In this document: positions 1-64,000 of the stretch, piece after piece
Position numbering within the stretch: position 1 is the stretch's first letter
How the letters are laid out: the number at the start of each line of letters is the position of its first letter
Source: a virus
IMG/VR virus record: IMGVR_UViG_3300033149_003004
Coordinates: 1-64,000 of that record
DNA length: 64,000 nucleotides
Reading direction: 5' to 3' (one strand)
The notes under the pieces: model-generated
Seen by the model: only the letters and a program-made list of their open reading frames with translations
Told to the model about the DNA's origin: nothing
Databases searched by the model: none
Program-made: the position numbers and the translations under genes

Positions 1-147
1 GGCTGTCACCGGCAGAGTTTTCAAAACCTGGCCGGAAGTCAAAAGTCTTGGCTGTCACCGGCAGAGTTTTCAAAACCTGGCCGGAAGTCAAAAGTCTTGG
101 CTGTCACCGGCAGACTTTCCGAAACCTGGCCAGAAGTCAAAAGTCTT
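1..147 (+). repeat. 49-bp tandem repeat array (3 units visible, probably cut by the window edge)
   Basis: Unit GGCTGTCACCGGCAGA(G/C)TTT(T/C)C(A/G)AAACCTGGCC(G/A)GAAGTCAAAAGTCTT starts at 1, 50 and 99. Confidence 0.95.
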
Positions 148-172
148 AGTGGGATGCAAGTAAGGACTGCTG

Positions 173-1234
173 ATGGATGATCTCGAAGCGATAAAGGCTA
201 TGATGCGACGAGCTGAGAAACGGGACCAGAGGGGCATGTTGCTGAATTGTGGCTCGTCGCTCGTAAACCTGGCTTGCTCCGGGAGAATCGAGGGAGCGTT
301 CCTGACAGGCCACTATTATTTTGTGGTCGGCGACAGCATGTCAGGTAAGACATGGCTTGGCATGAGCTGCTTTGCTGAGGCTGCAAACGACAATCGCTTC
401 GCTGAATATCGGCTGATTTATGATCCGACGGAGATTGGTGCATTGATGGATCTGGAGCAGTATTTCGGCGAGCGGGCGGCAGAACGGATTGAGATACGAG
501 ATCCTCCGAGCGGTACCGCCGAGGAGTTCTACTTCAACGTGACGGATGATTTGGAGGTCGGCCGTCCATTTATTTACGTGCTGGACAGTCAGGATTCGTT
601 GTCCAGTATGGCCGAGCGGGAGAAGTTCGACGAAGCGAAGAAGGCACATCGGAGAGGCAGAGTGACGGCCGGTAGCTACGGAGATAGCAAGGCCAAGGTG
701 CATTCGGCGAACATGCGGAAGCTGATTGGGCCATTGCGAGAGAGTGGCTCTATTCTGATTGTGCTTAACCAGACGCGGGATTCGTTTGACCAATTCAGAC
801 CGTCGACGTACTCCGGCGGTCGAGCTCTGCTGTTCTACGCTACGCTTCAGCTCTGGAACAAGGTGAAAGAGCGGATCAAGCGGAGTGTGCGAGGAAAGCC
901 CAGACAGCTAGGCGTCAAGGTCCGTGTGTCGATCAAAAAGAACCGGTTGACGGGCATGGAGAGATCTGTCGATGTGCCGATCTATCATTCGTTCGGGATC
1001 GACGAAGTGGGCTCGTTGGTCGACTACTTAGTGGATGAGAAAGTATGGCCGAAGACTAGCAACGGGTTTATCGAGGCAGCCGGCTTGGGCCCGGCCGTGA
1101 AGCTACGGCGGGACGATCTAATTCGGAAGATCGAAGAGGAGGAGTTGGTCGACGATCTGCGTGCTTTGGCTCAGCGGACTTGGAGCGAAATCGAAGGCGA
1201 GTGCGAGGTGATAAGAAAGAGGAGATATGTATGA
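173..1234 (+). CDS. RecA/UvsX-like recombinase
   Basis: Walker A GDSMSGKT, Walker B-like YVLDSQD, RecA-like IVLNQTR and SGGRALLFYA motifs. Confidence 0.85.
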   Translation: MDDLEAIKAMMRRAEKRDQRGMLLNCGSSLVNLACSGRIEGAFLTGHYYFVVGDSMSGKTWLGMSCFAEAANDNRFAEYRLIYDPTEIGALMDLEQYFGERAAERIEIRDPPSGTAEEFYFNVTDDLEVGRPFIYVLDSQDSLSSMAEREKFDEAKKAHRRGRVTAGSYGDSKAKVHSANMRKLIGPLRESGSILIVLNQTRDSFDQFRPSTYSGGRALLFYATLQLWNKVKERIKRSVRGKPRQLGVKVRVSIKKNRLTGMERSVDVPIYHSFGIDEVGSLVDYLVDEKVWPKTSNGFIEAAGLGPAVKLRRDDLIRKIEEEELVDDLRALAQRTWSEIEGECEVIRKRRYV

Positions 1235-1236
1235 GT

Positions 1237-1415
1237 GAGCGATGTGTAGGGTGAAACCGAGATTTTCCTTGCTTTCTGAGAACAAGCGATCCTCATGCTG
1301 AAACCGAAGAATTGCCTGCTTTCTGAGAACAAGCGACCGCTCAAGTGAAACCGAAGAGCGATATGCTTCCTGAGAACAAGCGAAGTGGAAGTTGAAACCG
1401 AGTTGGTTAGTGCTT
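1237..1415 (+). ncRNA. TIGR-like dual-repeat guide array, upstream sub-array (4 units)
   Basis: 47-bp period: 9-nt spacer A, TGAAACCGA, 9-nt spacer B, TGCTT(T/C)CTGAGAACAAGCGA; all 8 spacers unique and exactly 9 nt. Confidence 0.9.
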
Positions 1416-1446
1416 ACCAATACTACCTGAACGGGAGAACCAAGCA

Positions 1447-2358
1447 ATGGCAGTAGAAATTGTCAACGAAGTGAAGCCCTATCCTGAGCTTTCAGGAATC
1501 TGCGAGGAAATCAAAGTCCAATACCGGAGACGAGTGCACTTCATCAAATGTAAGAACCGCCTCCGGAATTGCTTGTTTGCTCATGTAGCTTTAACACTTG
1601 GTTATCGGTCGAATCTCGATAAAAAGCAGAGGGAGAAGATATGGGACGAAGCCGAAAAGCTGGTCAAGTCGGTGCTCGACGGGACGGCGAAGTCGGATTT
1701 GTCCGGAATGATCAAGCATACATGGATGGCTGTGGAGGTACTAGAAAATGTGGCTTCCCAGTACGAGAAAACTATGGTAAAGCTGGCCAGCCAAACGCCT
1801 GTCGCTGGATGGGTGAAGGAACCGGAACAGAGAGGGTTCAGCCTGTTATCACTGGCAAATGTAATCGGAGAATGCGGGGATTTGAATAACTACTCGTCTC
1901 CGTCTAAGGTGTGGCGTCGAATGGGATGTGCTCCCTTCACCAAGGAAGACGAGACGCTGATGGGAGGGACTTGGAAAGGAAGGAAGGGCAATCGAAAAGG
2001 GCTGGCCACCTTATCATCTGCCGAATGGGAGGAGTACGGTTATTGCCCGCGTCGTGCTAGTGTGCGGTACATGATTGGTGCGAACTTCGTCAAGCAGAAC
2101 GGAGACGGGCCATACCGTAGACGCTGGTTGGAGGCGAAGAGGAAAGCGTATTACAAGCATCCCGAGTGGGATTGGAAACCTTGCCCGAAATGTGAGGGAA
2201 GGGCTAATGTTGGTGAAGTATGCAAAGTGTGTGGCGGGACAGGGATGAAATGCGCACGTGCACATAACCATGGCTTGCTGCTGGCGGCAAAGCTGTTGCT
2301 GCTCAATCTGTGGTTGCAATGGACGGGCACGGAGTGGAGGGAATGGAGGCCGTGGTGA
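1447..2358 (+). CDS. Tas-like (TasA-type) Nop/IS110-C-terminal domain protein, no nuclease domain, with Zn-finger insertion
   Basis: Coiled-coil N-terminus; GFSLLSLANVIGECGDLNNYSSPSKVWRRMGCAP resembles the IS110/Nop RNA-binding domain; GPYRRRW...RAHNHG...KLLL C-terminus; CPKC...CKVCGGTG insert; flanked by dual-spacer arrays. Confidence 0.85.
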   Translation: MAVEIVNEVKPYPELSGICEEIKVQYRRRVHFIKCKNRLRNCLFAHVALTLGYRSNLDKKQREKIWDEAEKLVKSVLDGTAKSDLSGMIKHTWMAVEVLENVASQYEKTMVKLASQTPVAGWVKEPEQRGFSLLSLANVIGECGDLNNYSSPSKVWRRMGCAPFTKEDETLMGGTWKGRKGNRKGLATLSSAEWEEYGYCPRRASVRYMIGANFVKQNGDGPYRRRWLEAKRKAYYKHPEWDWKPCPKCEGRANVGEVCKVCGGTGMKCARAHNHGLLLAAKLLLLNLWLQWTGTEWREWRPW

Positions 2359-2449
2359 GAAACAAGCGAGGCCAGTTGTGAAACCGATCAGAAAGGTGCT
2401 TTCTGAGAACAAGCGAAAGAACATGTGAAACCGATCGTCGATTTGCTTT
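2356..2449 (+). ncRNA. TIGR-like dual-repeat guide array, downstream sub-array (2 units)
   Basis: Same repeats; spacer pairs GGCCAGTTG/TCAGAAAGG and AAGAACATG/TCGTCGATT. Confidence 0.9.
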
Positions 2450-2495
2450 AGCTCTAAGGAAGTGGATCCACCAAACAATATCAATGGGTGAGTAG

Positions 2496-3350
2496 GTGTC
2501 AACTGTTCTGATTCTCGACTGCCCGTATTTGGCCCACCGCGCTGAGTCTGTTGCTGGCGGGCTCTCTCACGATGGTGAGCCTACGTCGGTGGTGTTTGCT
2601 TTGCTGCGGGATTTGGTGGCGTGGCAGGATCGGTTCCGATCGGACGCAGTAGCATTCTGCTTCGATTCCGGCAAAAACAAGCGGTTGGCGTTCTACCCTG
2701 AGTACAAACGGAATCGCACTAAGGATGCCACAAAGGAACATCGAATGAAGCGAGTGTTAGTCCGCTATCAGCTTTACCGGCTCATGGAAGAGGACTTGTA
2801 CAAAATCGGCTTCCGCAACGTGTTTTGGGAGGACGGTTATGAGGCAGACGATGTGATAGCTTCCGTCGCTCTGTTCTCGTTGGAGAAAGGGGACGAAGCT
2901 ATCATCGTAGGAAGTGATTCTGATTTGTGGCAATTGATTTCGCCGACTGTTTCGATCTTCGATCCTCGGATGGGCAAGCAAAGGACGTTGCAATGGTTCT
3001 CGCGGGAATACGGTCTGTCGCCAAGCCAATGGGCAGATGTGAAGGCGATTGCTGGTTGCCCGGGGGACAACATCATCGGGGTGGATGATGTGGGGGAGAA
3101 GTCCGCCGTGGCGTTTCTAGCTGGCAGGATGAGCAATGAGCATCGTCGCTACAAAGCAATAATCGAGCACAACGATCTGTGGCGTCGAAACCTCCGGCTG
3201 GTACGGTTGCCGTTCGAGGGTTGCCCACGATTCGACTTGCGGAGGGATGATGTGACGAAAGAGAAGTGGAGACGGTTCTGCAGGCGGTATGGGATGAGGA
3301 GTTTGGCAGGGGCTTTTCCTGGAGTGGGCACATGGCCAAGAGGCAAGTGA
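2496..3350 (+). CDS. 5'-3' exonuclease / flap endonuclease (PolI N-terminal, T5 FEN-like)
   Basis: YPEYKRNR, GYEADDVIAS, SDSDLWQL, GCPGDNIIGV..VGEKSA motifs. Confidence 0.9.
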   Translation: MSTVLILDCPYLAHRAESVAGGLSHDGEPTSVVFALLRDLVAWQDRFRSDAVAFCFDSGKNKRLAFYPEYKRNRTKDATKEHRMKRVLVRYQLYRLMEEDLYKIGFRNVFWEDGYEADDVIASVALFSLEKGDEAIIVGSDSDLWQLISPTVSIFDPRMGKQRTLQWFSREYGLSPSQWADVKAIAGCPGDNIIGVDDVGEKSAVAFLAGRMSNEHRRYKAIIEHNDLWRRNLRLVRLPFEGCPRFDLRRDDVTKEKWRRFCRRYGMRSLAGAFPGVGTWPRGK

Positions 3351-3384
3351 TCATCGAAGCTGATAGTTTTGGGGAAAGCAAATT

Positions 3385-3912
3385 GTGGAGCGAGTCGGGA
3401 AGGCCGAAGCTGTGAGAATCTTGGCTCTTGACCTCGCTACGCAAACCGGTTGGGCGCATTCTGATGGGGCTAGCGGAGTGCAGTCGTTCAGGCCTCGCCG
3501 AGGGGACTCGCCGGGCGTGAGATATTTAGCTCTCCGCGCGTGGCTGTCGAGAATGTACGAGTTAGCTCCCTTTGATTTGATTGTCTATGAGCAGCCCCAC
3601 CATCGCGGTGGGCACTCAACAGAAGTGCTGGTCGGTATGGTAACTACCATGCAAGCGTGGGCTGCGGAGCATGGAGTGGAGACAACCGCTCGGCACTCCG
3701 GAGAGATCAAGCGACATGCTTTGGGTAAAGGACGGGGGTCGAAGTTGGCAATGCAGTTGATGGCGGAGCGAGAGTTTGGATTTGAAGTGATAGACCACAA
3801 TCACGCAGATGCGCTGTGGTTGCTAGACCTTGCGAAGAGCGAATTGAACGAACGAATTGACAAGGGGGACCGGCAGACATTTCAAGGTTCTATTGGAGGG
3901 AATACAGGGTAG
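3385..3912 (+). CDS. Phage RuvC-like Holliday junction resolvase
   Basis: ILALDLATQTGWA, IVYEQP, IKRHALGKG...K, DHNHADAL. Confidence 0.8.
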   Translation: MERVGKAEAVRILALDLATQTGWAHSDGASGVQSFRPRRGDSPGVRYLALRAWLSRMYELAPFDLIVYEQPHHRGGHSTEVLVGMVTTMQAWAAEHGVETTARHSGEIKRHALGKGRGSKLAMQLMAEREFGFEVIDHNHADALWLLDLAKSELNERIDKGDRQTFQGSIGGNTG

Positions 3913-4799
3913 TGCTGGAACGCTTACAACTCCGCAATTTTCAGCGACACGAAGACTTCCGCGTCGTGTTCGACGAGCGGGTTACCACGATCGTCGGCAG
4001 AAGCGATGTGGGCAAGTCATCCATTCTGCGAGCCTTGCGATGGCTGATGTTGGGCAGACCATCCGGTTCCGCCTTCGTTCGGCATGGGCGGGACGAGGCT
4101 ATGGTATCGCTTTGGCTGGACGGTCACAAGTTGTCAAGACGAAAGGGACGGAGGACAAACAAGCTGGCACTGGATGGAGTAGGACTGGAGGCGTTCGGAA
4201 TGGAGATGCCGGAGACAGTCGCTCTGCTGTGTAATGTGGATGAGACGAACTTTCAGACACAGCACGAATCGCCGTTTTGGCTGTCGCTTACGGCTGGACA
4301 AGCCAGCCGAGAACTGAACGCCGTCGTCAATCTAGGGGTGATCGACAAAGCTCTTTCTGCTGTGGCTGCAAAAGCCAGGCGTGCCAAAGCTGCTGCCGAT
4401 CTATCGCAGGAGCGGTGCGAACGGTGTGAGAAGCAGTTGGAATCACTCGACTGGGTAGAGGAAATGTCGAGGGATTGGCAGTGGGTGGAGAACTTGCAAA
4501 AGCGACAAGACGAAAGCGAGAGGAAGATCATACGGGCGAAGGCTCTAAGAGATGAGGCTAATCGCTTACGGAGACAGGCAGCGATGGAGGTACCCGATAC
4601 AACCGAACTGGACACGATGGTATCCGAGTTGGAAAAACGAGAACAGGTAATGCGGTCGGCATTGACTCAGCTCACAGAAGTTCGCCACCTGACGAGGACG
4701 ATAGAATCATGCAAGGAAGGGGTCAACGATTTGGAGGTAAGACTATCGACTGAATCTGGTGGGATCTGTCCTCTATGCGGGAGTGAGCTTGAGAACTAA
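3912..4799 (+). CDS. SbcC/Rad50-like ATPase, N-terminal half
   Basis: LRNFQRH, Walker A GRSDVGKSS, Q-loop, coiled coil, terminal CPLCG zinc hook. Confidence 0.85.
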   Translation: MLERLQLRNFQRHEDFRVVFDERVTTIVGRSDVGKSSILRALRWLMLGRPSGSAFVRHGRDEAMVSLWLDGHKLSRRKGRRTNKLALDGVGLEAFGMEMPETVALLCNVDETNFQTQHESPFWLSLTAGQASRELNAVVNLGVIDKALSAVAAKARRAKAAADLSQERCERCEKQLESLDWVEEMSRDWQWVENLQKRQDESERKIIRAKALRDEANRLRRQAAMEVPDTTELDTMVSELEKREQVMRSALTQLTEVRHLTRTIESCKEGVNDLEVRLSTESGGICPLCGSELEN

Positions 4800-5748
4800 T
4801 GAGGATGGATTAGAAGTTGAGGAATGTGAATTGCCTGAGAAAATAGCTATTCTATGCAGCGATATTCATCTTTCTCACACTCCGCCGATGTCTCGAAGCG
4901 GTGAGATAGACTGGTATGAAGCTATGTCTCGCCCGCTGCAAGAGCTGCGGGACTTGGCTGAAAGCGACGGATTGCCGGTGCTGTGTGGTGGGGACGTGTT
5001 CGATAGATGGAACAGCCCGCCGAAGCTGATTACCTTCGCTATGCGAATGCTACCTACTAATTTCGCCTCCGTGATGGGGCAACACGACTTGCCGTATCAC
5101 AGTTGGGAGCAGCGGGAGATTTCAGCTTTCTGGACGCTCGTGGAGGCCGGTGCGATAGAGTTGTGCTCTGGTTGGAGAGAGGATGAACCTTCGATTTGGC
5201 GTGGATTTCAGTGGAATGAAGATATCGAGCCAAACAGAGAAAGGGATAAGAGACGGTTGAACATCTGCATTGCCCACCGATACGTATGGTTTAGCAAACC
5301 CAGGCTGCCGGTAGACAGGTGCAATAATCACTTGCGAGAAATGCTGGGCAGACTGGAAGGTTATCGGGTAGCGTTATTTGGAGATAATCATCGTGGGTTC
5401 TGCTGGAAGAGCGAGGAGAGAGGGTTATCGGTGTTCAACGCCGGCACGCTCATGCGGAGGCGAGCAGACGAGCGTGACTACAAGCCAATGGTCGGTCTGT
5501 TGCTGGAGGATGGAACTGTGGAGCCGTACTTTCTGGATACAAGCCGGGACAAGTTCGATGGTGGTGAGAATATTCGGCAGGCTGAGCGGACGCTGATTGA
5601 ACTAGACTCGTTCGTCGATGAATTGAGAAACTTGGGTGATGGAGGTCTGGATTTTCGGAAAGCAGTCGAGGAGGCAATGGTCCGCGAGCAAGTGAGCAAG
5701 GAAGTAAGACGTGTGATCTTGGAGGCGATAGAGAAAGGGACTGATTGA
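4759..5748 (+). CDS. SbcD/Mre11-like metallophosphoesterase nuclease (start uncertain)
   Basis: SDIH, GGDVFD, GQHD, AH, GDNH, NAGTL motifs. Confidence 0.85.
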   Translation: MGSVLYAGVSLRTNEDGLEVEECELPEKIAILCSDIHLSHTPPMSRSGEIDWYEAMSRPLQELRDLAESDGLPVLCGGDVFDRWNSPPKLITFAMRMLPTNFASVMGQHDLPYHSWEQREISAFWTLVEAGAIELCSGWREDEPSIWRGFQWNEDIEPNRERDKRRLNICIAHRYVWFSKPRLPVDRCNNHLREMLGRLEGYRVALFGDNHRGFCWKSEERGLSVFNAGTLMRRRADERDYKPMVGLLLEDGTVEPYFLDTSRDKFDGGENIRQAERTLIELDSFVDELRNLGDGGLDFRKAVEEAMVREQVSKEVRRVILEAIEKGTD

Positions 5749-5999
5749 TGGAGATTGAGGATTTTCGACGTCTGAAAGTCAAGATAGATTCCCTCCGACA
5801 AAGGAAGACCAAAGCTGAGGGGGCTTTGGAGCAGGCCGAGCAGCGATTGTTGTCCGAGCTAGGTGTTGGCACTGTGCATGATGCCGAGGGGGTGATTGAG
5901 CGAATGGAGGATGAACTTGAGAGCCTCCGTAGGCAGATACAGAATAAGCTAGACGAGTTCGCGGAGAGGTGGGGTGAGAAACTGGAAGAGCAAAGTTGA
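5745..5999 (+). CDS. Small coiled-coil protein (possible middle piece of split SbcC)
   Basis: Heptad-rich, 84 aa, overlaps both neighbours. Confidence 0.6.
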   Translation: MMEIEDFRRLKVKIDSLRQRKTKAEGALEQAEQRLLSELGVGTVHDAEGVIERMEDELESLRRQIQNKLDEFAERWGEKLEEQS

Positions 6000-6537
6000 G
6001 AATGCAGTAGCCGAGCGGGACCGCTTGAGACGAAAGCTCACAGAAGAGCGAGAAGAATCTGCAAGTTCTGTGAAGAAGCGACGTGAAGTCGAAGAAGCCC
6101 AGATGCTGCTTCAGTCCGTCGCAGCGGCAGTACAACAGAGCGCCCACAGACAGATAGCAGGAGTGGTATCACGATGCCTCGAAGCTGTCTTCGACGAGCC
6201 TTACGAGTTCCAAATCGAGTTCGTGGAACGGCGAGGCAAGACGGAGGCAGTCATGCAATTTGTCCGGGATGGCGAGTCGGTGTCTCCGATGGATGCAGCT
6301 GGCGGTGGAGTAGTGGACCTCGCCGCGTTCGCTGTCAGGTTAGCGAAGTTGGTGCTGGCCAGACCACCTCGCCGAAGATTGCTAGTGCTGGATGAGCCGT
6401 TTCGGTTCGTCAGCCGGGACTTGCGTCCGCGAGTGCGAAGGCTAATTGAGACATTGGCAGAGGAAATGGCCGTGCAATTTGTGCTTGTGACGCACGATCC
6501 GATGCTGACGATGGGCAAGGTGGTGGAAGTTGAATGA
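5974..6537 (+). CDS. SbcC/Rad50-like ATPase, C-terminal half
   Basis: Signature-like AAGGG, Walker B LLVLDEPF, H-loop LVTHD. Confidence 0.85.
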   Translation: MRNWKSKVENAVAERDRLRRKLTEEREESASSVKKRREVEEAQMLLQSVAAAVQQSAHRQIAGVVSRCLEAVFDEPYEFQIEFVERRGKTEAVMQFVRDGESVSPMDAAGGGVVDLAAFAVRLAKLVLARPPRRRLLVLDEPFRFVSRDLRPRVRRLIETLAEEMAVQFVLVTHDPMLTMGKVVEVE

Positions 6538-6566
6538 GGTGAAGAGAGCGGGATGGTTCCCTTGAG

Positions 6567-7328
6567 GTGGCTTCTGGGGAACAGAGCGAGAAAGACGCAC
6601 AAGAGAAACGAGAGTGGCGGATGAGTGGGAGTCGAAGAAAGCGGAGTGCTTCGAGTGATGTGGAAAGACTGCGATTGAGGCAGAAGATTACCCATGACTA
6701 TCTGCATGGTGGTTATACGTCTCAACATGAGCTGGCGGTCCGGTACGGAGTCTCTGATGCTACGGTGTGCCAAATTCTAAAGCAGATCAAAACCATTTTG
6801 AGAGAGGAGTTCGAGGAACAGTTTCAGGAGGAAACGGCTAAGCGATTGGCCCAGCTCGAGCTGATGATCGGCAAAGCCAACAGCAGCTTCGAGATCAGTA
6901 AGCAGGAGCAGGTAGAGATCACTATTAGGACGGAGAAGTGTCGTTGCGGGAAGTGTTCCGGTACGGGAGAAAGGGATGGCGAGACATGTCCTGGATGCGA
7001 GGGGCGGGGATACAACTTGCAAGAGGTGGAGACTAAAAAAGTCAGCGGGCAGGCAGGTGATCCACGCTTCTTGGCCATCGTGCTGAAAGGAATCCAGGAG
7101 ATAGCTCGTATTCGGCAACTCTATCCGGAGAGGCAAACTACGAGGCGAACCACGAAGATCGGCCGTCAATACAACGTCGGTGCAATAGCGGTGGAGAACC
7201 GCTTGGAAGGGGCATCGCAAGAAATGCTCCTGGAGGCGAGAAGGCTGATGCTGCGGATCGAGCAGTCGAAGAACAGGGATGATATCGCAGATGTAGAGTT
7301 TGGGAAAAGCGATGAGAGTAAAGAATGA
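6567..7328 (+). CDS. Putative terminase small subunit (HTH plus CxxC Zn finger; start may be 6621)
   Basis: HTH SQHELAVRYGVSDATVCQIL, CGKCSGTG..CPGCEGRG, GDPRFL; lies upstream of terL. Confidence 0.55.
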   Translation: MASGEQSEKDAQEKREWRMSGSRRKRSASSDVERLRLRQKITHDYLHGGYTSQHELAVRYGVSDATVCQILKQIKTILREEFEEQFQEETAKRLAQLELMIGKANSSFEISKQEQVEITIRTEKCRCGKCSGTGERDGETCPGCEGRGYNLQEVETKKVSGQAGDPRFLAIVLKGIQEIARIRQLYPERQTTRRTTKIGRQYNVGAIAVENRLEGASQEMLLEARRLMLRIEQSKNRDDIADVEFGKSDESKE

Positions 7329-7341
7329 GTGACTCCACTAC

Positions 7342-7729
7342 CGTCACCAGATTTTTCAAAACCTGGCCAGAAGTCAAAAGTCTCGGCTGCCACCAGCAGA
7401 GTTTTCAGAACCTCACCAGAAGTCAAAAGCCTCGGCTGTCACCAGCAGACTTTTCAAAACCCGGCCGGAAGTCAAAAGTCTCGGCTACTGTCAGCAGACT
7501 TTTCAAAACCCGGCCAGAAGTCAAAAGTCTCGGCTGCCGCCGGCAGACTTTCCGAAACCTGGCCAGAAGTCAAAAGTCTTGGCTACTGTCAGCAGAGTTT
7601 TCAGAATCTCACCAGAAGTCAAAAGTCTTGGCTGTCACCAGCAGACTTTCCGAAACCTGGCCAGAAGTCAAAAGTCTTGGCTACTGTCGGCAGACTTTCC
7701 GAAACCTGGCCGGAAGTCAAAAGTCTTGG
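7342..7729 (+). repeat. 49-bp tandem repeat array (8 units)
   Basis: Core GAAGTCAAAAG at 7370, 7419, 7468, 7517, 7566, 7615, 7664, 7713. Confidence 0.95.
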
Positions 7730-8108
7730 TATGTTGGTGTCTATACGAGCGAAGAACCAAAACACGTCTCATTGCAGATGTAGAGTTTGGGGGAAGGGGT
7801 AAATAGGTTTATAACTTTATAGGTGTTTCCCCCATATGGAGATTCTCTCACGAAATCCCTCGAAAAACTCGAAATAGTGTTGGGCACACCTCTGAAAATT
7901 CCTATAATAGAATAGTAGTAAAACGGCTCCATCGGGGAAACCGACATAAGCTCTGGAGGGCGAATCGCCGCAATTGGGTGATAGCTGCCGGGAGCCGTTG
8001 GACAGCGATCGCTAGGTGCCACCCGCCTAGCGAGCTGTGGAAGCCAGGGGACACTACGTTCCTGAGCCGCACAGCTCGCCGGGTTTCTTTTTTGTTAGGT
8101 GACTATCG

Positions 8109-8354
8109 ATGAGCACTACGACCGTCCGGCACTATCTTCGGCCCCGCGAGGTCGCCGAGATCCTCGATGTCAAACTGGAGACTGTACTTGCCTACATCAG
8201 AGCAGGTCAACTAGCTGCTGTGAACGTGGCCCATCCCGATGCCCGTAGGCGAGCCCGCTGGAGGATCAGTATCGAAGCTCTGGAGCAGTTTGTGACGAAG
8301 CGGACGATCCAGCCGGCCCCGAGCAAGCCCGCTCCCCGGCCCCGGCAGCAATAA
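8109..8354 (+). CDS. Excisionase/MerR-like helix-turn-helix protein
   Basis: YLRPREVAEILDVKLETVLAYIRAGQLAA...WRIS..ALEQF. Confidence 0.8.
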   Translation: MSTTTVRHYLRPREVAEILDVKLETVLAYIRAGQLAAVNVAHPDARRRARWRISIEALEQFVTKRTIQPAPSKPAPRPRQQ

Positions 8355-8361
8355 AACTCGC

Positions 8362-9168
8362 ATGTCGCATTTCTTGGGAGCTGACAGTATGACTACTGAT
8401 GACGGCACCGTCCACTTCTACGGCCTGCGTTTTCTGGAGGACGTTTGGCGGTACTACGTTCTGAAGGTAATTACCGCCCGGCAGGCCATCCTTCTCGCCC
8501 ACGTGGACTATTTTTGCAATCCCCAACAGCAGAAGAAGGACGGCGAGTGGGATGCGGTAAAGTCCAAGTTTTTCAGAACCGACACACTGGAGACGATCTT
8601 ACAGTGCTCGCGGTGGACTGTCTGGCACGCGGTGTGTGATCTCCAGCGATTGAGGGGGATGTTCAAGGCTCGGAAGATGGCGCGGGACTTCTGGGAACTG
8701 AAAACTAAGCCCAGACAACGCGAGCAGGCGTTTTACGTGTATCCCATCATTCGCAAGCTGTTCGAGGCGGGAGCGTACACGCCCATCGAAATGTTGATTA
8801 TGGCGGACATCGCCAGTTTTACGCTCAACGGGCAATTCTACTGGAAGTCGAATCGGCAGATCGGTGATCGGCTCGGTCTTAGGAGTAGAGGAGTTGAGTG
8901 GCACTTGGCTGGGTTGCGGGCCAGAGGGGAGTTAATAGCCGAGACGATGACACACGACGAAGCTTGCGAAGTCCTGGAGCGGATCGGGTACGAGAAAATG
9001 TTCAGGCGAAAAGGTGGTCGCATAACGCGTTTCCTTTCCCCGACGCGAGAAGAACTTTGGGAGCACAACCAACCGCGATTTTTGATTGAGGGTTCAGATT
9101 TTGACTGTTGGATTTCCCAGGGGGGTCGGCCGGTGACTGTTGGATTTCCCAGGGGGGTCGGCCGGTGA
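8362..9168 (+). CDS. Putative replication initiator-like tandem winged-HTH protein
   Basis: Two HTH-like halves (e.g. FYWKSNRQIGDRLGLRSRGVEWHLAGLRARGELI); 3' end runs into iteron-like repeats. Confidence 0.5.
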   Translation: MSHFLGADSMTTDDGTVHFYGLRFLEDVWRYYVLKVITARQAILLAHVDYFCNPQQQKKDGEWDAVKSKFFRTDTLETILQCSRWTVWHAVCDLQRLRGMFKARKMARDFWELKTKPRQREQAFYVYPIIRKLFEAGAYTPIEMLIMADIASFTLNGQFYWKSNRQIGDRLGLRSRGVEWHLAGLRARGELIAETMTHDEACEVLERIGYEKMFRRKGGRITRFLSPTREELWEHNQPRFLIEGSDFDCWISQGGRPVTVGFPRGVGR

Positions 9169-9193
9169 CTGTTGGATTTCCCAGGGGGGTCGG
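9102..9193. repeat. Iteron-like 32-bp direct repeats (about 3 copies)
   Basis: TGACTGTTGGATTTCCCAGGGGGGTCGG(CCGG) at 9102, 9134, 9166. Confidence 0.9.
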
Positions 9194-9266
9194 TTGGAAA
9201 AACTGTGAGGTAATAGATTAAGTACAGGGACCAACTCTTTGGGAAGAAATTAAGTTCAAACTATTG

Positions 9267-9292
9267 GCTCCGTCCCTTACGAGGGACGGAGC
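9267..9292. other. Perfect 11-bp hairpin next to iterons
   Basis: GCTCCGTCCCT-TACG-AGGGACGGAGC. Confidence 0.8.
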
Positions 9293-9492
9293 GGGGGGGG
9301 AGAAAAACTTTTCAACATCATTGATGGAAAAGAGTGTTTTCCCCCTCGGTTTGCTCAGCAAGCACTTCGCCGGTTGTTGAAAAACAGAACCTTCGCCGGT
9401 TAACGACGGAAAAGCAAGAGGAGCAAAAGCCGAACGAACAGCCTGTCCCTGACGAAGACGAAGTGACTTGGTTTTCAAGCGAGGAGTGAAAA

Positions 9493-9777
9493 ATGAAGAT
9501 CCTTGAAGCATTCGCCACCCTGGCGGTGGAACGCGAAGCGGGACGCATCGAGCTTCCACGGTGTCCGTTGCCAAACGGCCTGGACCTGGGGGTGGAATTT
9601 GTCGTGGCACTGTGCCTCGCCACCGATCGCCTGCATGGGTGCAAGACGGTGGAGGACTTGCTGAACGGAGCGATTCGGGCAGGAACCGATTTTGTGCATG
9701 GCTTGTTCGACCCGGCGGATCTGGACCGTGCAATGATCCGCGTCTGCGGCATGATCGAAGATACGGGCGAACGATGA
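9493..9777 (+). CDS. Hypothetical protein
   Basis: GAGGAG RBS, 94 aa. Confidence 0.6.
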   Translation: MKILEAFATLAVEREAGRIELPRCPLPNGLDLGVEFVVALCLATDRLHGCKTVEDLLNGAIRAGTDFVHGLFDPADLDRAMIRVCGMIEDTGER

Positions 9778-9944
9778 AGTCCGCCGAATTGCAGGCCTCA
9801 GTGATGCAAAAATTCAACATCAGCGAGAAGACCTATTGTTGAAAAACAGAACCTCGCCGGTTGTTGAAAAACTACTGAGCGAGAGAACAGAAAGTGAGAA
9901 AGATTGGTGAATACTGCGTTGTTTTCATCGTTCTGAAAATTCGG

Positions 9945-10041
9945 TCAGTGACGGCCAAAACTTTTGACTTCTGGCCAGGTTTTGAAAAATCTGCCACCAG
10001 CAGCCGAGACTTTTGACTTCTGGCCAGGTTTTGAAAAATCT
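9945..10041 (-). repeat. 49-bp repeat, 2 units in inverted orientation
   Basis: CTTTTGACTTC at 9961 and 10010. Confidence 0.9.
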
Positions 10042-10095
10042 GATCTGGTGGCGGAGGAGAAAAGAAGATATTGATCTACTTACTCTAGGGGGTAA

Positions 10096-11823
10096 GTGAA
10101 GAAACAAGCACTATCGAGTACCCGAAAGCCGAAAAATGTACGAAAAGTTGGACCTGGTAGGAGCACAGAGAAAAATAGATGCAGATCGATGACAGAAGAG
10201 AAATTACAACAACTGCCGTTTTCGCCAAACAATGTGGAAGAACTGGTTGAGAGGAAAGCTGCTGACGATTTTGTCTTCTTCGCCCGCCAGTTAGTGATCC
10301 CTGGAGCAAACGGCCGACTACTTCTCGAAGACGCAATGCGTTGGTACGAAGAGCAGGGAGTTGAACCCTTTCAACGGCGGTTTTTCGAAGACATAGCACC
10401 GTCGCTCACTGCAGTGAGAATGGGGACCGATCCTCCCTGCCGCCGCTTCTGGTTGGAACGGACGAAGAAAGCGGGGAAGGACAGTGATCTGGCTGTGTGT
10501 CTTTTGTGGCTGATGGCCTTTCCCCGCCGGCCCACTTTTTGCCAAGTCGTTGCAGCGAGCCGCAAGCAAGCCGGAATCATAAGACATAGGGCTGAGGACA
10601 TCTGTTTTTTCAACCGTTGGCTTGCAGAGAAAGTGCGGTTCACACGAGCAGGGATGGTCAGTATTTGTGGGCTGGCGGAAACGAGAATCGAAGCGACCGA
10701 CAAAGCAACCGCTCACGGAGATTCACCGCAGCTGCTGATTCTGAACGAATTAGTACATGTGACGAAGTGGGAAGCAATGGAAAGCCATTACAACAACGCC
10801 TCTGGCGTACCTCGCGGTGTGATGATTGTGTCGACGAATGCTGGTTACAGGGGAACGAGGGCAGAAGTGTGGAAACAAAATGCTCTGAAGAAAAGTGACC
10901 GGTGGCATGTACATGTTTGGGATAGGTGCGCTCCGTGGCTGAAGGAAGAGGATGTGGAAGATGCACGTTCGGCTAACATACCATCGGAATTCGACAGATT
11001 GTTCAGTGGCCGGTGGGTGAGCGGAAGAGGTGGGAGCTTGACGGAGGAGTCAATTGACAACGTGTTTCGCTCTTATTTGCGACCGATGACGGGGGGAGAA
11101 AAAGGTTGGGAGTTTGTAGCCGGACTTGATCTGGGAATCAGTCATGATCATGCAGGATTGCTTGTTCTGGGATTGAACGGAAAAGAGAATCGATTGCGCG
11201 TGGCTTGGATGAAAGATTGGAAACCATCACTGCCGAATGAGAAAGGGCGATTGGAAGTAGACATTTCCCTGGTAAAGCGATCGATCGTGCAAATGAACCA
11301 TCAATTCTCACCGATTTGGTTTGGGTATGATCCGGCTGCTGGAGGTAGTTTTTTGGCCCAGGAAATGAGAGATGCTGGCGTTAGGATGACATCGGTGCCC
11401 TTTTCTGGGAGTTCGCTAGACGCCATGGCTAAGGCGTTCATGATGGCGGTTAAGTCAGGAAAGCTGGAAAGCTACGAATCGGAGGTACTCCGCCGCGATC
11501 TCGGGAAGTTTGACATTCAGCCAGTTTTGCCGGAGAGATATAGAATTAAGGCAATTAGCGACGAATATGGACATGCAGATGTGGGAACAGCTTTGCTGAT
11601 CTGCTTGCCGAAAGCGATTGAATTGGTCGGAGATTTGACACCTGTGCCTTCGCAGGTGTTTTTTCACGAGGAGGGCGAGGCGTGGATGGAGGATCAAGAG
11701 GTGGAGAAGGCAAAGCGGAGTGACCCATTTCTGAAAGACATTCTGGAGGGAGTCGAAGAAGACGAGGAAGAAATGAGGACAAAGATGTCGAGGGACATGG
11801 GAGACTTTCTGGATTTGATGTGA
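10096..11823 (+). CDS. terL: Terminase large subunit (start may be 10189)
   Basis: Walker A-like RTKKAGKD, Walker B-like LLILNE, STNAG coupling motif, RNase H nuclease AGLDLG..HD, GYDP, GHAD. Confidence 0.8.
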   Translation: MKKQALSSTRKPKNVRKVGPGRSTEKNRCRSMTEEKLQQLPFSPNNVEELVERKAADDFVFFARQLVIPGANGRLLLEDAMRWYEEQGVEPFQRRFFEDIAPSLTAVRMGTDPPCRRFWLERTKKAGKDSDLAVCLLWLMAFPRRPTFCQVVAASRKQAGIIRHRAEDICFFNRWLAEKVRFTRAGMVSICGLAETRIEATDKATAHGDSPQLLILNELVHVTKWEAMESHYNNASGVPRGVMIVSTNAGYRGTRAEVWKQNALKKSDRWHVHVWDRCAPWLKEEDVEDARSANIPSEFDRLFSGRWVSGRGGSLTEESIDNVFRSYLRPMTGGEKGWEFVAGLDLGISHDHAGLLVLGLNGKENRLRVAWMKDWKPSLPNEKGRLEVDISLVKRSIVQMNHQFSPIWFGYDPAAGGSFLAQEMRDAGVRMTSVPFSGSSLDAMAKAFMMAVKSGKLESYESEVLRRDLGKFDIQPVLPERYRIKAISDEYGHADVGTALLICLPKAIELVGDLTPVPSQVFFHEEGEAWMEDQEVEKAKRSDPFLKDILEGVEEDEEEMRTKMSRDMGDFLDLM

Positions 11824-12239
11824 CGAGAATCCTTGTAATTCCTATAGGAGAGAATCGAGTTTCCCCTTATAATGGGAGGGGCCAGAGAATGAACACGAGG
11901 AAAGAGAGGGACAGTACGGAGTGGATGTTGAAGGTAGTGTCAACGGGGGAAGTGGAAGGCTGTCCAAACTTCCCCCGCGAGTTCCTGTGTGGTCTGCGTG
12001 GGGCTTTGGAGGCAGGGTTGAGCTGTGAGGAAATTACGGCACTGCTGATCCTATTCACAGGGATATATGAAGCGTCGCAGCGGTACTCTGGTGAGGAATT
12101 GATAAGGCGTTCAGTTCTGCTGACCCGCACGATGTCAGGTGATATAGAGTATCTCAACCAAGTACGTGAGCAGAGCGAAAGGAATAAGCGATTCAGGCAA
12201 GCATTGATCCGTCGTAGAGGTCGGAAGGCGGGCAGGTAA
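11820..12239 (+). CDS. Hypothetical protein (start may be 11889)
   Basis: ORF in operon, basic C-terminus. Confidence 0.5.
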   Translation: MTRILVIPIGENRVSPYNGRGQRMNTRKERDSTEWMLKVVSTGEVEGCPNFPREFLCGLRGALEAGLSCEEITALLILFTGIYEASQRYSGEELIRRSVLLTRTMSGDIEYLNQVREQSERNKRFRQALIRRRGRKAGR

Positions 12240-12290
12240 GATGAGCGGAGTGTAGCAGTAGCGGTGAGGGATACTTGATGAGGTGATGCG

Positions 12291-12902
12291 ATGCCAATCA
12301 GATTCGATGGCACTCTGAACATGGTCAAGCCTGGCGACGTATTGGAGTTTCGGTCTACTAGTTGCTTTGGCCGGCTCATTACACTGTGCACTTTGGGGTC
12401 GCAGCACGTCGGAGTTGTAACTAGGCACCCAGAAGATAGTAGACTTGTTGTCTGGGAGTCGACGATGAGTTTACCTCTTCCGTGTCTGTTTGCGGGCAGG
12501 CGGGTACGCGGCGTGGGTTGCCGATTGTTGAGGCGTCGTGTGCTGTACGAGCTCCACCGCAACGGTTATGTCTGGATTCATCCGTTGGTTACACCGCTTG
12601 ACGGGTACGAAAGCAGGATGCTTGCGATGGTATGCTACAATACCAGAGGCACACCCTATGATTGGTGGGGAGCATTTCAAAGCCGGACGCTTGGCGGTCG
12701 TTACTTAACGCGGCGTATTGTGCCGAGTGTCGAGGACGCGAAGTCGCTGTATTGCAATGAGGCTGTTGCGTTCTGGCTTCGGGAAGTTGGGCGATTCAAA
12801 CGCGATAATGCGGCTGCGTTCAATCCGAGGACGTTTTTGAAAGCGCAGCATGAAGACGGGATGCATGAAGAACCGATCGAATTGAAATTGAATAGCTTGT
12901 AG
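12291..12902 (+). CDS. Permuted papain-like NlpC/P60 (YiiX/YebB-like) protein
   Basis: PGDVLEF, HVGVV, GTPYDW, SLYCNE with His before Cys. Confidence 0.7.
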   Translation: MPIRFDGTLNMVKPGDVLEFRSTSCFGRLITLCTLGSQHVGVVTRHPEDSRLVVWESTMSLPLPCLFAGRRVRGVGCRLLRRRVLYELHRNGYVWIHPLVTPLDGYESRMLAMVCYNTRGTPYDWWGAFQSRTLGGRYLTRRIVPSVEDAKSLYCNEAVAFWLREVGRFKRDNAAAFNPRTFLKAQHEDGMHEEPIELKLNSL

Positions 12903-13344
12903 CTTGGAAGGATGTGTTCGTCCGGAAGATGAAAGGAGTGAAGCGATGCGAGAACGTGTAGTGTGGATGCTGATAGCGATGATGATCGTGGACATCACCA
13001 TCGGCATGTATGGTCTGTTCAAGATGCACAAGATGCAAAAGGCACAGGAGCAGACGGACCGATCTCAATGGGCAGCGATGGTTCAGATGCACAGGCAGAT
13101 GGTAGTCGAACACAAGCAGACTGAGGACAAGCCTGCCGATCTGAACAAGCAATCCGAACCGCCGCCGATAGTGCAACCTCAGATTCCGGACAATGCTGGG
13201 ATTCCGGACATTCTTCCGCCTCCCGGGCCCGCGCCCGAAGTAGAGCAGAGAGAGGAAGGATGCAGCTTCTCCGCTGGCTTACTGATACTGATTTTGGCTG
13301 TGATCGCCGCTTTTGTGATTGGGGGTGAAATTGAAATTGGATAG
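12880..13344 (+). pseudogene. Internally deleted duplicate of 13329-14859, giving a shortened paralog of the 14100-14905 gene
   Basis: Near-identical blocks matching 13329-13361, 13987-14009, 14080-14303, 14695-14859. Confidence 0.85.
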
Positions 13345-13367
13345 CTTGTAGCTTGGAAGGACGTGCG

Positions 13368-14081
13368 ATGCGGAGCATGATAATCCTGACTATGACAGCG
13401 GCTTGTTTCGGTTGCGGTCCCGTCGCTTTGCAGCAGGATGCAGCTCGGGAGCCTGAGAAGACTGAATGGATTCTTCACCCTGCGGTGGATCATTGCTACA
13501 AGACCGACGATGGGCGGTGGATGTGCCCACGCGGAAAACAAGTCGAGGCAGAAGCTCGGCAATTGTTGACATCGCTTGCCGGGAGCAAGACAGAAAATTC
13601 GCCACCGAACTTGCTTGATCTTCCGCCTGGTTTACGGCAGAGCAATTGGGGGACTGGAAGCTGTGCACACGCGGCGATCGTCGATATATTGCGGCAGCAC
13701 GGCTACTTCGCCCTGGCTCAGTGGTGGCGTTCACATCACAGTGGGGCCTACGGGATCGGCAGTGGTGTAAGGGATCTCGGAGAGCTTGGTCTTTCGGTGG
13801 CCTATACGTTGGATGGCAGAGAGGAGTTTTTGGAGTGGTGTTCCAGGAACCGGCATGGGGCCGCTATCCAGTACGATAACGTTTACGGATGGAGACGTGG
13901 TCCACATGCCGTAACGTTTCGAGGTTACGCGGACGGTTATGCGTATTTGCAGGACAACAACGCGCCGGATCAAGTGAAGTGTGTGAGGAAGGATGTGTTC
14001 GTCCGGAAGTGGAAACAGGATGGCGGGAACGCATTGACGCTTGTCGCAAACCCAATCCCGCCGTCATTGCGGTTACCTTAG
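13368..14081 (+). CDS. Secreted/lipoprotein C39-like papain-fold peptidase
   Basis: Signal/lipobox-like ACFGC, QSNWGTGSCAHAA, HAVTF, LQDNN (Cys-His-Asp/Asn). Confidence 0.6.
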   Translation: MRSMIILTMTAACFGCGPVALQQDAAREPEKTEWILHPAVDHCYKTDDGRWMCPRGKQVEAEARQLLTSLAGSKTENSPPNLLDLPPGLRQSNWGTGSCAHAAIVDILRQHGYFALAQWWRSHHSGAYGIGSGVRDLGELGLSVAYTLDGREEFLEWCSRNRHGAAIQYDNVYGWRRGPHAVTFRGYADGYAYLQDNNAPDQVKCVRKDVFVRKWKQDGGNALTLVANPIPPSLRLP

Positions 14082-14099
14082 ATGAAAGGAGTGAAGCGA

Positions 14100-14905
14100 T
14101 GCGAGAACGTGTAGTGTGGATGCTGATAGCGATGATGATCGTGGACATCACCATCGGCATGTATGGTCTGTTCAAGATGCAAAAGACACAGGAGCAGACG
14201 GACCGATCTCAATGGGCAGCGATGGTTCAGATGCACAGGCAGATGGTAGTCGAACACAAGCAGACTGAGGACAAGCTTGCCGATCTGAACAAGCAATCCG
14301 AACGGATGATTGAAGCATTTACCCAAGACTTGCCGGAGACGGGTGGAGCGTGGTACACGACGCTGTTCCTGGACGATGACTGGAAGGATCGACCGGAGCA
14401 GGTCGAATTGGTGAGTTGGTTTTGCACTGACCCACGTCTGGCGAAGCTCAAGGATGATACGATCGACAACATCTACACACCCTCTCACCCGTTGTATAAA
14501 GCTCGATATGCGAAGTCGATCAAGCGATTGCCGGCGATTGCTGTGCAAGATTCCAAGGGGGTGACGCGGTACGCGATTGGCCAGAACAGGCCGATACCGT
14601 CGTCTTCGGACGAGTTGGCAAAGCAATTGCAGCAGATATTTCGGAGGTGGCAGGATTGCTGTCCACGGCCGTTCAAGCAAGATGACGATGAAGACGAACC
14701 GCCGCCGATAGTGCAACCTCAGATTCCGGACAATGCTGGGATTCCGGACATTCTTCCGCCTCCCGGGCCTGCGTCCGAAGTAGAGCAGAGAGAGGAAGGG
14801 AGCAGCTTCCCCGTTGGCTTACTGATTTTGGCTGTGATCGTCGCTTTTGTGATTGGGGGAGCAGTCTCGGTTGTTTACAACATCAAGCGTACTCCAAGTC
14901 CATGA
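14100..14905 (+). CDS. Membrane-anchored hypothetical protein (N- and C-terminal TM helices)
   Basis: AAGGAG RBS before ATG 14100; hydrophobic ends; Pro-rich linker. Confidence 0.65.
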
Positions 14906-14918
14906 GGAGGAATGAGCG

Positions 14919-15335
14919 ATGGTAGTTGGTAGTGTGGTACTGTCAAATCCGCAAGCGATTGGGCTGAGCGTCTTGCTGGTCGCTTTGGCGTTCATGGCCG
15001 GCTTATGGGCACTCTCATTCTGGTATCGCAAAGATACCGAGAAAGAGAATCGTGATCGACAGCGGATCGAATTCGCGGCCAGATTGCAAGAGGCAGGTCT
15101 GGAATTCTCCGCGGATATGGTGACATGCATCGTCGTACGTGACTGGGATGGTTTGGCAAAGCTCGTGTGGAAGTTGGTCAGCCAGGCGAAGGAACCTGGT
15201 GGTTTATTGAGGATGCTGGAAAAGAACTTTTGGTGGCAGTTGGCTCAACGTGTGGATCTTTCGGAAGACTTGTCTAAGATTTCCAGTGCTGTCGGTAAGG
15301 CTAATGCTATGAAAAAGGATAGGGTGAAAAAGTGA
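14919..15335 (+). CDS. Hypothetical membrane protein
   Basis: GAGGAGG RBS, N-terminal TM segment. Confidence 0.6.
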   Translation: MVVGSVVLSNPQAIGLSVLLVALAFMAGLWALSFWYRKDTEKENRDRQRIEFAARLQEAGLEFSADMVTCIVVRDWDGLAKLVWKLVSQAKEPGGLLRMLEKNFWWQLAQRVDLSEDLSKISSAVGKANAMKKDRVKK

Positions 15336-15940
15336 CAGTGGCTCTGCTCTGTGCGGTGGTTGCGCTGGGATTGACACCCGAGCAGGTGAGGGAAGTCTGC
15401 TTTGCCCGTGCGTCCTCTGTCGTGTCGGTGAAGGCGAGTATTTCACTGACTGCTACGGATGGTCGCCATATCTATATGTCCGACGGGACCGTTCGCTACA
15501 CTGCTCCGGACCAGTTTCGGGTGATCGTCTATCGCCGGATAGCGAAACGACAATTGGCGTTCGACTTCGGCGTTAATGGTGAATCGTCTTGGTTCCGGGA
15601 CTATCTACGAAACCAGCAGCGAGACAATCCCGTTGTGGAACCGGCGGGCTTGCTATGGTTGCTCGGGTTGTCACCTCCGATTAGCAAAGCTTCGGCATGG
15701 CGAGACGGTAATTCTGTGGCAGTGGCTGTTCGGGGACCGGGTCGGGTCTGTGTAGCGAGACTTGATGCGAAAACTGCTGCGCTTCGATCGTCTGTTGTGT
15801 ATCGTGATGGGAGGCTGATTGGTTGGTGCCGGTACAGGAAAGTGAACGCTCGCGGTATTCCTGTTTCAGGCATCATCATGGTTGGTGAATCTCGTATGGA
15901 ATGGGTTCTGTACGATGTGCGAATTGAGATAAGTAGTTAG
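15332..15940 (+). CDS. Hypothetical secreted protein
   Basis: Signal-peptide-like N-terminus, beta-rich. Confidence 0.5.
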   Translation: MTVALLCAVVALGLTPEQVREVCFARASSVVSVKASISLTATDGRHIYMSDGTVRYTAPDQFRVIVYRRIAKRQLAFDFGVNGESSWFRDYLRNQQRDNPVVEPAGLLWLLGLSPPISKASAWRDGNSVAVAVRGPGRVCVARLDAKTAALRSSVVYRDGRLIGWCRYRKVNARGIPVSGIIMVGESRMEWVLYDVRIEISS

Positions 15941-15965
15941 TTACTCCTAGCGGTGAAGGGTTAAG

Positions 15966-16250
15966 TTGATGGATAATGTGGCTACGTGGACGGCAATAGG
16001 TGCGGCTGTTTCTGCTATCGGAGTGGCGATAACATCGATTGCTTTTGTAGCAAAGGCATCCTTTCACATAGGTCGAATATCAGCCATCGTCGAGAACGGT
16101 ATGACGAAGACGCTGGAGCATTTGCAGGAAGACATCATCGAGCTATTCCGTGTTTTGAAGGATCTGCCGTGTAAAGATCATGAAGCTCGTGGCCAACACC
16201 GCGATGAGGCGATACGGGATCTGAAAAAAGAAATATCGAAATTGCTATAG
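15966..16250 (+). CDS. Small TM plus coiled-coil protein (possible holin-like)
   Basis: Single N-terminal TM helix followed by coiled coil. Confidence 0.45.
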   Translation: MMDNVATWTAIGAAVSAIGVAITSIAFVAKASFHIGRISAIVENGMTKTLEHLQEDIIELFRVLKDLPCKDHEARGQHRDEAIRDLKKEISKLL

Positions 16251-16294
16251 GAACGCGATTGCATCACAATTTTCGATCACAGAGCAGTTGAGCA

Positions 16295-16900
16295 ATGAAA
16301 CAACTGACAGAGCCATCCGCTACCGACCTGCAAAAGCTGGTCTACAACCACAATCTCGGTGGCAAGCTGAAACAACAGGAAACCTATGATCTTCCTCCTG
16401 GTGCAAGCTGGGCCGTCGTCGGAACTCTTGTGGACGAAGCCCTAACCCCCGATGACGTGCCGACGCTCCAGAAGGCAATTCAGTCGCTTGCTGCTGTGCA
16501 GGCGGCCGAGCCGCTTTGCTGGGGGCGACAGCCTATTGTAGAGGCGGAGGCCTGCGTCGCTATGCTGCATATCTCGGCCGTCTTATCACAGACGATTGCC
16601 ACCGGTACGGACAAGACCTTCGCGGACAAAAGAAGCCTTCACACCTTCCGCGTTCTTCCGAGTGCCAAGAAATGGATTGTCTGGGCCCTGAAGGTGCCTG
16701 TTCCGATCACTCGGGCAAACATCCCAATGCTCAAGACCGCGTTGGAAGACGTGCCTGGGATTGCCCTTGCCGAGCACCTATTCGACGGACAGGTCGACAC
16801 GAGGGCGGTAGGATCAAACCCGCTCAGGGTGGTGTGTCATGCCAGAATTGACCCCGTGAAAGAAGACGAGCCCGAGGAGCCGCTTGATGTCGGTAAATAA
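16295..16900 (+). CDS. Hypothetical protein with two internal repeat halves
   Basis: LPPGASWAV/LPSAKKWIV and VPTLQKAIQSL/IPMLKTALEDV similarity. Confidence 0.6.
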   Translation: MKQLTEPSATDLQKLVYNHNLGGKLKQQETYDLPPGASWAVVGTLVDEALTPDDVPTLQKAIQSLAAVQAAEPLCWGRQPIVEAEACVAMLHISAVLSQTIATGTDKTFADKRSLHTFRVLPSAKKWIVWALKVPVPITRANIPMLKTALEDVPGIALAEHLFDGQVDTRAVGSNPLRVVCHARIDPVKEDEPEEPLDVGK

Positions 16901-18350
16901 CATATACACCAATGACGGCGCAACTGGTCTCTGGTCTACCGCGGCCAACTGGTCCCTGGGTCACAAGCCCCAGGCGGGCGAAGTTGCACTGCTGGATGGC
17001 ACGACGGACAACAATCTGGTTGTTGACGAGAATGCGGCGTGCGACGGGATATGCACTACTGCTGCCTATGATGGCGACGTGGACTTTGGTGACTCGATGA
17101 GCCACGCCTGGAATGGCTACGGCATCGTCATGGACCATACAGGCGATGTCTCTTTGGGGACGGACACGATTCATACCGTCACTGATGGAACGTTTGACTG
17201 GTGGCACGTTGGTGGATCATGTTTTCGCGAAACATCTACGGTCGTGATGCAGGGTACGTGCATTTTAATTGAGGGGGGGCGATACCTTTACACTGTAAAA
17301 GCCAACGCGACGGTGACTGTCCAACAGACTAGTGCATGGGTCAAGTCTGCGATTATCGTCGTTGATGGTGCAATGATCAATATCTTGTCGGGTTATGCCC
17401 TTGTGCAACGCACCGGGTCGAGCACGATTGCTGGCACCGTTACTGGCGGCGGGACTTACGCTTTTTATGGAGGCGATTTACTTTCGTACACTGGCGCTAT
17501 CAGTGTAGCCGTCCTCCGGGTAAGCGATTGCCGCAACACGAAAGAGACGCTGCCGGCCGGGGTCTACGAAGCAGCCTTAACGCTGATTCGGAGCACCAAT
17601 GTTACGCTATACGGAATCCGATTCGCTGCTGGTGCTTATGAATTCGAGGACTTCGAGATCGAAGCATGGCGCGATAGGTATTGTCTCGTCGATGCAGCAA
17701 CAAATGATAGCTCCGTTACACTTCACGGCAGCTTGACTATTGATTCCCAATGGACGGAAGCCGAGGTCGAGCTAACTATCGGCACCAACGCCTTCATTCT
17801 CGAAGGCGACTTGGTTTCTTCGGGTGACGGCGACTTTACTATCTCCTCCGAGGGCGGCGCTTTCATTCTGTCCAGCACCAACGACCAAAATATCGACCCC
17901 TGCGGTGCCGACTGGTCGACGATTGATATTCGGATCGACAAAGCGGCCGGCACCGTCACACTCGATGACGACTGGACCGTTGCCGATTTCACATGGGATG
18001 CCGGAGGACTCGACCTGAACGGCAAGACACTCCAGGCGACCGGCGATATCGACATCGACGGCGGCACGCTTGCCGATCCTGTCGGATCGACGCTGCGAGG
18101 CGACGCAATTGATGTTGATGGCGTCGACATGGAAGGCAGTGGCACATGGTACTTGACGGCCGACAGCGCGGGGACGCTGCACAATCTGACTGTCACTAAT
18201 TGTGATGCCAGCGGTGGTGTCGAGATTAACGCGACTGACAATTGTATTGACGGAGGTGGGAACACGAACATCGATTTCGGCGTGGCAGCTGCCGGTACGT
18301 TTGGCCAGACGTGGGTTGAGCCGTTTGCCGTCGCGGGGACGTTTTCATGA
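16884..18350 (+). CDS. Beta-solenoid/adhesin-like virion fibre protein
   Basis: GLWSTAANWS..P motif; G/T/D-rich repeats; NCIDGGGNTN. Confidence 0.55.
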   Translation: MMSVNNIYTNDGATGLWSTAANWSLGHKPQAGEVALLDGTTDNNLVVDENAACDGICTTAAYDGDVDFGDSMSHAWNGYGIVMDHTGDVSLGTDTIHTVTDGTFDWWHVGGSCFRETSTVVMQGTCILIEGGRYLYTVKANATVTVQQTSAWVKSAIIVVDGAMINILSGYALVQRTGSSTIAGTVTGGGTYAFYGGDLLSYTGAISVAVLRVSDCRNTKETLPAGVYEAALTLIRSTNVTLYGIRFAAGAYEFEDFEIEAWRDRYCLVDAATNDSSVTLHGSLTIDSQWTEAEVELTIGTNAFILEGDLVSSGDGDFTISSEGGAFILSSTNDQNIDPCGADWSTIDIRIDKAAGTVTLDDDWTVADFTWDAGGLDLNGKTLQATGDIDIDGGTLADPVGSTLRGDAIDVDGVDMEGSGTWYLTADSAGTLHNLTVTNCDASGGVEINATDNCIDGGGNTNIDFGVAAAGTFGQTWVEPFAVAGTFS

Positions 18351-18383
18351 GAGTATGATAGACTATAGGTCAAGAGAAGTTTC

Positions 18384-18938
18384 ATGAGACAACTCGACGT
18401 GGAAAATAACGACTATGATTTGACCCTCCAGCAGACGGTCTTGACCCACACGCCAGACGCTAGCAACCCGTGTCTCTGCCAGGGACTTGTCTGCTTTGGT
18501 GATGGTTCGAAAGATTTGGACGGCACTGGAGGTGATTTTGAGCTGACGGTAGTGGTAGGCGGACAAACACTTGAACCCGATCCGCAAGAGATAACCTTCT
18601 CAGCAGCGACCAGGACGGCCGTTTTTACTCGGGCATTTCCTGTGCCGGCCAACGCTCAGGTCTTGCTCAAAGCCAAGAGCCCGAATGGTGCTGATACCGA
18701 CGTTGACGTGACGGCTTATCTGTATGATGTTGGACCATTGCAACCAACCACGCGGGGAAATCAGCTTACAGTATCTGGTGGAGCCGCTCTAGTTGCGGGA
18801 CAAGCTGTTCGTGACTCGATGAAACTAGCCCCTACTGCCGGAGCTCCGGCAGTAGGATCTATTGACAAGCATTTGGATGATATTCTGGAAGATACGGATG
18901 AACTTCAAGCTTCGATTGGAGCCCCGACGATTGAGTGA
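18384..18938 (+). CDS. Putative virion protein
   Basis: Beta-rich; APTAGAPAVGSIDKHLDDILEDT segment. Confidence 0.5.
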   Translation: MRQLDVENNDYDLTLQQTVLTHTPDASNPCLCQGLVCFGDGSKDLDGTGGDFELTVVVGGQTLEPDPQEITFSAATRTAVFTRAFPVPANAQVLLKAKSPNGADTDVDVTAYLYDVGPLQPTTRGNQLTVSGGAALVAGQAVRDSMKLAPTAGAPAVGSIDKHLDDILEDTDELQASIGAPTIE

Positions 18939-18947
18939 GATAAGGGT

Positions 18948-20063
18948 ATGGCGGTAGCAGGTGATACAATCTATCATCAGTTCGTGACGAAGGCTGTCAG
19001 TGGAGCACTGGTCGATGCCGATGCTCTGCCGGTAGGGACGCTCGTCAGGAATGGAGTGGATACGGAGATCTCCGTAACGATTACGAACAAGGCGGTTGGG
19101 GTCTACGTTGCACAGTTTACGATCCCATCGGCATATGTAGCTGGCGACGAAGTAGCACTCCGCATTACTGCTACCATCGGCGGAGTAACTACGGGGGCTG
19201 TGGTCTGGCAGGAAACACTCACGAGCGGACTGACTGCAGTTCCACTTCCCGGAGAGGGAGCCGAACCGGGAACCATAGTGACGGTGGCCGCTTTGCGATT
19301 GGAGCTGGGTATATCTGCTTCGGCCACGGCTGAAGAGATCGCCGTGGCTGAATGGGCGATTCTCAAAGCAGAGGGAGCTGTTAAGCGGTTCCTTCGCTAC
19401 GATCCCGTGCTGAAGCGGAGGACGGAATACTACCCTCGTGCGGATTTGTCTTTAGGCAAGGTCGATTCTGTTTGGGAAGCGAGTGAGACGGAAGCCTACG
19501 TGCGGATGGAGTCGATGGGGCAGACGAGTGGGTTGCAACTTCAGCATATTCCAGTCAGGTCCTCACCTGCGATGGATTTGCGGATTGACTATAATGGCAG
19601 GTCAGGAACCAGGGCGGGAGCATTCGCCGCTGAAACCGCGAGGACGGAGGGAGAAGACTTTTGGCCGAACTATGATCTACTCGATAGCAGTGGAAATAAG
19701 ATGTGCAGAGACGGGCTGCTCAGAAGTATCGGCCTCTGGCCGCTCACGGCCGGGACAGTCAAAGTGGAGTACACTGCTGGCTACACTGCTGAGGAGCTAC
19801 AGGGAGCGGACGATGTGATTGATGCGAGTCCGATCTGGGAAGCTGTGCTGGAAGAGGCGAAGCGGCGGGTTGAGCAGGTGATGGTCCGGAAAAAGTCATC
19901 GGTGGGTTGGACAGCCGGACCGAAATCATCCGAAAGATTGGGCGACTATAGCTATTCAATCGATTCGTCGTTAGCAAAGGCTTTGTACGGAAGTTCCGCC
20001 GGATTAACGGATCAATCCATGATGCTTTTGGAACCGTTCGTCAACAAGGGATGGGAGCTATGA
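18948..20063 (+). CDS. Head-tail adaptor-like protein with N-terminal Ig-like domain
   Basis: VKVEYTAGY and SERLGDYSYS motifs typical of gp6/gp15-like connectors. Confidence 0.7.
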   Translation: MAVAGDTIYHQFVTKAVSGALVDADALPVGTLVRNGVDTEISVTITNKAVGVYVAQFTIPSAYVAGDEVALRITATIGGVTTGAVVWQETLTSGLTAVPLPGEGAEPGTIVTVAALRLELGISASATAEEIAVAEWAILKAEGAVKRFLRYDPVLKRRTEYYPRADLSLGKVDSVWEASETEAYVRMESMGQTSGLQLQHIPVRSSPAMDLRIDYNGRSGTRAGAFAAETARTEGEDFWPNYDLLDSSGNKMCRDGLLRSIGLWPLTAGTVKVEYTAGYTAEELQGADDVIDASPIWEAVLEEAKRRVEQVMVRKKSSVGWTAGPKSSERLGDYSYSIDSSLAKALYGSSAGLTDQSMMLLEPFVNKGWEL

Positions 20064-20142
20064 GGACGTGATTGAGGGATTGGATGTGAAATGAAACGAT
20101 GCAAGGGAAGCCAGTTATTGAAACTGATGTGGTATTGAGAAG

Positions 20143-20514
20143 ATGTCACTGTTGGACGAACTGCCGGATCGTTGTACGATTCAGCGCCGGGTGAGAGTGA
20201 AGGATAGCCTTGGCGGAAGCAAGGACGGTTTCGTTGTTGAACAGACGGACGTTGAGTGTTGGGAACAGCAGGCTGGAGCGGCTGAATCGGCGGAGTTCGA
20301 GAAGAAGGGGATCACGGTGACGAGCAAGGTCTATTTCGTAGAAAATCCAAAACTGACGTCTCGGCATCAGATAGTCGTAACGAGCAGGAATGGGGTGGTC
20401 ATTGATGCAGCGGATCAGGCGGTGTTGGATGTGGCTGCTGCTCCGCTACCTGATGTATCTGTCGGCCGAGGATTGCTTTGGCGGGTGATGGTAGGATTCA
20501 AGGAAGGGGAGTGA
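20143..20514 (+). CDS. Head-closure (stopper) protein
   Basis: CTIQRRVRVKDSLGG motif; follows the adaptor. Confidence 0.65.
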   Translation: MSLLDELPDRCTIQRRVRVKDSLGGSKDGFVVEQTDVECWEQQAGAAESAEFEKKGITVTSKVYFVENPKLTSRHQIVVTSRNGVVIDAADQAVLDVAAAPLPDVSVGRGLLWRVMVGFKEGE

Positions 20515-20517
20515 GCC

Positions 20518-20841
20518 ATGCGGGTGGTCTGCCAGACGATTGAAGCATTCGTCGAAAATCTGCGGATTGGAACGCCAGTCGAAAAAACGGTTTGGGTAGA
20601 CATTACCGCAAGGGAAGTGAATGAGCACAAGATGGTGATGAACTTGCAAGCATCTGCCGTGGTCCAATTGCCGGACGGTGGCGAGTTCTTGCTCCAGTAC
20701 GGCGAGGATTGTGGCTATGATTTTACGGATGGAGAACCTGAAATGGAGGGAACAAAGGCTGCGAAACACCGCCGCGGTTATTTGATCGAGCAGTGCGAGG
20801 ACATGGGTTTAATGGTCAGGCCTGGCATAGTTGGGATATAG
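20518..20841 (+). CDS. Hypothetical protein
   Basis: RBS, in operon. Confidence 0.55.
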   Translation: MRVVCQTIEAFVENLRIGTPVEKTVWVDITAREVNEHKMVMNLQASAVVQLPDGGEFLLQYGEDCGYDFTDGEPEMEGTKAAKHRRGYLIEQCEDMGLMVRPGIVGI

Positions 20842-20862
20842 AAACGATGAAGGGGAGAACCA

Positions 20863-21228
20863 ATGATAAAGTACAAGCAATTGAGTACGGAAGATGAAGC
20901 ATTAGAAGATGTTCGTACGAATGTCGAAGCTGTGATAGGAATGCAGTGGATGGCTGTTGTGTGGTGTGTCGAAGACGGATGGGAAGATGATTTGCAGAGC
21001 ATTCGGCTTGTCGGCCGGACCACTTGGAGGTTTCCACGCGAGAAGTTCGAGGCGGCTGTGGAACTGCTACGAGAGAATCTGGAAGCTGAGAAGAGGGATG
21101 GAGAGCCGGATCGTCCATCTCCTCTCAAGCTAGCACCGTTCGTGTCCGATCTTGCTGATGGCGATTCCCTCGTCGATCAAAACATGGAGGGTTTACTCCA
21201 GCGAAGAGAGAAAGAGGAAGCAGAATGA
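20863..21228 (+). CDS. Hypothetical protein
   Basis: GGGGAG RBS, in operon. Confidence 0.55.
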   Translation: MIKYKQLSTEDEALEDVRTNVEAVIGMQWMAVVWCVEDGWEDDLQSIRLVGRTTWRFPREKFEAAVELLRENLEAEKRDGEPDRPSPLKLAPFVSDLADGDSLVDQNMEGLLQRREKEEAE

Positions 21229-21653
21229 AGATGAGTGTCTTCAGACGATTCTTTAGGACTCGTACTTCTCGTACTTCCAAGGCGATGCAATTAGCAGAGC
21301 AGGCGGCAGTCCGCTTGGAGGAGAAGCACCGTAGACTCGTTCGGCAGGAGCGAGTTCTGCTATCGTTAGAGGAAGAAATCCTTCGATTGGTCGGTTCTGC
21401 ATCCAAGCTGATAGAACGGGTGAAAGTGATATCGCAAACGACAGCGGATGACATTCGTGATACTCAGAGGGACTTGGAACGGGCGGAACATGCTATGGAG
21501 GCTTTGCGTACTGCTCACCAGGTGGATGCGGAGGTGACGATCCCAACCTTGCAGGCGAGGTGGGAGGAGTTGAAAGCAAAGCATGAAGCCAACATCGCTT
21601 TGTCGAACCATCGACGGGCGACATTGGCTCCCGGTAATATGGAGGAGGTGTGA
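21225..21653 (+). CDS. Coiled-coil hypothetical protein
   Basis: Overlaps both neighbours. Confidence 0.6.
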   Translation: MKMSVFRRFFRTRTSRTSKAMQLAEQAAVRLEEKHRRLVRQERVLLSLEEEILRLVGSASKLIERVKVISQTTADDIRDTQRDLERAEHAMEALRTAHQVDAEVTIPTLQARWEELKAKHEANIALSNHRRATLAPGNMEEV

Positions 21654-23314
21654 TGTCCGAAGCTCTGGCCAAAGCGATTCGCAGGACATCGGCGATTGCA
21701 TCACTTGCATTTGCATCGACCAGACAGGTTGGAGGAAGTTCTGGTGCCATTGATCTGGTCCCGTCCGATATGGCGTCCGGTTTGGATTCTTGGCAGAAGC
21801 AACAGGCGTATGCCCATCGCTACAGTCAGATGCGGGGCTGGGTATATTCGGCGATCAACGCTCTGGCCAGTGAAGCGGCTGGGCAACATGCAGTCGTGGC
21901 CCGATTGAGTGGGGTGAAGCGGGAGCAGAAACCGAGAGGAAGCAAGCTCCTAGAATTGACTCGTATGCCGCTGTCGACGCGGAGAAAGGCGGCTGAGCAG
22001 GAATACGAGATTCAGAGGGATCATCCTTTGGTGGATCTGTTGGAAAGACCCAACCCGATTCAAGAGCGATGGCAATTCGTCTATTCCTTTGTCGCTAATT
22101 TGGTGATCACTGGTTGGGCATACATTGTGCTTGGCAGGGCGAAGGGCAAGGACGGGAAGCTGGAGATGTACAGTCTCCCGACAACGTGGGTTAAACCTGT
22201 GCATGATAAGGGATCGTTCTCGTCTTTCGAGGTACGGAATCCGCGGGCAACGGGAGTGGAGCCGGCCATGCTGGATAGGAGTCAAGTGGGGTTTGCTCAT
22301 TTACCGAACCCTGGTGATCCGATGGCGGCACTGGCTCCGGCGTCGACTCAAATGATGGCGATCCGAGTAGACGATCACATTCAGACTTCTCAGGAGGCGT
22401 TCTTTCGGAACGGTATCTTCCCGAGTGTGATCATCACGATGGGTCAAGGGCCGTATCAAGACACAAAAGGGAGGCCAGTATTGACGGGGGCCCAGCGCCG
22501 GCAGATCAACTTGGCTCTGAAGAAGCGGTGGGTTGGGGATGCGAATCAAGGAAACGCCGCGATCATCGATGGCCTGATTGACAAAATTGAGCCTTGGTCC
22601 GTTTCGCATCGAGAAATGGGTTGGGAGCGTAGTGAGGAGAAAGTGAGGACACGGATTCTCAGTGCATTCGGTGTCCATCCGTTCATCCTGGGAGAGGCTG
22701 TCGGAGTGGGAGGGTATGCCCAGGCCGTGATTATCCAGGAGCGGTTCCACAAGCGAGTGAACACATACTTGGAGATGCTCGGTAATCTGTTGACGAACTT
22801 GCTTGGTGGATTGGATGAAAGCGAGCGGATGATCGTTTGGTTTGAGCAATGCCGGGCTAGCGACAAATCGTTAAGGCAGACTTTGTTGCAATTCATGCGT
22901 TCCAATGGAGATATTTCGCAGAATGAGCTAAGAGCCGAGGCTGGCTTTCCGCCGGATGAGGATTTGAATCAGGCTGTGATTCAGCCGAGTATGATGGCGG
23001 GGATTGCTCAGTTTCTTTCGCTGCTCGGAACTGGGCAGATGCAACGAGAACAAGCTGTTGTCGCTTTTGAGCTTATGGGCCTACCTTCCGGAGAGGCAGA
23101 GAAGCTTGCAGGTATGGGCTTGCCCAAGGCTGAGCCTCAGCCTCTGTTGGAAGGGCCAAAGCCGTCGAGCGAGGAAGAAAAACTGGGGGAAGAAGAGAAA
23201 AGCGAGGAGGCCATGGAAGAGCTGAAGATGGCAAACCTTCTGCTGGCCAGAGCGATGGAAGCGTCCGAATGGCAAGCGGAGCGGATCTTGAGGAGTGTCG
23301 AGTGCTCTTGCTGA
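21650..23314 (+). CDS. Portal protein (HK97 family)
   Basis: HPLVDLLERPNP, LVITGWAYI, FFRNGIFPS, ILSAFGVHPFILG, NELRAEAGFPP. Confidence 0.9.
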   Translation: MMSEALAKAIRRTSAIASLAFASTRQVGGSSGAIDLVPSDMASGLDSWQKQQAYAHRYSQMRGWVYSAINALASEAAGQHAVVARLSGVKREQKPRGSKLLELTRMPLSTRRKAAEQEYEIQRDHPLVDLLERPNPIQERWQFVYSFVANLVITGWAYIVLGRAKGKDGKLEMYSLPTTWVKPVHDKGSFSSFEVRNPRATGVEPAMLDRSQVGFAHLPNPGDPMAALAPASTQMMAIRVDDHIQTSQEAFFRNGIFPSVIITMGQGPYQDTKGRPVLTGAQRRQINLALKKRWVGDANQGNAAIIDGLIDKIEPWSVSHREMGWERSEEKVRTRILSAFGVHPFILGEAVGVGGYAQAVIIQERFHKRVNTYLEMLGNLLTNLLGGLDESERMIVWFEQCRASDKSLRQTLLQFMRSNGDISQNELRAEAGFPPDEDLNQAVIQPSMMAGIAQFLSLLGTGQMQREQAVVAFELMGLPSGEAEKLAGMGLPKAEPQPLLEGPKPSSEEEKLGEEEKSEEAMEELKMANLLLARAMEASEWQAERILRSVECSC

Positions 23315-25782
23315 CCGACCGTCGAAAGCCGAGTATTGTTCAAATTCGCCGAAAACTCACGGCCGTCCGCCGTCGCCGGTTTGAGCTGGCTGCGAAAAGC
23401 ATGCGTCTGGTGCAAAAGGTGGTGGCTAATCGGCAGTTTATGTCCACCGAGCGGGAAGTGACGAAAGCTCTTATCCCGTTTTTTGTCGAGCAGGGACGTT
23501 CGATGGCTGCTCGGCTGCGGAGGATTGAGCAGAAGACTGTAGAGAATCTATGGACGAAACGGACTTCTCTCGGCTCTGCTGCTGGCTTGATTCAGCTGAT
23601 CTTTGATCCAAAAGAATGGCGTACCAATCTGACAAATCGTTTGTTGCCGGTACTAGCCCGAAAGATGGCAGAAGCTGGCGTGGCCCACCTGATGACGCTG
23701 GGAATCGACGTGCGGAGAAAGCAAAGGAAGAAGGGATTGAAGACCACTACTGCTGCGGATTGGGCTGAGGAGAACATTGCCGATTGGGATTCGCTTGTCG
23801 AGGCTTTTGAAGCTTCTAATCTACCAATGGGAATCATGAACGAGATTCCTACTTGGATGCAGGAGAGCATCGCTGAGAGACTCTCTGAGAGTTTTGCCGA
23901 AGATTACTGGGATTCGATTAGCAAGACGACGATGGGGGATGCCGAGAAAGTCTTGCGGCAGGGATTATCTGAAGGATGGTCGATCGGTGATATGGCTGGA
24001 GAGCTACGGCAGTATTTTGAGGAGGGAGGGTTTCGATATGCCCGACGCCGGTCGGAGAACATCGCCAGAACCGAGTCCGGGAATGCTCTGAACGCTGCTA
24101 GGAAGGGCAGCGTCGCTCGACTTCAGCAGGAATTGGGACCTGAAGTGCCGATGAAACAATCGTGGCTTTCCGTGCTAGGCATTACAACGCGAGACACACA
24201 CGCGGAGCTGGATGGTGTACCGGAGAATGAACGAGGAATGTGGGTCTTATCCGGTTACGAGATACCGTGGCCCGGACATATTAGCTTGCCTCCTTCGGAG
24301 CGCTGCAATTGCTTCCCTGCTGGAACGTTGGTGTCAGGAGATTTTGTCGGGGCGCAGAGAGCGTGGTACGAGGGGACATTCACCGAAATCATAACTGGCT
24401 CTGGGAGGAGGATCACCACAACCCCACAGCACCCAATAGTGACCTTGGAGGGACTTGTTCCGGCAGGCGAGGTCAAGCCAGGCCAGAAGGTCTTGGCCTA
24501 TCGTCCGGAGGCTGATTTGCCGTCGGTGGTGGCTTCCCGTGGCGATGATGTAAAGAACGAACCAGTTGCGGTCGAGCAGCTTTTTGAGGCGTTTCTTGCC
24601 GGGACGGTTGCCGCCTCGTCCAGCATTGAAGTCAAACGCGCTCAGGTGGACGATTTCTATGGCGATGCGAAATCCTTTCAGGGCGATATCGAGATTGTAC
24701 GGGCCAACTGGGGCCTGTTGGACGATGGGAAATTCGGCCAGTTTGAGAAACGTGGCAATTCTGTCCTCATCTGTGTGGATTCCGGTTTGGTTTTGGAATT
24801 TAGAGATCGCTCTTTTGGCCTTGCGTCTGGTCGGATCGGATCGTCCCCTTCTAGCGGTCCACGCCTTGCTGAGCCACTGCTTAGCTGCCTTCGATCTATC
24901 GCCAGCATCACGCCATCGGGCTCGCTGTCCGTCGGAGTAGCTGCGGATTTCCACGTTCGCCTCGATCAATCGTTGAGACAGGACGGCCCTGGAATATCCG
25001 GTTTCCTTCGAGAGTCGTTGGAGCGGTATGCCGGATTGGTACAGTTTGATGATGTGGTCGAGGTCAGGGATTTCTATTCTGCGGGTCATGTTTACGATCT
25101 CCAAAGCCGGTGGGGATTGGTGGTTGCTTCCGATCCATTATACACTGACAATCGTTTTCCTCCTAGTGGAATTGTCGTGTCGAATTGCCAGTGCAGTCTC
25201 ACGATTGAGTTTGGGATGGACCCTGCCGAAGCCATGCAGAGGATAGAGGAGTATTGGCAACATGTAGAAGAATGGGAATCGAAAGGCTACGTGTGGCCTT
25301 GGCAGAAGTACAATCCGAACCGTGATCCTGCAACTGGAAGATTTGCTCCTGGCGGAGGTGGAGATGATGGAGGTGGAGCAAGCGGAAGGGAAGAGGGAAG
25401 AGCCGAGCGGGCGAGACGCGCACATAAGACAAGCACAGCAGAGAAGCAGAGGAGGGGAGAAGCAGAGCAAAAGCGGATGGCCAAGGCAATCGGGGGTGAG
25501 AACGATGGGGATAATAAACCATTCGATGTGATCGTGGGAGGGAAGCATGGGATTGAAGTCAAGACTGTGATGGATAACAACAACGATAAGATCACCGTGC
25601 ATCCTGAATCTCGCCGGCGGAAGGAAGCTGCCGCCAAAAAGCAAAAGCTAAAGATTCACACTATAGCTATTGATATTCGTGAGGGAAAGCGATCTTATTA
25701 TTACAGGGAGGGGGTTGGAGCCTTCCGCCTCAAAAATATGGAGAAAGTATCGCTTCGGCAGTTGAAGGAGAAGTTCCGGTGA
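23269..25782 (+). CDS. MuF/gp7-like minor head protein with intein and C-terminal nuclease-like extension (start uncertain)
   Basis: RSENIARTES, W...TRDTHAELDG, PG...ERCN/CQC after splicing; YNPNRDPATGRF then FDV...IEVK. Confidence 0.85.
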   Translation: MASGADLEECRVLLLTDRRKPSIVQIRRKLTAVRRRRFELAAKSMRLVQKVVANRQFMSTEREVTKALIPFFVEQGRSMAARLRRIEQKTVENLWTKRTSLGSAAGLIQLIFDPKEWRTNLTNRLLPVLARKMAEAGVAHLMTLGIDVRRKQRKKGLKTTTAADWAEENIADWDSLVEAFEASNLPMGIMNEIPTWMQESIAERLSESFAEDYWDSISKTTMGDAEKVLRQGLSEGWSIGDMAGELRQYFEEGGFRYARRRSENIARTESGNALNAARKGSVARLQQELGPEVPMKQSWLSVLGITTRDTHAELDGVPENERGMWVLSGYEIPWPGHISLPPSERCNCFPAGTLVSGDFVGAQRAWYEGTFTEIITGSGRRITTTPQHPIVTLEGLVPAGEVKPGQKVLAYRPEADLPSVVASRGDDVKNEPVAVEQLFEAFLAGTVAASSSIEVKRAQVDDFYGDAKSFQGDIEIVRANWGLLDDGKFGQFEKRGNSVLICVDSGLVLEFRDRSFGLASGRIGSSPSSGPRLAEPLLSCLRSIASITPSGSLSVGVAADFHVRLDQSLRQDGPGISGFLRESLERYAGLVQFDDVVEVRDFYSAGHVYDLQSRWGLVVASDPLYTDNRFPPSGIVVSNCQCSLTIEFGMDPAEAMQRIEEYWQHVEEWESKGYVWPWQKYNPNRDPATGRFAPGGGGDDGGGASGREEGRAERARRAHKTSTAEKQRRGEAEQKRMAKAIGGENDGDNKPFDVIVGGKHGIEVKTVMDNNNDKITVHPESRRRKEAAAKKQKLKIHTIAIDIREGKRSYYYREGVGAFRLKNMEKVSLRQLKEKFR
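24310..25185 (+). mobile_element. Intein (292 aa) in MuF
   Basis: Block A CFPAGTLV, block B TTTPQHPI, block F VYDLQS, terminal VVSN followed by +1 Cys; splicing restores the ERCNCQC motif. Confidence 0.9.
24334..25089 (-). CDS. Antisense-encoded HTH plus Vsr/DUF559-like PD-(D/E)xK endonuclease nested in the intein
   Basis: IIKLYQSGIPLQRLSKETGYSRAVL HTH; E...QQAPVGPYNLDIAL...IAIEI...LLDRNWFVLYI; GGAG SD 9 nt before ATG. Confidence 0.75.
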   Translation of the reverse strand: MTRRIEIPDLDHIIKLYQSGIPLQRLSKETGYSRAVLSQRLIEANVEIRSYSDGQRARWRDAGDRSKAAKQWLSKAWTARRGRSDPTRRKAKRAISKFQNQTGIHTDEDRIATFLKLAEFPIVQQAPVGPYNLDIALKGFRIAIEIVHLSAFDFNAGRGGNRPGKKRLKKLLDRNWFVLYIIATGSHHRRQISLRTIGQDLLAWLDLACRNKSLQGHYWVLWGCGDPPPRASYDFGECPLVPRSLRPDKIS

Positions 25783-26051
25783 GCTATTGGCTAGAAGACG
25801 ATAGTGGGAAGTGGCTTGGTGATTTGGCTACCAATGTTGGCATCGTAGAGTTGCGAGAGGCTGGGAGTCCTTCGCTGGTTGAATTTCTGGATGCTGGAGA
25901 AGCGGACGAGGAATTGGTTGAGAGAGTGATCATCGAGACGAGGAATTTACCAGAAGTTGCTTACATAGCAGACATGATGGAAGGGGTGAAGCCACCGATC
26001 CGCGTGACGGATGGATGCGGAGAGGCAGAGGATTTGGAGGAGGAGGCATGA
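25779..26051 (+). CDS. Small acidic protein, candidate immunity protein for the MuF toxin
   Basis: GTGA overlap with the MuF stop; very acidic against a very basic toxin domain. Confidence 0.5.
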   Translation: MSYWLEDDSGKWLGDLATNVGIVELREAGSPSLVEFLDAGEADEELVERVIIETRNLPEVAYIADMMEGVKPPIRVTDGCGEAEDLEEEA

Positions 26052-26380
26052 GCCATCGGGGAAATGGTAAACCGATTCACGCTGAGATGCTGAAGCCAAG
26101 CACGCCGGATTGTATGGCATTGGCGAGGGAGATGGAAAAGCGATTCTTAATCGTTTGCGAACTATACGGCAGGATCAGTGAAGGGCGGCCCTTGCCGATC
26201 CCAGAGGGTATGCAGGTGCACCTTGTTAGATGGCGTCAGGTAGTGACGCGGCATCGGCGAGGTGATTTCAGAAACAGCGTGTCGGAGTGGAAGTCGATGA
26301 AAGAAGTGGCACAATTTATCCTCGATTGGGGATGTAGACTGAGGGGACAGCCACAGCAGAAATTGATTTGGAGCGAATGA
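26048..26380 (+). CDS. Hypothetical protein
   Basis: GGAGG RBS, ATGA overlap. Confidence 0.55.
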   Translation: MSHRGNGKPIHAEMLKPSTPDCMALAREMEKRFLIVCELYGRISEGRPLPIPEGMQVHLVRWRQVVTRHRRGDFRNSVSEWKSMKEVAQFILDWGCRLRGQPQQKLIWSE

Positions 26381-26381
26381 A

Positions 26382-26612
26382 GTGGGCTTTTTGCCAAAAG
26401 TGGCTAATGTTGACTTTTCTCGCTTGAAGATAGAACCTGGCGATCGTGTGATTGTCCGCTATTGGTGTGATCTGAGCGAGGATGAGCGAAGAAAACTGCG
26501 AAAGAGCGTGAGTCGGTGGGCCGGATCGGATGTGGAGGTATTGCTCGTGGATGTGAAGAGGTTTGACGTTGACGTGGAAAGAGCTGTTAGAGTGTCAGGA
26601 TTGGGAATGTAG
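26382..26612 (+). CDS. Hypothetical protein
   Basis: ORF in operon. Confidence 0.5.
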   Translation: MGFLPKVANVDFSRLKIEPGDRVIVRYWCDLSEDERRKLRKSVSRWAGSDVEVLLVDVKRFDVDVERAVRVSGLGM

Positions 26613-26765
26613 ATACTGGCGTCGAGGTTTCTCGACGAAGAAAAGCATAGCAGTATCATTGATGCAAAAAGTGCGTTTTCTTCGCTTTGCACAGCAGGCG
26701 TTTTCTCTTAGAGAAAAGCAGAGCTTGCGACGTTTTGTGTAGTAGGTACTAGCCAGGATGATTGG

Positions 26766-27035
26766 ATGACAGAAGCGGCAGTTGCTCGATATTTACCGGA
26801 TGAGTCACTACAAGAGTTTCTCGCTGCGATGCGGGACTTCGACAATGCTTTTGTGAATGCCCTAGCCAGCGGTGTGGATTTTACTATCAAATTGGAAGTC
26901 CGAGGCAATTGCGGAGAGCTTCTACACGCGAAGATCGACGATGGCAGGTGGAGGAGGCCGAAGGGAGTGGAGCGTAGGGTAGAGGAGAGGAGGAAGAGGG
27001 AGAAAATATCTGGGAATTTGCGGAAATTCGGCTAG
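26766..27035 (+). CDS. Hypothetical protein
   Basis: 89-aa ORF. Confidence 0.5.
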   Translation: MTEAAVARYLPDESLQEFLAAMRDFDNAFVNALASGVDFTIKLEVRGNCGELLHAKIDDGRWRRPKGVERRVEERRKREKISGNLRKFG

Positions 27036-27187
27036 GAGAGTTTCCACTCTTCCCTTATAATTCAGGGAAAGGTGGGTGAGTAGCTCACTGGCGTCCAGGC
27101 GTTCGGAAAGCGAAGCCGCGGCGTATGAAGCCCCTTCGATCGGGGCCTTATGCTCCAGCGGCTTTCTTTTTCAAGTGAGGATTCGGA

Positions 27188-27988
27188 ATGAATGTCACTT
27201 TCTTTTTGGGTCATGCTAGTGGGGCTCTACTGAGCCGGACCTTGACGATCACCCGTATGCCTAGGGCCGGGGATACACTACCGATCACCCCGCAGTACGG
27301 CCCGGCAAATGTGGGAGCAGCGACGCAGATCATTACGGTATCACTGCCCCCAAACCAGATATGGCAGGCGAGATTGGATGATGTCACGCTCGCGGGAAAT
27401 ACGAATGCTCCTCCGGCGATTCTGAACTTTCACACCGGATCACTACAATTCCCCGGGCCGCGAGAGAAGGAAGACCTGCGATTGCAAATCCTCCACATGG
27501 AGGAACAATCCAGCTCGTCCAGTTCCAGTTCGGTCAGCAGTGAGAGCAGTTCGTCGTGGTCGAGTCATTCTGCGAGTAGCGAGAGCAGTTCCAGTAGTGC
27601 TTCGAGTGCATCGAGCAGCTCTTCGAGTAGTAGCTCCAGTAGCTCGTCAGCCACGTCTAGCTCCAGTAGCTCCAGCAGTTCTTCGGCTACATCCAGTTCC
27701 AGTAGCTCTTCGGCTACATCCAGTTCCAGTAGCAGTTCTGCCACGTCGAGTAGCAGTTCCGAGAGCAGCGTGAGTAGTAGTTCCAGCAGTAGCTCTTCGG
27801 CTACATCCAGTCCCAGTAGTGCTTCGAGTGTATCGACCAGCTCCAGTAGCTCCAGTAGCTCCAGCAGTACGTCGAGCCAATCGAGTGTCTCGACTAGCTC
27901 CAGCTCCAGTAGCACGTCGAGCCAATCGAGCAGTAGTAGCAGCAGCATGAGTAGTTCGTCGTGGTCGTCGCAGTCGACGGTTGCTTAG
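27188..27988 (+). CDS. Virion-region protein with a long C-terminal poly-Ser tract
   Basis: Beta-rich N-domain of about 105 aa, then about 155 aa that are mostly Ser. Confidence 0.75.
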   Translation: MNVTFFLGHASGALLSRTLTITRMPRAGDTLPITPQYGPANVGAATQIITVSLPPNQIWQARLDDVTLAGNTNAPPAILNFHTGSLQFPGPREKEDLRLQILHMEEQSSSSSSSSVSSESSSSWSSHSASSESSSSSASSASSSSSSSSSSSSSATSSSSSSSSSSATSSSSSSSATSSSSSSSATSSSSSESSVSSSSSSSSSATSSPSSASSVSTSSSSSSSSSSTSSQSSVSTSSSSSSTSSQSSSSSSSMSSSSWSSQSTVA

Positions 27989-27990
27989 TA

Positions 27991-28431
27991 ATGAATAGGA
28001 TTGTGGACAAGTGGAACAAGATGGCGTCTCGGTCCCGGTCCCCGGAGCCTGACGCTTTAACTTTCGAGGACGAGACTTTGGCGTTCGTTCCAGCACACGA
28101 AAGGGTTTCGAAAATGACAAAGCTTAGCGTAGCAATGAATCGCTTCGCCATCGTCGACTTGGCTATGTATGGCCCGGTTGAGAAGGTGGAGGTATTGTTT
28201 CGACAACTCCATGCCGCTGTTGTCAGAATAGGAAAGCGGGTGAGGGGCCGTGGCTTTCGCCGTCCTCCTGCCGGACAGGGAATGTGGCCGAATCTACATG
28301 ATGTAATGCAGTGGCTGAATAGCTTGGACGCTTCGGAGGAAAAAGCTGAGGAGGTAGCGTTCTTACATAAACTGTACAACACATGCAAGGCCAGGGTCCG
28401 GCAGGAAGTGAAGATTGAGTTAGGAATCTGA
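27991..28431 (+). CDS. Hypothetical protein
   Basis: ORF between structural genes; start uncertain. Confidence 0.45.
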   Translation: MNRIVDKWNKMASRSRSPEPDALTFEDETLAFVPAHERVSKMTKLSVAMNRFAIVDLAMYGPVEKVEVLFRQLHAAVVRIGKRVRGRGFRRPPAGQGMWPNLHDVMQWLNSLDASEEKAEEVAFLHKLYNTCKARVRQEVKIELGI

Positions 28432-28434
28432 TAT

Positions 28435-28728
28435 ATGTTCATCGGTTACCAACGAGTCGTTGTTGGCCCTGCCGTGGTGAACCTGACCGGAGTGGTCGCA
28501 GTTCCCGCAGGTACGGTCAGAGTCCAGTTACAAGCGGACTTGCTGAGCATCCGCTACACGATGGATAATGCCACGAATCCGAACGCCGGATTCGGGATGC
28601 TTCTGATTGATGGGTTGTCACCGGAATGGTTCGAATTGGAGGATTTGCTGAGGATGCGAGCAGTGTCCGTCGGAGCTTTATCCGGTTTGAACATCCATTA
28701 CTACGCCCCGAGTTCGTTGAGTGTGTAG
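28435..28728 (+). CDS. Small beta-rich putative virion protein
   Basis: IRYTMDNATNP..GFGMLL pattern. Confidence 0.55.
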   Translation: MFIGYQRVVVGPAVVNLTGVVAVPAGTVRVQLQADLLSIRYTMDNATNPNAGFGMLLIDGLSPEWFELEDLLRMRAVSVGALSGLNIHYYAPSSLSV

Positions 28729-28732
28729 TGCT

Positions 28733-30952
28733 ATGCCAGAATCGAACGATGCACATGAGCGGTTGCTAAAGCTGGTCCGGTCCAGGACGGAGAAAAGGAC
28801 GGAGTTTAACTTCGGCATCCTTACAGCTGACCGCTATGTCAAAACCGTACGGGATGCGATCGGGATGCAAGCTTGTTATCGCCATATGTGCCGGACCAAG
28901 GGCGATTGGGCATCCTTCGATGATGTGATGCGGAAAGCCGCAGGCACTCTGACCTATAGCAACCCTCTCATGGAAGTGAAGTCCAAGGGAAGCTCGTTGG
29001 ATGGCTGGGAGAAACCGAAGAACACACTGATGGTTTTCCGCCACGTGCTCACGACGAGTACGAAGGATCGGGATGGTGACATCCTCCGAACGAAAGGGGC
29101 AAAGCCCGATCCGAAGATGCTGTTGCTGTTTCAGCACGTCCACACGTTGCCGATCGGCAAAATGCTGGGAGTGGCCAGCCACACGAAGGATGAGCTTCAG
29201 CTCTATTCTTGCATCGTGGATATGAATGAGTTATGCCACGATTGTGCTGTGATGGTAGACAATGGCATGGGGCGTTTCTCCCATGGCTTTCGGGCCTTGG
29301 ATTTCCTGGAGATCAAAGAGGGACGGGATTCGACGGGTGGATTCGACGTGAAGGAGTTCGAGATTTTGGAGGAGTCACTTGTCTCTGTCCCTGCTAATCC
29401 GGATGCGGAGACGGAGGAGGTACTGTTGTCGCTGGTTGAAGGGGGGGAATTGACGAGCCCTCTGATGAAGGACTATGGCCAGTCGATTCGAGAACGGCGG
29501 CCGATTTCGATCCCGGTAGAATTGGATGTGAAGGTATCGGTCAACGGCCAGGAGGTGAGAAGTCATGCGAACGAGCCAAGAAACCAGGCGGGAAGAGGAG
29601 CGAGAGAAGGAACCAGCTCACCAGAAGAAACCGAGGATGTTTCCGGTGAAAGATGGACAGGAGAGAAAACGACCGAAGTCGAAGAAGTGAAGCGGGAGGC
29701 ATTTTCTTGCGAGTGCATTGAATGTGGATATGAAATAGAATCCGAGGAGCATTGCCGGGAATTGAAATGTCCGGAATGCGGAGGTGAAATGCGGAGGAAG
29801 GAACGTCCGGGACCAGGCAAAGCTCTTTCCGTCAAGCTTAACTCTGGTGGTGCTCGTCATGCTCAATCATTGATATCTGCTGGTAAGGTGAAGAAAACCG
29901 GGTCTTGGGATGCCCCAAGCGCTGGAATGCAAAACGCATACATCGAGGAGCATGGCATGAAAGCCTACGGCAAGTGGTTCCTCGGAATCCGACCGCAGGC
30001 AGACCCAGAATTGAAGGCCGCTTGGGCCTACCCCTTCACGAGTGATTTCGTCAACGTGGACCGCTCTGGTTTGGCAGCAATTCGACAGCGAGCTGGGCAG
30101 CAGGACGAGAAGGATGTGTTTGATGCCGCCGGAAAACTCATGGAGGCCATCGACAAGGAGGAGGAGAAGGTGTATCAGCCCGAAGGGCAGAAACCGTACC
30201 CGAACGAACATGCTCTACGTCTGAACGATCCGGACAAGTATGAGCGAATCCGTCGACAGAACGACAAGTTCGGACCAGGTATCCATGCCATCTTCGGCAT
30301 TACCGATGATGGCAAGACGGAGCTCCAGGCTATTCGATTCTCCGCCAATAAATTCACACCAGAGGAAGCGAAAAAGTGGTTGGAGGAACACGATTACAAG
30401 ACAGACGGTTTCGAGCCGGCGAAAAAGCCGGAAAAGCAATTAATCGACGATACCGTTTCGGGAGGTTCCGAGGCGGTCCCTCCCGAAACTGATTATGGGC
30501 GAGAGGATAAACAGATGGTCTGCCCTGAGTGTAATTACGTGGGTCCTGGTAAGGACAGCAGATGCCCGGAGTGTGGGGCTAAGTTGATCCCCAGAAAGGA
30601 TTTCATCTTGGAGAAAGCTGGTCGAGTGTTGAGCAAGGCTAACGAGTCGAAGATTCGAGAAGCGATCGACGACCTCGACGAGGCATTTAAGATGGAAGGG
30701 GTACCTCGTGGCTGCAAAGCGTTGATCAACCAAGCTAAGCATGTCCTGAGCGAGGTGATGGAATCTCTCGGTGAGGGAGAAAGTGTAGAAAAAGCAGAGC
30801 GAAGACCGAGCGTGAAGGAAGCTCTGGCCATTGTCTTGGCCGAGGGCGGAGAAGAGGAACTGAAGATTATGGCGTCGATGCTGAAGGCGATTGAAGACAG
30901 TCGTCGCGATGATGCCATGGTCAAGCAGTATATGGAAGTGTGTAGCAATTGA
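28733..30952 (+). CDS. HK97-type prohead protease with multidomain C-terminal extension
   Basis: KDRDGDI, LLFQH..PIGK, FSHGF, EESLVSVPANPDA; Zn ribbons; PYPNEHALRL domain; KAGRVLS. Confidence 0.9.
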   Translation: MPESNDAHERLLKLVRSRTEKRTEFNFGILTADRYVKTVRDAIGMQACYRHMCRTKGDWASFDDVMRKAAGTLTYSNPLMEVKSKGSSLDGWEKPKNTLMVFRHVLTTSTKDRDGDILRTKGAKPDPKMLLLFQHVHTLPIGKMLGVASHTKDELQLYSCIVDMNELCHDCAVMVDNGMGRFSHGFRALDFLEIKEGRDSTGGFDVKEFEILEESLVSVPANPDAETEEVLLSLVEGGELTSPLMKDYGQSIRERRPISIPVELDVKVSVNGQEVRSHANEPRNQAGRGAREGTSSPEETEDVSGERWTGEKTTEVEEVKREAFSCECIECGYEIESEEHCRELKCPECGGEMRRKERPGPGKALSVKLNSGGARHAQSLISAGKVKKTGSWDAPSAGMQNAYIEEHGMKAYGKWFLGIRPQADPELKAAWAYPFTSDFVNVDRSGLAAIRQRAGQQDEKDVFDAAGKLMEAIDKEEEKVYQPEGQKPYPNEHALRLNDPDKYERIRRQNDKFGPGIHAIFGITDDGKTELQAIRFSANKFTPEEAKKWLEEHDYKTDGFEPAKKPEKQLIDDTVSGGSEAVPPETDYGREDKQMVCPECNYVGPGKDSRCPECGAKLIPRKDFILEKAGRVLSKANESKIREAIDDLDEAFKMEGVPRGCKALINQAKHVLSEVMESLGEGESVEKAERRPSVKEALAIVLAEGGEEELKIMASMLKAIEDSRRDDAMVKQYMEVCSN

Positions 30953-30979
30953 ACCTTTTGAAATAAGGAAATTGAGACA

Positions 30980-32578
30980 ATGTTGAAGTTGACTAAGGCA
31001 TTGCGGGAATGGCTCATAGCCAACCGGGAGATCGAGCAGGATGCCGAAGACGAAACGTTTCGTCTGGAGGTTGGTAAAGCGATCGCTGATGGTTCGCTAT
31101 CAGTCGAAGAGTTCTCGAAATTGATTCGAGACGAAAAAGTTGGTGAAGCCAACGAGTTTGCCAAGCGATTGGAGCGGTTGGACAAGATGGCCGACAGCAT
31201 CGAAGGCTTGACAAAAGCTATGGCTATCAAGGAAGAAGAAGAGAAGAAAGTGAATCTCCAAGTCGAGGATAAGACAGATGGTCTGAAGGACGTGAGCAAG
31301 ATGATTGTCGAGAACAGCACCGCTCAGGATGGCGAGCATCGTTCTGACGTCCGATTGAAGACTGTGAAGGAAATCTTCTCTACAACCACGAAGACGATGA
31401 CTTATCCAAGCACCGATCGTCGGGGAGAACGGCATCGGATGGCCGGACAACCCGTTGTGGTTGATGGACATCGAACGCTCATGGAGCCCAGCGATCTGGA
31501 CAAGGCGTGTGCGGGAGCTTGGGCGAAGTTTCAGATTGCGTCGGTTACGCCCCTCTTGGCGGGCAACCCTTCGCTGGCATGGGAGCGGTTGAGCGAAACG
31601 GAAAAGATGTTGCTTGACCATCTATGCAAGGAAGGTGATTGGGATGCGACGGACCGCGATGGACATCCCCGGATGGAGAAGGGATACCGGGGTGGCACGA
31701 AGCAGCTGATCGACGATGTGATTAGCGGTGGGTTCGAGGCAACGCCGATCGTGTTCGATGATCAAGCAATCGAAACCCCGCGACTGTACGGCGAGCTGTA
31801 CCCGCTAGTCAACGAGATCCCGCTGGCCCGCGGCCGGCGAGTCGAGGGAGTATCGGTAGGGACTGTGACGGTGGCTTGGGGAGGAGTCGACGCTACAGCT
31901 ATCGCTCTGTTCAACACGGCGGGATTCGTCGCTGCCTTCGACACGACGATCTACCGGTGTCAAGGAGCAGTGGTGATCGGACTGGATTTCATGTCGGACT
32001 CGCCGATTGACTTTGGCAGTTTGATCACCAAGCAGTACGGTGAGCAGTTGCTTGTATCGCTGGATAACGTGATTGCTACCGGGAATGGCACCACGCAACC
32101 GCAAGGTATTATGAATGCAGCCGGCACAACCGTTGTGGCGTTCGGTGGAACGACAACTCTGGGAGCTTACGAGTCGTTGTTGTTCGGAGTGCACAAGCGA
32201 GAGCTACTACCTAACGTGCTGAGCAGTTACGTGTTCTGTGGCACGGATACGAGCTACAGCCGGGCCCGCGGCCTGAATGTCACAGCCGCGGATCAACGAC
32301 GTCTTGGCGGTGGCGAAGCGGGACAGGGTGATTACAGGTCGTATACTTGGATGGGACGGCCGTACAAAATCAATGAGAGCTTGACGAATCAGCAGATCTT
32401 CTGTGGTGTCCTGGCGAACTACCAGATGTATCGACGGAAGGGATTTACGGTCCGGACGAGCACGGAGGGAGACACGCTGATTCGGGCGAACGAGCTTTTG
32501 ATTATGTTCATGGCCCGTTATGGTGGACAGTTGAAGAGAGGAGCTTGTGCTGCGGTGACGAACACTGCTCCAGCCTAG
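30980..32578 (+). CDS. Major capsid protein (HK97 fold, N-terminal delta/scaffold domain)
   Basis: Follows the protease; SGGFEATPIVF, LDNVIATGNGTTQPQGIMN, WMGRPYKINE, ARYGG. Confidence 0.9.
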   Translation: MLKLTKALREWLIANREIEQDAEDETFRLEVGKAIADGSLSVEEFSKLIRDEKVGEANEFAKRLERLDKMADSIEGLTKAMAIKEEEEKKVNLQVEDKTDGLKDVSKMIVENSTAQDGEHRSDVRLKTVKEIFSTTTKTMTYPSTDRRGERHRMAGQPVVVDGHRTLMEPSDLDKACAGAWAKFQIASVTPLLAGNPSLAWERLSETEKMLLDHLCKEGDWDATDRDGHPRMEKGYRGGTKQLIDDVISGGFEATPIVFDDQAIETPRLYGELYPLVNEIPLARGRRVEGVSVGTVTVAWGGVDATAIALFNTAGFVAAFDTTIYRCQGAVVIGLDFMSDSPIDFGSLITKQYGEQLLVSLDNVIATGNGTTQPQGIMNAAGTTVVAFGGTTTLGAYESLLFGVHKRELLPNVLSSYVFCGTDTSYSRARGLNVTAADQRRLGGGEAGQGDYRSYTWMGRPYKINESLTNQQIFCGVLANYQMYRRKGFTVRTSTEGDTLIRANELLIMFMARYGGQLKRGACAAVTNTAPA

Positions 32579-32611
32579 ACGATGAGAGGAAGATAGTGCT
32601 TTCCTGGCAAG

Positions 32612-32660
32612 GCCCCTGCCGGCGGACTTGGTTCTCCCGACGCCGGCAGGGGGATTTTCT
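32612..32660 (+). terminator. Probable intrinsic terminator after the capsid gene
   Basis: CCCCTGCCGGCG...CGCCGGCAGGGG stem followed by ATTTTCTCT. Confidence 0.6.
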
Positions 32661-32707
32661 CTGGATCGGGGGAATCGAATGCCATTTTTTCAGGAGAGAA
32701 AACAACG

Positions 32708-33331
32708 ATGAGTACAGTGATGGAAAAAAAGGTGTCGGTGACGCCGTTCACGATCGAAGCGAGAACACCTCGTAATCAAGACTTGCTGATCCAGTGCCTC
32801 GACGGGATGCGGCTGCGAGGAGCAGTCAGTGCGACGGTTGAACTGTTCGACAAGCAATGGCAAGGGGAAGATTTCGACAGCGAAACCGAGACTGTTCCGA
32901 GTCCTGCCAAGGTTATTCCTGGCGTCGGGGAGTTGCCAGGTGAGCAATTACATGTGAATCCTGCAACCGGAGAGTGGAAGACGTTTGATCCACTCTACAA
33001 GAAGGACGGTGTGCTGGAACGAATTCGCAAAGCGATCAAGCGCGGGACCGGAATATCAAATGTCGGTGAACGTCTTCAGGGGGTCAAGTCCAGAAAAGGC
33101 AGAGTCGATCCGGATAGGATGAAAACTCTGTGCCGCGAACTGCTCTGCTTCGTAGAGGCGAAGGAAGCTAGGGTGGTGAAAGGGATCACCCCGACTACTG
33201 AGGATATTGATGAGCTGCCCGGTCGTTACTTGTTGAACTGGTCGGACCGTGGCAAGTGGCATCAGCCGCGGTATGAGGATCAGCTCACCGACTGGACTAG
33301 GCGGGTAAATCAATTGACGGAGGAAGTGTGA
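32708..33331 (+). CDS. Hypothetical protein
   Basis: AGGAG RBS; follows the capsid gene. Confidence 0.65.
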   Translation: MSTVMEKKVSVTPFTIEARTPRNQDLLIQCLDGMRLRGAVSATVELFDKQWQGEDFDSETETVPSPAKVIPGVGELPGEQLHVNPATGEWKTFDPLYKKDGVLERIRKAIKRGTGISNVGERLQGVKSRKGRVDPDRMKTLCRELLCFVEAKEARVVKGITPTTEDIDELPGRYLLNWSDRGKWHQPRYEDQLTDWTRRVNQLTEEV

Positions 33332-33840
33332 TGGCTCTCCCGGCCGCTTTTCCCCAAGCTCCGATAGGTGGAAGGGTTTCATATCCGAAGCCTAGTGGTC
33401 AGGTTGAAGCTGCCCGACAGCGCCGGATGGCAAGGGCGGGTGCTGGGGAAGTGCGGATCGAGTGGTTCATCAAAAATGTTTGCAAAACCGTCGCGATCGC
33501 TATGAGGCAGAGAGTAGCTATCGCTACGCATCTGCTGAAAGACCGAGTAGTGCGAAACATATCGACTCCCGTTCTGAAAGGCATCGGTCCCCGTGGCGGT
33601 CGTGTAGTGACCGGGCGGAGTGTAGCCGGCGAATTTCCTCACGCAGAAACCACGCAATTGATGAAGACGATCTTTGAGGAAATTCAAGAGACAAGTCCTG
33701 GAGTATTCGATGGATTCGTTGGTACGCCGCTGGAGTACGGTCTGATTTTGGAGACACGGTTGAATCGATCGTTTTTGGTGCGGACTCTGTATGAGTCGAT
33801 GGATGACATTCGAGCAATGTTGTCGGGGCCAGTAGCATGA
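33328..33840 (+). CDS. HK97 gp10-like neck/tail component
   Basis: RSVAGEFPHAETTQL, VGTPLEYGLILE...RSFL. Confidence 0.7.
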   Translation: MMALPAAFPQAPIGGRVSYPKPSGQVEAARQRRMARAGAGEVRIEWFIKNVCKTVAIAMRQRVAIATHLLKDRVVRNISTPVLKGIGPRGGRVVTGRSVAGEFPHAETTQLMKTIFEEIQETSPGVFDGFVGTPLEYGLILETRLNRSFLVRTLYESMDDIRAMLSGPVA

Positions 33841-34337
33841 GCGTTGGGCAAGCCGATCTTGCGAAGGCGATCAATGTAGTCTGGGATGCAAGCGGGCTGA
33901 ATGATCTGTTCAAGGCTCTGTGGCCGGCCGGCGTCGCTGCTGTCGAGTTCCCAGTGCTGCATGAGGGACAGGCTGGTGGGGATCAGCCCTGGCCGTACTG
34001 CGTGTTCGAAATGCCCGGAGCTTCTACGGCAACGAGAATGTCGAAAGGGGTGTCGGATCTCTGGGAGACAAGGGACGCAGCCGTGATGTTCAGAGTACAT
34101 TCGTCTGCTGTATCTGGTGATGACAGATCGGCTAAGCAGATTGCTGCCTACTTGGTCGAGGAGATCATGAAGGTGTTTGGCGGGCATCCTACAGTGTCTC
34201 CGACGGATTTAGAATTGGACAACGGGAACTTTTTGAATTCGATCTTTCAGAATGACTTTGCGGTGCGAGAAGATGAGGATCATTACGTGTGGACGGTGAG
34301 CTACATCTTCCGTCTGGATGTCCCGATCATGGCGTGA
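33837..34337 (+). CDS. Tail terminator/completion protein
   Basis: WPYCVF motif; position. Confidence 0.65.
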   Translation: MSVGQADLAKAINVVWDASGLNDLFKALWPAGVAAVEFPVLHEGQAGGDQPWPYCVFEMPGASTATRMSKGVSDLWETRDAAVMFRVHSSAVSGDDRSAKQIAAYLVEEIMKVFGGHPTVSPTDLELDNGNFLNSIFQNDFAVREDEDHYVWTVSYIFRLDVPIMA

Positions 34338-34350
34338 GGAGGGAGATAAT

Positions 34351-35229
34351 ATGGCAAGACAGATGGACTCAATGAGCATATCGCTCAAGGCGAGTGGCTC
34401 GCTGAAAAACGTGCTGGATGACGGTTCCAGCTCTCCCATCAACCATCCGAACTTTGCGTACACGAAAAGCGGATCGACTCTGTCGAGTGGAATAAACGAC
34501 AATGAGGCAAACCGTGCCTGGCAAAGCAAAAACAGAACGCTGATAGAAGGGACGAGCGAGACTCTTGATCTGTATGACTTGGCTGGGATAGACATTGGAG
34601 CCGGTGCCGGGATGGACGGAGTCGGACAGCCGATCATCTTCGAGGAGATTGTGTTCTTGGCGATTGTCAACGAGAATGCAGTCGGGACAGACGGAGCGTT
34701 AGAAATCGCTCCCGCTGGCGTTGCTGGGTGGGCCCCGATCGGTACGCATACGGTAGCTACAGGCGGAGCTCTGTACGGACAGGGGGTGTTGCTGAAGATT
34801 CAGCTTGATGAGCGTGGGTTCGACGTGCAGGATGGAGTCAGTCATCGGATTACGCTGGGAGCGAACGGTGGGGATGTGATTTATTCGATATACATTGTGG
34901 CCCGACATGATGATGAGGAGTCATCCAGTTCCAGCAGTTCGCTCAGTTCCAGTTCGGCCAGCAGCGAGAGTAGCTCCAGTAGTCTCAGTAGCTCCAGTAG
35001 TAGCTCTAGCAGTAGCTCTTCGAGCAGCGAGAGCAGTGTGAGTATGAGCAGTTCCAGCAGTTCGTCGGCAACGTCGAGCAGCTCTTCGGTCAGCAGCAGT
35101 TCATCGAGCAGTTCGTTTAGCTCGAAGTCTAGCAGTTCGTCGGCAACGTCTAGCTCCAGCAGTTCGTCTGCTACGTCGAGTAGCTCTTCGAGCAGTAGTT
35201 CTGCGACGAGTTCTTCATGGTCGTCATAG
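34351..35229 (+). CDS. Virion-region protein with C-terminal poly-Ser tract
   Basis: GGAG RBS; about 100 terminal residues almost all Ser. Confidence 0.75.
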   Translation: MARQMDSMSISLKASGSLKNVLDDGSSSPINHPNFAYTKSGSTLSSGINDNEANRAWQSKNRTLIEGTSETLDLYDLAGIDIGAGAGMDGVGQPIIFEEIVFLAIVNENAVGTDGALEIAPAGVAGWAPIGTHTVATGGALYGQGVLLKIQLDERGFDVQDGVSHRITLGANGGDVIYSIYIVARHDDEESSSSSSSLSSSSASSESSSSSLSSSSSSSSSSSSSSESSVSMSSSSSSSATSSSSSVSSSSSSSSFSSKSSSSSATSSSSSSSATSSSSSSSSSATSSSWSS

Positions 35230-35276
35230 TAAGCGAGGTAAGAATTGATCTACTCGTAGAAGAGAGGAGATAGCGG

Positions 35277-35708
35277 ATGAGTTCCGAAAATACTCTAACT
35301 GGACGCTCTGGAAAATTCATGGTCGACGGCAGCTTGGTAGCGAGGTGCACTCAGTGGCAAGTGACAAGAACACTCGCCTCGAAATCTGAGTGGGGGGATT
35401 CCGATTCGGGAGGACATACGAACCGAGCGGCAGGTAGAAGAGATTCCACTTTCACAGCAGAGGGCAAGTACGATACGTCCAATGAGGTGTTTGACCTGTT
35501 CGAGGAAGGTGACATTGTGCAGGCGACACTGTTCTTGAATGCCACAGCCCCACTCCTCTACTATGATTTTCCAAGGGCTTTATGTGATAACTTTCAATTG
35601 ACGGTGAATGTGGATTCCGGTGAAGTGATTGGTTGGACATCGTCTTGGGGTGAAGACGGGAAGAGCTATTATCCTGGCGAGGTCGGTGCTCCTGAGAGGA
35701 CACTATAA
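35277..35708 (+). CDS. Tail tube protein
   Basis: Size, beta-rich pattern (GRSGKF...WQV...DSDSGG..) and position. Confidence 0.65.
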   Translation: MSSENTLTGRSGKFMVDGSLVARCTQWQVTRTLASKSEWGDSDSGGHTNRAAGRRDSTFTAEGKYDTSNEVFDLFEEGDIVQATLFLNATAPLLYYDFPRALCDNFQLTVNVDSGEVIGWTSSWGEDGKSYYPGEVGAPERTL

Positions 35709-35720
35709 GGAAGTGAGAGC

Positions 35721-35973
35721 ATGGGCTGTATCTACGTAGTAAAGACATTCATCAGAAGTTAGGCGAAAGATGAGTGCTTCACATATTGGAATCGTGTTTT
35801 CAGAGGAGCACAAACGCAGGATTAGTGAGGCAAAATGTGGAAAACCTCGTCCAGATATGATTGGCAATCAGTTCGCTAGAAGGATGAAGCATACAGAAGA
35901 ATGGAAGCAAGCCAGAAGGGAAGCAATGCTGAAGTTCTATCGCTACAAGGATTGGGAATTATGCCTATTGTAG
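35721..35973 (+). pseudogene. Deleted GIY-YIG homing endonuclease remnant retaining NUMOD3-like repeats
   Basis: MGCIYVVK start joined out of frame to EVRRKMSASHIG..FSEEHKRRISEAK. Confidence 0.6.
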
Positions 35974-36827
35974 CTGGCCATGATCCATTGAATTGGTCGA
36001 TGCAAATTGCGGTCACCTATCGCTGCAACTCTGCTTGCAAATGGTGTGTACAGCATTTGGACAAGATACGATGGCAAGTGGACACGGACATCACAGCTGA
36101 GGAAATTAGGACTGCCGCTCGCTTGCTGAAGCACTATGGGATAAGGATTAACAAGCTCCGCATCACTGGTGGAGAGCCTCTAGTACATCCTGGATTAAGG
36201 CAAATACTTGAAGTGGTCAATGAAACGTGGGCACCGCGGTCTGGTTGGTTCCGCATCTACTCGAATGGCAAGCTGCCCCGACTTCGTGGAGTACCCGGAC
36301 GATTTTCCGTGGTGCCGGTAGACAGTGCAAAAAAGACGGATGCTTTCACGCCATTCAACGTCTCGCCGGCTGACTTAGGAATCGAGCCTAAGTTTGGCTT
36401 CATTCGACCCTGCGTGCAGCAGCTCTACTGTGGACGATGGTTCGACTGCTTCGGATTCACATCGTGTGGCGTGGCCGGTGTGCTCGGGGCGATGCTTGGG
36501 GAGGATACGTACGAACCGCTGCCTGTGATGATGGGCCGACCATCCGTTTGCCAGCATTGTCTCTATAGCTTGTCGAAGAAGGAGAGGCACGCCATCACGT
36601 ATCGAGTGAAGGCCGGGGACATCCCGGATGTGACGAAGACGTTTGAGCGTGCAATAGAGCGGTGGCATGATGATCCTCCCCATCCTCGCCGTTTTTGGGA
36701 TCGTTTGCCTACAGAGTATCTCTTGCCAGGAGAACACGACGATCATGAGGATAGATCCGAAACAACTTTTGACCATCACGAAAACGGAAGTACACTACTG
36801 GCCTTTGTGCCAGTGCAAAGCGTGTGA
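35961..36827 (+). CDS. Radical SAM protein
   Basis: CNSACKWC (CxxxCxxC), ITGGEPLVHP, YSNG. Confidence 0.9.
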   Translation: MPIVAGHDPLNWSMQIAVTYRCNSACKWCVQHLDKIRWQVDTDITAEEIRTAARLLKHYGIRINKLRITGGEPLVHPGLRQILEVVNETWAPRSGWFRIYSNGKLPRLRGVPGRFSVVPVDSAKKTDAFTPFNVSPADLGIEPKFGFIRPCVQQLYCGRWFDCFGFTSCGVAGVLGAMLGEDTYEPLPVMMGRPSVCQHCLYSLSKKERHAITYRVKAGDIPDVTKTFERAIERWHDDPPHPRRFWDRLPTEYLLPGEHDDHEDRSETTFDHHENGSTLLAFVPVQSV

Positions 36828-37020
36828 AGTCGAGCGGGCCCGCCGGAAGACCCTTCCCGAGTCCCACCTGCTAAGCGTCTCGGTCGAGACTGCCTATGTT
36901 CTGGGCTTAATCCCCTCCCGATGTCCGGAAGGTTCGTTGGCAAGGAAGCTGAGTCGCACGCCGAAGTAATTTGGTAACGGTCAAAGGAAAACTCCATCAG
37001 GAAGTGTTTCCGATGGAGCC

Positions 37021-37815
37021 ATGGAGAGGGAGCCAACGACTGTGTCATGGTATCTACCAGAACGACGAACTTTGTTTCTCCATGTGCCAAGGACGGGAGG
37101 CACATGGGTCAAGGAAGCGTTGTATCAATCCGGCATACCGATTCAGAAATGGGGCAAGATCGGTGAACCGTGGCAGCAGCAAAAACATACGATTCCGATG
37201 CATGTGCGGACGGAGCTAATGCAGAAGGTCAATCTTATGTTTGCGTTCGTCCGTCGGCCGGTTGAGTATTACATATCCGTTTGGCGATTCACGTGCCGGA
37301 GTGTCAAGCAGCAGCCAGATAAGATGAAATTGGTCTTCGATCGTCGCGATCCAGCTGTTCACAACGAAGCGATCTTGCGATGGAAACCGGACTTCCGCGA
37401 TTGGCTGGCCGAGATGCTTGAGGAGGAGCCTGGTTGGGCTACGCGGTGGTTTGAACGGTATGTCGGACCGGAGCGAGGGGAATATTGCCATTACATTGGC
37501 CGGACGGAGACGGTGGAGCAGGACTTCCGCGAGATTATGGATCTGCTTGGCTTTGGGAATCGCTGGCGAAAAAACGAGGACAAGATAAATCGGATTCACC
37601 ATGCGAAGAACAGAATCCGAGTGACGAAGGCTCCTCACATACAGCTTACTGATACCGAGATCGGGTTAATAGAGCGAAGTGAGCGGGTACTGCTTCGTCG
37701 TTTCTATGGGGAAACGACTGTGAATAGGCGAGTGTATCGAAACTTTGAGACAGGAGAGCCAGCATGGGTGAAAAAGAAGCCAGGGCTTTGGGATCGGGTA
37801 GCAAGATCGTTGTAA
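37021..37815 (+). CDS. Sulfotransferase-fold protein
   Basis: FLHVPRTGGT 5'-PSB loop, FAFVRRP..YYISVW, IGRTE. Confidence 0.75.
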   Translation: MEREPTTVSWYLPERRTLFLHVPRTGGTWVKEALYQSGIPIQKWGKIGEPWQQQKHTIPMHVRTELMQKVNLMFAFVRRPVEYYISVWRFTCRSVKQQPDKMKLVFDRRDPAVHNEAILRWKPDFRDWLAEMLEEEPGWATRWFERYVGPERGEYCHYIGRTETVEQDFREIMDLLGFGNRWRKNEDKINRIHHAKNRIRVTKAPHIQLTDTEIGLIERSERVLLRRFYGETTVNRRVYRNFETGEPAWVKKKPGLWDRVARSL

Positions 37816-38402
37816 ATGATGTGGAGTACACGCTTCGTCCGATCACTGTGCAGCACTTGTGTGATCTGGAACGAGAAGCGTTGCAGTTCTACAAGAGGCA
37901 GAGTCTGGAGACGATCACGGCGAACGCTGATCTGTTGGGGAGTAGGGCCGATGAATTGATTCGTGATAAGCTGGAAGAGCTGGCCAAGCTATCTCTGGAC
38001 GATTTGCCGAGGAAGATGGCCTATGATGCTTCTCGCTTGCCTGTGACAGACAAGCTACGAGCGTGGGCACAGAAATACAATGCTGAGATTGGTGGGATGG
38101 ATGGGAAGTTGAGCGATGCCAGAGTCAAGACTCTGGTTGTTACCGCTCTAGATCGGGAGCAGCTGACTTCGGACAAGGTGAAGGAGCTGACAGGCAGGCG
38201 TCCGGTACAGGCTCGTGTGCGTTACGATCAGTGGTGGGTGACGGGTTGTTTTGAGGGAATGGTATCATTTATCCATAGCTCGATCCGGCATGATCATCCG
38301 AACGTATCTAAACAGCAGATTCGGGACTGGCCGGTGTCAGCTATATTCGAGTCCGCGAGGGAGGTGGAATCCATCACCATGCCGAATTTGGGAAATGGGT
38401 AG
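37764..38402 (+). CDS. Tail assembly chaperone (gpG-like)
   Basis: Upstream of tape measure; ends at a slippery heptamer. Confidence 0.7.
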   Translation: MGEKEARALGSGSKIVVNDVEYTLRPITVQHLCDLEREALQFYKRQSLETITANADLLGSRADELIRDKLEELAKLSLDDLPRKMAYDASRLPVTDKLRAWAQKYNAEIGGMDGKLSDARVKTLVVTALDREQLTSDKVKELTGRRPVQARVRYDQWWVTGCFEGMVSFIHSSIRHDHPNVSKQQIRDWPVSAIFESAREVESITMPNLGNG

Positions 38403-38824
38403 GGTCCGCCGATCTCGATGCTACGGAGAGCAAGGGGGTAATTGAGACCGGTGGACTCTTAGGAGAGCTAAACGTATGGGTGCTGCGAATACTGTGTGAG
38501 AATCCTTGGGAGGGAGGTGGTGGGTATTCACCGCGAGAGGTGGCCGAATGGACACTGGACCAGTGCTGGTTCCGGATGTGTGATCGAAACATCTTGAAAC
38601 TTGCCGGCAGAACGATGGCGGTCGACCCGAAGGCAGTTAAAGCATCCGACTCTGGAGAAATAGCGGGCAGAGCGGCAGACGGAACGCCAATCAAGGGAAG
38701 GATAGCGGGAAAGTCCGTAGCCCGGCAACTTATGGAACGGAAGCGGGAGAGAGAAGCAGCTGAGCAAGCGAAGATTAAGGCAAGGATGAGGCGGAGAAGT
38801 CGACGAAAGAGAAAAGGGTGCTGA
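38390..38824 (+). CDS. Tail assembly chaperone -1 frameshift extension (gpGT-like)
   Basis: G GGA AAT at 38390-38396; -1 frame open to 38824; GYSPREVAEWTLDQ. Confidence 0.75.
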   Translation, partial: GKWVGSADLDATESKGVIETGGLLGELNVWVLRILCENPWEGGGGYSPREVAEWTLDQCWFRMCDRNILKLAGRTMAVDPKAVKASDSGEIAGRAADGTPIKGRIAGKSVARQLMERKREREAAEQAKIKARMRRRSRRKRKGC

Positions 38825-38825
38825 T

Positions 38826-38963
38826 GTGGGCTACATCTATCTGGTTCGCAATTTGGTGGACGGGAAGGGCTGCGTCCTCCTGAACAACTCGGAAAGAGTA
38901 GAGAATAGAGAAGTGGCAAGCATAAGAAGCGTGATAAGCAAGGGCGTTTTCTCCCGAAAGTAA
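38826..38963 (+). pseudogene. Truncated GIY-YIG endonuclease remnant
   Basis: GYIYLVRNLVDGKGCV N-terminus then unrelated sequence. Confidence 0.55.
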
Positions 38964-38989
38964 AAACTGCCACATAGGAGGATACCACG

Positions 38990-40876
38990 GTGGGTCTAGA
39001 GCTCGCAAAAGCGTATGTAACGGCTCGTGGCGACGTGAGCCAGGTGGCTGGCGACTTCCATGCTGGCCGGGGACAAGTCGAGCAGGCAGCCAAATCGCTG
39101 CAACTATCTGTGAATCGCATCCTCGGGATGATCGGGATTGGGGTATCGATCGGCGCAATCATCAGTGAGATGCGACAGGGGATAGTCCTTGCCGAGAGGC
39201 AGATAGATGCCGAAGCACGCATAGCTGCTGTGGTCAAGGGCACTGGGATGGCAGCCGGCTTTACTGCCGATCAGTTGAAAGCCATGGCTAGTCAGATGCA
39301 GAGGATCACGACAGTGGGAGATGAGGAGATTCTGGAGTCGATGGGGATCTTGCTCACGTTCAAAAAAGTACAGAGAGATGTATTCACGTCAGCCATAGAT
39401 ACGATACTCGATATGTCGGCTGTGATGGGCACGAACGCTCGTGGGGCAGCAATGCAGCTCGGACGCGCTTTGGAAGACCCGATTTATGGAATGACGGCCC
39501 TGCGGCGAACTGGAGTCTCGTTTAGCGAGGAGCAGAAGGATCACATCAAGCAGTTGCAGGAAACGAACAGGTTGGCCGAAGCTCAGGCTTTGATCCTAGA
39601 CATAGTCCGCGGCCAGCTCGGAGACGTGGCGGAGGCGATGGCACAAACGGATTCCGGAAAGCTGAAGCAAGCACGAAACGTACTGGGTGATTTGCGGGAG
39701 GAACTTGGAAAGAAAATGATTCCGCTTCAGATGAAGTTTGTCGAAATGCAGCAGAAGTGGATAGGACTCCTGATGAAGGCTATAGAGGTGGTAACAAGTA
39801 TTGGCAGCAGGGTCAGGGAATGGCTATCTACGCCGTTTGGTGTCTACTTGACGAACATGGCCAAAACGGTATTTTTGGGTGGGCTTGTATTAGCAGGGAC
39901 TTGGGCGTTAGTGTGGGCTGCTGGAGCTATGGCCGGAGCTTTCACCGTTGCTTGGACTTCTGCACTCGGTCCCATTGCGTTGCTCATACCTGCCATGGCG
40001 CTTGTCGGAGTAGCTATAGTCGAGCTTTGGGGGAAGGGTGACACGTTTGGGGAGAAGATGAAGGATGTATTTGAGAACAAGATACCAGACGCTATAGATG
40101 CAACGGCATTTGCTGTACGAAACTTCAGCATGATCATGGAACTTGTTGCTGTGCGATGGTCAATCAAACTATTAGAGTTGTTCGGCGGGTTGTACGAAAA
40201 GTTCTGGGAGATAGTTCCTGTGTTCGCCGGAGTCTGTGCTGGAATGAGAGCTGCCTTCGGTGCTGTTATCGACTGGATGGCCAACAAAGTTCTCAGTTTG
40301 AAGAACATCATGGCTGCCGTGGGAGCAGGCATCCAGGCGATGTTCGTTGCGGTCTTGTCTGGAAATCTTCGGGGGGCCGCCGTCGAATTCGGAAAGGCTT
40401 TCGACGCTGCAATGGCCAAAGTAGGTGCTCCTCCCAAAGTGGACATAGCTGCTCGTTTGAGAACAGCTTTCAAGATCACAGAGGATATCGTCAAGGCGAT
40501 GATCGTTGAGTTAGGCATGGATGATGCACAAAAGATGCTCGACATTCTCAGGGCTAGAGAACAAGCTCTGCTTGAAGCGATAGCAAGAATGGAGCTGGAG
40601 AGAAAGAAAAAGAAGGAAGATGAAGACAAAGAGGATAAAAAGAAACCATCGCCGGAGAAAGTAGCAGAAGCAGTAGCAGAAGCCGAGCGGTCGATGGCCG
40701 GACGATACGGATTCCTGGAGTATAGTAGGGCATTGCAGGATATGTTGCTTACGAGAGACGATTCTGCGAAGAAGACAGCCGAGAACACGAAGAAGGCAAA
40801 TGAACAATTAGAAGATGCAAATGCAAAGTTGGCGAAGCTAATCGAAGTTGGTAAGGGACCAAGCGTCTTCGTGTGA
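38990..40876 (+). CDS. Tape measure protein
   Basis: ELAKAYV start, AMQLGRALEDP..GMTALRRTGVSF, hydrophobic mid-region. Confidence 0.9.
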   Translation: MGLELAKAYVTARGDVSQVAGDFHAGRGQVEQAAKSLQLSVNRILGMIGIGVSIGAIISEMRQGIVLAERQIDAEARIAAVVKGTGMAAGFTADQLKAMASQMQRITTVGDEEILESMGILLTFKKVQRDVFTSAIDTILDMSAVMGTNARGAAMQLGRALEDPIYGMTALRRTGVSFSEEQKDHIKQLQETNRLAEAQALILDIVRGQLGDVAEAMAQTDSGKLKQARNVLGDLREELGKKMIPLQMKFVEMQQKWIGLLMKAIEVVTSIGSRVREWLSTPFGVYLTNMAKTVFLGGLVLAGTWALVWAAGAMAGAFTVAWTSALGPIALLIPAMALVGVAIVELWGKGDTFGEKMKDVFENKIPDAIDATAFAVRNFSMIMELVAVRWSIKLLELFGGLYEKFWEIVPVFAGVCAGMRAAFGAVIDWMANKVLSLKNIMAAVGAGIQAMFVAVLSGNLRGAAVEFGKAFDAAMAKVGAPPKVDIAARLRTAFKITEDIVKAMIVELGMDDAQKMLDILRAREQALLEAIARMELERKKKKEDEDKEDKKKPSPEKVAEAVAEAERSMAGRYGFLEYSRALQDMLLTRDDSAKKTAENTKKANEQLEDANAKLAKLIEVGKGPSVFV

Positions 40877-40888
40877 GGAGCGTAATAG

Positions 40889-41851
40889 ATGCAACACTCA
40901 TCGGAGTGGAAATTGACCTCGCCAGGTGGAGTACCTTACAAGTTGATCCGGCAGTCGGGATCATTTGGTTGTGAAGATGCTTCATGGAATATGGAGATCT
41001 GTATACGGTCGCACGATTTGACTGCGTTCATTGCCGAATGTTTCCCCGCTCCGTATGTGTCCGGTTCGTTCGTCATCTATCCAAAGCGATTCTATCCGGC
41101 TGGCTTGCCCTCGCTAGAGTGTAAGACTGTAAATGTCGAGGGGTTCACTTCGGGAAAGCCGATCGATCCGTTCGGCGTCGGCATTAGTCTTTACTCTCCG
41201 GAAGAATATGTTGCAACGTATGAGCCTTATCTACGACTGACTTTAGCATTTGGACCATGTCCGTCTAATGATCAAGAGCAAGATACTTCCAACCCATTCA
41301 CGTGGCTGGAGGTCACCGCTAACGAGAGCGGTGAGTTCCTGACGAGCGATATTGATCAAGAGAAGATTCGCTGGCAGGATGAGGATGGGAACACAGAACT
41401 TCCGAGTGAGGAAGATACTCAGCTCAGTCAGCCGGTCAAGACCGTAGGAACGGAGTGGACTTGTAGATGGCCCCAGATACCATTTGATTTCTTTCAAGAT
41501 ACACTCGTGCCTAGGATGCGTGCGGTTGAGGGACAGGTCAACGACGCTCCAATGGAGTTATTTGCTAATGCTCCAGCCGAGACTATATTGTTCTTGGGTT
41601 TTCAGAATAGCTACGAATACACGTGGCGTGAGGGGCGTTCTGGAACGAGTCCTGTGCAGGCCACGCTGAGGTTCGCCGAAAAGAATTTCATCGGTCGGCA
41701 GATGGTGATCGATCCTGTCTTCAGCTTTTGGCAGGATGTACAGGTGACCCACAACCATATCTGGCGACCAAACCATGGCTGGCAGCGAATGTTGATCGGT
41801 ACTGAGCCTCTGTATAAGAGCGGCAATCTGAACAGCATTTTCACTGGATAA
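40889..41851 (+). CDS. Putative distal tail/hub protein
   Basis: Directly after tape measure; APAETILFLG motif. Confidence 0.55.
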   Translation: MQHSSEWKLTSPGGVPYKLIRQSGSFGCEDASWNMEICIRSHDLTAFIAECFPAPYVSGSFVIYPKRFYPAGLPSLECKTVNVEGFTSGKPIDPFGVGISLYSPEEYVATYEPYLRLTLAFGPCPSNDQEQDTSNPFTWLEVTANESGEFLTSDIDQEKIRWQDEDGNTELPSEEDTQLSQPVKTVGTEWTCRWPQIPFDFFQDTLVPRMRAVEGQVNDAPMELFANAPAETILFLGFQNSYEYTWREGRSGTSPVQATLRFAEKNFIGRQMVIDPVFSFWQDVQVTHNHIWRPNHGWQRMLIGTEPLYKSGNLNSIFTG

Positions 41852-41854
41852 GCG

Positions 41855-43183
41855 ATGGCTGGAGAAAAGTTCCCCGACGTCAAACCGGGACAGCCGATCA
41901 CAGCCGATCGGGCCAACCGCGAAGCTGCTGTTCTTGAGCGTTGGGCCGCGTTTTTGCCAAGCTCCAATCTCAGTGGAGAGCAGAGTAACTCCCGTGTAAA
42001 TATCGTTGGGATGTTTCCCGCGGTGCTGGCCGTGCTCAAGGTTACGGAGGACCTCGGGTCTTCCGTCTATAAGGGAGTGCTACGGCGATATAGTTTCCAA
42101 ACTAATGCTTGGACGGATGGTACGAAAGAGTGGAGGATAGACGCCGGAGCTACTGAGTCGGAGTTGGACGTGTCTCAGCTTGTCGTGTGCTACTATGATC
42201 GCAAGCGAGGGGCGTTCATCCCGGCTAACCCAAACGAGGTGAGGTTTCGGGTCTTCGAGCTGAAGACCAGTCTGCCTTACGGAGGCTTGGCAACTGCCTA
42301 CGTCCGCTACTCGACGGCTCCGGCCATCGACATTACCGACACAACACAGACGATCATTGTATGGGATTACATCGGCGACCGGCGAGGAACTGGACGTGAT
42401 GATAACGAGGATGGTAGCCGTGGGGCAATCGGACTCGCTATGCAACTTCCAGGCGAAACAACTGTGTGGCGAGTAATCGATTTGGAGTGCTACTTCCCTC
42501 CCGTGGAGGCACTGTCCAGTTCGTCTTCTGGAGACGTGTCATCGGTCAGTTCTGCTTCTAGTTTATCGTCTGCGAGTTCTGGGAGTTCGGCAAGCTCGAT
42601 GAGCTCCGGAAGTGAATCATCGTCTGGAAGTTCGGCAAGCTCAGCGAGTTCCGGAAGCGAGTCATCATCATACAGTTCGTATAGTTCTACTCTCAGCCAA
42701 TCGTCGGCTAGTTCGGAATCATCCGAGTTGGCTTGCGAACCGTGCGATGGTTATTGCTGGTGGCATTGCAACAACGGCGTGTGGTCGATCATTAGCGAAG
42801 GATGCCAACAAGACTACGGAAAGCCATGCTACTGTGTACCGCCGGGTATCTACTATCTCAATGATCCGAGAGGAGATTGCACTTATGAGCACTATGAGGT
42901 GACTGGCTGCTGCTACGAGGAGCAGGAGTCGGAATCGTCTGCAAGCTCGGGTAGCTTGTCATCGGCCAGTTCGCAGAGCGAGCAGTCTGAGAGTTCTGCT
43001 TCTAGTCCGTCTTCGCTTAGTTCTGCTTCTAGTCCGTCTTCGCTTAGTTCGCTAAGTCAATCATCCGCGAGTTCTGTTTCTATCTCCAGTCAATCGTCTG
43101 TAAGTTCGGGAGGATCATATGCGAGTTCTGTTTCTATCTCCAGTCAATCGTCTGTAAGTTCGGGAGGATCATATGCAAGCTGA
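41855..43183 (+). CDS. Tail protein with poly-Ser tracts flanking a Cys-rich domain
   Basis: KPGQPITA..N start; two Ser tracts; CEPCDGYCWWHC...CYC...GCC. Confidence 0.65.
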   Translation: MAGEKFPDVKPGQPITADRANREAAVLERWAAFLPSSNLSGEQSNSRVNIVGMFPAVLAVLKVTEDLGSSVYKGVLRRYSFQTNAWTDGTKEWRIDAGATESELDVSQLVVCYYDRKRGAFIPANPNEVRFRVFELKTSLPYGGLATAYVRYSTAPAIDITDTTQTIIVWDYIGDRRGTGRDDNEDGSRGAIGLAMQLPGETTVWRVIDLECYFPPVEALSSSSSGDVSSVSSASSLSSASSGSSASSMSSGSESSSGSSASSASSGSESSSYSSYSSTLSQSSASSESSELACEPCDGYCWWHCNNGVWSIISEGCQQDYGKPCYCVPPGIYYLNDPRGDCTYEHYEVTGCCYEEQESESSASSGSLSSASSQSEQSESSASSPSSLSSASSPSSLSSLSQSSASSVSISSQSSVSSGGSYASSVSISSQSSVSSGGSYAS

Positions 43184-43820
43184 ATCGATAAGTTCTACGG
43201 ATGCCCTGTCTGCGTATGCCGATTTCCCAGTGACGATTCACACAGTCGACTCGATTGCCGATTTCCCAGTGACGATCCACGCGGTCGATCCAATTGTCGA
43301 TTTCGTTTCCTCGTGTATGAGCACAGTCGATCTTCCGTTCGGTTCTGCGAACGGTCTGTACGATTCGATCATTGTTGCAGATCGTCAAGGAATTACATGG
43401 GAGACTAGTCCACACGACGCCCAAGCGGAGAATCCAACGGAGGGTGTTAATCTTCCGAAACTCAAGCCGTTCAGGAGACAAGTCAAGACTGAGAGGCGAA
43501 GAGCAAGACGTTCGGTGTCGGTGCCGTCCTTGCCAGCGGTTCCGCGAGGCAATTGTGGCCAGCAGCTTCCGTCCGTGCCTCGAATGGCGGCAAACATGGC
43601 CAAACATGCGGCGAAGCATGTGTTGACCGGAGCCAAGCAGGCAAGTCCGGAGCTGGTTGAAGCCCGCTTGGCAGCGTGCAAAGTCTGCCGGCATAGGACG
43701 ATGGTAGCTCATTGCGCGAAGTGCGGTTGTGTTATTGAGGCTCTTGCCCGCTGGGAATCGAGCAAATGCAAAGCGAAGAAGTGGCCGGAACCGGAGAGCG
43801 TGACAGCGGGGAGGGAATGA
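43173..43820 (+). CDS. Hypothetical protein with C-terminal Cys-rich Zn-binding domain
   Basis: RLAACKVC...CAKCGC...CKAKKW; GGAGG RBS. Confidence 0.55.
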   Translation: MQAESISSTDALSAYADFPVTIHTVDSIADFPVTIHAVDPIVDFVSSCMSTVDLPFGSANGLYDSIIVADRQGITWETSPHDAQAENPTEGVNLPKLKPFRRQVKTERRRARRSVSVPSLPAVPRGNCGQQLPSVPRMAANMAKHAAKHVLTGAKQASPELVEARLAACKVCRHRTMVAHCAKCGCVIEALARWESSKCKAKKWPEPESVTAGRE

Positions 43821-43823
43821 TCG

Positions 43824-44990
43824 GTGGGAAGCGATTGGTGCTGCCGATGCTTGCCAGTAACTTGTGGTTACTTCGGTGATTCCTTCAATCGCCAGAACAG
43901 TAGTAACCTGGGCGCTGAATGGTCGGAGATCATTGGCAATTGGAGTATATCGGGACAGAACTTGGTTACGAGTGACAGCAATGCTTTGTGCCTGGCATTG
44001 ACGGAGCATCCCGAAGGCTTATTGAACGTACATGTCAGGGTTTACGTGAGATTAGACGAAGCAGTGGTGGGAGACGGTCAAGAGGTTCGGGTAGTAGTCA
44101 ACTATAGGGACTCGCAGAACTATGACTATGTGCAGTACACGTTTTGTCAGTATACCACTTGGCCTAGAGGGGACGTGTTGTGTGGATTAGTGCGAGTGGA
44201 TGTATATTCAGTTGTCTCTGGAGTACACGAGCTCCGAGAAGATTCTTCTGGATTCCTCTATTGGCACCCCGATCCTCCGCATAATCAATGGTATTCTTGC
44301 TATGTCGATGTGAGAAGAGTCAACACTGAAACGCGAATTCTCGCAAGTTGCTCTCCAGGCGGCTACGGATTTTTTCCTGCGATGGTCGAAGCGGTTATTC
44401 CAGAAGCGACCAGTTCGCTGTGTGGAGTTGCCACGGGGAGCATATCGGCTACAGCTATCAGATTCGACAACTTTCAATTGTTCCGTCATCGATTGGACAT
44501 GGAAGGATGCCCATACATATTCCCTCAGTGTGGCCTTTGCTACTCGTGGCCATTTGGACCTGCCGAAGCTCCGGCCAGCTACATCATTGCGTTGAGAGAT
44601 TTCACCGACGATACTTGTTCAGATTGCGAAGGCTTGAACGGCGATTACGTGTTGGGCGATCGTGAAGTTGAGTACAGCGTGGTTGGTGTACCGCAGACGT
44701 GCATTTGGAAATGGGAGGGAAGCGGATCGTGCTGTCTTGAGAGAATTGAACTGAGGCGTAATACTGTCCCACAGACTTTCCTCGGAGTTCCGATTGGTAC
44801 GCTTGTCCTATGGGTGTATTTTAGGCACTCAGATGATCCATACTGGCCGACGGGATACATGGTTTTTTACAATCCAGTTGACGATGACTGTTGGCCGACA
44901 GGGAAGATCGCGTTTCAGAATAATCTTACAAGTCCCACACCGCTCGGGATTTGCATTCCGGGCACCGCTTCGTTCAGTCTCAACGCTTAG
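43824..44990 (+). CDS. Cys-rich putative tail tip/fibre protein (lectin-like beta sandwich)
   Basis: WCCRC start, DSFNR..S.NLG..W, RFDNF. Confidence 0.55.
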   Translation: MGSDWCCRCLPVTCGYFGDSFNRQNSSNLGAEWSEIIGNWSISGQNLVTSDSNALCLALTEHPEGLLNVHVRVYVRLDEAVVGDGQEVRVVVNYRDSQNYDYVQYTFCQYTTWPRGDVLCGLVRVDVYSVVSGVHELREDSSGFLYWHPDPPHNQWYSCYVDVRRVNTETRILASCSPGGYGFFPAMVEAVIPEATSSLCGVATGSISATAIRFDNFQLFRHRLDMEGCPYIFPQCGLCYSWPFGPAEAPASYIIALRDFTDDTCSDCEGLNGDYVLGDREVEYSVVGVPQTCIWKWEGSGSCCLERIELRRNTVPQTFLGVPIGTLVLWVYFRHSDDPYWPTGYMVFYNPVDDDCWPTGKIAFQNNLTSPTPLGICIPGTASFSLNA

Positions 44991-44992
44991 CC

Positions 44993-46033
44993 ATGATCTC
45001 TCTTGATAAATCATCGTGCGTTTACTTTGGCAAAGCCATCGGCTTGACGAAATGCAACCAACCTGCCCATCACTGTGAGTTGTTCGATTGCCATGTCGTT
45101 GAGGGCGTCGGCAACCGAACGGTTCCAGGGTGCAAGACTTGCAATAAGCGATTGCTGCCGAGCGAGGCAAAGTTTGTCATCGATCCATTAGAGGTGATTG
45201 ATCGACGCAGAAAACGGACGGACTGCTTACGGGACATGCTTGCCGGAGCATCAGTATTTTTGGCCTGTTCTGGTCCCTCCGCCAACGATCTGCCGTTGGA
45301 GCAATTGAATCGGAGGGGGATTTGGACGATGGCTGTGAACAACATGGCAGGCCACGATAGATTCCGTCCGCAAGCGTTCGTCTGCTCCGATCCACCGCTG
45401 AAGTTCTCACACTCGATATGGCTTGATCCGGCGATAATGAAATTCGTGCCGACACCGAAGCTCGCCGGTGATCGGGCCAAGTTGAGAAGAAAGACGAAGC
45501 AGAACCAATTCGAGATACTTGACAAGAGGGTTCTCGATTGCCCGAACGTCTGGGCATTTCGACGAGAGGTATGGTTGAAACCGGATGATAGCTTCTTCAC
45601 GTCGCCGGGAGCTTGCTGGGGCAATTTGGCGGTCGGTGTACAGCGAACCGGAGAACCGAAGACTGTGAATACGATGTTCTTGGCGTTGCGGTTGTTACGG
45701 TATCTCGGAGCAAGACGAGTGTTCATGATCGGCGTGGACTTCCGCATGTCTGCCAATTACGGCTATGCTTTCGCTCAAGAGGTCGGCTACAAACAATCGA
45801 GGGATGATCCGTCTTCTGTCAGCGACAACAGGCAGTACGTCGTAGCAAACGATTGGCTATGCCGCATGGAGCAAGGCGGGGTGTTTCGACGGTTCGGAAT
45901 CGAGTTTTTCAATTGCTTTCGAGAATCGAGTTTGCGGGCGTTTCCGTACGTACCTTTTTCGGTGGCTTTGCGTGAATGCAAGGGAATCGTCGAAGACGTG
46001 CCGGACTTGTCAGGCTGGTACGAGAAGAAATAG
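44993..46033 (+). CDS. Maf/DUF115-like glycosyltransferase with Cys-rich N-terminus
   Basis: FLACSGPS, MAVNN, LRYLGARRVFMIGVDF, FNC...S.L.AFP. Confidence 0.65.
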   Translation: MISLDKSSCVYFGKAIGLTKCNQPAHHCELFDCHVVEGVGNRTVPGCKTCNKRLLPSEAKFVIDPLEVIDRRRKRTDCLRDMLAGASVFLACSGPSANDLPLEQLNRRGIWTMAVNNMAGHDRFRPQAFVCSDPPLKFSHSIWLDPAIMKFVPTPKLAGDRAKLRRKTKQNQFEILDKRVLDCPNVWAFRREVWLKPDDSFFTSPGACWGNLAVGVQRTGEPKTVNTMFLALRLLRYLGARRVFMIGVDFRMSANYGYAFAQEVGYKQSRDDPSSVSDNRQYVVANDWLCRMEQGGVFRRFGIEFFNCFRESSLRAFPYVPFSVALRECKGIVEDVPDLSGWYEKK

Positions 46034-46067
46034 AAACATTCCGATAATCCGATAATAGGGGTATAGT

Positions 46068-46592
46068 ATGGAGGAAAGATCAATGAAGAAGTTGAAGATA
46101 ATGCCGTTCAGCGGAGAAGAGGACCTGTCTCGAATCATGGAGATAGAGCACGCCAGCTTCGACGAACCATGGACGGACGAGTTGTATTTTCGCGTGTTGT
46201 GCCGCAGGAATGTGTCGTGCATGGTGTTGAGGATCAGCGCTTTCTTTCACGCCAAGCAGATCGTCGGGTATATCGTGTTCCGCACTGGGCTGAAGAAGCT
46301 GGAGATTTGGAATCTAGCCGTTCACCCCGATCATAGAAGGAGAGGATACGGAACGCTACTGATTTTGTATTTGAAGAGGCGAGCCGAGCGGGGAGTAAGA
46401 AAGCCTATCGAACTGGAGATTAGTGAGCGAAATCTGCTGGGCCAGCTATTCTTTCGCTCCAATGGATTTCAAGCTACAAGCGTCTTGCGAGGACACTACT
46501 CTGAGGAGCACGATGCTTACAAGATGATATGGACTCCATCATCGTCCGTGCGAAATCGGTTGCTGAAACATTGCCATGCTTCTGACTTTTAG
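46068..46592 (+). CDS. RimI-like GNAT acetyltransferase
   Basis: IEHASFDEPW, NLAVHPDHRRRGYG, N..Q.FF..NGF. Confidence 0.85.
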   Translation: MEERSMKKLKIMPFSGEEDLSRIMEIEHASFDEPWTDELYFRVLCRRNVSCMVLRISAFFHAKQIVGYIVFRTGLKKLEIWNLAVHPDHRRRGYGTLLILYLKRRAERGVRKPIELEISERNLLGQLFFRSNGFQATSVLRGHYSEEHDAYKMIWTPSSSVRNRLLKHCHASDF

Positions 46593-46611
46593 CGACTCGT
46601 TAGTAGAACCC

Positions 46612-46659
46612 CAGAATCTCACCAGAAGTCAAAAGTCTTGGCTGCTGTCAACAGACTTT
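46612..46659 (+). repeat. Solitary copy of the 49-bp repeat
   Basis: CAGAATCTCACCAGAAGTCAAAAGTCTTGGCTGCTGTCAACAGACTTT. Confidence 0.85.
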
Positions 46660-46677
46660 GCAGTAAAGGAGTTTCTT

Positions 46678-47130
46678 ATGGAGCAGATTCCTGAAAATCT
46701 TGCCAATGCGTCTTGGGAAGTCAAAGCTTGGGGTATGGTCCGTCACTTGTTCAGATCCGATCAAGCGGCGGTGAGTTATCTGTGTGTAAATAGGGGAACG
46801 TGTTGTTCCAGACATCTCCATCAGCATCGTGCTAACCAATTCGTAATTCTCTCCGGCAAGATAGTTGTGGAAGAATGGCTACCGGAGCAAAATCCGGTGA
46901 CGGAGCAACCCAAGCAACGGGTACTGCTCACGCCCGGCTCCATCCATGTAGTAAGTAGTCTTGTGCCGCACAGGTTCCGCGTAGCAGAAAGCGGTCAAGT
47001 AATCGAGGTCTATTGGCCAGACCGGGGTGGGAAGGTAGAGTTTAGCGACATCACAAGATTTGATGTGGGTGGCCCGGATATTCAAATCTGTGACATCGCT
47101 AGCCTCGATGGGTTGAAGCATTTGTCATGA
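46678..47130 (+). CDS. Cupin-fold sugar isomerase-like protein
   Basis: KAWG, CSRHLH..RANQF..LSG, PHRF..IEV. Confidence 0.7.
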   Translation: MEQIPENLANASWEVKAWGMVRHLFRSDQAAVSYLCVNRGTCCSRHLHQHRANQFVILSGKIVVEEWLPEQNPVTEQPKQRVLLTPGSIHVVSSLVPHRFRVAESGQVIEVYWPDRGGKVEFSDITRFDVGGPDIQICDIASLDGLKHLS

Positions 47131-47936
47131 GTGTTCCAAACTACACATTGATCGCCGGTGTGGACAAATACCATCTCCGGCAACTTGCTTTGACGTGGCC
47201 GACCTGGAAGAAGCACAAGCCAAGTACGATTCTTGCTAATCCGATGATCGTATTCTACGATTGGCAACAGGTGACTGAATCCGATATCCTCGCAGTAGTG
47301 GATCATCCCGATTTACGAACGATTGAGTGGCCACTTTCGGGATTCGATTGGCATAGAGAAAACAAGAGGGAAGACAAGTTCAGTGACCCACATCGGGCGA
47401 TGATGCTGAGCGGATTCGTTTACGTTCCCGCTCTGTTCGCCAACACTCCGTATTGGCTCAAGTTGGACACCGACGTTGTAGCGACTGGAATGGACGATTG
47501 GATTGATCCCACATGGTTCGCTGACCAGCCGGCAATCATATCTCATCGTTGGACATTTACCAGACCACCCGACCAGATGTTACAGATGGATAAGTGGGTG
47601 GAAGATAACAAGGAGAGGATGCCCGAAATCGCTCGACATCCTCCGCTGAACTTGATACCGACTCCGGGTTGGGATCGGGTGAAGCACAATCGCATCATAT
47701 CATGGTGTGGATTCTTCGACTCGATGTGGACATTCAAGATGGCTCGGTTAACAGAAACGGGCGAGAGAAAGTTCAAGTTGCCGATACCGTCGCAAGACGG
47801 ATTCCTATTTTATCTCGCCAAGAGAGGAGGACAGAAGATAGTTCGGGTGAATATGAAATCACGGGGATGGCAGCATTGGTCAACGTGGACCAATGTAAAA
47901 AAGCACGCAGGAAAAGCAATGGAGCTAGCGAACTGA
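47127..47936 (+). CDS. GT-A fold glycosyltransferase
   Basis: WLKLDTDVV DxD motif; cluster context. Confidence 0.6.
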   Translation: MSVPNYTLIAGVDKYHLRQLALTWPTWKKHKPSTILANPMIVFYDWQQVTESDILAVVDHPDLRTIEWPLSGFDWHRENKREDKFSDPHRAMMLSGFVYVPALFANTPYWLKLDTDVVATGMDDWIDPTWFADQPAIISHRWTFTRPPDQMLQMDKWVEDNKERMPEIARHPPLNLIPTPGWDRVKHNRIISWCGFFDSMWTFKMARLTETGERKFKLPIPSQDGFLFYLAKRGGQKIVRVNMKSRGWQHWSTWTNVKKHAGKAMELAN

Positions 47937-47967
47937 AGATCGGCCAGAATCTACCGAGTGAGAAGTA

Positions 47968-48669
47968 ATGAGAAGCAAGCAGTCTCTTATGCGCCGGAGT
48001 GGAATCGCTGTCTATCAAGTGGTAGAGTTGCTGGAGTGGAAACCGACGGTGATCCTTCAAGTTGGTGTCGGTCAGTATGCAAAAGAGATAGATGTGTTCA
48101 CCGAAGCGTGGCCAGAAGCTGACTTGATCGGGTTTGAGCCACACCCGGACATCGTTCGCCGAATCGAGTATCCCGGTCTGATTGTCCGCAAAGCGTTGGG
48201 TCGGTACATCGGTTGGGCAAAGTTGTTCTATGATCCCGCTCATATCGATGGAGGCTCGGTCTATACCGATCCAACAAGCGGTAGATTGCAAGAGATCGAC
48301 GTAGAAATCGATACCTTGGACAACTACTACCATGGAACGAAGTGGTATCGAGAAGATGATCGGGTGTTGCTGTGGCTTGATTGCGAAGGTTCAGAACTAG
48401 ATGTGCTGGTAGGTGGGGAAACAAGCATCGAACAAGTACAAATGATCAATGTGGAACTGACTGGTAAGGTTTCAAGACCTGGCTGGCCAGATCCTATAAT
48501 TGTGAATCGATGGCTACTAGGTCATGGTTTTCTGCTTCAATTCGTTCATACGCAGCGAATAGCTATTGGACAGTACGACGCAATCTATGTACGTCCTGAA
48601 TTGTTCCGGCCCGAGTATTGCTCATGCCCGCTGCAAGTAGAAGCTTGGAGGAAGCGAAGTGAGGCATGA
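47968..48669 (+). CDS. FkbM-family methyltransferase
   Basis: GFEPHP, TLD, LWLDCEGSELDVLVGG. Confidence 0.85.
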   Translation: MRSKQSLMRRSGIAVYQVVELLEWKPTVILQVGVGQYAKEIDVFTEAWPEADLIGFEPHPDIVRRIEYPGLIVRKALGRYIGWAKLFYDPAHIDGGSVYTDPTSGRLQEIDVEIDTLDNYYHGTKWYREDDRVLLWLDCEGSELDVLVGGETSIEQVQMINVELTGKVSRPGWPDPIIVNRWLLGHGFLLQFVHTQRIAIGQYDAIYVRPELFRPEYCSCPLQVEAWRKRSEA

Positions 48670-49567
48670 AGTCATCTATTTGATTTCGGGTATTGCACAT
48701 ATTCCTTATCTCACTGTCTCGCTGATGACGCTCCGCGAGCATTGGCAAGGACCGGTGCGAGTGTTTGCTTGGCCCGAGTCGATTGATCTAGTGCGGGAGA
48801 TTGCCGAGGACGAAGGACTACACATTGAATGTGAATTGAGTGAACCTGCGTATCGAGCAAGGCGTGACGAAGGGAGACAGGGAAAAAACGATCAATTTCT
48901 GGCGAAAATCAGATTGATGCGGTCCCTCGAAAGTGGCGGCCCGGTTCTGTATTTGGATGCAGACACGTCGATTCATGGTGACTTATCACCTCTGTTCGAG
49001 CTTGCTTTGGTCCGTACATTTGTAGCTACGCGATTTTCGTCTTGGACGACAGCCGGCGAAGTGGTGCGAGCCAGAATCGAACGGCTGCGGGACTTTTCTG
49101 CTATAGACCGGAATTGCATCGGGGAAGTGCTACGAGAGCCCTGGCCCAGCGTGAACGGCGGGGTGTTCTGCTGTTCGCCTAGCTCTCATGTGCTTGAAAT
49201 CTGGGAACGGTGGACGTGGGAAGCTCGCCACGTATTCATCGCTGACGAAGCCGTGCTCCATATTCTCCAACCGCTATTCGTACCGTCGGGACAAATGGAG
49301 GTGTGGCCGGACGGTCGGTTCAACTGTTCGTGCAATCCGAAGTGGCTGCCGGAAGGTTTCAGCGAGCAGGACATCATCATATGGCACTATCATGGCGACT
49401 CGAATGTAAGACCACAGAAGCACGATGGATATGGCTATCGGCGATGGTGGTCGCTATGGCAGAAATGTCTAGAAGAGGATGTGGGCAGGTGTCGGAGCTG
49501 GCAACCATGTGAAGCAAATGGATGGCTAGGGAACAAGTGGTTCGCAATTTTGGAAGGGAAGAAGTAA
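48659..49567 (+). CDS. GT8-like glycosyltransferase
   Basis: LYLDADT, NGGVF, DE..L, IWHYHG. Confidence 0.75.
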   Translation: MRHEVIYLISGIAHIPYLTVSLMTLREHWQGPVRVFAWPESIDLVREIAEDEGLHIECELSEPAYRARRDEGRQGKNDQFLAKIRLMRSLESGGPVLYLDADTSIHGDLSPLFELALVRTFVATRFSSWTTAGEVVRARIERLRDFSAIDRNCIGEVLREPWPSVNGGVFCCSPSSHVLEIWERWTWEARHVFIADEAVLHILQPLFVPSGQMEVWPDGRFNCSCNPKWLPEGFSEQDIIIWHYHGDSNVRPQKHDGYGYRRWWSLWQKCLEEDVGRCRSWQPCEANGWLGNKWFAILEGKK

Positions 49568-49568
49568 A

Positions 49569-50204
49569 ATGAGAAGGGGTATTGTGAATCCTATCCATTT
49601 GCTTAGATCACTGTTCCCATGGCCTGCCGAGAAGCCGGACGTACCAGAGAGACATGAGCGATGGTTCAATCAGCAGAAGCAGATCTTGCTTCGCAAAGTG
49701 ATCCCCCATGACGTGGGTCTCGTAGTCGAGCTAGGCTCCTGGCTTGGAGATTCGACCCGTTGGTTTTGCGAATGGTGTCCAGAGGCGACGGTAATCGCTG
49801 TGGATACATGGTTCGGATCTGTCGAACATCTGCTGAGGCGGAGATCTGTCCTTCCCATGCTCTACGATACGTTCCTCGCTAATTGTTGGGAGTATCGAAA
49901 TCGATTGATCCCGTTTCGCAATACATCGCTGGCGGCTCTGAACTTTTTGTACCGGTTAGAGCTGGAGCCAGACATGATATACTTCGATTCCGATCACAGT
50001 TTCTGGGGACTGCTGGCCGAGCTAGAAACATCACATGCCTTGTTCCCACGTTGCATCTTCGTCGGGGATGATTACGGTGACCCGACAATAGGCAATGCCT
50101 TGAAGACGTTCGTCGAATACCAACAACCCTCCAAAGGAATATCAGTACAGAGAAGATTCAAGGTCAACAACATCGGCAACACTTGGCACATTGTGAAAGA
50201 ATGA
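49569..50204 (+). CDS. Class I SAM methyltransferase (Methyltransf_24-like)
   Basis: VELGSWLGDS, AVDTW.GS.EH, YFDSDH, GDDY. Confidence 0.85.
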   Translation: MRRGIVNPIHLLRSLFPWPAEKPDVPERHERWFNQQKQILLRKVIPHDVGLVVELGSWLGDSTRWFCEWCPEATVIAVDTWFGSVEHLLRRRSVLPMLYDTFLANCWEYRNRLIPFRNTSLAALNFLYRLELEPDMIYFDSDHSFWGLLAELETSHALFPRCIFVGDDYGDPTIGNALKTFVEYQQPSKGISVQRRFKVNNIGNTWHIVKE

Positions 50205-50214
50205 AAGAGGTGGA

Positions 50215-50760
50215 ATGAGAAAACATGAGCGTTCCCTGATTCGGATAATGCGAGAGCAATTGAATTGCCCCAGGTTCGGTGTCGAGATCGGTGTTTGGAA
50301 GGGAGAATTGTCGGCTCAGCTTCTCCGGGTGTTTCCTGATCTCACGCTCGTTATGGTCGATCTTTGGGCTGTGCCTAAGGGACGGTCCTCGATGCAAGCG
50401 AAAGACAATACGGATGAGGCCATGCGAAAAGCTATGCAGGAAGCAGAAGAGAATACACGATTTGCTCAAGATCGACGATCGTTAATCCAAAACGACAGTA
50501 TACGTGAAGCGAAGCAATGGCCTGACGATACATTCGATGTAGGTTTTCTCGATGCTGAGCATTTCGAGACGAAGCGGGACATTGTAGCTTGGTGGCCCAA
50601 GATTCAACAAGGGGGCATTCTTGCGGGACACGACTACAACGGCATGGGTGATCGCCGGAAGGGGTGGGGAGTGAAGCGGGACGTGGATGAATTTTTTAGC
50701 CGACTTGGACTGGACGTATATGTGGAGCCTGGTCTGGTTTGGTGGGCGAAGAAACCATGA
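50215..50760 (+). CDS. Class I SAM methyltransferase (Methyltransf_24-like)
   Basis: VEIGVWKG, FLDAEH, GGILAGHDY. Confidence 0.85.
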   Translation: MRKHERSLIRIMREQLNCPRFGVEIGVWKGELSAQLLRVFPDLTLVMVDLWAVPKGRSSMQAKDNTDEAMRKAMQEAEENTRFAQDRRSLIQNDSIREAKQWPDDTFDVGFLDAEHFETKRDIVAWWPKIQQGGILAGHDYNGMGDRRKGWGVKRDVDEFFSRLGLDVYVEPGLVWWAKKP

Positions 50761-51383
50761 GCGATACAGGTGAATATTCGGAATCGTTTCAGCGACGGAA
50801 GAAGATTGAGCACGAAAGTAAACCTCCTCACGAGGGCACATTAGCGCTCATCCGTGCTATCTCAGCAGTCGTTCCGAAGAGCGACTCGATAATAGACCTG
50901 GGAGCCGGGACAGGACGCCATGTGAGGATGCTGCGGGAAGAAGGATACAATTGCATAGGAGTCGATGGCACGCCTAGGATATCAGATATCACGGACGGTT
51001 TGGTGATAGAGCGTAATCTTTTGGAATCTCCACTGAGGAGCCCATTGCTTCATCCTCTCGGTGATTCTGATTTCCTGTGCATCTGGGATTGGGGACTTTT
51101 CTACGATGTGGGCGAGCACGTGCCAAGGAAGCACGAGCAGAAGTTGATCGATAACATCTGCAAGATTCCACGCAAAGGATTGATCGTGTCGTGGGGATAT
51201 CCCGGCGAGCGGGGTAGAGGCCATGTTAACTGCCGTACACAAGTCTACATAGCGTGCGAATTCGCCAAGCGGGGCTTCTGGCCCGACGATAGGTTGACGA
51301 CGGTAGCACGTGATGCCTCCAGTTTCTGGACTAAGCACCACATTCGACTGTTCGTAGCGAAGAGGATGGAGAAATCTATCTGA
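50757..51383 (+). CDS. Class I SAM methyltransferase
   Basis: IDLGAGTG, GVDG, VGEHVP, GRGHVNC. Confidence 0.85.
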   Translation: MSDTGEYSESFQRRKKIEHESKPPHEGTLALIRAISAVVPKSDSIIDLGAGTGRHVRMLREEGYNCIGVDGTPRISDITDGLVIERNLLESPLRSPLLHPLGDSDFLCIWDWGLFYDVGEHVPRKHEQKLIDNICKIPRKGLIVSWGYPGERGRGHVNCRTQVYIACEFAKRGFWPDDRLTTVARDASSFWTKHHIRLFVAKRMEKSI

Positions 51384-51393
51384 GATTAGAGGA

Positions 51394-52050
51394 ATGAAGC
51401 AGATCAAGTTCTCGTCCTACGAGCAGTATCTCCATGCTCAACGACTGACCGTGATGAAACGCGGCTTCGGTCCATACTTTTGTGACATGGAAATGATCCG
51501 CATTGCTGAATGGTGTAGACGAAACGGGCTACAGGTCCGCTATGGTATCTGCCATGGAGCGAGGAATGGACTGGAGTGTGATGAGCTGATGCGGCATCTA
51601 CCGATGTCCGAAATCATCGGTACAGACATCGCTCCATATAGCGGCAAGAGCAAGCAGATGGCAGGTCAAGCCAAAGTAATAGAGTGGGATTTCAACAAGC
51701 AGAGGAAAGAGTGGATTGGTCGTTTCGACCTAGTCTATACGAACAGTCTTGATCACTCAAACGATCCTCCGACTACGCTATCGGTCTGGTTAGAGCAGCT
51801 AGTATGGAACGGGGCTTTGTTTGTGCAATGGAATCGATCTAATCTCAATGTGAAGGGAGGAGATTGCTTCGGTGCCGATCTACTGGAGATGATCGACCTG
51901 TTAAACTCTACCGGTCGCTTAGTCGACATGATCTATGTGAAGACAGACTGGCAGAAGGGAAGCATGTTCCGGAGGCATGGACTAGAGTGTGTCATCTACG
52001 TAGTCAGGAAGAAACAGCCATCTCGGTCAGGAGAAATGACATGCCCTTGA
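51394..52050 (+). CDS. Methyltransferase-like protein
   Basis: CHGARNG.E, GTDI, WDF, FDLVYTNSLDHS. Confidence 0.7.
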   Translation: MKQIKFSSYEQYLHAQRLTVMKRGFGPYFCDMEMIRIAEWCRRNGLQVRYGICHGARNGLECDELMRHLPMSEIIGTDIAPYSGKSKQMAGQAKVIEWDFNKQRKEWIGRFDLVYTNSLDHSNDPPTTLSVWLEQLVWNGALFVQWNRSNLNVKGGDCFGADLLEMIDLLNSTGRLVDMIYVKTDWQKGSMFRRHGLECVIYVVRKKQPSRSGEMTCP

Positions 52051-52625
52051 TCTTGCCAGGGATGTTTGAATTCGCCGCTCCGCCTAGAACTGGCGTCCGC
52101 TGGTTTGTCGAAGCTTGTCACACCGCCGGCTTGGTGTCACTTCCATCTACTGCTTCTGTCACAGCGTCTTACCGTCCGTGGCCGATCACTGCCTCTGCCG
52201 ATTCGTTGCGAGTGTCGTTAGTTCGCCATCCGTGTCATTGGTTCCGCAGTCTCTATGATTCGCTTCGCTTCGGCTTGCATTTGGAATGCGTTGCTCTGGA
52301 ACAGTTGCGAGAGCAGTTCGTAGGGCTGAGGAAGGAATCGTTCGAGTCTTTCGCTCTGGACTATCTCGAAAAGATGCCGGGAAAGATCACTTCCGTTTTC
52401 GACTCTTACAAATCCGATATACGCATCAAGTTAGAAGACATGCCTTGGGCACTGGCTGAGCTTCTCAATTCGCTTGACGCTAAGAAAAGAGAGCTACACA
52501 AGGTCTTTTCGTTGCCGTCAATAGGACGACTTCCGAGCATGTGCAAATCAAAGTGGAAGGCCCCTCTATTTGACCAAATGATCGAAGCAGAGAAGCAATT
52601 TTGCGAAGATTTGGACTACTACTGA
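52041..52625 (+). CDS. Degenerate sulfotransferase-fold protein
   Basis: PPRTG loop, LVRHP..WF.SLY. Confidence 0.55.
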   Translation: MPLILPGMFEFAAPPRTGVRWFVEACHTAGLVSLPSTASVTASYRPWPITASADSLRVSLVRHPCHWFRSLYDSLRFGLHLECVALEQLREQFVGLRKESFESFALDYLEKMPGKITSVFDSYKSDIRIKLEDMPWALAELLNSLDAKKRELHKVFSLPSIGRLPSMCKSKWKAPLFDQMIEAEKQFCEDLDYY

Positions 52626-52638
52626 GCAGGATCATAGC

Positions 52639-53379
52639 ATGGCCAAATCGATTTGGAAGTCTAAGAGGAGCAAAAGCCTAATCGTTATCCCGGCTCGGAT
52701 GGTAAGCACCCGCTTGTTCGGGAAACCGATGTTGACAGTCGCTGGAAAACCGCTGGTCCAATGGACCTACGAGCGGGCCAAGCAGACTGATGCTGATTAC
52801 GTGATGGTGGCCACACCGGATCGGGAAGTGGCTCAATATTGTCAGAACAACGGACTTGTCTGGATGCTCACGGGACCAGATCATCCGAATGGCACCTCCA
52901 GGGTAGCCGAGGTGTTCGGCAAACTCCACCCCGAGGACAAGAGGCAGATATGCACGATAGTGAATTGGCAAGTGGACGAGCCGGTGGTATCGCCCACTGC
53001 TGTCAACATGCTATTGCCTCTGCATGTCAGAGCCGTATCGACATTGGTTTGCCCAATATGCGAATCGCCAAGAGATCCAAATCGAGTGAAGGTCGTGTAC
53101 TCACAAGATAGATGCCATTGGTTTTCACGTGCTCCGATGGCAGGAGCAGGCAGTCACATTGGCATCTATGCGTTCTGCCCGTTTCTGCTGCAGATGATTT
53201 CGCTGTTAAGACCGTCGCGGCTCGCCAAGCTGGAATCTTTGGAGCAGTTGACGTGGATTGAGAACGGGGTCATGATAAGACCCGTCGAAATCGATACTGA
53301 GCCATTGTCGATAAATGATGATACGAGTTGGCAAGCATTCAGAGAACTGAAGGAAGGAGGGAATGCCAGTGGCGATTAA
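52639..53379 (+). CDS. kdsB: CMP-Kdo synthetase-like cytidylyltransferase
   Basis: VIPARMVSTRLFGKPM, H.NGTSRVAE, VNWQVDEP, FSRAP, HIGIYAF, ESLEQL. Confidence 0.85.
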   Translation: MAKSIWKSKRSKSLIVIPARMVSTRLFGKPMLTVAGKPLVQWTYERAKQTDADYVMVATPDREVAQYCQNNGLVWMLTGPDHPNGTSRVAEVFGKLHPEDKRQICTIVNWQVDEPVVSPTAVNMLLPLHVRAVSTLVCPICESPRDPNRVKVVYSQDRCHWFSRAPMAGAGSHIGIYAFCPFLLQMISLLRPSRLAKLESLEQLTWIENGVMIRPVEIDTEPLSINDDTSWQAFRELKEGGNASGD

Positions 53380-54208
53380 GCCGAAGACAAAGGGACAAGC
53401 AAAGCAGACGGGACGGCTTCCCTTAATCGAAATCATTTCGCATTGTTACGCCGCGGAGCTTCCACAGTACGCCACGTTCCTGGCATATCAAGCAAGCAGT
53501 TTGGTGATACACAAGCCGAAGAATTGCGACGTTTGTCTGTCTGTCTGCGTCTGGAGCGAGAAGGAAGATTCGAATAATCCGACGATCCCGTGGAGTATTG
53601 CCGATGCGAACGTTGCTGAGGTAATGCTTTGGGTGAAGCAGACATTGATTAGGTATGGTATTGATTGGTCGATCTGCCACCTAACAAAGAGGGAGATCGG
53701 CAGACGCAGCATCGGGCGAAATCATTTAGCACTGGCTAGCGAGGCAGATATCGTGTGGTTTGCGGATGTAGACCAAGTGTTTCGAGACGGCATACTAGAT
53801 CGGCTCGCCGCGATGGAGTGGCCAGAGGGAGCAACGATGCTTTATCCCAGAGAGATCATGATTCACCAAGATTGGAAAACAGGGGACGCTTTAGTGCGAA
53901 ACGTACCGATCGAAGCATTGTTTGCTTATGGCCCGTTTGACATCGATCCATCCGGATTTGTGCCGAAACGATATCGCAAGGCGATCGGTGGTGTACAGAT
54001 CGTCCGCGGAGACTTCGCCCGAGAGCACGGTTATCTGAATGGGGTGGAGAAGTGGCAGCAACCCACCGATCGACCATTCGGAGACTTTCGTGATGACGTA
54101 GCATACAGAAGATATTGCGAGCAGCGCGGCTCAATCATGGGAGTAGACCTGGTTGGGATGTACAGGCTGAGACATACGAGGACGACTTATCAAGAGGTCA
54201 GGGTGTGA
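53363..54208 (+). CDS. GT2-like glycosyltransferase
   Basis: GRNHLA...DIVWFADVD, GG.QIV, DD..Y. Confidence 0.65.
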   Translation: MPVAIKPKTKGQAKQTGRLPLIEIISHCYAAELPQYATFLAYQASSLVIHKPKNCDVCLSVCVWSEKEDSNNPTIPWSIADANVAEVMLWVKQTLIRYGIDWSICHLTKREIGRRSIGRNHLALASEADIVWFADVDQVFRDGILDRLAAMEWPEGATMLYPREIMIHQDWKTGDALVRNVPIEALFAYGPFDIDPSGFVPKRYRKAIGGVQIVRGDFAREHGYLNGVEKWQQPTDRPFGDFRDDVAYRRYCEQRGSIMGVDLVGMYRLRHTRTTYQEVRV

Positions 54209-54216
54209 ATAGAAAG

Positions 54217-54414
54217 ATGATGGAACTGCTATTTCAGTACCGCTGCCGGCGCTGCGGATCACTCGACGAAGTTCGGCGTGATTCGAGTTATCTCATCACT
54301 GATGATGGGGTAGATACCCCTATAGTGCAATCACCCCGTTGGCACCAGTGCATCGATGGGGGTACGGGTGTAGCTGAGTTCATCGGTTTTCGGCCGGCGG
54401 GCGAGGCGGGTTAG
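54217..54414 (+). CDS. Small Zn-ribbon protein
   Basis: YRCRRCG...HQC.DG..GVA..IG. Confidence 0.55.
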   Translation: MMELLFQYRCRRCGSLDEVRRDSSYLITDDGVDTPIVQSPRWHQCIDGGTGVAEFIGFRPAGEAG

Positions 54415-54607
54415 GCTACTACGGATGCCATGTGTAGTAGTAGCCAGTCTATGTTTGGAACCCCCTAGTAGGGGGAGTTCTGGGGATTTCTGCTGCCCAC
54501 CCCCCCCCCACCAGGTTGTCCCGCTAGGGGCTTTGCCTGGAGGTCTTGGCGTAGACCCCCTTCTGGGGAAAATTTTCGAGAAAATGCCCGTGCCACCTAT
54601 TTTCCTA

Positions 54608-54635
54608 TTGACCTATGTTTCTTAGTACATATAAT
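54608..54635 (+). promoter_or_regulatory. Sigma70-like promoter
   Basis: TTGACC-16 nt-TATAAT ahead of the small-gene cluster. Confidence 0.65.
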
Positions 54636-54687
54636 AATAGTAGAGGCAAGGGAAAAGGGGCACAACACTTACACAGGAGACTGGGAC

Positions 54688-54885
54688 ATGAAGACGAAGA
54701 GAACAGCACGAGCCGAGGTCAAATGCGAGTCCGGTCTGCCCCAGGCCCGGTATCTCGGCTGGGATGAGAGCGAGCAAGCCTGGCGATTCCTCGAACTCGA
54801 AACAGGCGAAGTGTTCTTCGTGGACATCTTCGCTGTCACGCCGGGCCACTACGAGATCGCGGGCAAGGTCTACCGCAGGGGCTAG
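54688..54885 (+). CDS. Small hypothetical protein (early-type)
   Basis: CAGGAGACTG leader. Confidence 0.7.
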   Translation: MKTKRTARAEVKCESGLPQARYLGWDESEQAWRFLELETGEVFFVDIFAVTPGHYEIAGKVYRRG

Positions 54886-54947
54886 CAGATAGTAATAGTA
54901 GAGGTGAGGGAAAAAGGGGCACAACACCTACCACAGGAGACTGAGAG

Positions 54948-55244
54948 ATGAAGACGAAACGAACAGCACAAGTTGAGGTGAGGGGTCAGCACAGCCGGGG
55001 TGCTAATGCTCAGGGGTTTGGCGGGCCCGACACCTACGTGGCGGTCCAGGTGGTGCCGGAGGGAGTCGAGCCTCTCCGTCGCCTTGACCGCAAGGCGGCT
55101 GCCCGTCGCGGCATCGAACTCATCTACGTGGGTGAGGGATATGATGAGCACCGTGGGCCGCGGAGCTCGCTGGGGAGGGCAATCCGCAAGGCCACGGAGA
55201 TTGCGGACCGGATCAACGGGAGAGTGGGAGGCTGGCCCATCTGA
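54948..55244 (+). CDS. Hypothetical protein, paralog A
   Basis: Near-identical core to 55306-55668. Confidence 0.75.
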   Translation: MKTKRTAQVEVRGQHSRGANAQGFGGPDTYVAVQVVPEGVEPLRRLDRKAAARRGIELIYVGEGYDEHRGPRSSLGRAIRKATEIADRINGRVGGWPI

Positions 55245-55305
55245 TGCTTCCTCAGGCGCACGGAAGCGCCTGAGGATCCTAACACTTACCACAGGAGACT
55301 GAGAG

Positions 55306-55668
55306 ATGAAGCCGAAAAGAACAGCACGAGTCGAGGTGAGAAGCAAGCACAGCCGAGGTGTTGGTCCTCGGAGATTTGGCGGGCCCGACACCTACGTGGC
55401 GGTCCAGGTGGTGCCGGAGAGGGTTGAGCCTCTCCGTCGCCTCGACCGCAAGGCGGCTGCCCGTCGTGGGATCGAACTTATCTACGTGGGTGAGGGATAC
55501 GCGAAGCACTTTGGCCCCCGCAGCACGTTGGGGGAGGCAATCCGCAAGGCCACGGAGATTGTGGATCGGATCAACGCGGAAGAGGGAACTGGAGAGACTA
55601 AGTCAGTCCACTGGGGCATCCAGTCCGCGAAGCTGTGGAGATTGCGGTTCGGACTAGCGAAGAGGTAG
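55306..55668 (+). CDS. Hypothetical protein, paralog B
   Basis: Shares FGGPDTYVAVQVVP...IELIYVGEGY. Confidence 0.75.
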   Translation: MKPKRTARVEVRSKHSRGVGPRRFGGPDTYVAVQVVPERVEPLRRLDRKAAARRGIELIYVGEGYAKHFGPRSTLGEAIRKATEIVDRINAEEGTGETKSVHWGIQSAKLWRLRFGLAKR

Positions 55669-55745
55669 AGGCCGAATCATTCGTTGCTTCCTCAGGTGCA
55701 CGGAAGCGCCTGAGGAGCATAGCACTTACTACAGGAGACTGAGAA

Positions 55746-56168
55746 ATGAATCAGCACACAACTCAAGACGAACAGGCAAACGTCGTTAGCAAGCTAATTG
55801 ACGACGCCGCGGAAATCGCTGCCTCAGCGTGGGGTCCAATCGTAGCAGCTATCGCGAGATCCACTGCCGCTTCGGTGGAGCAGGCGCAGCAAGCCGCTCG
55901 ATCCGCCAGTGAGGCGGTCGATGGAGCTGAGGACGTACACGCATTGGCTACTTCGACCGCGACGGTCGCAGAAGTGGCTGTCGCAGCGTGGGAATCGGCC
56001 ATGCTGGCTGCCGCGGCGTCCACTGCCGCTTCCAAGGCCGCTGAAGCGGCGCTAGAAGCAGCGAGAGCGGCACAGGAGGCCGCTGACCTGGCCAAAGCCG
56101 CTGATTTGGCCAAAGCCGCTGACTTGGCCGAAGCCATTGATAGCATAACACTTACTACAGGAGACTGA
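55746..56168 (+). CDS. Ala-rich helical protein
   Basis: Repeated leader; AADLA(K/E) x3. Confidence 0.65.
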   Translation: MNQHTTQDEQANVVSKLIDDAAEIAASAWGPIVAAIARSTAASVEQAQQAARSASEAVDGAEDVHALATSTATVAEVAVAAWESAMLAAAASTAASKAAEAALEAARAAQEAADLAKAADLAKAADLAEAIDSITLTTGD

Positions 56169-56250
56169 GAGATGGAGACGAACCAGCAGAACGATTTGGG
56201 CGTTGGCGACGACTTGGAGATTTTTGTGGTCAAGCAAAGGAGACTCGACA

Positions 56251-56697
56251 ATGGTAGACTATCGTATTGAGCTGCCTGGCGATGCAGAGGAATCACTCCG
56301 TCGGCGTTGGTCCGCCGATGATGAGCATGTGTCTCGCGTTACCACCTCTTTCGGCGACCGAGAAGTGGTCAACGATACGGCGTGCTCTTTCTGCCGAGCC
56401 TATTACTGCTACACCACTGGCGAATTCAGTAAGCCTCGGCCTCATTGCCCGTTTGCCGAATGGGCACTACGAGAGGGCATATACTCCGCGTGTGCCTGTC
56501 TTGTGTGGCTTGATGGCGTGATGCCGCCTCGACTGTACAAGCTCTTGGAGATTGACGCAGGGAGTATCAGATGGTCTGCGGCACATCACAGTAAGGTCAA
56601 AATTCTTATGCGGAAGTTCCGCGAGCAGGCAGCTGATTTGATCACGTGGGTCAGAGCCGAAGCCGATCTTGCTCCGGTACCCCAGGGCCGATCATAA
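56251..56697 (+). CDS. Hypothetical Cys-containing protein
   Basis: AAGGAGACTCGACAATG leader. Confidence 0.6.
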   Translation: MVDYRIELPGDAEESLRRRWSADDEHVSRVTTSFGDREVVNDTACSFCRAYYCYTTGEFSKPRPHCPFAEWALREGIYSACACLVWLDGVMPPRLYKLLEIDAGSIRWSAAHHSKVKILMRKFREQAADLITWVRAEADLAPVPQGRS

Positions 56698-56848
56698 CGC
56701 TGGGGGCGAGGCAGGCGACCTCGACACAGAAAAGGATCCCACGTCCGCCGGGGGACGGCAAACAAGCCCGGAGGATTTATCCATGTGTTGAGCAGGGAAT
56801 AGGCATAGGTGAATTATCCCCTTCTCGTAATCGAAAGGAGAGTGAGTC

Positions 56849-57241
56849 ATGGCGAAGAAGAGTCAAAGCAACAGCATGGTCGTTGAACAGGCGGCCGAGC
56901 CCGAGAAGCCAAGGAAGAGGGCACAAGAGCCACTCGATCCAGCTACGCTGAAGCCCGACGCTGCCAAGCATTTGGCCAAGGGTGAGGATGCGAGGGCGAA
57001 ATTGCATGTGGCGGCCGAAGCCGTCGAGTTGCTGGGCTTGGGCGGGACAGCCAAGCAGTTATGGGAGATCGCGACGAAGGCGTATCGAGCGGCTGAGCGG
57101 GAAGCCCGGAGAATCCAGAAGGCCTCCAAAAAGGCTGAGCGGAAAGCGAAGATGCGAGAGAAGAAGCTGGCCCGCATCGCCAAGCTTCGGGAGATGCTCG
57201 AGCGGTTGGAGGCTGAGGACGAAGCCAAACACGAAGCGTGA
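56849..57241 (+). CDS. Basic coiled-coil protein
   Basis: AAGGAG RBS, K/R/A/E-rich. Confidence 0.65.
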   Translation: MAKKSQSNSMVVEQAAEPEKPRKRAQEPLDPATLKPDAAKHLAKGEDARAKLHVAAEAVELLGLGGTAKQLWEIATKAYRAAEREARRIQKASKKAERKAKMREKKLARIAKLREMLERLEAEDEAKHEA

Positions 57242-57372
57242 CGTAATGGCGAGAAGATCAAGCAGCCCCGTCGGTAGAACGCCGAACCAGAAATTAAGGA
57301 ACGGTAGAAACTCTGGTCCGGACCGCCGGGGCTGTTTGGTTATAACTGTTTTTCTAAGAGGAGACTTGAGAC

Positions 57373-58845
57373 ATGAAGACTTTGGAGATGCTCCGGAATG
57401 CCCGCCGTGCCGGGGTCCCGTTGATAGCGATAAATACGCCGGACCCGAAGGACACGATGGAGATGCTGGCCTCGCTGGCCAACGGGAAGAGCCCTGTCGT
57501 ATGCTGGGACTGCATATCGGGACTAAGGCCAGTGAACGAGGCAGGACGCGATGCCATCGCTCTAGTCAACGCCGAGGAGGCCGAAGGGAGCCCAATCGGG
57601 TTTTTGGAAGCGGCTGCTGATTTACCAGACGGTACGATAGTTTGTTTCCTCCAGGCCGATGCCTGGATCAACGAGCCTCCGGTGATCCAGGGTATCTGGA
57701 ATCTGCGTGATCCGTACAAGCGGAGCCAGAGGACATTGATACTGTTGGGCAGACAGATCCGCCTACCGCTGTCTCTGCAAGGGGACGTGGTGACGATAGA
57801 CGGAGGGCTCCCTAGCAGGGAGGAGCTAAAGGCGATCGCCAGATCGATGGACGAAGCAGCGGTTACGGCCTATGCCGAGAGGCCGGAGACAGACGAAGAG
57901 ACAATCTGTAGAGTGGCTGATTTGACAGCCGGGTTGTCTGCTTTCCTAGCCGAGCAGGCCGTGGCCATGAGTCTGCGAAGAGATGGCTTTAATTTCGAAG
58001 TACTCGCGGAGAATCGACGATCCATGATCGAGCAGACCAGAGGTCTGAGTGTCGACCGCGGGCGGGAGACGTTCAACGACATCGGCGGTCTGGATCAGGC
58101 CAAGCTATTCGGCCGAGCTTTGTTCGAGGGCCCACATCCGCCTAGTCTGGTTGTCAGAGTGGAGGAAATCGAGAAGGTGATGGCTGGGTCGCAAGGTGAC
58201 TTGAGTGGTACGAGTCAGGACGCTCTCCAAGTCATGCTCAATGCGATGGAGGATAACGGTTGGGATGGCATTGTCGCGTTCGGTTGTCCTGGAGCAGGCA
58301 AGTCATTGTACAGCAAGGCGCTGGCCAACACGTTCGGGCGAATGTCACTCTCTCTCGATTTGAATGCCACGAAGGGCAGCTTGGTTGGCGAATCGGAAAA
58401 ATATGTCCGCGAGGCAATGGGTGTGATCCGAGCGATCGGTGGTGATCGCGTGTTCTTCGTCGCCACCGCCAACCGTCTGAACACGATTCCCGGTGAGCTG
58501 TTGCGAAGGTTCCGCGGCGGCATCTGGATGTTCGACTTCCCAGGTGACGAGGAACGGTCGCGAATCTGGCCAATTCACCTCGCCAAGTACGGCGTGGATG
58601 AAAGCGAGAAGCCAGACGACAAGATGTACGCTGGTTCCGACATCCGGAACTGCTGCGAGCGGGCTTGGAAGATGGGCAAGAGCTTACGATTCGCGTCGCA
58701 GTTCATCGCTCCGGTCGGCAAGACAGCTAAGGACGTGATCCGCGACGCTCAGCGATTAGCAGACGGTAACTTCCTCTCGGCATCGCAGCCCGGCCTATAC
58801 AGATTGGGCGAGTCAGGAGGAGGCCGGCGGAGCGTGGAGTTGTAA
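57373..58845 (+). CDS. Ycf46-like AAA+ ATPase with rearranged Walker motifs
   Basis: FNDIGGLD, VEEIEK, GCPGAGKS, GSLVGESE, VATAN, PGELLRRF, GSDIRN. Confidence 0.85.
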   Translation: MKTLEMLRNARRAGVPLIAINTPDPKDTMEMLASLANGKSPVVCWDCISGLRPVNEAGRDAIALVNAEEAEGSPIGFLEAAADLPDGTIVCFLQADAWINEPPVIQGIWNLRDPYKRSQRTLILLGRQIRLPLSLQGDVVTIDGGLPSREELKAIARSMDEAAVTAYAERPETDEETICRVADLTAGLSAFLAEQAVAMSLRRDGFNFEVLAENRRSMIEQTRGLSVDRGRETFNDIGGLDQAKLFGRALFEGPHPPSLVVRVEEIEKVMAGSQGDLSGTSQDALQVMLNAMEDNGWDGIVAFGCPGAGKSLYSKALANTFGRMSLSLDLNATKGSLVGESEKYVREAMGVIRAIGGDRVFFVATANRLNTIPGELLRRFRGGIWMFDFPGDEERSRIWPIHLAKYGVDESEKPDDKMYAGSDIRNCCERAWKMGKSLRFASQFIAPVGKTAKDVIRDAQRLADGNFLSASQPGLYRLGESGGGRRSVEL

Positions 58846-58872
58846 TAGCAGAAAGAAAAAGGAGACTCGACT

Positions 58873-59817
58873 ATGGGAAATCGACTATTCGACAACACGG
58901 TGTGCTTGGCGGTGACATTTCACCGAGCCGGCAAGAACCGCAGAGTCCGCAAGTCAGAGGTCAATGTGGTCCCTGTCTCTTCTCTCAAGCAGTCAGAAGA
59001 GAGAGAAGAGAAAGAAGAGAAACCCGACCAATCACTCTTTTCGACTGTCAAGCAAATCTTCGAGTCCGAGCACTATCACGAGGCAGAACGAATCGCTCGG
59101 GAATTTGACGCCTGGGTCAGCAAGCGGGCAGTACCTTGTCCGCTCAAGCGCGGCACGCACCTGATCCCGATAGCGATGCTTGATGAAGTCTATACGAGGT
59201 TAGACAATGATCAGGCGAAGTATGACGCTGAGGCTGATGCTTTGCTGGCAGAGTACGACACACTGAAGATCGAAGCTCGAAAAGGGTTGGGAGAACTGTA
59301 CCGAGAAGAGGATTACCCGAAGCCAGAAAGACTCCGGGCATCATTCTGGGTGGGGCGTCGCATATTCGACTTCTCCCCGCCAGGCGAGGGAAAGCTCAGC
59401 GAAGTCGTATACAAGCAGGAGCGGGCCCGCTGGCAGCAGACGTTTGCTGAGGCTGAGAATGAGGTAAGGCTGGCATTACGAGAATCGATGCTGGCACTGG
59501 TGTCCCATCTAGCCGAGCGGTTGCAACCCGATCCAGATGGCCGACGGAAGGTGCTTCGCAACCCCGCTGTCGACAAGGTGGTAGAGTTCCTTGAGCTGTT
59601 CGACCGCCGGAACGTGCTCAATGACGAAGAACTGAAGGCTCTGGTTGTCCGTGCTCGCCGCGTGCTTAACGGCGACCCAATGATGGCTGAAGCCCTGCGT
59701 CAGGATGAATCAGTCCGGGAGATCGTCCGTCGCAGAATGGAGGAAGTCAAGTCCCGACTGGACGTGCTCATTAAAAGCGGTCCGGCTCGGGTAATCTCTT
59801 TCGACGAGGAGGAATAG
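58873..59817 (+). CDS. DUF3150-like helical protein
   Basis: LGELYREEDYP..LRASF and F...NVLND.EL..LV motifs. Confidence 0.55.
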   Translation: MGNRLFDNTVCLAVTFHRAGKNRRVRKSEVNVVPVSSLKQSEEREEKEEKPDQSLFSTVKQIFESEHYHEAERIAREFDAWVSKRAVPCPLKRGTHLIPIAMLDEVYTRLDNDQAKYDAEADALLAEYDTLKIEARKGLGELYREEDYPKPERLRASFWVGRRIFDFSPPGEGKLSEVVYKQERARWQQTFAEAENEVRLALRESMLALVSHLAERLQPDPDGRRKVLRNPAVDKVVEFLELFDRRNVLNDEELKALVVRARRVLNGDPMMAEALRQDESVREIVRRRMEEVKSRLDVLIKSGPARVISFDEEE

Positions 59818-59819
59818 AC

Positions 59820-60134
59820 ATGCCATGCTGGGAAGTGAGAACGATGTCCGTGGAGTTCAAAGCCAAGCATCGTAAGCTACTTGAGCAGGCGATTGAATCT
59901 CTTGGTTGGGAACACGAAAGCGTTGCAAGAGGTATTCGAATAAAGACATCCACATGGAATTCTTTCACGATTGATCTTGCTTCGCAGAAGGCCGAGATCC
60001 AACCAGGTCAACAAACCAATCTGAACCGGCTCAAGCAGCAATATAGCAAGGAAGCCTTGAGACGTGTGGCTAAGCTCCAAGGATGGCGATTTAAGCAGCA
60101 GAAAGCTCAACTGAAAGGAGTGCTCCGAAAATGA
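59820..60134 (+). CDS. DUF1257/Ycf35-like protein
   Basis: LLEQAIESLGW, LKQQYS...AKLQGW; syntenic with the Ycf46-like ATPase. Confidence 0.55.
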   Translation: MPCWEVRTMSVEFKAKHRKLLEQAIESLGWEHESVARGIRIKTSTWNSFTIDLASQKAEIQPGQQTNLNRLKQQYSKEALRRVAKLQGWRFKQQKAQLKGVLRK

Positions 60135-60337
60135 ACGATTCGATTAGCTGGGAGATTCTCGAAGATGGAACGGTGACGATCACAACCGACCAAATCAGTA
60201 GACAAAATCATTTGTCCGCCGATGAGCTATTGGAGAAGTTAGCAGACATGCTTGGCGGGCCAGTGAAGATCGAAGAGCGGAGGGGGCATGTGCATAAGCA
60301 TCGCGGTGTTGTTCACCAGCACCGCCACACTCATTGA
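60131..60337 (+). CDS. DUF2997-like small protein with His-rich tail
   Basis: I.WEILEDGTVTI.T...LADMLGG; synteny. Confidence 0.55.
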   Translation: MNDSISWEILEDGTVTITTDQISRQNHLSADELLEKLADMLGGPVKIEERRGHVHKHRGVVHQHRHTH

Positions 60338-60472
60338 AGCAAGTCTCCGCCCCGGTGGAACCGAGGGAGCGAGCTCGTCGCTCGCCCCTCGGGCCGGGGT
60401 TACAATTTCTCACGCAATAGCGATAGAGAATCAGATAAAATAGTAGACAGCACAAAGCAAAGGGAGATCATC

Positions 60473-60994
60473 ATGCAACAGCAAGACGCTGTGGAAGAAA
60501 CCTACGATGATGTGAAGATGCTAATTCACAAAATCTGTCGTAGCTTCATGCGACGGAAGAGAATTCATCAACGATACTACGAGGACTGGCACGCCGAAGC
60601 GTGCTTGGCCTTCGTTCGTGCCTATCAGAGCTACAATCAGTTGCGGGGTCGTTTTAGCACGTGGCTTTGGCACTCCGTCTGGAACGCCTTGAGTGAGCAG
60701 CTTCGGACGGAGGCCGTTCACCATCTGACCCCGCATCTGACAGAATCGCAGATGAACAGGATCATCGATAACCAAAGTCCCCAATATGACAAGAGCAACC
60801 TGGACTCATCACTGTCGCAAGATGCTAAAGCAGTGATGATGCTATTGCTTGATACGTTCGGCCATATCGACTCGCAGGAGGAGAAGCCAGGGGAGATTCG
60901 GTTGTCCATCCACGATCTGCTCAGCAGTCTAGGATGGTCGTTCCGGCGGATTGTGGAATCGTTCCGCGAGATACAGATTGCGTTAACAGAATAG
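60473..60994 (+). CDS. Sigma-70 region 2-like protein
   Basis: EACLAFVRAYQSYNQLRGRFSTWLWHSVWNAL. Confidence 0.7.
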   Translation: MQQQDAVEETYDDVKMLIHKICRSFMRRKRIHQRYYEDWHAEACLAFVRAYQSYNQLRGRFSTWLWHSVWNALSEQLRTEAVHHLTPHLTESQMNRIIDNQSPQYDKSNLDSSLSQDAKAVMMLLLDTFGHIDSQEEKPGEIRLSIHDLLSSLGWSFRRIVESFREIQIALTE

Positions 60995-60998
60995 GGGG

Positions 60999-61235
60999 TT
61001 GGGCCTCATGAGTTGCGATTTGACATTCCGTGTCGAGAAGGTATCAATCTTTACCGGTAAGGAAAGAGCCGATAGAGTCAGTATACATACTACAGTGGAG
61101 AGTCCAATGCCTAGCATCACAGCAGGACCACTCCGTCTCGACTTCGACGTGACAGCCGGTAACGGCTATCAATACGTGACGAGAGTCCTCCGAGTCAATG
61201 AGCAAGACGTTGAAGTAATCTCCATAGAAAAGTGA
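60999..61235 (+). CDS. Hypothetical protein
   Basis: GTGA overlap with the helicase start. Confidence 0.5.
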   Translation: MGLMSCDLTFRVEKVSIFTGKERADRVSIHTTVESPMPSITAGPLRLDFDVTAGNGYQYVTRVLRVNEQDVEVISIEK

Positions 61236-62599
61236 AAGCCAATCCCCTCAACTATCAGATTTCGTCGATCACCAAGATCGAGAAGTTTCATGGACGCTGT
61301 CTGTTGGCTCACGAAATGGGGCTTGGGAAAACCCTTATCTCGCTATGGTGGTGGCAACGGCATCCAGAAGCACACCCCGCGCTGGTGATTTGTCCGGCTT
61401 CGGCCAAGTGGGTCTGGGCACACGAAGCCGCTCAGAACATTGGCATCCAACCATTGGTGATCGAAGGCACAAAAGCGAAGAACATAGGTGCCGAAAGAAC
61501 GAAGCCAGATATTGTCATTATCAATTACGACGTGCTCCATCATTGGGTGGGCCAGTTGCAAAAATTCGGCTTTTGTTCGCTGTTCATTGATGAGTGCCAC
61601 TTCACGAAATCCACTTCCGCAAAGCGGACCAAGGCCGTACGAGCAGTGGCTAAAGGAATCCGGTACGTGATCGCCATTTCCGGCACACCACTACTTCAGC
61701 GACCAATCGAACTGTTTCCCACGTTGCAAATGCTCCGACCGAGCGTGTTCCGGAGCCGTTGGGCTTACGCCCACAAGTATTGCAATCCGCGTTGGACGCC
61801 GTGGGGATGGAAGTATGATGGAGCCAGTCGGCTGCCGGAGCTGCACAATCTGCTTCAGCACACCGTCATGATCCGCTATCGAAAACAGGACGTAATGCCG
61901 GAACTGCCGGAGAAGGTACGTCGTGTGCTGCCACTACCTTTGTCGGACGAAAGCGAATACTTGGAGGCTAAGGATTCGTTTCTGCTGTGGTTGGGCCGGA
62001 GAAATCCTACTCGATTACGGTCAGCGGAGCGGTCTGAAGCTCTGGTGCAGCTCGGCTACCTGAAGCGATTGGCGGCTCGGCTGAAGCTCAGGGCAGCAGT
62101 CGATTGGGTAAACAGGTGGATCGAAAGCTATCCCACGGAGAAAATCGTGTTGTTCGCTGTGCATCGCAAGGCAATTGAAGCACTGCAGCACCGGATAAAA
62201 GCCAAGATGGTAACAGTAGATGGATCTATCACCGGCAGAAAGAGAAAGACAGCAGTTCAGCAATTCCAGCAAGACAGCAGGACGAAGGTGTTCCTAGGCA
62301 ACATTCGAGCCACGGGAACAAGCATTACCCTCACAGCGGCAACTACGGTGGCATTCATCGAGTTAGATTGGGTGCCAGCCGTCCACACGCAAGCAGAGGA
62401 TCGCATCCATCGTATCGGGCAGCGGGAGAAGTCATGGATTTGGTATCTTGTCGCGGCAGGGACAATAGAGGAGAGACTCTGCAAGATTCTGGAGCAGAAG
62501 CAACGAGTAGTAACAAGTACATTGGATGGCTTTGGCAAGGCTGACGAATTAGACGTGTACAAGCAGTTACTGAAGCAGTTAGCAGAAGAAAGGGCGTGA
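61232..62599 (+). CDS. SNF2/HARP-like helicase
   Basis: HEMGLGKT, DECH, SGTP, QAEDRIHRIGQ. Confidence 0.92.
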   Translation: MKANPLNYQISSITKIEKFHGRCLLAHEMGLGKTLISLWWWQRHPEAHPALVICPASAKWVWAHEAAQNIGIQPLVIEGTKAKNIGAERTKPDIVIINYDVLHHWVGQLQKFGFCSLFIDECHFTKSTSAKRTKAVRAVAKGIRYVIAISGTPLLQRPIELFPTLQMLRPSVFRSRWAYAHKYCNPRWTPWGWKYDGASRLPELHNLLQHTVMIRYRKQDVMPELPEKVRRVLPLPLSDESEYLEAKDSFLLWLGRRNPTRLRSAERSEALVQLGYLKRLAARLKLRAAVDWVNRWIESYPTEKIVLFAVHRKAIEALQHRIKAKMVTVDGSITGRKRKTAVQQFQQDSRTKVFLGNIRATGTSITLTAATTVAFIELDWVPAVHTQAEDRIHRIGQREKSWIWYLVAAGTIEERLCKILEQKQRVVTSTLDGFGKADELDVYKQLLKQLAEERA

Positions 62600-62602
62600 G
62601 AC

Positions 62603-62797
62603 ATGAATGCAAAACATGAACTCTCCGATAATAGCAAGGAAGAGGATCGGGATAGCACAACGCTGATTGTCTGTGGGGTGCCGGAGGAGTTGAAGATACG
62701 ATTCAAGCTCTCCTGTGTTCGCCGTGGCCTATCTATGAGCGAGGTGCTGGTGGAAGCCATCAGAAGGATCGTAGAGCAGAGCGAGGATCGTCTATGA
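62603..62797 (+). CDS. Ribbon-helix-helix DNA-binding protein
   Basis: LIVCGVPEELKIRFK..C..RGLSMSEVLVEAI. Confidence 0.7.
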   Translation: MNAKHELSDNSKEEDRDSTTLIVCGVPEELKIRFKLSCVRRGLSMSEVLVEAIRRIVEQSEDRL

Positions 62798-63669
62798 GTT
62801 TGCGACAGTTGTTGAGAGATCACAACATTTCATTCGCAGAGGGCGATTCTCACCACCACGTACGCAATGGGTGGGTAGGAGTAGATTGTCCATGGTGCGG
62901 CACTATCGGTAAGTGGCACTTGGGCATTCATCTTGAGACTCTCACTGCTACCTGCTGGCGTTGTGGCAGGCACGACTTCGTCTCTGTGTTATCCAGACTG
63001 CTCAGGATAAATCGGAGTATGGCAAGGCAACTTGCGAAGGAATTGCCCAAGAGCAGGAGGCTGCCGAAACGGTCTGGGCTGTCTAGGGGAACGCTGCGAA
63101 CGCCCCCTGGACTGGAGCAGCTCTCCCGAGTGCATAAGCAATACCTGCTCAGGAGAGGATTCGATCCGGAGCATCTAATCCGCCTGTGGGGCTTGCGAGG
63201 ATTGGGCCCATTGGCAGGACCGCTGAGCTGGAGGATTTGGATCCCAGTCCACCTGAGCGGTGAAGTCGTTTCCTGGACCACTCGATCTATCGGAATCACA
63301 GAGCATCGGTATGTCCACGCCTCACCGCAGGAGGAGGTATGGCCGATCAAGACGATCCTGTACGGCTGGGACTACGTTTGGGACACCGTGATCGTTTGCG
63401 AGGGGCCGACGGATGTGTGGAGAATAGGACCAGGAGCCGTGGCGGTCTTCGGGCAAACAGTAAGCGATGCTCAGCTCAGCCTGCTGGCAACGATACCAAA
63501 ACGAATTGTGTGTTTCGATAGTGAACCATCGGCTCAAGAGCAAGCTACTCGGTTATGTGAGCAGTTACAGTGCTTTCCAGGCGAGACAATCCGCATAGAG
63601 ATTGAAGCAAACGATCCTGGATCTGCTTCTGAGCAAGAGCTTAGCGAACTCAAAAGACTATTGAGATAG
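62794..63669 (+). CDS. DNA primase-like protein (Zn finger plus TOPRIM)
   Basis: CPWC..CWRCG, VCEGPTD, CFDSE, DPG. Confidence 0.85.
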   Translation: MSLRQLLRDHNISFAEGDSHHHVRNGWVGVDCPWCGTIGKWHLGIHLETLTATCWRCGRHDFVSVLSRLLRINRSMARQLAKELPKSRRLPKRSGLSRGTLRTPPGLEQLSRVHKQYLLRRGFDPEHLIRLWGLRGLGPLAGPLSWRIWIPVHLSGEVVSWTTRSIGITEHRYVHASPQEEVWPIKTILYGWDYVWDTVIVCEGPTDVWRIGPGAVAVFGQTVSDAQLSLLATIPKRIVCFDSEPSAQEQATRLCEQLQCFPGETIRIEIEANDPGSASEQELSELKRLLR

Positions 63670-63680
63670 GAGGCTAGCTA

Positions 63681-64000
63681 ATGAGTAGAATAAGAAAGCT
63701 CACACCAGAGCAAGAGGAGGCCATACCAGAATGGCTAGATCGATATTGGAAGATCGGAACTTGTACCGACCCGACTGACAAGAAAACCGTTGCCAGTGTA
63801 CTAGCTGACATGTACCGGCTTATCTCAGAAAAACCCCCCTTACCCATATGGTGTGACTCGCCACTGACTAGTTGCTTGGCCATATCCATATTGAAGGCAG
63901 GATCACCAGAAAAACCACTCGGGGATTCGCTCAGGGATTCGCTTTGGAGTCCGCTCGGGGATTCGCTCTGGAGTTCGCTCAGGGATCCGCTCTGGAATTC
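63681..64000 (+). CDS. DUF6745-like protein, partial (runs off the window)
   Basis: MSRIRKLTPEQEEAIPEWLDRYWKIG...IWCDSP then 4-residue repeats (LGDS/LRDS/LWS); absent from the ORF track because no stop is in view. Confidence 0.65.
   Translation, partial: MSRIRKLTPEQEEAIPEWLDRYWKIGTCTDPTDKKTVASVLADMYRLISEKPPLPIWCDSPLTSCLAISILKAGSPEKPLGDSLRDSLWSPLGDSLWSSLRDPLWN

Follow-up and report, generated by a model that had tools for sequence, protein, structure and literature searches.

A phage MuF head protein gene in the viral DNA analysed here probably carries a mini-intein whose opposite strand encodes, in codon register, a nuclease that acts in homing. This assessment covers the explanation as a whole: a class-1-type mini-intein in the conserved RCN/CQC motif of the head protein, predicted from its sequence to splice, and a nuclease gene read backwards through it. 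The minus-strand reading frame itself is a real gene, on the basis of its openness in related loci, its pN/pS, the nuclease fold of its product and the unfolded centre of the sense frame. Two proteins are thus encoded on opposite strands over about 750 bp of a structural gene of the phage. The window is the whole stretch examined, 64,000 nucleotides of an IMG/VR record, and its relevant features are listed below.

23269..25782, plus strand: MuF-like head morphogenesis/minor capsid precursor gene, 837 aa, with intein (ORF list; Pfam and PHROG matches)
23269..24309, plus strand: N-extein, 347 aa, ending PPSERCN (homologs of at most 68% identity run straight into CQCSLTIEFGM)
24310..25185, plus strand: intein, 292 aa, Cys1 to Asn292 (intein-less alleles; profile and Hint-fold matches)
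24310..24504, plus strand: Hint N-lobe, intein residues 1-65, with block A CFPAGTLV and block B TTTPQHP (AF2 pLDDT 84-95)
24505..25026, plus strand: stop-free sense linker, intein residues 66-239 (AF2; no matches outside the lobes; pN/pS 0.80)
25027..25185, plus strand: Hint C-lobe, intein residues 240-292 (AF2 pLDDT 69-96; alignment)
25087-25104, plus strand: block F, HVYDLQ
25174-25185, plus strand: block G, VVSN
25186..25782, plus strand: C-extein, beginning CQCSLTIEFGM, with a C-terminal extension (ORF list; homolog comparison)
24334..25089, minus strand: antisense gene for a 251-aa HTH and Vsr/DUF559-like nuclease, putative homing endonuclease (homologs; open in all loci; pN/pS; AF2)
24949..25086, minus strand: N-terminal helix-turn-helix DNA-binding module, nuclease residues 2-47 (VIA structural matches; Pfam HTH_58 in relatives)
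24364..24786, minus strand: Vsr-like PD-(D/E)xK nuclease domain, nuclease residues 102-242 (fold and profile matches)
24766-24768, 24688-24690 and 24655-24657, minus strand: invariant nuclease residues E108, D134 and E145 (family alignment)
25099..25102, minus strand: GGAG Shine-Dalgarno sequence preceding the ATG by 9 nt (reverse complement of the Leu CTC and the C of Gln in block F)
25137..25142, minus strand: candidate promoter element, a -10-like TATAAT that precedes the antisense ATG by 53 nt (positional conservation)

The intein and its host gene

The 837-aa frame matches Phage_Mu_F (PF04233) in Pfam and the PHROG head-protein families 15127 and 2468, and it is unbroken from 23269 to 25782, as it is in all related loci. 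The intein begins with CFPAGTLV and ends with VVSN, followed by CQC, which places the insertion point at ERCN/CQC. Its boundaries are exact because intein-less MuF relatives (66-68% identity) read uninterrupted across RCN/CQCSLTIEFGM; the sequence-only reading, which had a 292-aa intein splitting this motif at 24310-25185, is therefore confirmed. RCN/CQC or a close variant stands without an insert in most of the 57 N-extein homologs among the matches listed. That the nearest MuF homologs have no intein at this very junction is in keeping with a mobile element. The C-terminal tail of the C-extein, common to the intein-less relative P0008, has no match in Pfam. A scan of viral contigs with the N-extein as query found no close relative, and the portal-MuF region had no nucleotide match in the phage collection.

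Both splicing nucleophiles of a class 1 intein are present, Cys1 at 24310-24312 and Cys+1 at 25186-25188. The TxxH of block B is T38-P-Q-H41, with H41 and P42 invariant in 21 sequences. Asn292 is also invariant. It is preceded by Ser in the window and most relatives and by His in three loci only; some active inteins lack the penultimate His of block G. Profile searches match the KlbA (4e-11), RadA and RecA inteins, and the AF2 Hint lobes match the Hedgehog Hint domain and many inteins (Z 9-12.6, rmsd 1.4-2.5). The C-lobe contains an insert, SDPLYTDNRFPPS, typical of the close group.

The antisense protein and its likely role

The minus-strand frame starts with an ATG at 25089 and stops at 24334-24336, aligned codon for codon with the intein frame, so that antisense residue j lies opposite intein residue 261-j. 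As first proposed, it lies wholly within the intein and extends over block B; its last codon corresponds to intein codon 9. The AF2 model of its product has a mean pLDDT of 89.9 from just 27 sequences. When the whole two-domain model was compared with the PDB by Foldseek, nothing matched at E<=0.001 (top match Vsr, E 0.11), whereas a wide VIA search separated the two domains. The N-terminal module matches Tn3 resolvase, Hin and the Tc3 HTH (Z 5.7-6.7). The nuclease domain matches Vsr (1cw0, Z 9.3), I-Bth0305I (3r3p, Z 9.0, the alignment covering 96 of 98 residues) and a DUF559 protein (3hrl, Z 8.8), and PDB profile matches to 3hrl and 3r3p have E-values of 1.7e-4 and 5e-3. Pfam matches occur among the 27 family members: REase_MTES_1575 (PF18741) in 16 (best 7e-7), HTH_58 in 11 and DUF559 (PF04480) in 6. 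The window protein has no Pfam match at E up to 1 and no PHROG or NCBIfam match. The HTH and Vsr/DUF559-like PD-(D/E)xK core recognised from the letters are thus upheld by a confidently predicted Vsr-like fold.

E108, D134 and E145 are invariant down to approximately 25% identity. D134 aligns in the profile alignments with the metal-binding Asp of I-Bth0305I, the mutated D196 position of 3r3p. The family has no invariant His or second Asp of the EDxHD motif; E145 is invariant instead, as in DUF559, and H148 is present in the window protein without being conserved. The catalytic mechanism and activity of the antisense nuclease are therefore uncertain. For this reason, the antisense protein could be real and yet not, or no longer, be a homing endonuclease: it may be a domesticated DNA-binding protein, a nuclease with another role in infection (regulation, attack on host DNA, defence or counter-defence) or part of a vertically inherited element. 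Most VSR-like intein clusters are reported to look vertically inherited (bioRxiv 10.1101/2025.01.02.630785), and all loci examined share a single MuF site. We regard this explanation as rather unlikely, although it is the strongest of the alternatives, given the three acidic residues kept at such distances, a proven homing endonuclease among the closest structural relatives, the closest MuF relatives without the intein at the exact junction, and the fact that the gene was seen only inside this intein in the loci examined.

For a mini-intein with a homing nuclease on its opposite strand, we propose the following course. The plus strand would be translated as part of the MuF precursor, and the Hint lobes (residues 1-65 and 240-292) would fold and splice out the entire insert, with the approximately 170 codons between them acting in the sense frame chiefly as a linker that is free of stops and largely disordered. 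The minus strand, presumably transcribed from its own promoter, would yield the nuclease. The analogy with I-Bth0305I suggests that this nuclease may cut intein-less MuF alleles near RCN/CQC during co-infection, and recombinational repair would then copy the intein and the nuclease gene into the cut allele.

Two frames under selection

The division of constraint between the two strands is illustrated by pN/pS. Across the intein centre, the antisense frame is under the stronger purifying selection (0.47 versus 0.80 for the sense frame), which answers the question of which strand bears it. In the single-coding extein control, the values are 0.39 and 1.02, with the frame order opposite to that of the intein centre. 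The Hint N-lobe is better conserved in the sense frame (0.57 sense versus 0.72 antisense). Likewise, identity in the centre is higher in the antisense frame than in the sense frame, again the opposite of the extein control. Synonymous divergence (pS) is 0.66 in the antisense frame versus 0.79 in the extein.

Profile and structure searches of the sense interior found no LAGLIDADG, HNH or other nuclease match, in keeping with the sequence-only reading, and the whole sense intein has Hint-fold matches only, with nothing in the PDB profile and fold searches matching beyond the two lobes. These lobes are the only parts that fold in the AF2 model; the interior is not a folded endonuclease. Residues 135-231 are predicted to be unstructured (pLDDT 31-39). 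However, residues 85-133 reach moderate confidence (pLDDT 65-82, with a helix at 88-102 and strands), and the sense centre may therefore not be wholly inert. Both frames might encode folded protein in part of the centre, with sense residues ~85-133 forming a structured accessory element of the intein, a reading for which the invariance of sense G118, V130 and L136 and the lowered pS of the antisense frame also speak. We consider it improbable. The invariant sense residues mirror the nuclease core residues Y131, N132, D134 and E145 and are expected without any sense function because this core is itself invariant; structural alignments with solved inteins cover just ~105-110 residues, about the two lobes; and the sense pN/pS in the centre is high.

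All 21 loci found with the antisense protein have both frames free of stops over the overlap, as do all 3 phage loci found solely through the sense Hint N-lobe. A search for stops in homologs thus left the antisense frame intact in all 24 related loci, down to approximately 25% identity. Shadow-stop codons (TTA/CTA/TCA) make up 2.1% per codon elsewhere in the window, so that 251 codons without one have P = 0.005 here and a summed log10 P of about -34 over 18 loci, values that are optimistic because the loci are related. The length of the frame is by itself unremarkable, as 47 minus-strand stop-to-stop ORFs of at least 150 aa occur in the window, the longest of 363 aa; its significance rests on conservation, fold and signals. 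That the frame is a non-coding shadow of the sense frame, opened by chance where such codons are absent, is most improbable and is rejected: this register is the most prone to shadow ORFs, long minus-strand frames are common in the window and the window protein has no family match of its own, but the conserved openness, the selection on the centre, the Vsr-like fold and the REase_MTES_1575, DUF559 and HTH_58 matches of the relatives contradict it. The earlier view of this gene as the only credible one on the minus strand in 64 kb is not established, since minus-strand ORFs at 9218-9832 and 54882-55391 overlap no plus-strand ORF; neither has a Pfam match. The reading of the element as a dual-coding selfish one is supported by the ORF conservation, the frame-specific selection, the Vsr-like fold and the unfolded sense interior.

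The nuclease gene has its own Shine-Dalgarno sequence, formed, as had been noticed, by the antisense of block F codons. Block F encodes its Leu as CTC in 14 of 17 loci and its His as CAT, giving the antisense ATG, in 12 of the 13 loci with a His at this position. The -10-like TATAAT lies opposite the codons CCA-TTA-TAC of the insert that separates block F from block G. A -10-like hexamer is found at -51 to -58 in 11 of 14 loci (binomial P ~1e-17 against the local background, an optimistic value because the loci are related and the search window was picked after the data had been seen). A generic sigma-70 scan of 24000-25800 found no full promoter, and the -35 match upstream of the nuclease gene is poor (2 of 6). 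The antisense ATG, the Shine-Dalgarno sequence and the -10-like box are conserved by way of a bias among synonymous codons of the sense frame. From their conservation, we infer that the nuclease may be expressed independently.

The bases of the folded Hint N-lobe also encode nuclease residues 196-251, so that the ~55 C-terminal nuclease residues are the reverse complement of this lobe. Selection for splicing and for nuclease expression would act on the same bases, because the -10-like box, the Shine-Dalgarno sequence, the ATG and the nuclease C-terminus complement intein codons in or next to blocks G and F and in the N-lobe. It is plausible, if not quite probable, that nuclease gene and intein form an obligately interlocked unit, in which the nuclease, transcribed antisense across a late structural gene, would be timed independently of MuF, and this transcription might modulate MuF expression as well.

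Relation to known systems

The arrangement has been described, contrary to the initial impression that no description existed. Antisense VSR-like endonucleases in full inteins of actinobacteriophage minor capsid proteins were reported by Gosselin, Arsenault and Gogarten (bioRxiv 10.1101/2025.01.02.630785). As here, these are full, non-split inteins in a minor capsid/MuF protein with an antisense nuclease ORF inside, the predicted nuclease structure matches Vsr (1CW0) and 3R3P, and no structure can be recognised in the in-frame "endonuclease region". Gordonia phages of this type are direct tblastn matches of the window antisense protein. Unlike these carriers, the window (53% GC) is not a known actinobacteriophage and has no nucleotide match in the phage collection, and among the relatives identified in this analysis are Pseudomonas, Vibrio, Cronobacter and Edwardsiella phages as well as metagenome contigs. 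The family therefore extends well beyond actinobacteriophages. In the main text of that preprint, as far as it was searched, the terms "promoter", "start codon" and "ribosom" are absent, its passages on codons and purifying selection contain nothing on codon register, on the origin of the Shine-Dalgarno sequence and ATG or on frame-specific selection for the antisense type, and the interlock of signals with splicing blocks is not mentioned. Because the arrangement is already in this 2025 preprint, the value of the present case lies in confirmation, a wider host range and the detail of the expression signals.

Antisense LAGLIDADG cases go back to Gorbalenya 1998, as cited in bioRxiv 10.1101/2025.01.02.630785. 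The homing endonuclease of the DnaX intein of cyanobacteria, antisense or out of frame, is likewise read in a non-intein frame (Gorbalenya 1998 as cited; Phillips et al., bioRxiv 10.64898/2026.09.14.751524); purifying selection acts on this alternative frame and is relaxed in the intein frame. In contrast to our element, its nuclease is of the LAGLIDADG rather than the Vsr-like type, its host gene, dnaX, is cellular, and its ORF is in the +2 frame (bioRxiv 10.64898/2026.09.14.751524), a different frame relation.

The antisense protein shares with the EDxHD family and I-Bth0305I (Taylor et al. 2011, PMC3239194; Dassa et al. 2009, PMC2677866) a two-part build with DNA-binding modules at the N-terminus and a catalytic domain of Vsr type at the C-terminus, the conserved Glu and metal-binding Asp positions, and a tie to self-splicing elements in phage. 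It differs in lacking the conserved His/Asp of EDxHD and in having a resolvase-type HTH in place of NUMOD-like motifs. Furthermore, I-Bth0305I sits in a group I intron, and the intein-associated members of Dassa et al. (PMC2677866) lie between split-intein halves, where the broken gene keeps its orientation and locus. Such "fractured genes" (Dassa et al. 2009) resemble the present case in having a free-standing Vsr-like or GIY-YIG endonuclease gene, with its own expression signals, in the endonuclease slot of the intein. There, however, host gene and intein are divided into a pair of genes and brought together by trans-splicing. In our case the host frame is unbroken, since the register in which the nuclease gene runs backwards introduces no stop codons; a fractured-gene or split-intein reading is accordingly rejected, neither host gene nor intein being broken in two. 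With canonical bifunctional inteins (PI-SceI, PI-PfuI), the element shares a nuclease-coding segment between the Hint N- and C-lobes and the same presumed homing cycle, but their endonuclease is an in-frame domain and not a separate polypeptide from the other strand.

The element is a clean natural case of sense/antisense dual coding with a measurable split of selective constraint, and it backs the view that inteins gain mobility by capturing free-standing endonuclease genes. Cultured carriers of antisense-nuclease inteins exist, among them Gordonia phage Vivi2, Pseudomonas vB_Pae phages, Cronobacter phage ES2 and Edwardsiella phage MSW-3. In the Gordonia, Pseudomonas, Edwardsiella and Vibrio phage records inspected, the host gene is the sole annotation at the matching position, and annotation pipelines that forbid overlapping genes on opposite strands will miss such nucleases.

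MuF host gene and intein boundaries

The putative nuclease lies opposite an intein that interrupts a head protein gene, with the following features on the sense strand:

23269-25782, plus strand: MuF-like head morphogenesis/minor capsid ORF, 837 aa (Pfam PF04233; PHROG head-protein families)
24310-25185, plus strand: intein of 292 residues, starting CFPAGTLV and ending VVSN, between ...PPSERCN and CQCSLTIEFGM...
25255-25782, plus strand: C-extein tail, a Gly-rich linker and then a basic C-terminal domain after the MuF domain

The N-extein has 57 homologs in a database search. Because most of them read RCN/CQC or a close variant uninterrupted, including the closest (66-68% identity), the intein boundaries are fixed exactly, and close relatives differ in whether they have the element. 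The insert profile (21 sequences) matches solved inteins at its two ends only, the best match being the KlbA intein (4e-11), ahead of the RadA and RecA inteins. The AlphaFold2 model of the sense intein matches Hint domains with Z scores of 9-12.6. All 21 loci found with the antisense protein are interrupted at a common site, ...N/C[QRK]C, in MuF-type proteins.

Three related MuF inteins have Ala instead of Cys at position 1 (AIAAD, AVLGN and AVMAG, on the minus strand of loci L008:5917-6717, L019:5965-6711 and L021:2431-3198). The KlbA intein, the top sequence match, is likewise an Ala1 intein, so that a non-class-1 splicing route may operate in part of the MuF intein family.

The C-extein tail gave no match in a Pfam search and is shared with the intein-less relative P0008. 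In other MuF homologs of the N-extein, the C-terminus bears ADP-ribosyltransferase-type domains (PF03496, PF01129); this comparison covers the window tail and proteins P0021, P0025 and P0027. Since the C-terminal domains differ among homologs, MuF may be a carrier of variable effector domains.

Antisense gene or shadow ORF

The minus-strand ORFs considered here are:

24334-25089, minus strand: antisense ORF, 251 aa (ATG at 25089, stop at 24334-24336), its codons aligned exactly with those of the intein frame
9218-9832 and 54882-55391, minus strand: two ORFs (204 aa and 169 aa), neither overlapped by a plus-strand ORF of at least 150 aa

Antisense residue j and intein residue 261-j occupy the same triplet, so that the ORF spans intein codons 10-260 and takes in block B and the block F His. 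Antisense stops in this register correspond to sense TTA, CTA or TCA codons, which makes it the register most prone to shadow ORFs. The window contains 47 minus-strand stop-to-stop ORFs of at least 150 aa (the longest, 363 aa, at 39844-40935), nearly all wholly within plus-strand genes. Length alone therefore proves nothing; this genome has many long antisense shadow ORFs, and reading one as a gene requires evidence of conservation.

The other window genes have shadow-stop codons at 2.1% per codon, and the MuF exteins have them at the same rate; between 24334 and 25138 there are none. The chance of such a stretch is 0.005 in the window; over 18 loci the log10 P values sum to about -34. Homologs of the antisense protein in the protein database have 34-66% identity, and its matches extend to 21 loci in viral contigs and MAGs, with identity down to about 25%. 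In 21/21 loci the matched stretch is free of stops in the antisense frame as well as in the codon-aligned host frame.

To control for ascertainment bias, we queried the phage collection with the sense Hint N-lobe alone. The three carriers examined (Edwardsiella MSW-3, Gordonia Malisha and Vibrio vB_VaM_H2) are not among the matches listed for the antisense-protein search, and a direct tblastn of the window protein against MSW-3 and vB_VaM_H2 gave no significant match. Each carries an unbroken antisense ORF of about 300 aa that starts opposite the block F His and has HTH repeats and a YN.D...A.E core. Gordonia phages, of the kind surveyed by Gosselin et al., are also direct matches of the window protein. 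In the phage records inspected, the MuF gene is the sole annotation over the antisense match.

Selection was compared by frame in nine closer sequences.

pN/pS by region and frame
Centre (nuclease residues 22-195): antisense 0.47, sense 0.80
Hint N-lobe: antisense 0.72, sense 0.57
Extein control, single-coding: antisense 1.02, sense 0.39

Purifying selection is thus stronger on the antisense frame in the centre and on the sense frame in the Hint N-lobe, and amino-acid identity is higher in the antisense frame in 88% of distant pairs. By these comparisons it is mainly the antisense protein that maintains the centre and splicing that maintains the lobes; the two end segments, of about 55 and 20 codons, are constrained in both frames. 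A stop in the host frame would inactivate the head protein, which is enough to keep that frame open. For the antisense frame to stay open the nuclease must be under selection, and the data show that it is.

The sequence-only reading had called this the only credible minus-strand gene. The ORFs at 9218-9832 and 54882-55391 bear on that claim, as they may be further genuine genes; a Pfam search gave no match for either.

Predicted products and known systems

The AlphaFold2 model of the antisense protein, built from 27 sequences only, has a mean pLDDT of 89.9. For residues 102-242 the structural matches are Vsr (1cw0; Z 9.3, 120 residues), the catalytic domain of the homing endonuclease I-Bth0305I (3r3p; Z 9.0, 96/98 residues) and a DUF559 protein (3hrl; Z 8.8, rmsd 2.1); residues 2-47 match HTH domains of the resolvase/Hin/Tc3 type (Z 5.7-6.7). 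By sequence, the family profile matches 3hrl (1.7e-4) and 3r3p (5e-3). E108, Q125, Y131, N132, D134, E145 and R167 are invariant, and D134 aligns with the metal-binding Asp position of I-Bth0305I. A Pfam search of the window protein itself gave no match; among the 27 family members, REase_MTES_1575 was found in 16, HTH_58 in 11 and DUF559 in 6. Some members, about 285-300 aa long, have a duplicated N-terminal HTH module (P0006, L024:2001-2975, L025:2001-2987, L026:2001-2951), indicating that DNA-binding modules are both gained and lost within the family.

A folded endonuclease in the sense interior is not seen. The sense model (21 sequences) is confident only at residues 1-65 and from about 240 to 292; pLDDT is 31-39 for residues 135-231, and all structural matches with Z of at least 5 are Hint domains (about 100-110 residues aligned). 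Residues 85-133 reach moderate confidence (pLDDT 65-82), which may reflect either real structure or conservation imposed by the opposite-strand nuclease core.

The proposed intein with an opposite-strand nuclease ORF is thus confirmed by the exact junction, the codon alignment and the Hint-lobe matches, and its dual-coding interpretation is supported by the open frames, the selection on the centre and the Vsr-like predicted fold. The claim that the arrangement had no known description does not hold: antisense VSR-like endonucleases have been described in actinobacteriophage minor capsid inteins, where the in-frame region is unstructured, the product matches 1CW0 (Z 10.6) and, by HHpred, 3R3P, and minor capsid proteins have non-canonical inteins of this type only (bioRxiv 10.1101/2025.01.02.630785). 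That preprint cites antisense LAGLIDADG endonucleases in Synechocystis DnaX and Chloroflexus inteins (Gorbalenya 1998, Gogarten 2002); the DnaX intein was re-examined with frame-specific dN/dS (bioRxiv 10.64898/2026.09.14.751524). In "fractured genes", Vsr-like endonuclease genes lie between split-intein halves, and the broken gene keeps its original orientation and locus (Dassa et al. 2009, PMC2677866).

The window intein is of a recently described kind, here outside the known actinobacteriophages; a nucleotide search of the phage collection with the window's portal-MuF region gave no match. The family also occurs in phages of Pseudomonas, Vibrio, Cronobacter and Edwardsiella and in many metagenome contigs. 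What the window adds is the exact register of the codons, the way selection is divided region by region, and a start codon, SD and -10-like box of the putative nuclease gene encoded opposite splicing blocks. Word searches of the main text of the Gosselin preprint (bioRxiv 10.1101/2025.01.02.630785) found no codon register, region-wise selection or signal origin.

Candidate expression signals and proposed mobility

Two features lie upstream of the antisense start:

25137-25142, minus strand: perfect TATAAT some 53 nt before the ATG, antisense to CCA-TTA-TAC
25129-25167: insert between blocks F and G, SDPLYTDNRFPPS

In 13 loci the block F His codon (GHVYDLQ), read as its reverse complement, supplies the antisense start: it is CAT in 12, read as ATG, and CAC in one, read as GTG. 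Two codons further on, Leu is encoded by CTC in 14/17, against only about 15% of Leu codons in the window; with the next C, this CTC gives GGAG 8-9 nt upstream of the start. A -10-like hexamer is found at -51 to -58 in 11 of the 14 loci with a clear start (binomial P about 1e-17 versus each locus's own background). In the window its codons sit in the short F-G insert, and in some high-GC loci block G supplies it through AT-rich Ile-Val or Ile-Leu codons. TTGACA occurs at the right spacing in two loci; the window -35 is poor, and a generic promoter scan of this region reported nothing. Independent expression of the nuclease is a well-motivated reading of these signals.

We propose that MuF translation runs through the insert, after which the two Hint lobes would associate and splice, discarding the linker. 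The nuclease would be made separately, from an antisense transcript, and may cleave insert-less alleles as I-Bth0305I does (PMC3239194). Repair of the cut allele would then copy the intein together with the nuclease gene.

The F-G insert, of variable length (6-14 residues), is found only in the closer group, at the same place in L001-L007 and L020. Its opposite strand carries a TATAAT/TACAAT box, preceded in L002 and L004 by TTGACA from block G codons. The F-G segment resembles an insertion that brings a promoter and that the Hint C-lobe tolerates.

Follow-up and report, generated by a model that had tools for sequence, protein, structure and literature searches.

Few protein folds have been studied as thoroughly as the AAA+ core, in which the succession from Walker A through Walker B to sensor 1 along the chain is treated as fixed. 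In classical AAA domains (PF00004), strand beta1 with Walker A comes first and is followed by alpha1, beta2 and alpha2, by strand beta3 with Walker B and helix alpha3, and by strand beta4 with sensor 1; in the folded sheet, the strands lie in the order 5-1-4-3-2. Type II classical AAA proteins such as p97/Cdc48, NVL/Rix7 and Afg2 have a two-tier D1-D2 architecture. Among phages, the normal order is represented by the profile phrog_8638 (568 positions) and by JP1_048, the AAA-ATPase of Agrobacterium phage JP1, which matches this profile at E = 3e-128 and which we used as the normal-order reference; JGI names such proteins 'SpoVK/Ycf46/Vps4 family AAA+-type ATPase'. Permutation is known from another branch of P-loop proteins: in the circularly permuted GTPases of the YlqF/YjeQ type, later motifs precede the P-loop and the fold is kept. 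To our knowledge, these GTPases are the nearest precedent for the protein described here. Theirs is a circular permutation of the whole domain, whereas in the present case two neighbouring internal blocks of an AAA domain are exchanged and the domain ends stay in place.

We analysed a stretch of 64,000 nucleotides (hereafter the window) of an IMG/VR virus record that is complete, with 82,655 bp and direct terminal repeats. Nearly all phage genes lie on one strand, and terminase, portal, major head protein and tape-measure genes are present. The gene under study is a single open reading frame of 490 codons without internal stop, as seen in the ORF list and translation, and heads a module of four genes (Table 1). 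We estimate a probability of roughly 85% that its product is a Ycf46-like AAA protein of a tailed phage, with two domains in the style of p97, and that two adjacent blocks of the second domain (D2), here called A and B, have exchanged places. With the phrog_8638/JP1-like proteins it shares a homologous N-terminal pseudo-ATPase domain and the motifs DIGGL, P-loop, VGxSE, DEhEK, GDSG, sensor-1 Asn and ELxR[RK]. It differs from them in block order, which is A-B-C in the JP1-like proteins and B-A-C here; JP1-like proteins are also 50-130 residues longer and fall in a separate clade. The two-tier D1-D2 layout is common to the window protein and the p97 type, but the window protein lacks both an N domain and a P-loop in D1, carries swapped segments in D2, and has Leu in place of the aromatic residue of the pore loop, the pore-loop position reading SLVG. 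The strand order of D1 is normal although the P-loop lysine is absent (VPLIAINTPDP), and residues 1-165 form this domain in the AlphaFold2 model, again in normal order and without a P-loop. At the level of profiles, D1 (residues 6-244) corresponds to phrog_8638 positions 24-283, with E = 2.3e-37 for the whole protein.

Table 1. Features of the ATPase gene, its profile matches and the neighbouring genes, in window coordinates
Feature	Residues	Position	Strand	Basis or remark
Whole gene (P0001)	1-490	57373..58845	+	Two-domain AAA: degenerate D1, block-swapped D2, active by prediction
D1, pseudo-ATPase domain and helical lid	1-233	57373..58071	+	phrog_8638 match, secondary-structure order
FNDIGGLD, helix alpha0 (residues 241-252) and G-x-x-x-P linker into moved strand		58072..58143	+	Translation, AlphaFold2
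Block B, ahead of P-loop: Walker B strand VVRVEEIEK (E264, E265), GDxSG loop, helix alpha3	258-297	58144..58263	+	phrog_8638 and JP1_048 matches, coevolution
Block A: beta1, P-loop GCPGAGKS, alpha1, beta2, pore-loop-like KGSLVGESE (58372-58398), alpha2	298-357	58264..58443	+	Pfam AAA, phrog_8638 and JP1 matches
Block C: sensor-1 strand VFFVATAN, arginine fingers R378/R379, beta5, FDFPGDEER (lid start)	358-410	58444..58602	+	phrog_8638 positions 407-464
Motif FNDIGGLD	234-241	58072-58095	+	Translation
Motif LVVRVEEIEK	259-268	58147-58176	+	Translation
Motif GDLSGTSQDALQVMLNAMED	275-294		+	Translation
Motif GCPGAGKS	304-311	58282-58305	+	Translation
Motif SLVGESE	336-342		+	Translation
Motif VFFVATAN	360-367	58450-58473	+	Translation; N367 at 58471-58473
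Motif PGELLRRF	373-380		+	Translation; R378/R379 at 58504-58509
phrog_8638 piece 1		57382-58104	+	Profile 22-283
phrog_8638 piece 2		58147-58257	+	Profile 366-404, E = 4.6e-4
phrog_8638 piece 3		58267-58440	+	Profile 307-364
phrog_8638 piece 4		58447-58617	+	Profile 407-464
Lys/Glu/Ala-rich ORF, 130 aa		56849-57241		Candidate gene
DUF3150-like partner, distant, 314 aa		58873..59817	+	PF11348, E = 0.0019, below cut-off
DUF1257 (Ycf35)-like gene, 104 aa		59820..60134	+	hhalign probability 94%, E = 1e-7
DUF2997-like gene, 68 aa		60131..60337	+	hhalign probability 94.6%, E = 6.7e-8
Small sigma-70 region-2 protein		60473-60994		Pfam, E = 4.8e-7; phrog_351
Helicase		61232-62599		
Primase		62794-63669		

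The initial annotation had described an AAA+ core whose Walker B strand and helix lie ahead of Walker A, and the translation bears this out: every motif that it quoted is found in frame and in the order that it gave. Its change of the canonical DE to EE is also seen, and Glu is common at the first acidic position across the family. The GxxGxGK[ST] pattern of Walker A is present as GCPGAGKS, and a Walker B of the form hhhh[DE]E (VVRVEE, residues 260-265), the sensor-1 Asn and the arginines of the second region of homology are all found, but the classical chain order is violated, with Walker B and alpha3 preceding Walker A. Pfam AAA (PF00004) exceeds its cut-off of 21.2 bits with a score of 40.1 but covers only model positions 3-51 of 131 (residues 302-350), a partial match that is expected if the remainder of the domain does not follow the order of the model. 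Against phrog_8638, a collinear match over the whole profile fails, positions 366-404 being placed before positions 307-364. The protein instead matches in four pieces (Table 1), and their order indicates that two adjacent blocks have been exchanged. The comparison with p97 D2 gives the same swapped pattern.

The normal-order reference JP1_048 leads to the same picture. An HMM built from 320 family members also matches it in four pieces, with 64.7 bits for Block A against JP1_048 residues 344-402. An HMM of Block B on its own recognizes the Walker B region of JP1_048 (residues 404-442) with 24.1 bits and a domain E value of 6.5e-10. By sequence, the moved block is significant alone, and it resembles a Walker B unit more closely than chance would explain. 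The usual place of this unit is empty, as had been proposed: BLASTP against JP1_048 leaves a gap of 43 residues in the window protein exactly at the Walker B strand and helix of JP1. When the two blocks of the family HMM were swapped back in silico, a single collinear match resulted, which spans JP1 residues 25-578 with 203 bits and E = 3.7e-64. The rearrangement does not have the form of a circular permutation: alpha0 with DIGGL still comes first, beta4, beta5 and the lid still come last, and the internal blocks A and B are the only segments exchanged. The proposal of a non-circular permutation is supported by these segment-wise alignments to phrog_8638 and JP1_048 and by the block order of the relatives.

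We searched for relatives in two ways. A word-indexed search returned 353 homologues, and an exhaustive search matched 5088 representative clusters, 991 of them below E = 1e-30; for the best 150 of the 5088 representative matches, one or two pieces suffice for the alignment to the query. Relatives are encoded on 127 IMG/VR viral contigs. Using three block HMMs built from the family, we found the order B-A-C in 336 of 338 family sequences, the other two being truncated, and the same HMMs gave the order A-B-C in all 121 JP1-like proteins. Among isolated phages, the only full-length member was found in Tunturiibacter phage Tunturi_3 (gp103, annotated 'ATPase'), and it too has the swapped order. 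Faulty assembly, or a rearrangement confined to this genome, could in principle produce such a gene. Nothing in favour of this explanation was found, and it has a negligible probability, since the same order recurs in hundreds of independent assemblies (JGI, ENA, NCBI and Logan) at identities as low as about 36% and in the isolated phage. Homologues in canonical order, which would have pointed to misassembly, did not appear among these relatives, and misassembly is refuted.

No PHROG or NCBIfam model covers the swapped-order family, and searches of NCBIfam gave only partial matches far below cut-off. A scan of bacterial and archaeal genomes for the C-terminal pattern recovered two true members and otherwise mostly unrelated archaeal Cdc48-like genes, a result with little bearing on the frequency of prophages. 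In two members, P0123 (912 aa) and P0132 (861 aa), the P-loop of the swapped D2 is interrupted by about 350-400 additional aa that bear Hint and LAGLIDADG intein signatures. Another sequence, P0175, resembles these two in length and in its break point at query residue ~308; P0196 is similar in length only and breaks at query residue ~414.

The alignment of 320 family members was used as a census of conservation. The Walker B catalytic Glu (E265), the P-loop Lys (K310) and the sensor-1 Asn (N367) are each invariant (320/320), and the arginine fingers R379 and R378 are conserved in 319/320 and 306/320 sequences, respectively. The first Walker B acid (position 264) is Asp in 208/320 members and Glu in 110/320, the window protein having Glu. 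Within the moved block, K268, D276 and G279 are nearly invariant. The spacings across the junctions are similarly constant: G239 and E265 lie 26 residues apart in 312/320 sequences, D294 and G304 lie 10 residues apart in 317/320, and E342 and N367 lie 25 residues apart in 299/320. Length variation is confined to the loop that follows Walker B, which has between 10 and 18 residues. As judged from the sequences, the active site and the junctions are under purifying selection.

We then considered the fold. An AlphaFold2 model of the monomer, based on a 116-sequence alignment, reached a pLDDT of 95.4 and a pTM of 0.91. In this model, D2 consists of a strand at 259-263, helices at 266-275 and 280-295, a strand at 298-304, a helix at 310-320, a strand at 324-328, a helix at 340-356 and strands at 360-366 and 384-387. 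Residues 259-263 are predicted as a strand with a pLDDT of ~95-98, and the Block B region as a whole has values of 87-98. Foldseek and VIA-align matched the whole model to the D1-D2 proteins p97, Cdc48, Rix7, NVL and Afg2, with Z = 18 and 403 aligned residues for p97 D1-D2 (residues 210-775). D2 alone (residues 226-468) aligned to p97 D2 over 198 residues at an rmsd of 2.6 Å, with Z = 16 and 27% identity. About 45 D2 residues remained unaligned, which is close to the size of the moved block and is expected from a sequential aligner; both tools give sequential alignments and ranges only. The best matches among viral predicted structures were phage proteins named ycf46, with TM scores of 0.68-0.69.

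Coevolution was examined by mean-field direct-coupling analysis of 320 sequences (effective number 257). Among strand pairs, the strongest signal joins residues 260-266 in a parallel ladder to residues 360-366, the sensor-1 strand, which is the usual neighbour of the moved strand. This signal ranks in the top 0.3% of the background and comprises the pairs V261-F362, V263-F362, E264-T365, I266-T365 and I266-A366. Next in strength are beta1-beta4 and beta1-beta5, and together these couplings support the sheet order 5-1-4-3', where 3' is the moved strand. For beta3' and beta2, the best coupling diagonal is found at the 19% level of the background. The helix of the moved block (alpha3', residues 280-296) pairs with alpha2 (residues 334-357) in 8 of the top 125 couplings, and S314, which lies on the P-loop helix, is coupled to both R262 and E264. 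AlphaFold and the coupling analysis draw on overlapping alignment information and are not fully independent, and the placement in three dimensions rests on secondary structure, model confidence and coevolution rather than on measured distances. Taken as predictions, the confident strand, the ladder and the S314 couplings would place VEEIEK at the nucleotide site and not away from it. With the catalytic residues invariant and the moved strand coevolving with sensor 1 and the P-loop helix, the suggestion of the initial annotation that the permuted core may rebuild the same active site is supported.

Two other readings of Block B can be weighed against these data. The block might be the relic of a lost upstream AAA domain, with D2 lacking a working Walker B and the protein binding nucleotide as a non-hydrolysing scaffold; in favour of this, D1 of the same protein is already a degenerate pseudo-ATPase. 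The conservation of E265, K268, D276 and G279 argues against a relic, as does the coevolution of the Block B strand with the sensor-1 strand and the P-loop helix, and no other hhhhDE strand was found after the GESE helix; we regard this reading as highly improbable. In the second reading the block acts in trans: in a ring, it would fill the empty beta3 slot of a neighbouring subunit as a domain swap instead of packing into its own domain. Coevolution cannot separate contacts within a chain from contacts between chains, and the AlphaFold model was a monomer. The tethers, however, are tight: about three residues connect alpha3' (295) to beta1 (298) and about six connect alpha0 (252) to the strand (259), spacings that are nearly invariant in the 320 members, and the monomer model is confident in this region. 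Because of these tight tethers, an arrangement in cis is far more likely, and we consider a swap between subunits very unlikely.

An exchange of blocks within one chain suggests a simple structural picture. Between alpha0 and beta4 of D2, the chain passes through B before A, the reverse of the normal order, and the moved strand would stay in the beta3 slot beside the sensor-1 strand, with the sheet keeping the order 5-1-4-3. Rewiring would be limited to three loops on the side of the sheet that faces away from the nucleotide: alpha0 would enter beta3 where it formerly entered beta1, alpha3 would enter beta1 where it formerly entered beta4, and alpha2 would enter beta4 where it formerly entered beta3. 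The target strand of each new connection would lie one or two positions from the old one. With strands this close to the old ones being reached, the Walker A Lys, the Walker B Glu, the sensor-1 Asn and the Arg fingers should form a normal AAA active site. Most likely, the protein acts as a ring ATPase, with ATP hydrolysis and ring formation both predicted.

The A-B segment may have been duplicated in tandem, after which the first A and the last B were lost. This origin of the swap is plausible, and block HMMs detected no intermediate of the form A-B-A-B or B-A-B(-C) among 459 sequences. We placed the family in a FastTree phylogeny of the D2 domain, for which the permuted sequences were swapped back in silico and archaeal Cdc48-like domains served as the outgroup. 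All permuted sequences form one clade (84/84, support 0.73), which is sister to 60 JP1-like sequences (0.991), and both groups are set apart from the archaeal Cdc48-like domains (0.999). The tree suggests that the swapped order likely arose from a single origin; this is likely but unproven because the normal-order sample consists of JP1-like proteins only and is hence narrow.

A full-text literature search turned up no account of a permuted AAA or AAA+ core or of a Walker B placed before Walker A, and nothing relevant on permuted P-loops or on Ycf46 in phages; two papers from the Aravind laboratory use 'circularly permuted' only for methylases. We consider it likely that this family represents a natural and functional non-circular permutation of the AAA+ core that arose once, was kept in a very large phage lineage of Ycf46-like proteins and has not been described in print. 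If this is true, the chain order of the ASCE P-loop core would not be a hard constraint, and natural relatives of normal and swapped order, encoded in modules of one kind, could be compared to study folding and evolution. The family is a ready test case for how chain connectivity affects folding, ring assembly and subunit coupling, and it would illustrate one route by which an enzyme core can be rewired, in which three adjacent loops opposite the active site take new paths. There is also a practical side to this: annotation models depend on motif order, and Pfam AAA recognizes just 49 residues of the window protein.

Downstream of the ATPase, the module continues with DUF3150-like, DUF1257-like and DUF2997-like genes (Table 1). 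In 65 of 82 loci, a homologue of the DUF3150-like partner is found no more than six genes from the ATPase, mostly downstream and on the same strand, and PF11348 is found in 12-18% of the members of its Atlas neighbours. The partner itself has no Pfam or PHROG match above cut-off. Its AlphaFold2 model is confident (pLDDT 91.5) and found no fold match in the PDB with Foldseek. We also considered that it might be a relative of JP1_049, but the two proved unrelated when compared. Among isolated phages, tblastn found a homologue in Tunturi_3 only. The corresponding gene, gp96 (L001:7696-8655; tblastn E = 7e-18), is annotated 'HNH endonuclease' but has no HNH match in Pfam, and this annotation looks doubtful.

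The two smaller genes of the module have no direct Pfam match. They were placed with hhalign by comparing the cluster of each ORF with a Pfam-positive cluster from related loci, for which cross-controls gave about 1%. Direct Pfam matches to DUF1257 and DUF2997 occur at related loci and in Tunturi_3 gp102 and gp101, beside the swapped-order ATPase, and a DUF2997 gene with a direct Pfam match adjoins the normal-order JP1 ATPase. These placements indicate that normal- and swapped-order ATPases share the same kind of module. DUF2997 and ycf35 (DUF1257) are listed next to fed7 in cyanobacteria in a review, and a full-text search found no functional literature on DUF3150, DUF1257 or DUF2997. We offer only the tentative guess that the ATPase and its partners might carry out protein remodelling early in infection. 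This widespread four-gene phage module (AAA, DUF3150-like, DUF1257 and DUF2997) is worth functional study, for which the isolated Tunturiibacter phage Tunturi_3 is an entry point.

Several further observations concern the surroundings of the module. Immediately upstream of the ATPase lies the Lys/Glu/Ala-rich ORF, which has no Pfam or PHROG match and is overlapped by an equally long antisense ORF. The small sigma-70 region-2 protein follows directly after the module and precedes the helicase and primase genes; its homologues occupy the same position at nine related loci. Finally, a copy of the module on a 210-kb contig of a Planctomycetaceae MAG (L088:2836-5660) looks decayed. Its ATPase ORF starts at about query residue 172, so that D1 is lost, host-like regulator genes lie upstream, and the DUF3150-like gene is broken into two frames that overlap and are followed by a DUF1257-like ORF. 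This copy is probably what remains of a prophage, and it points tentatively to planctomycetes as hosts.
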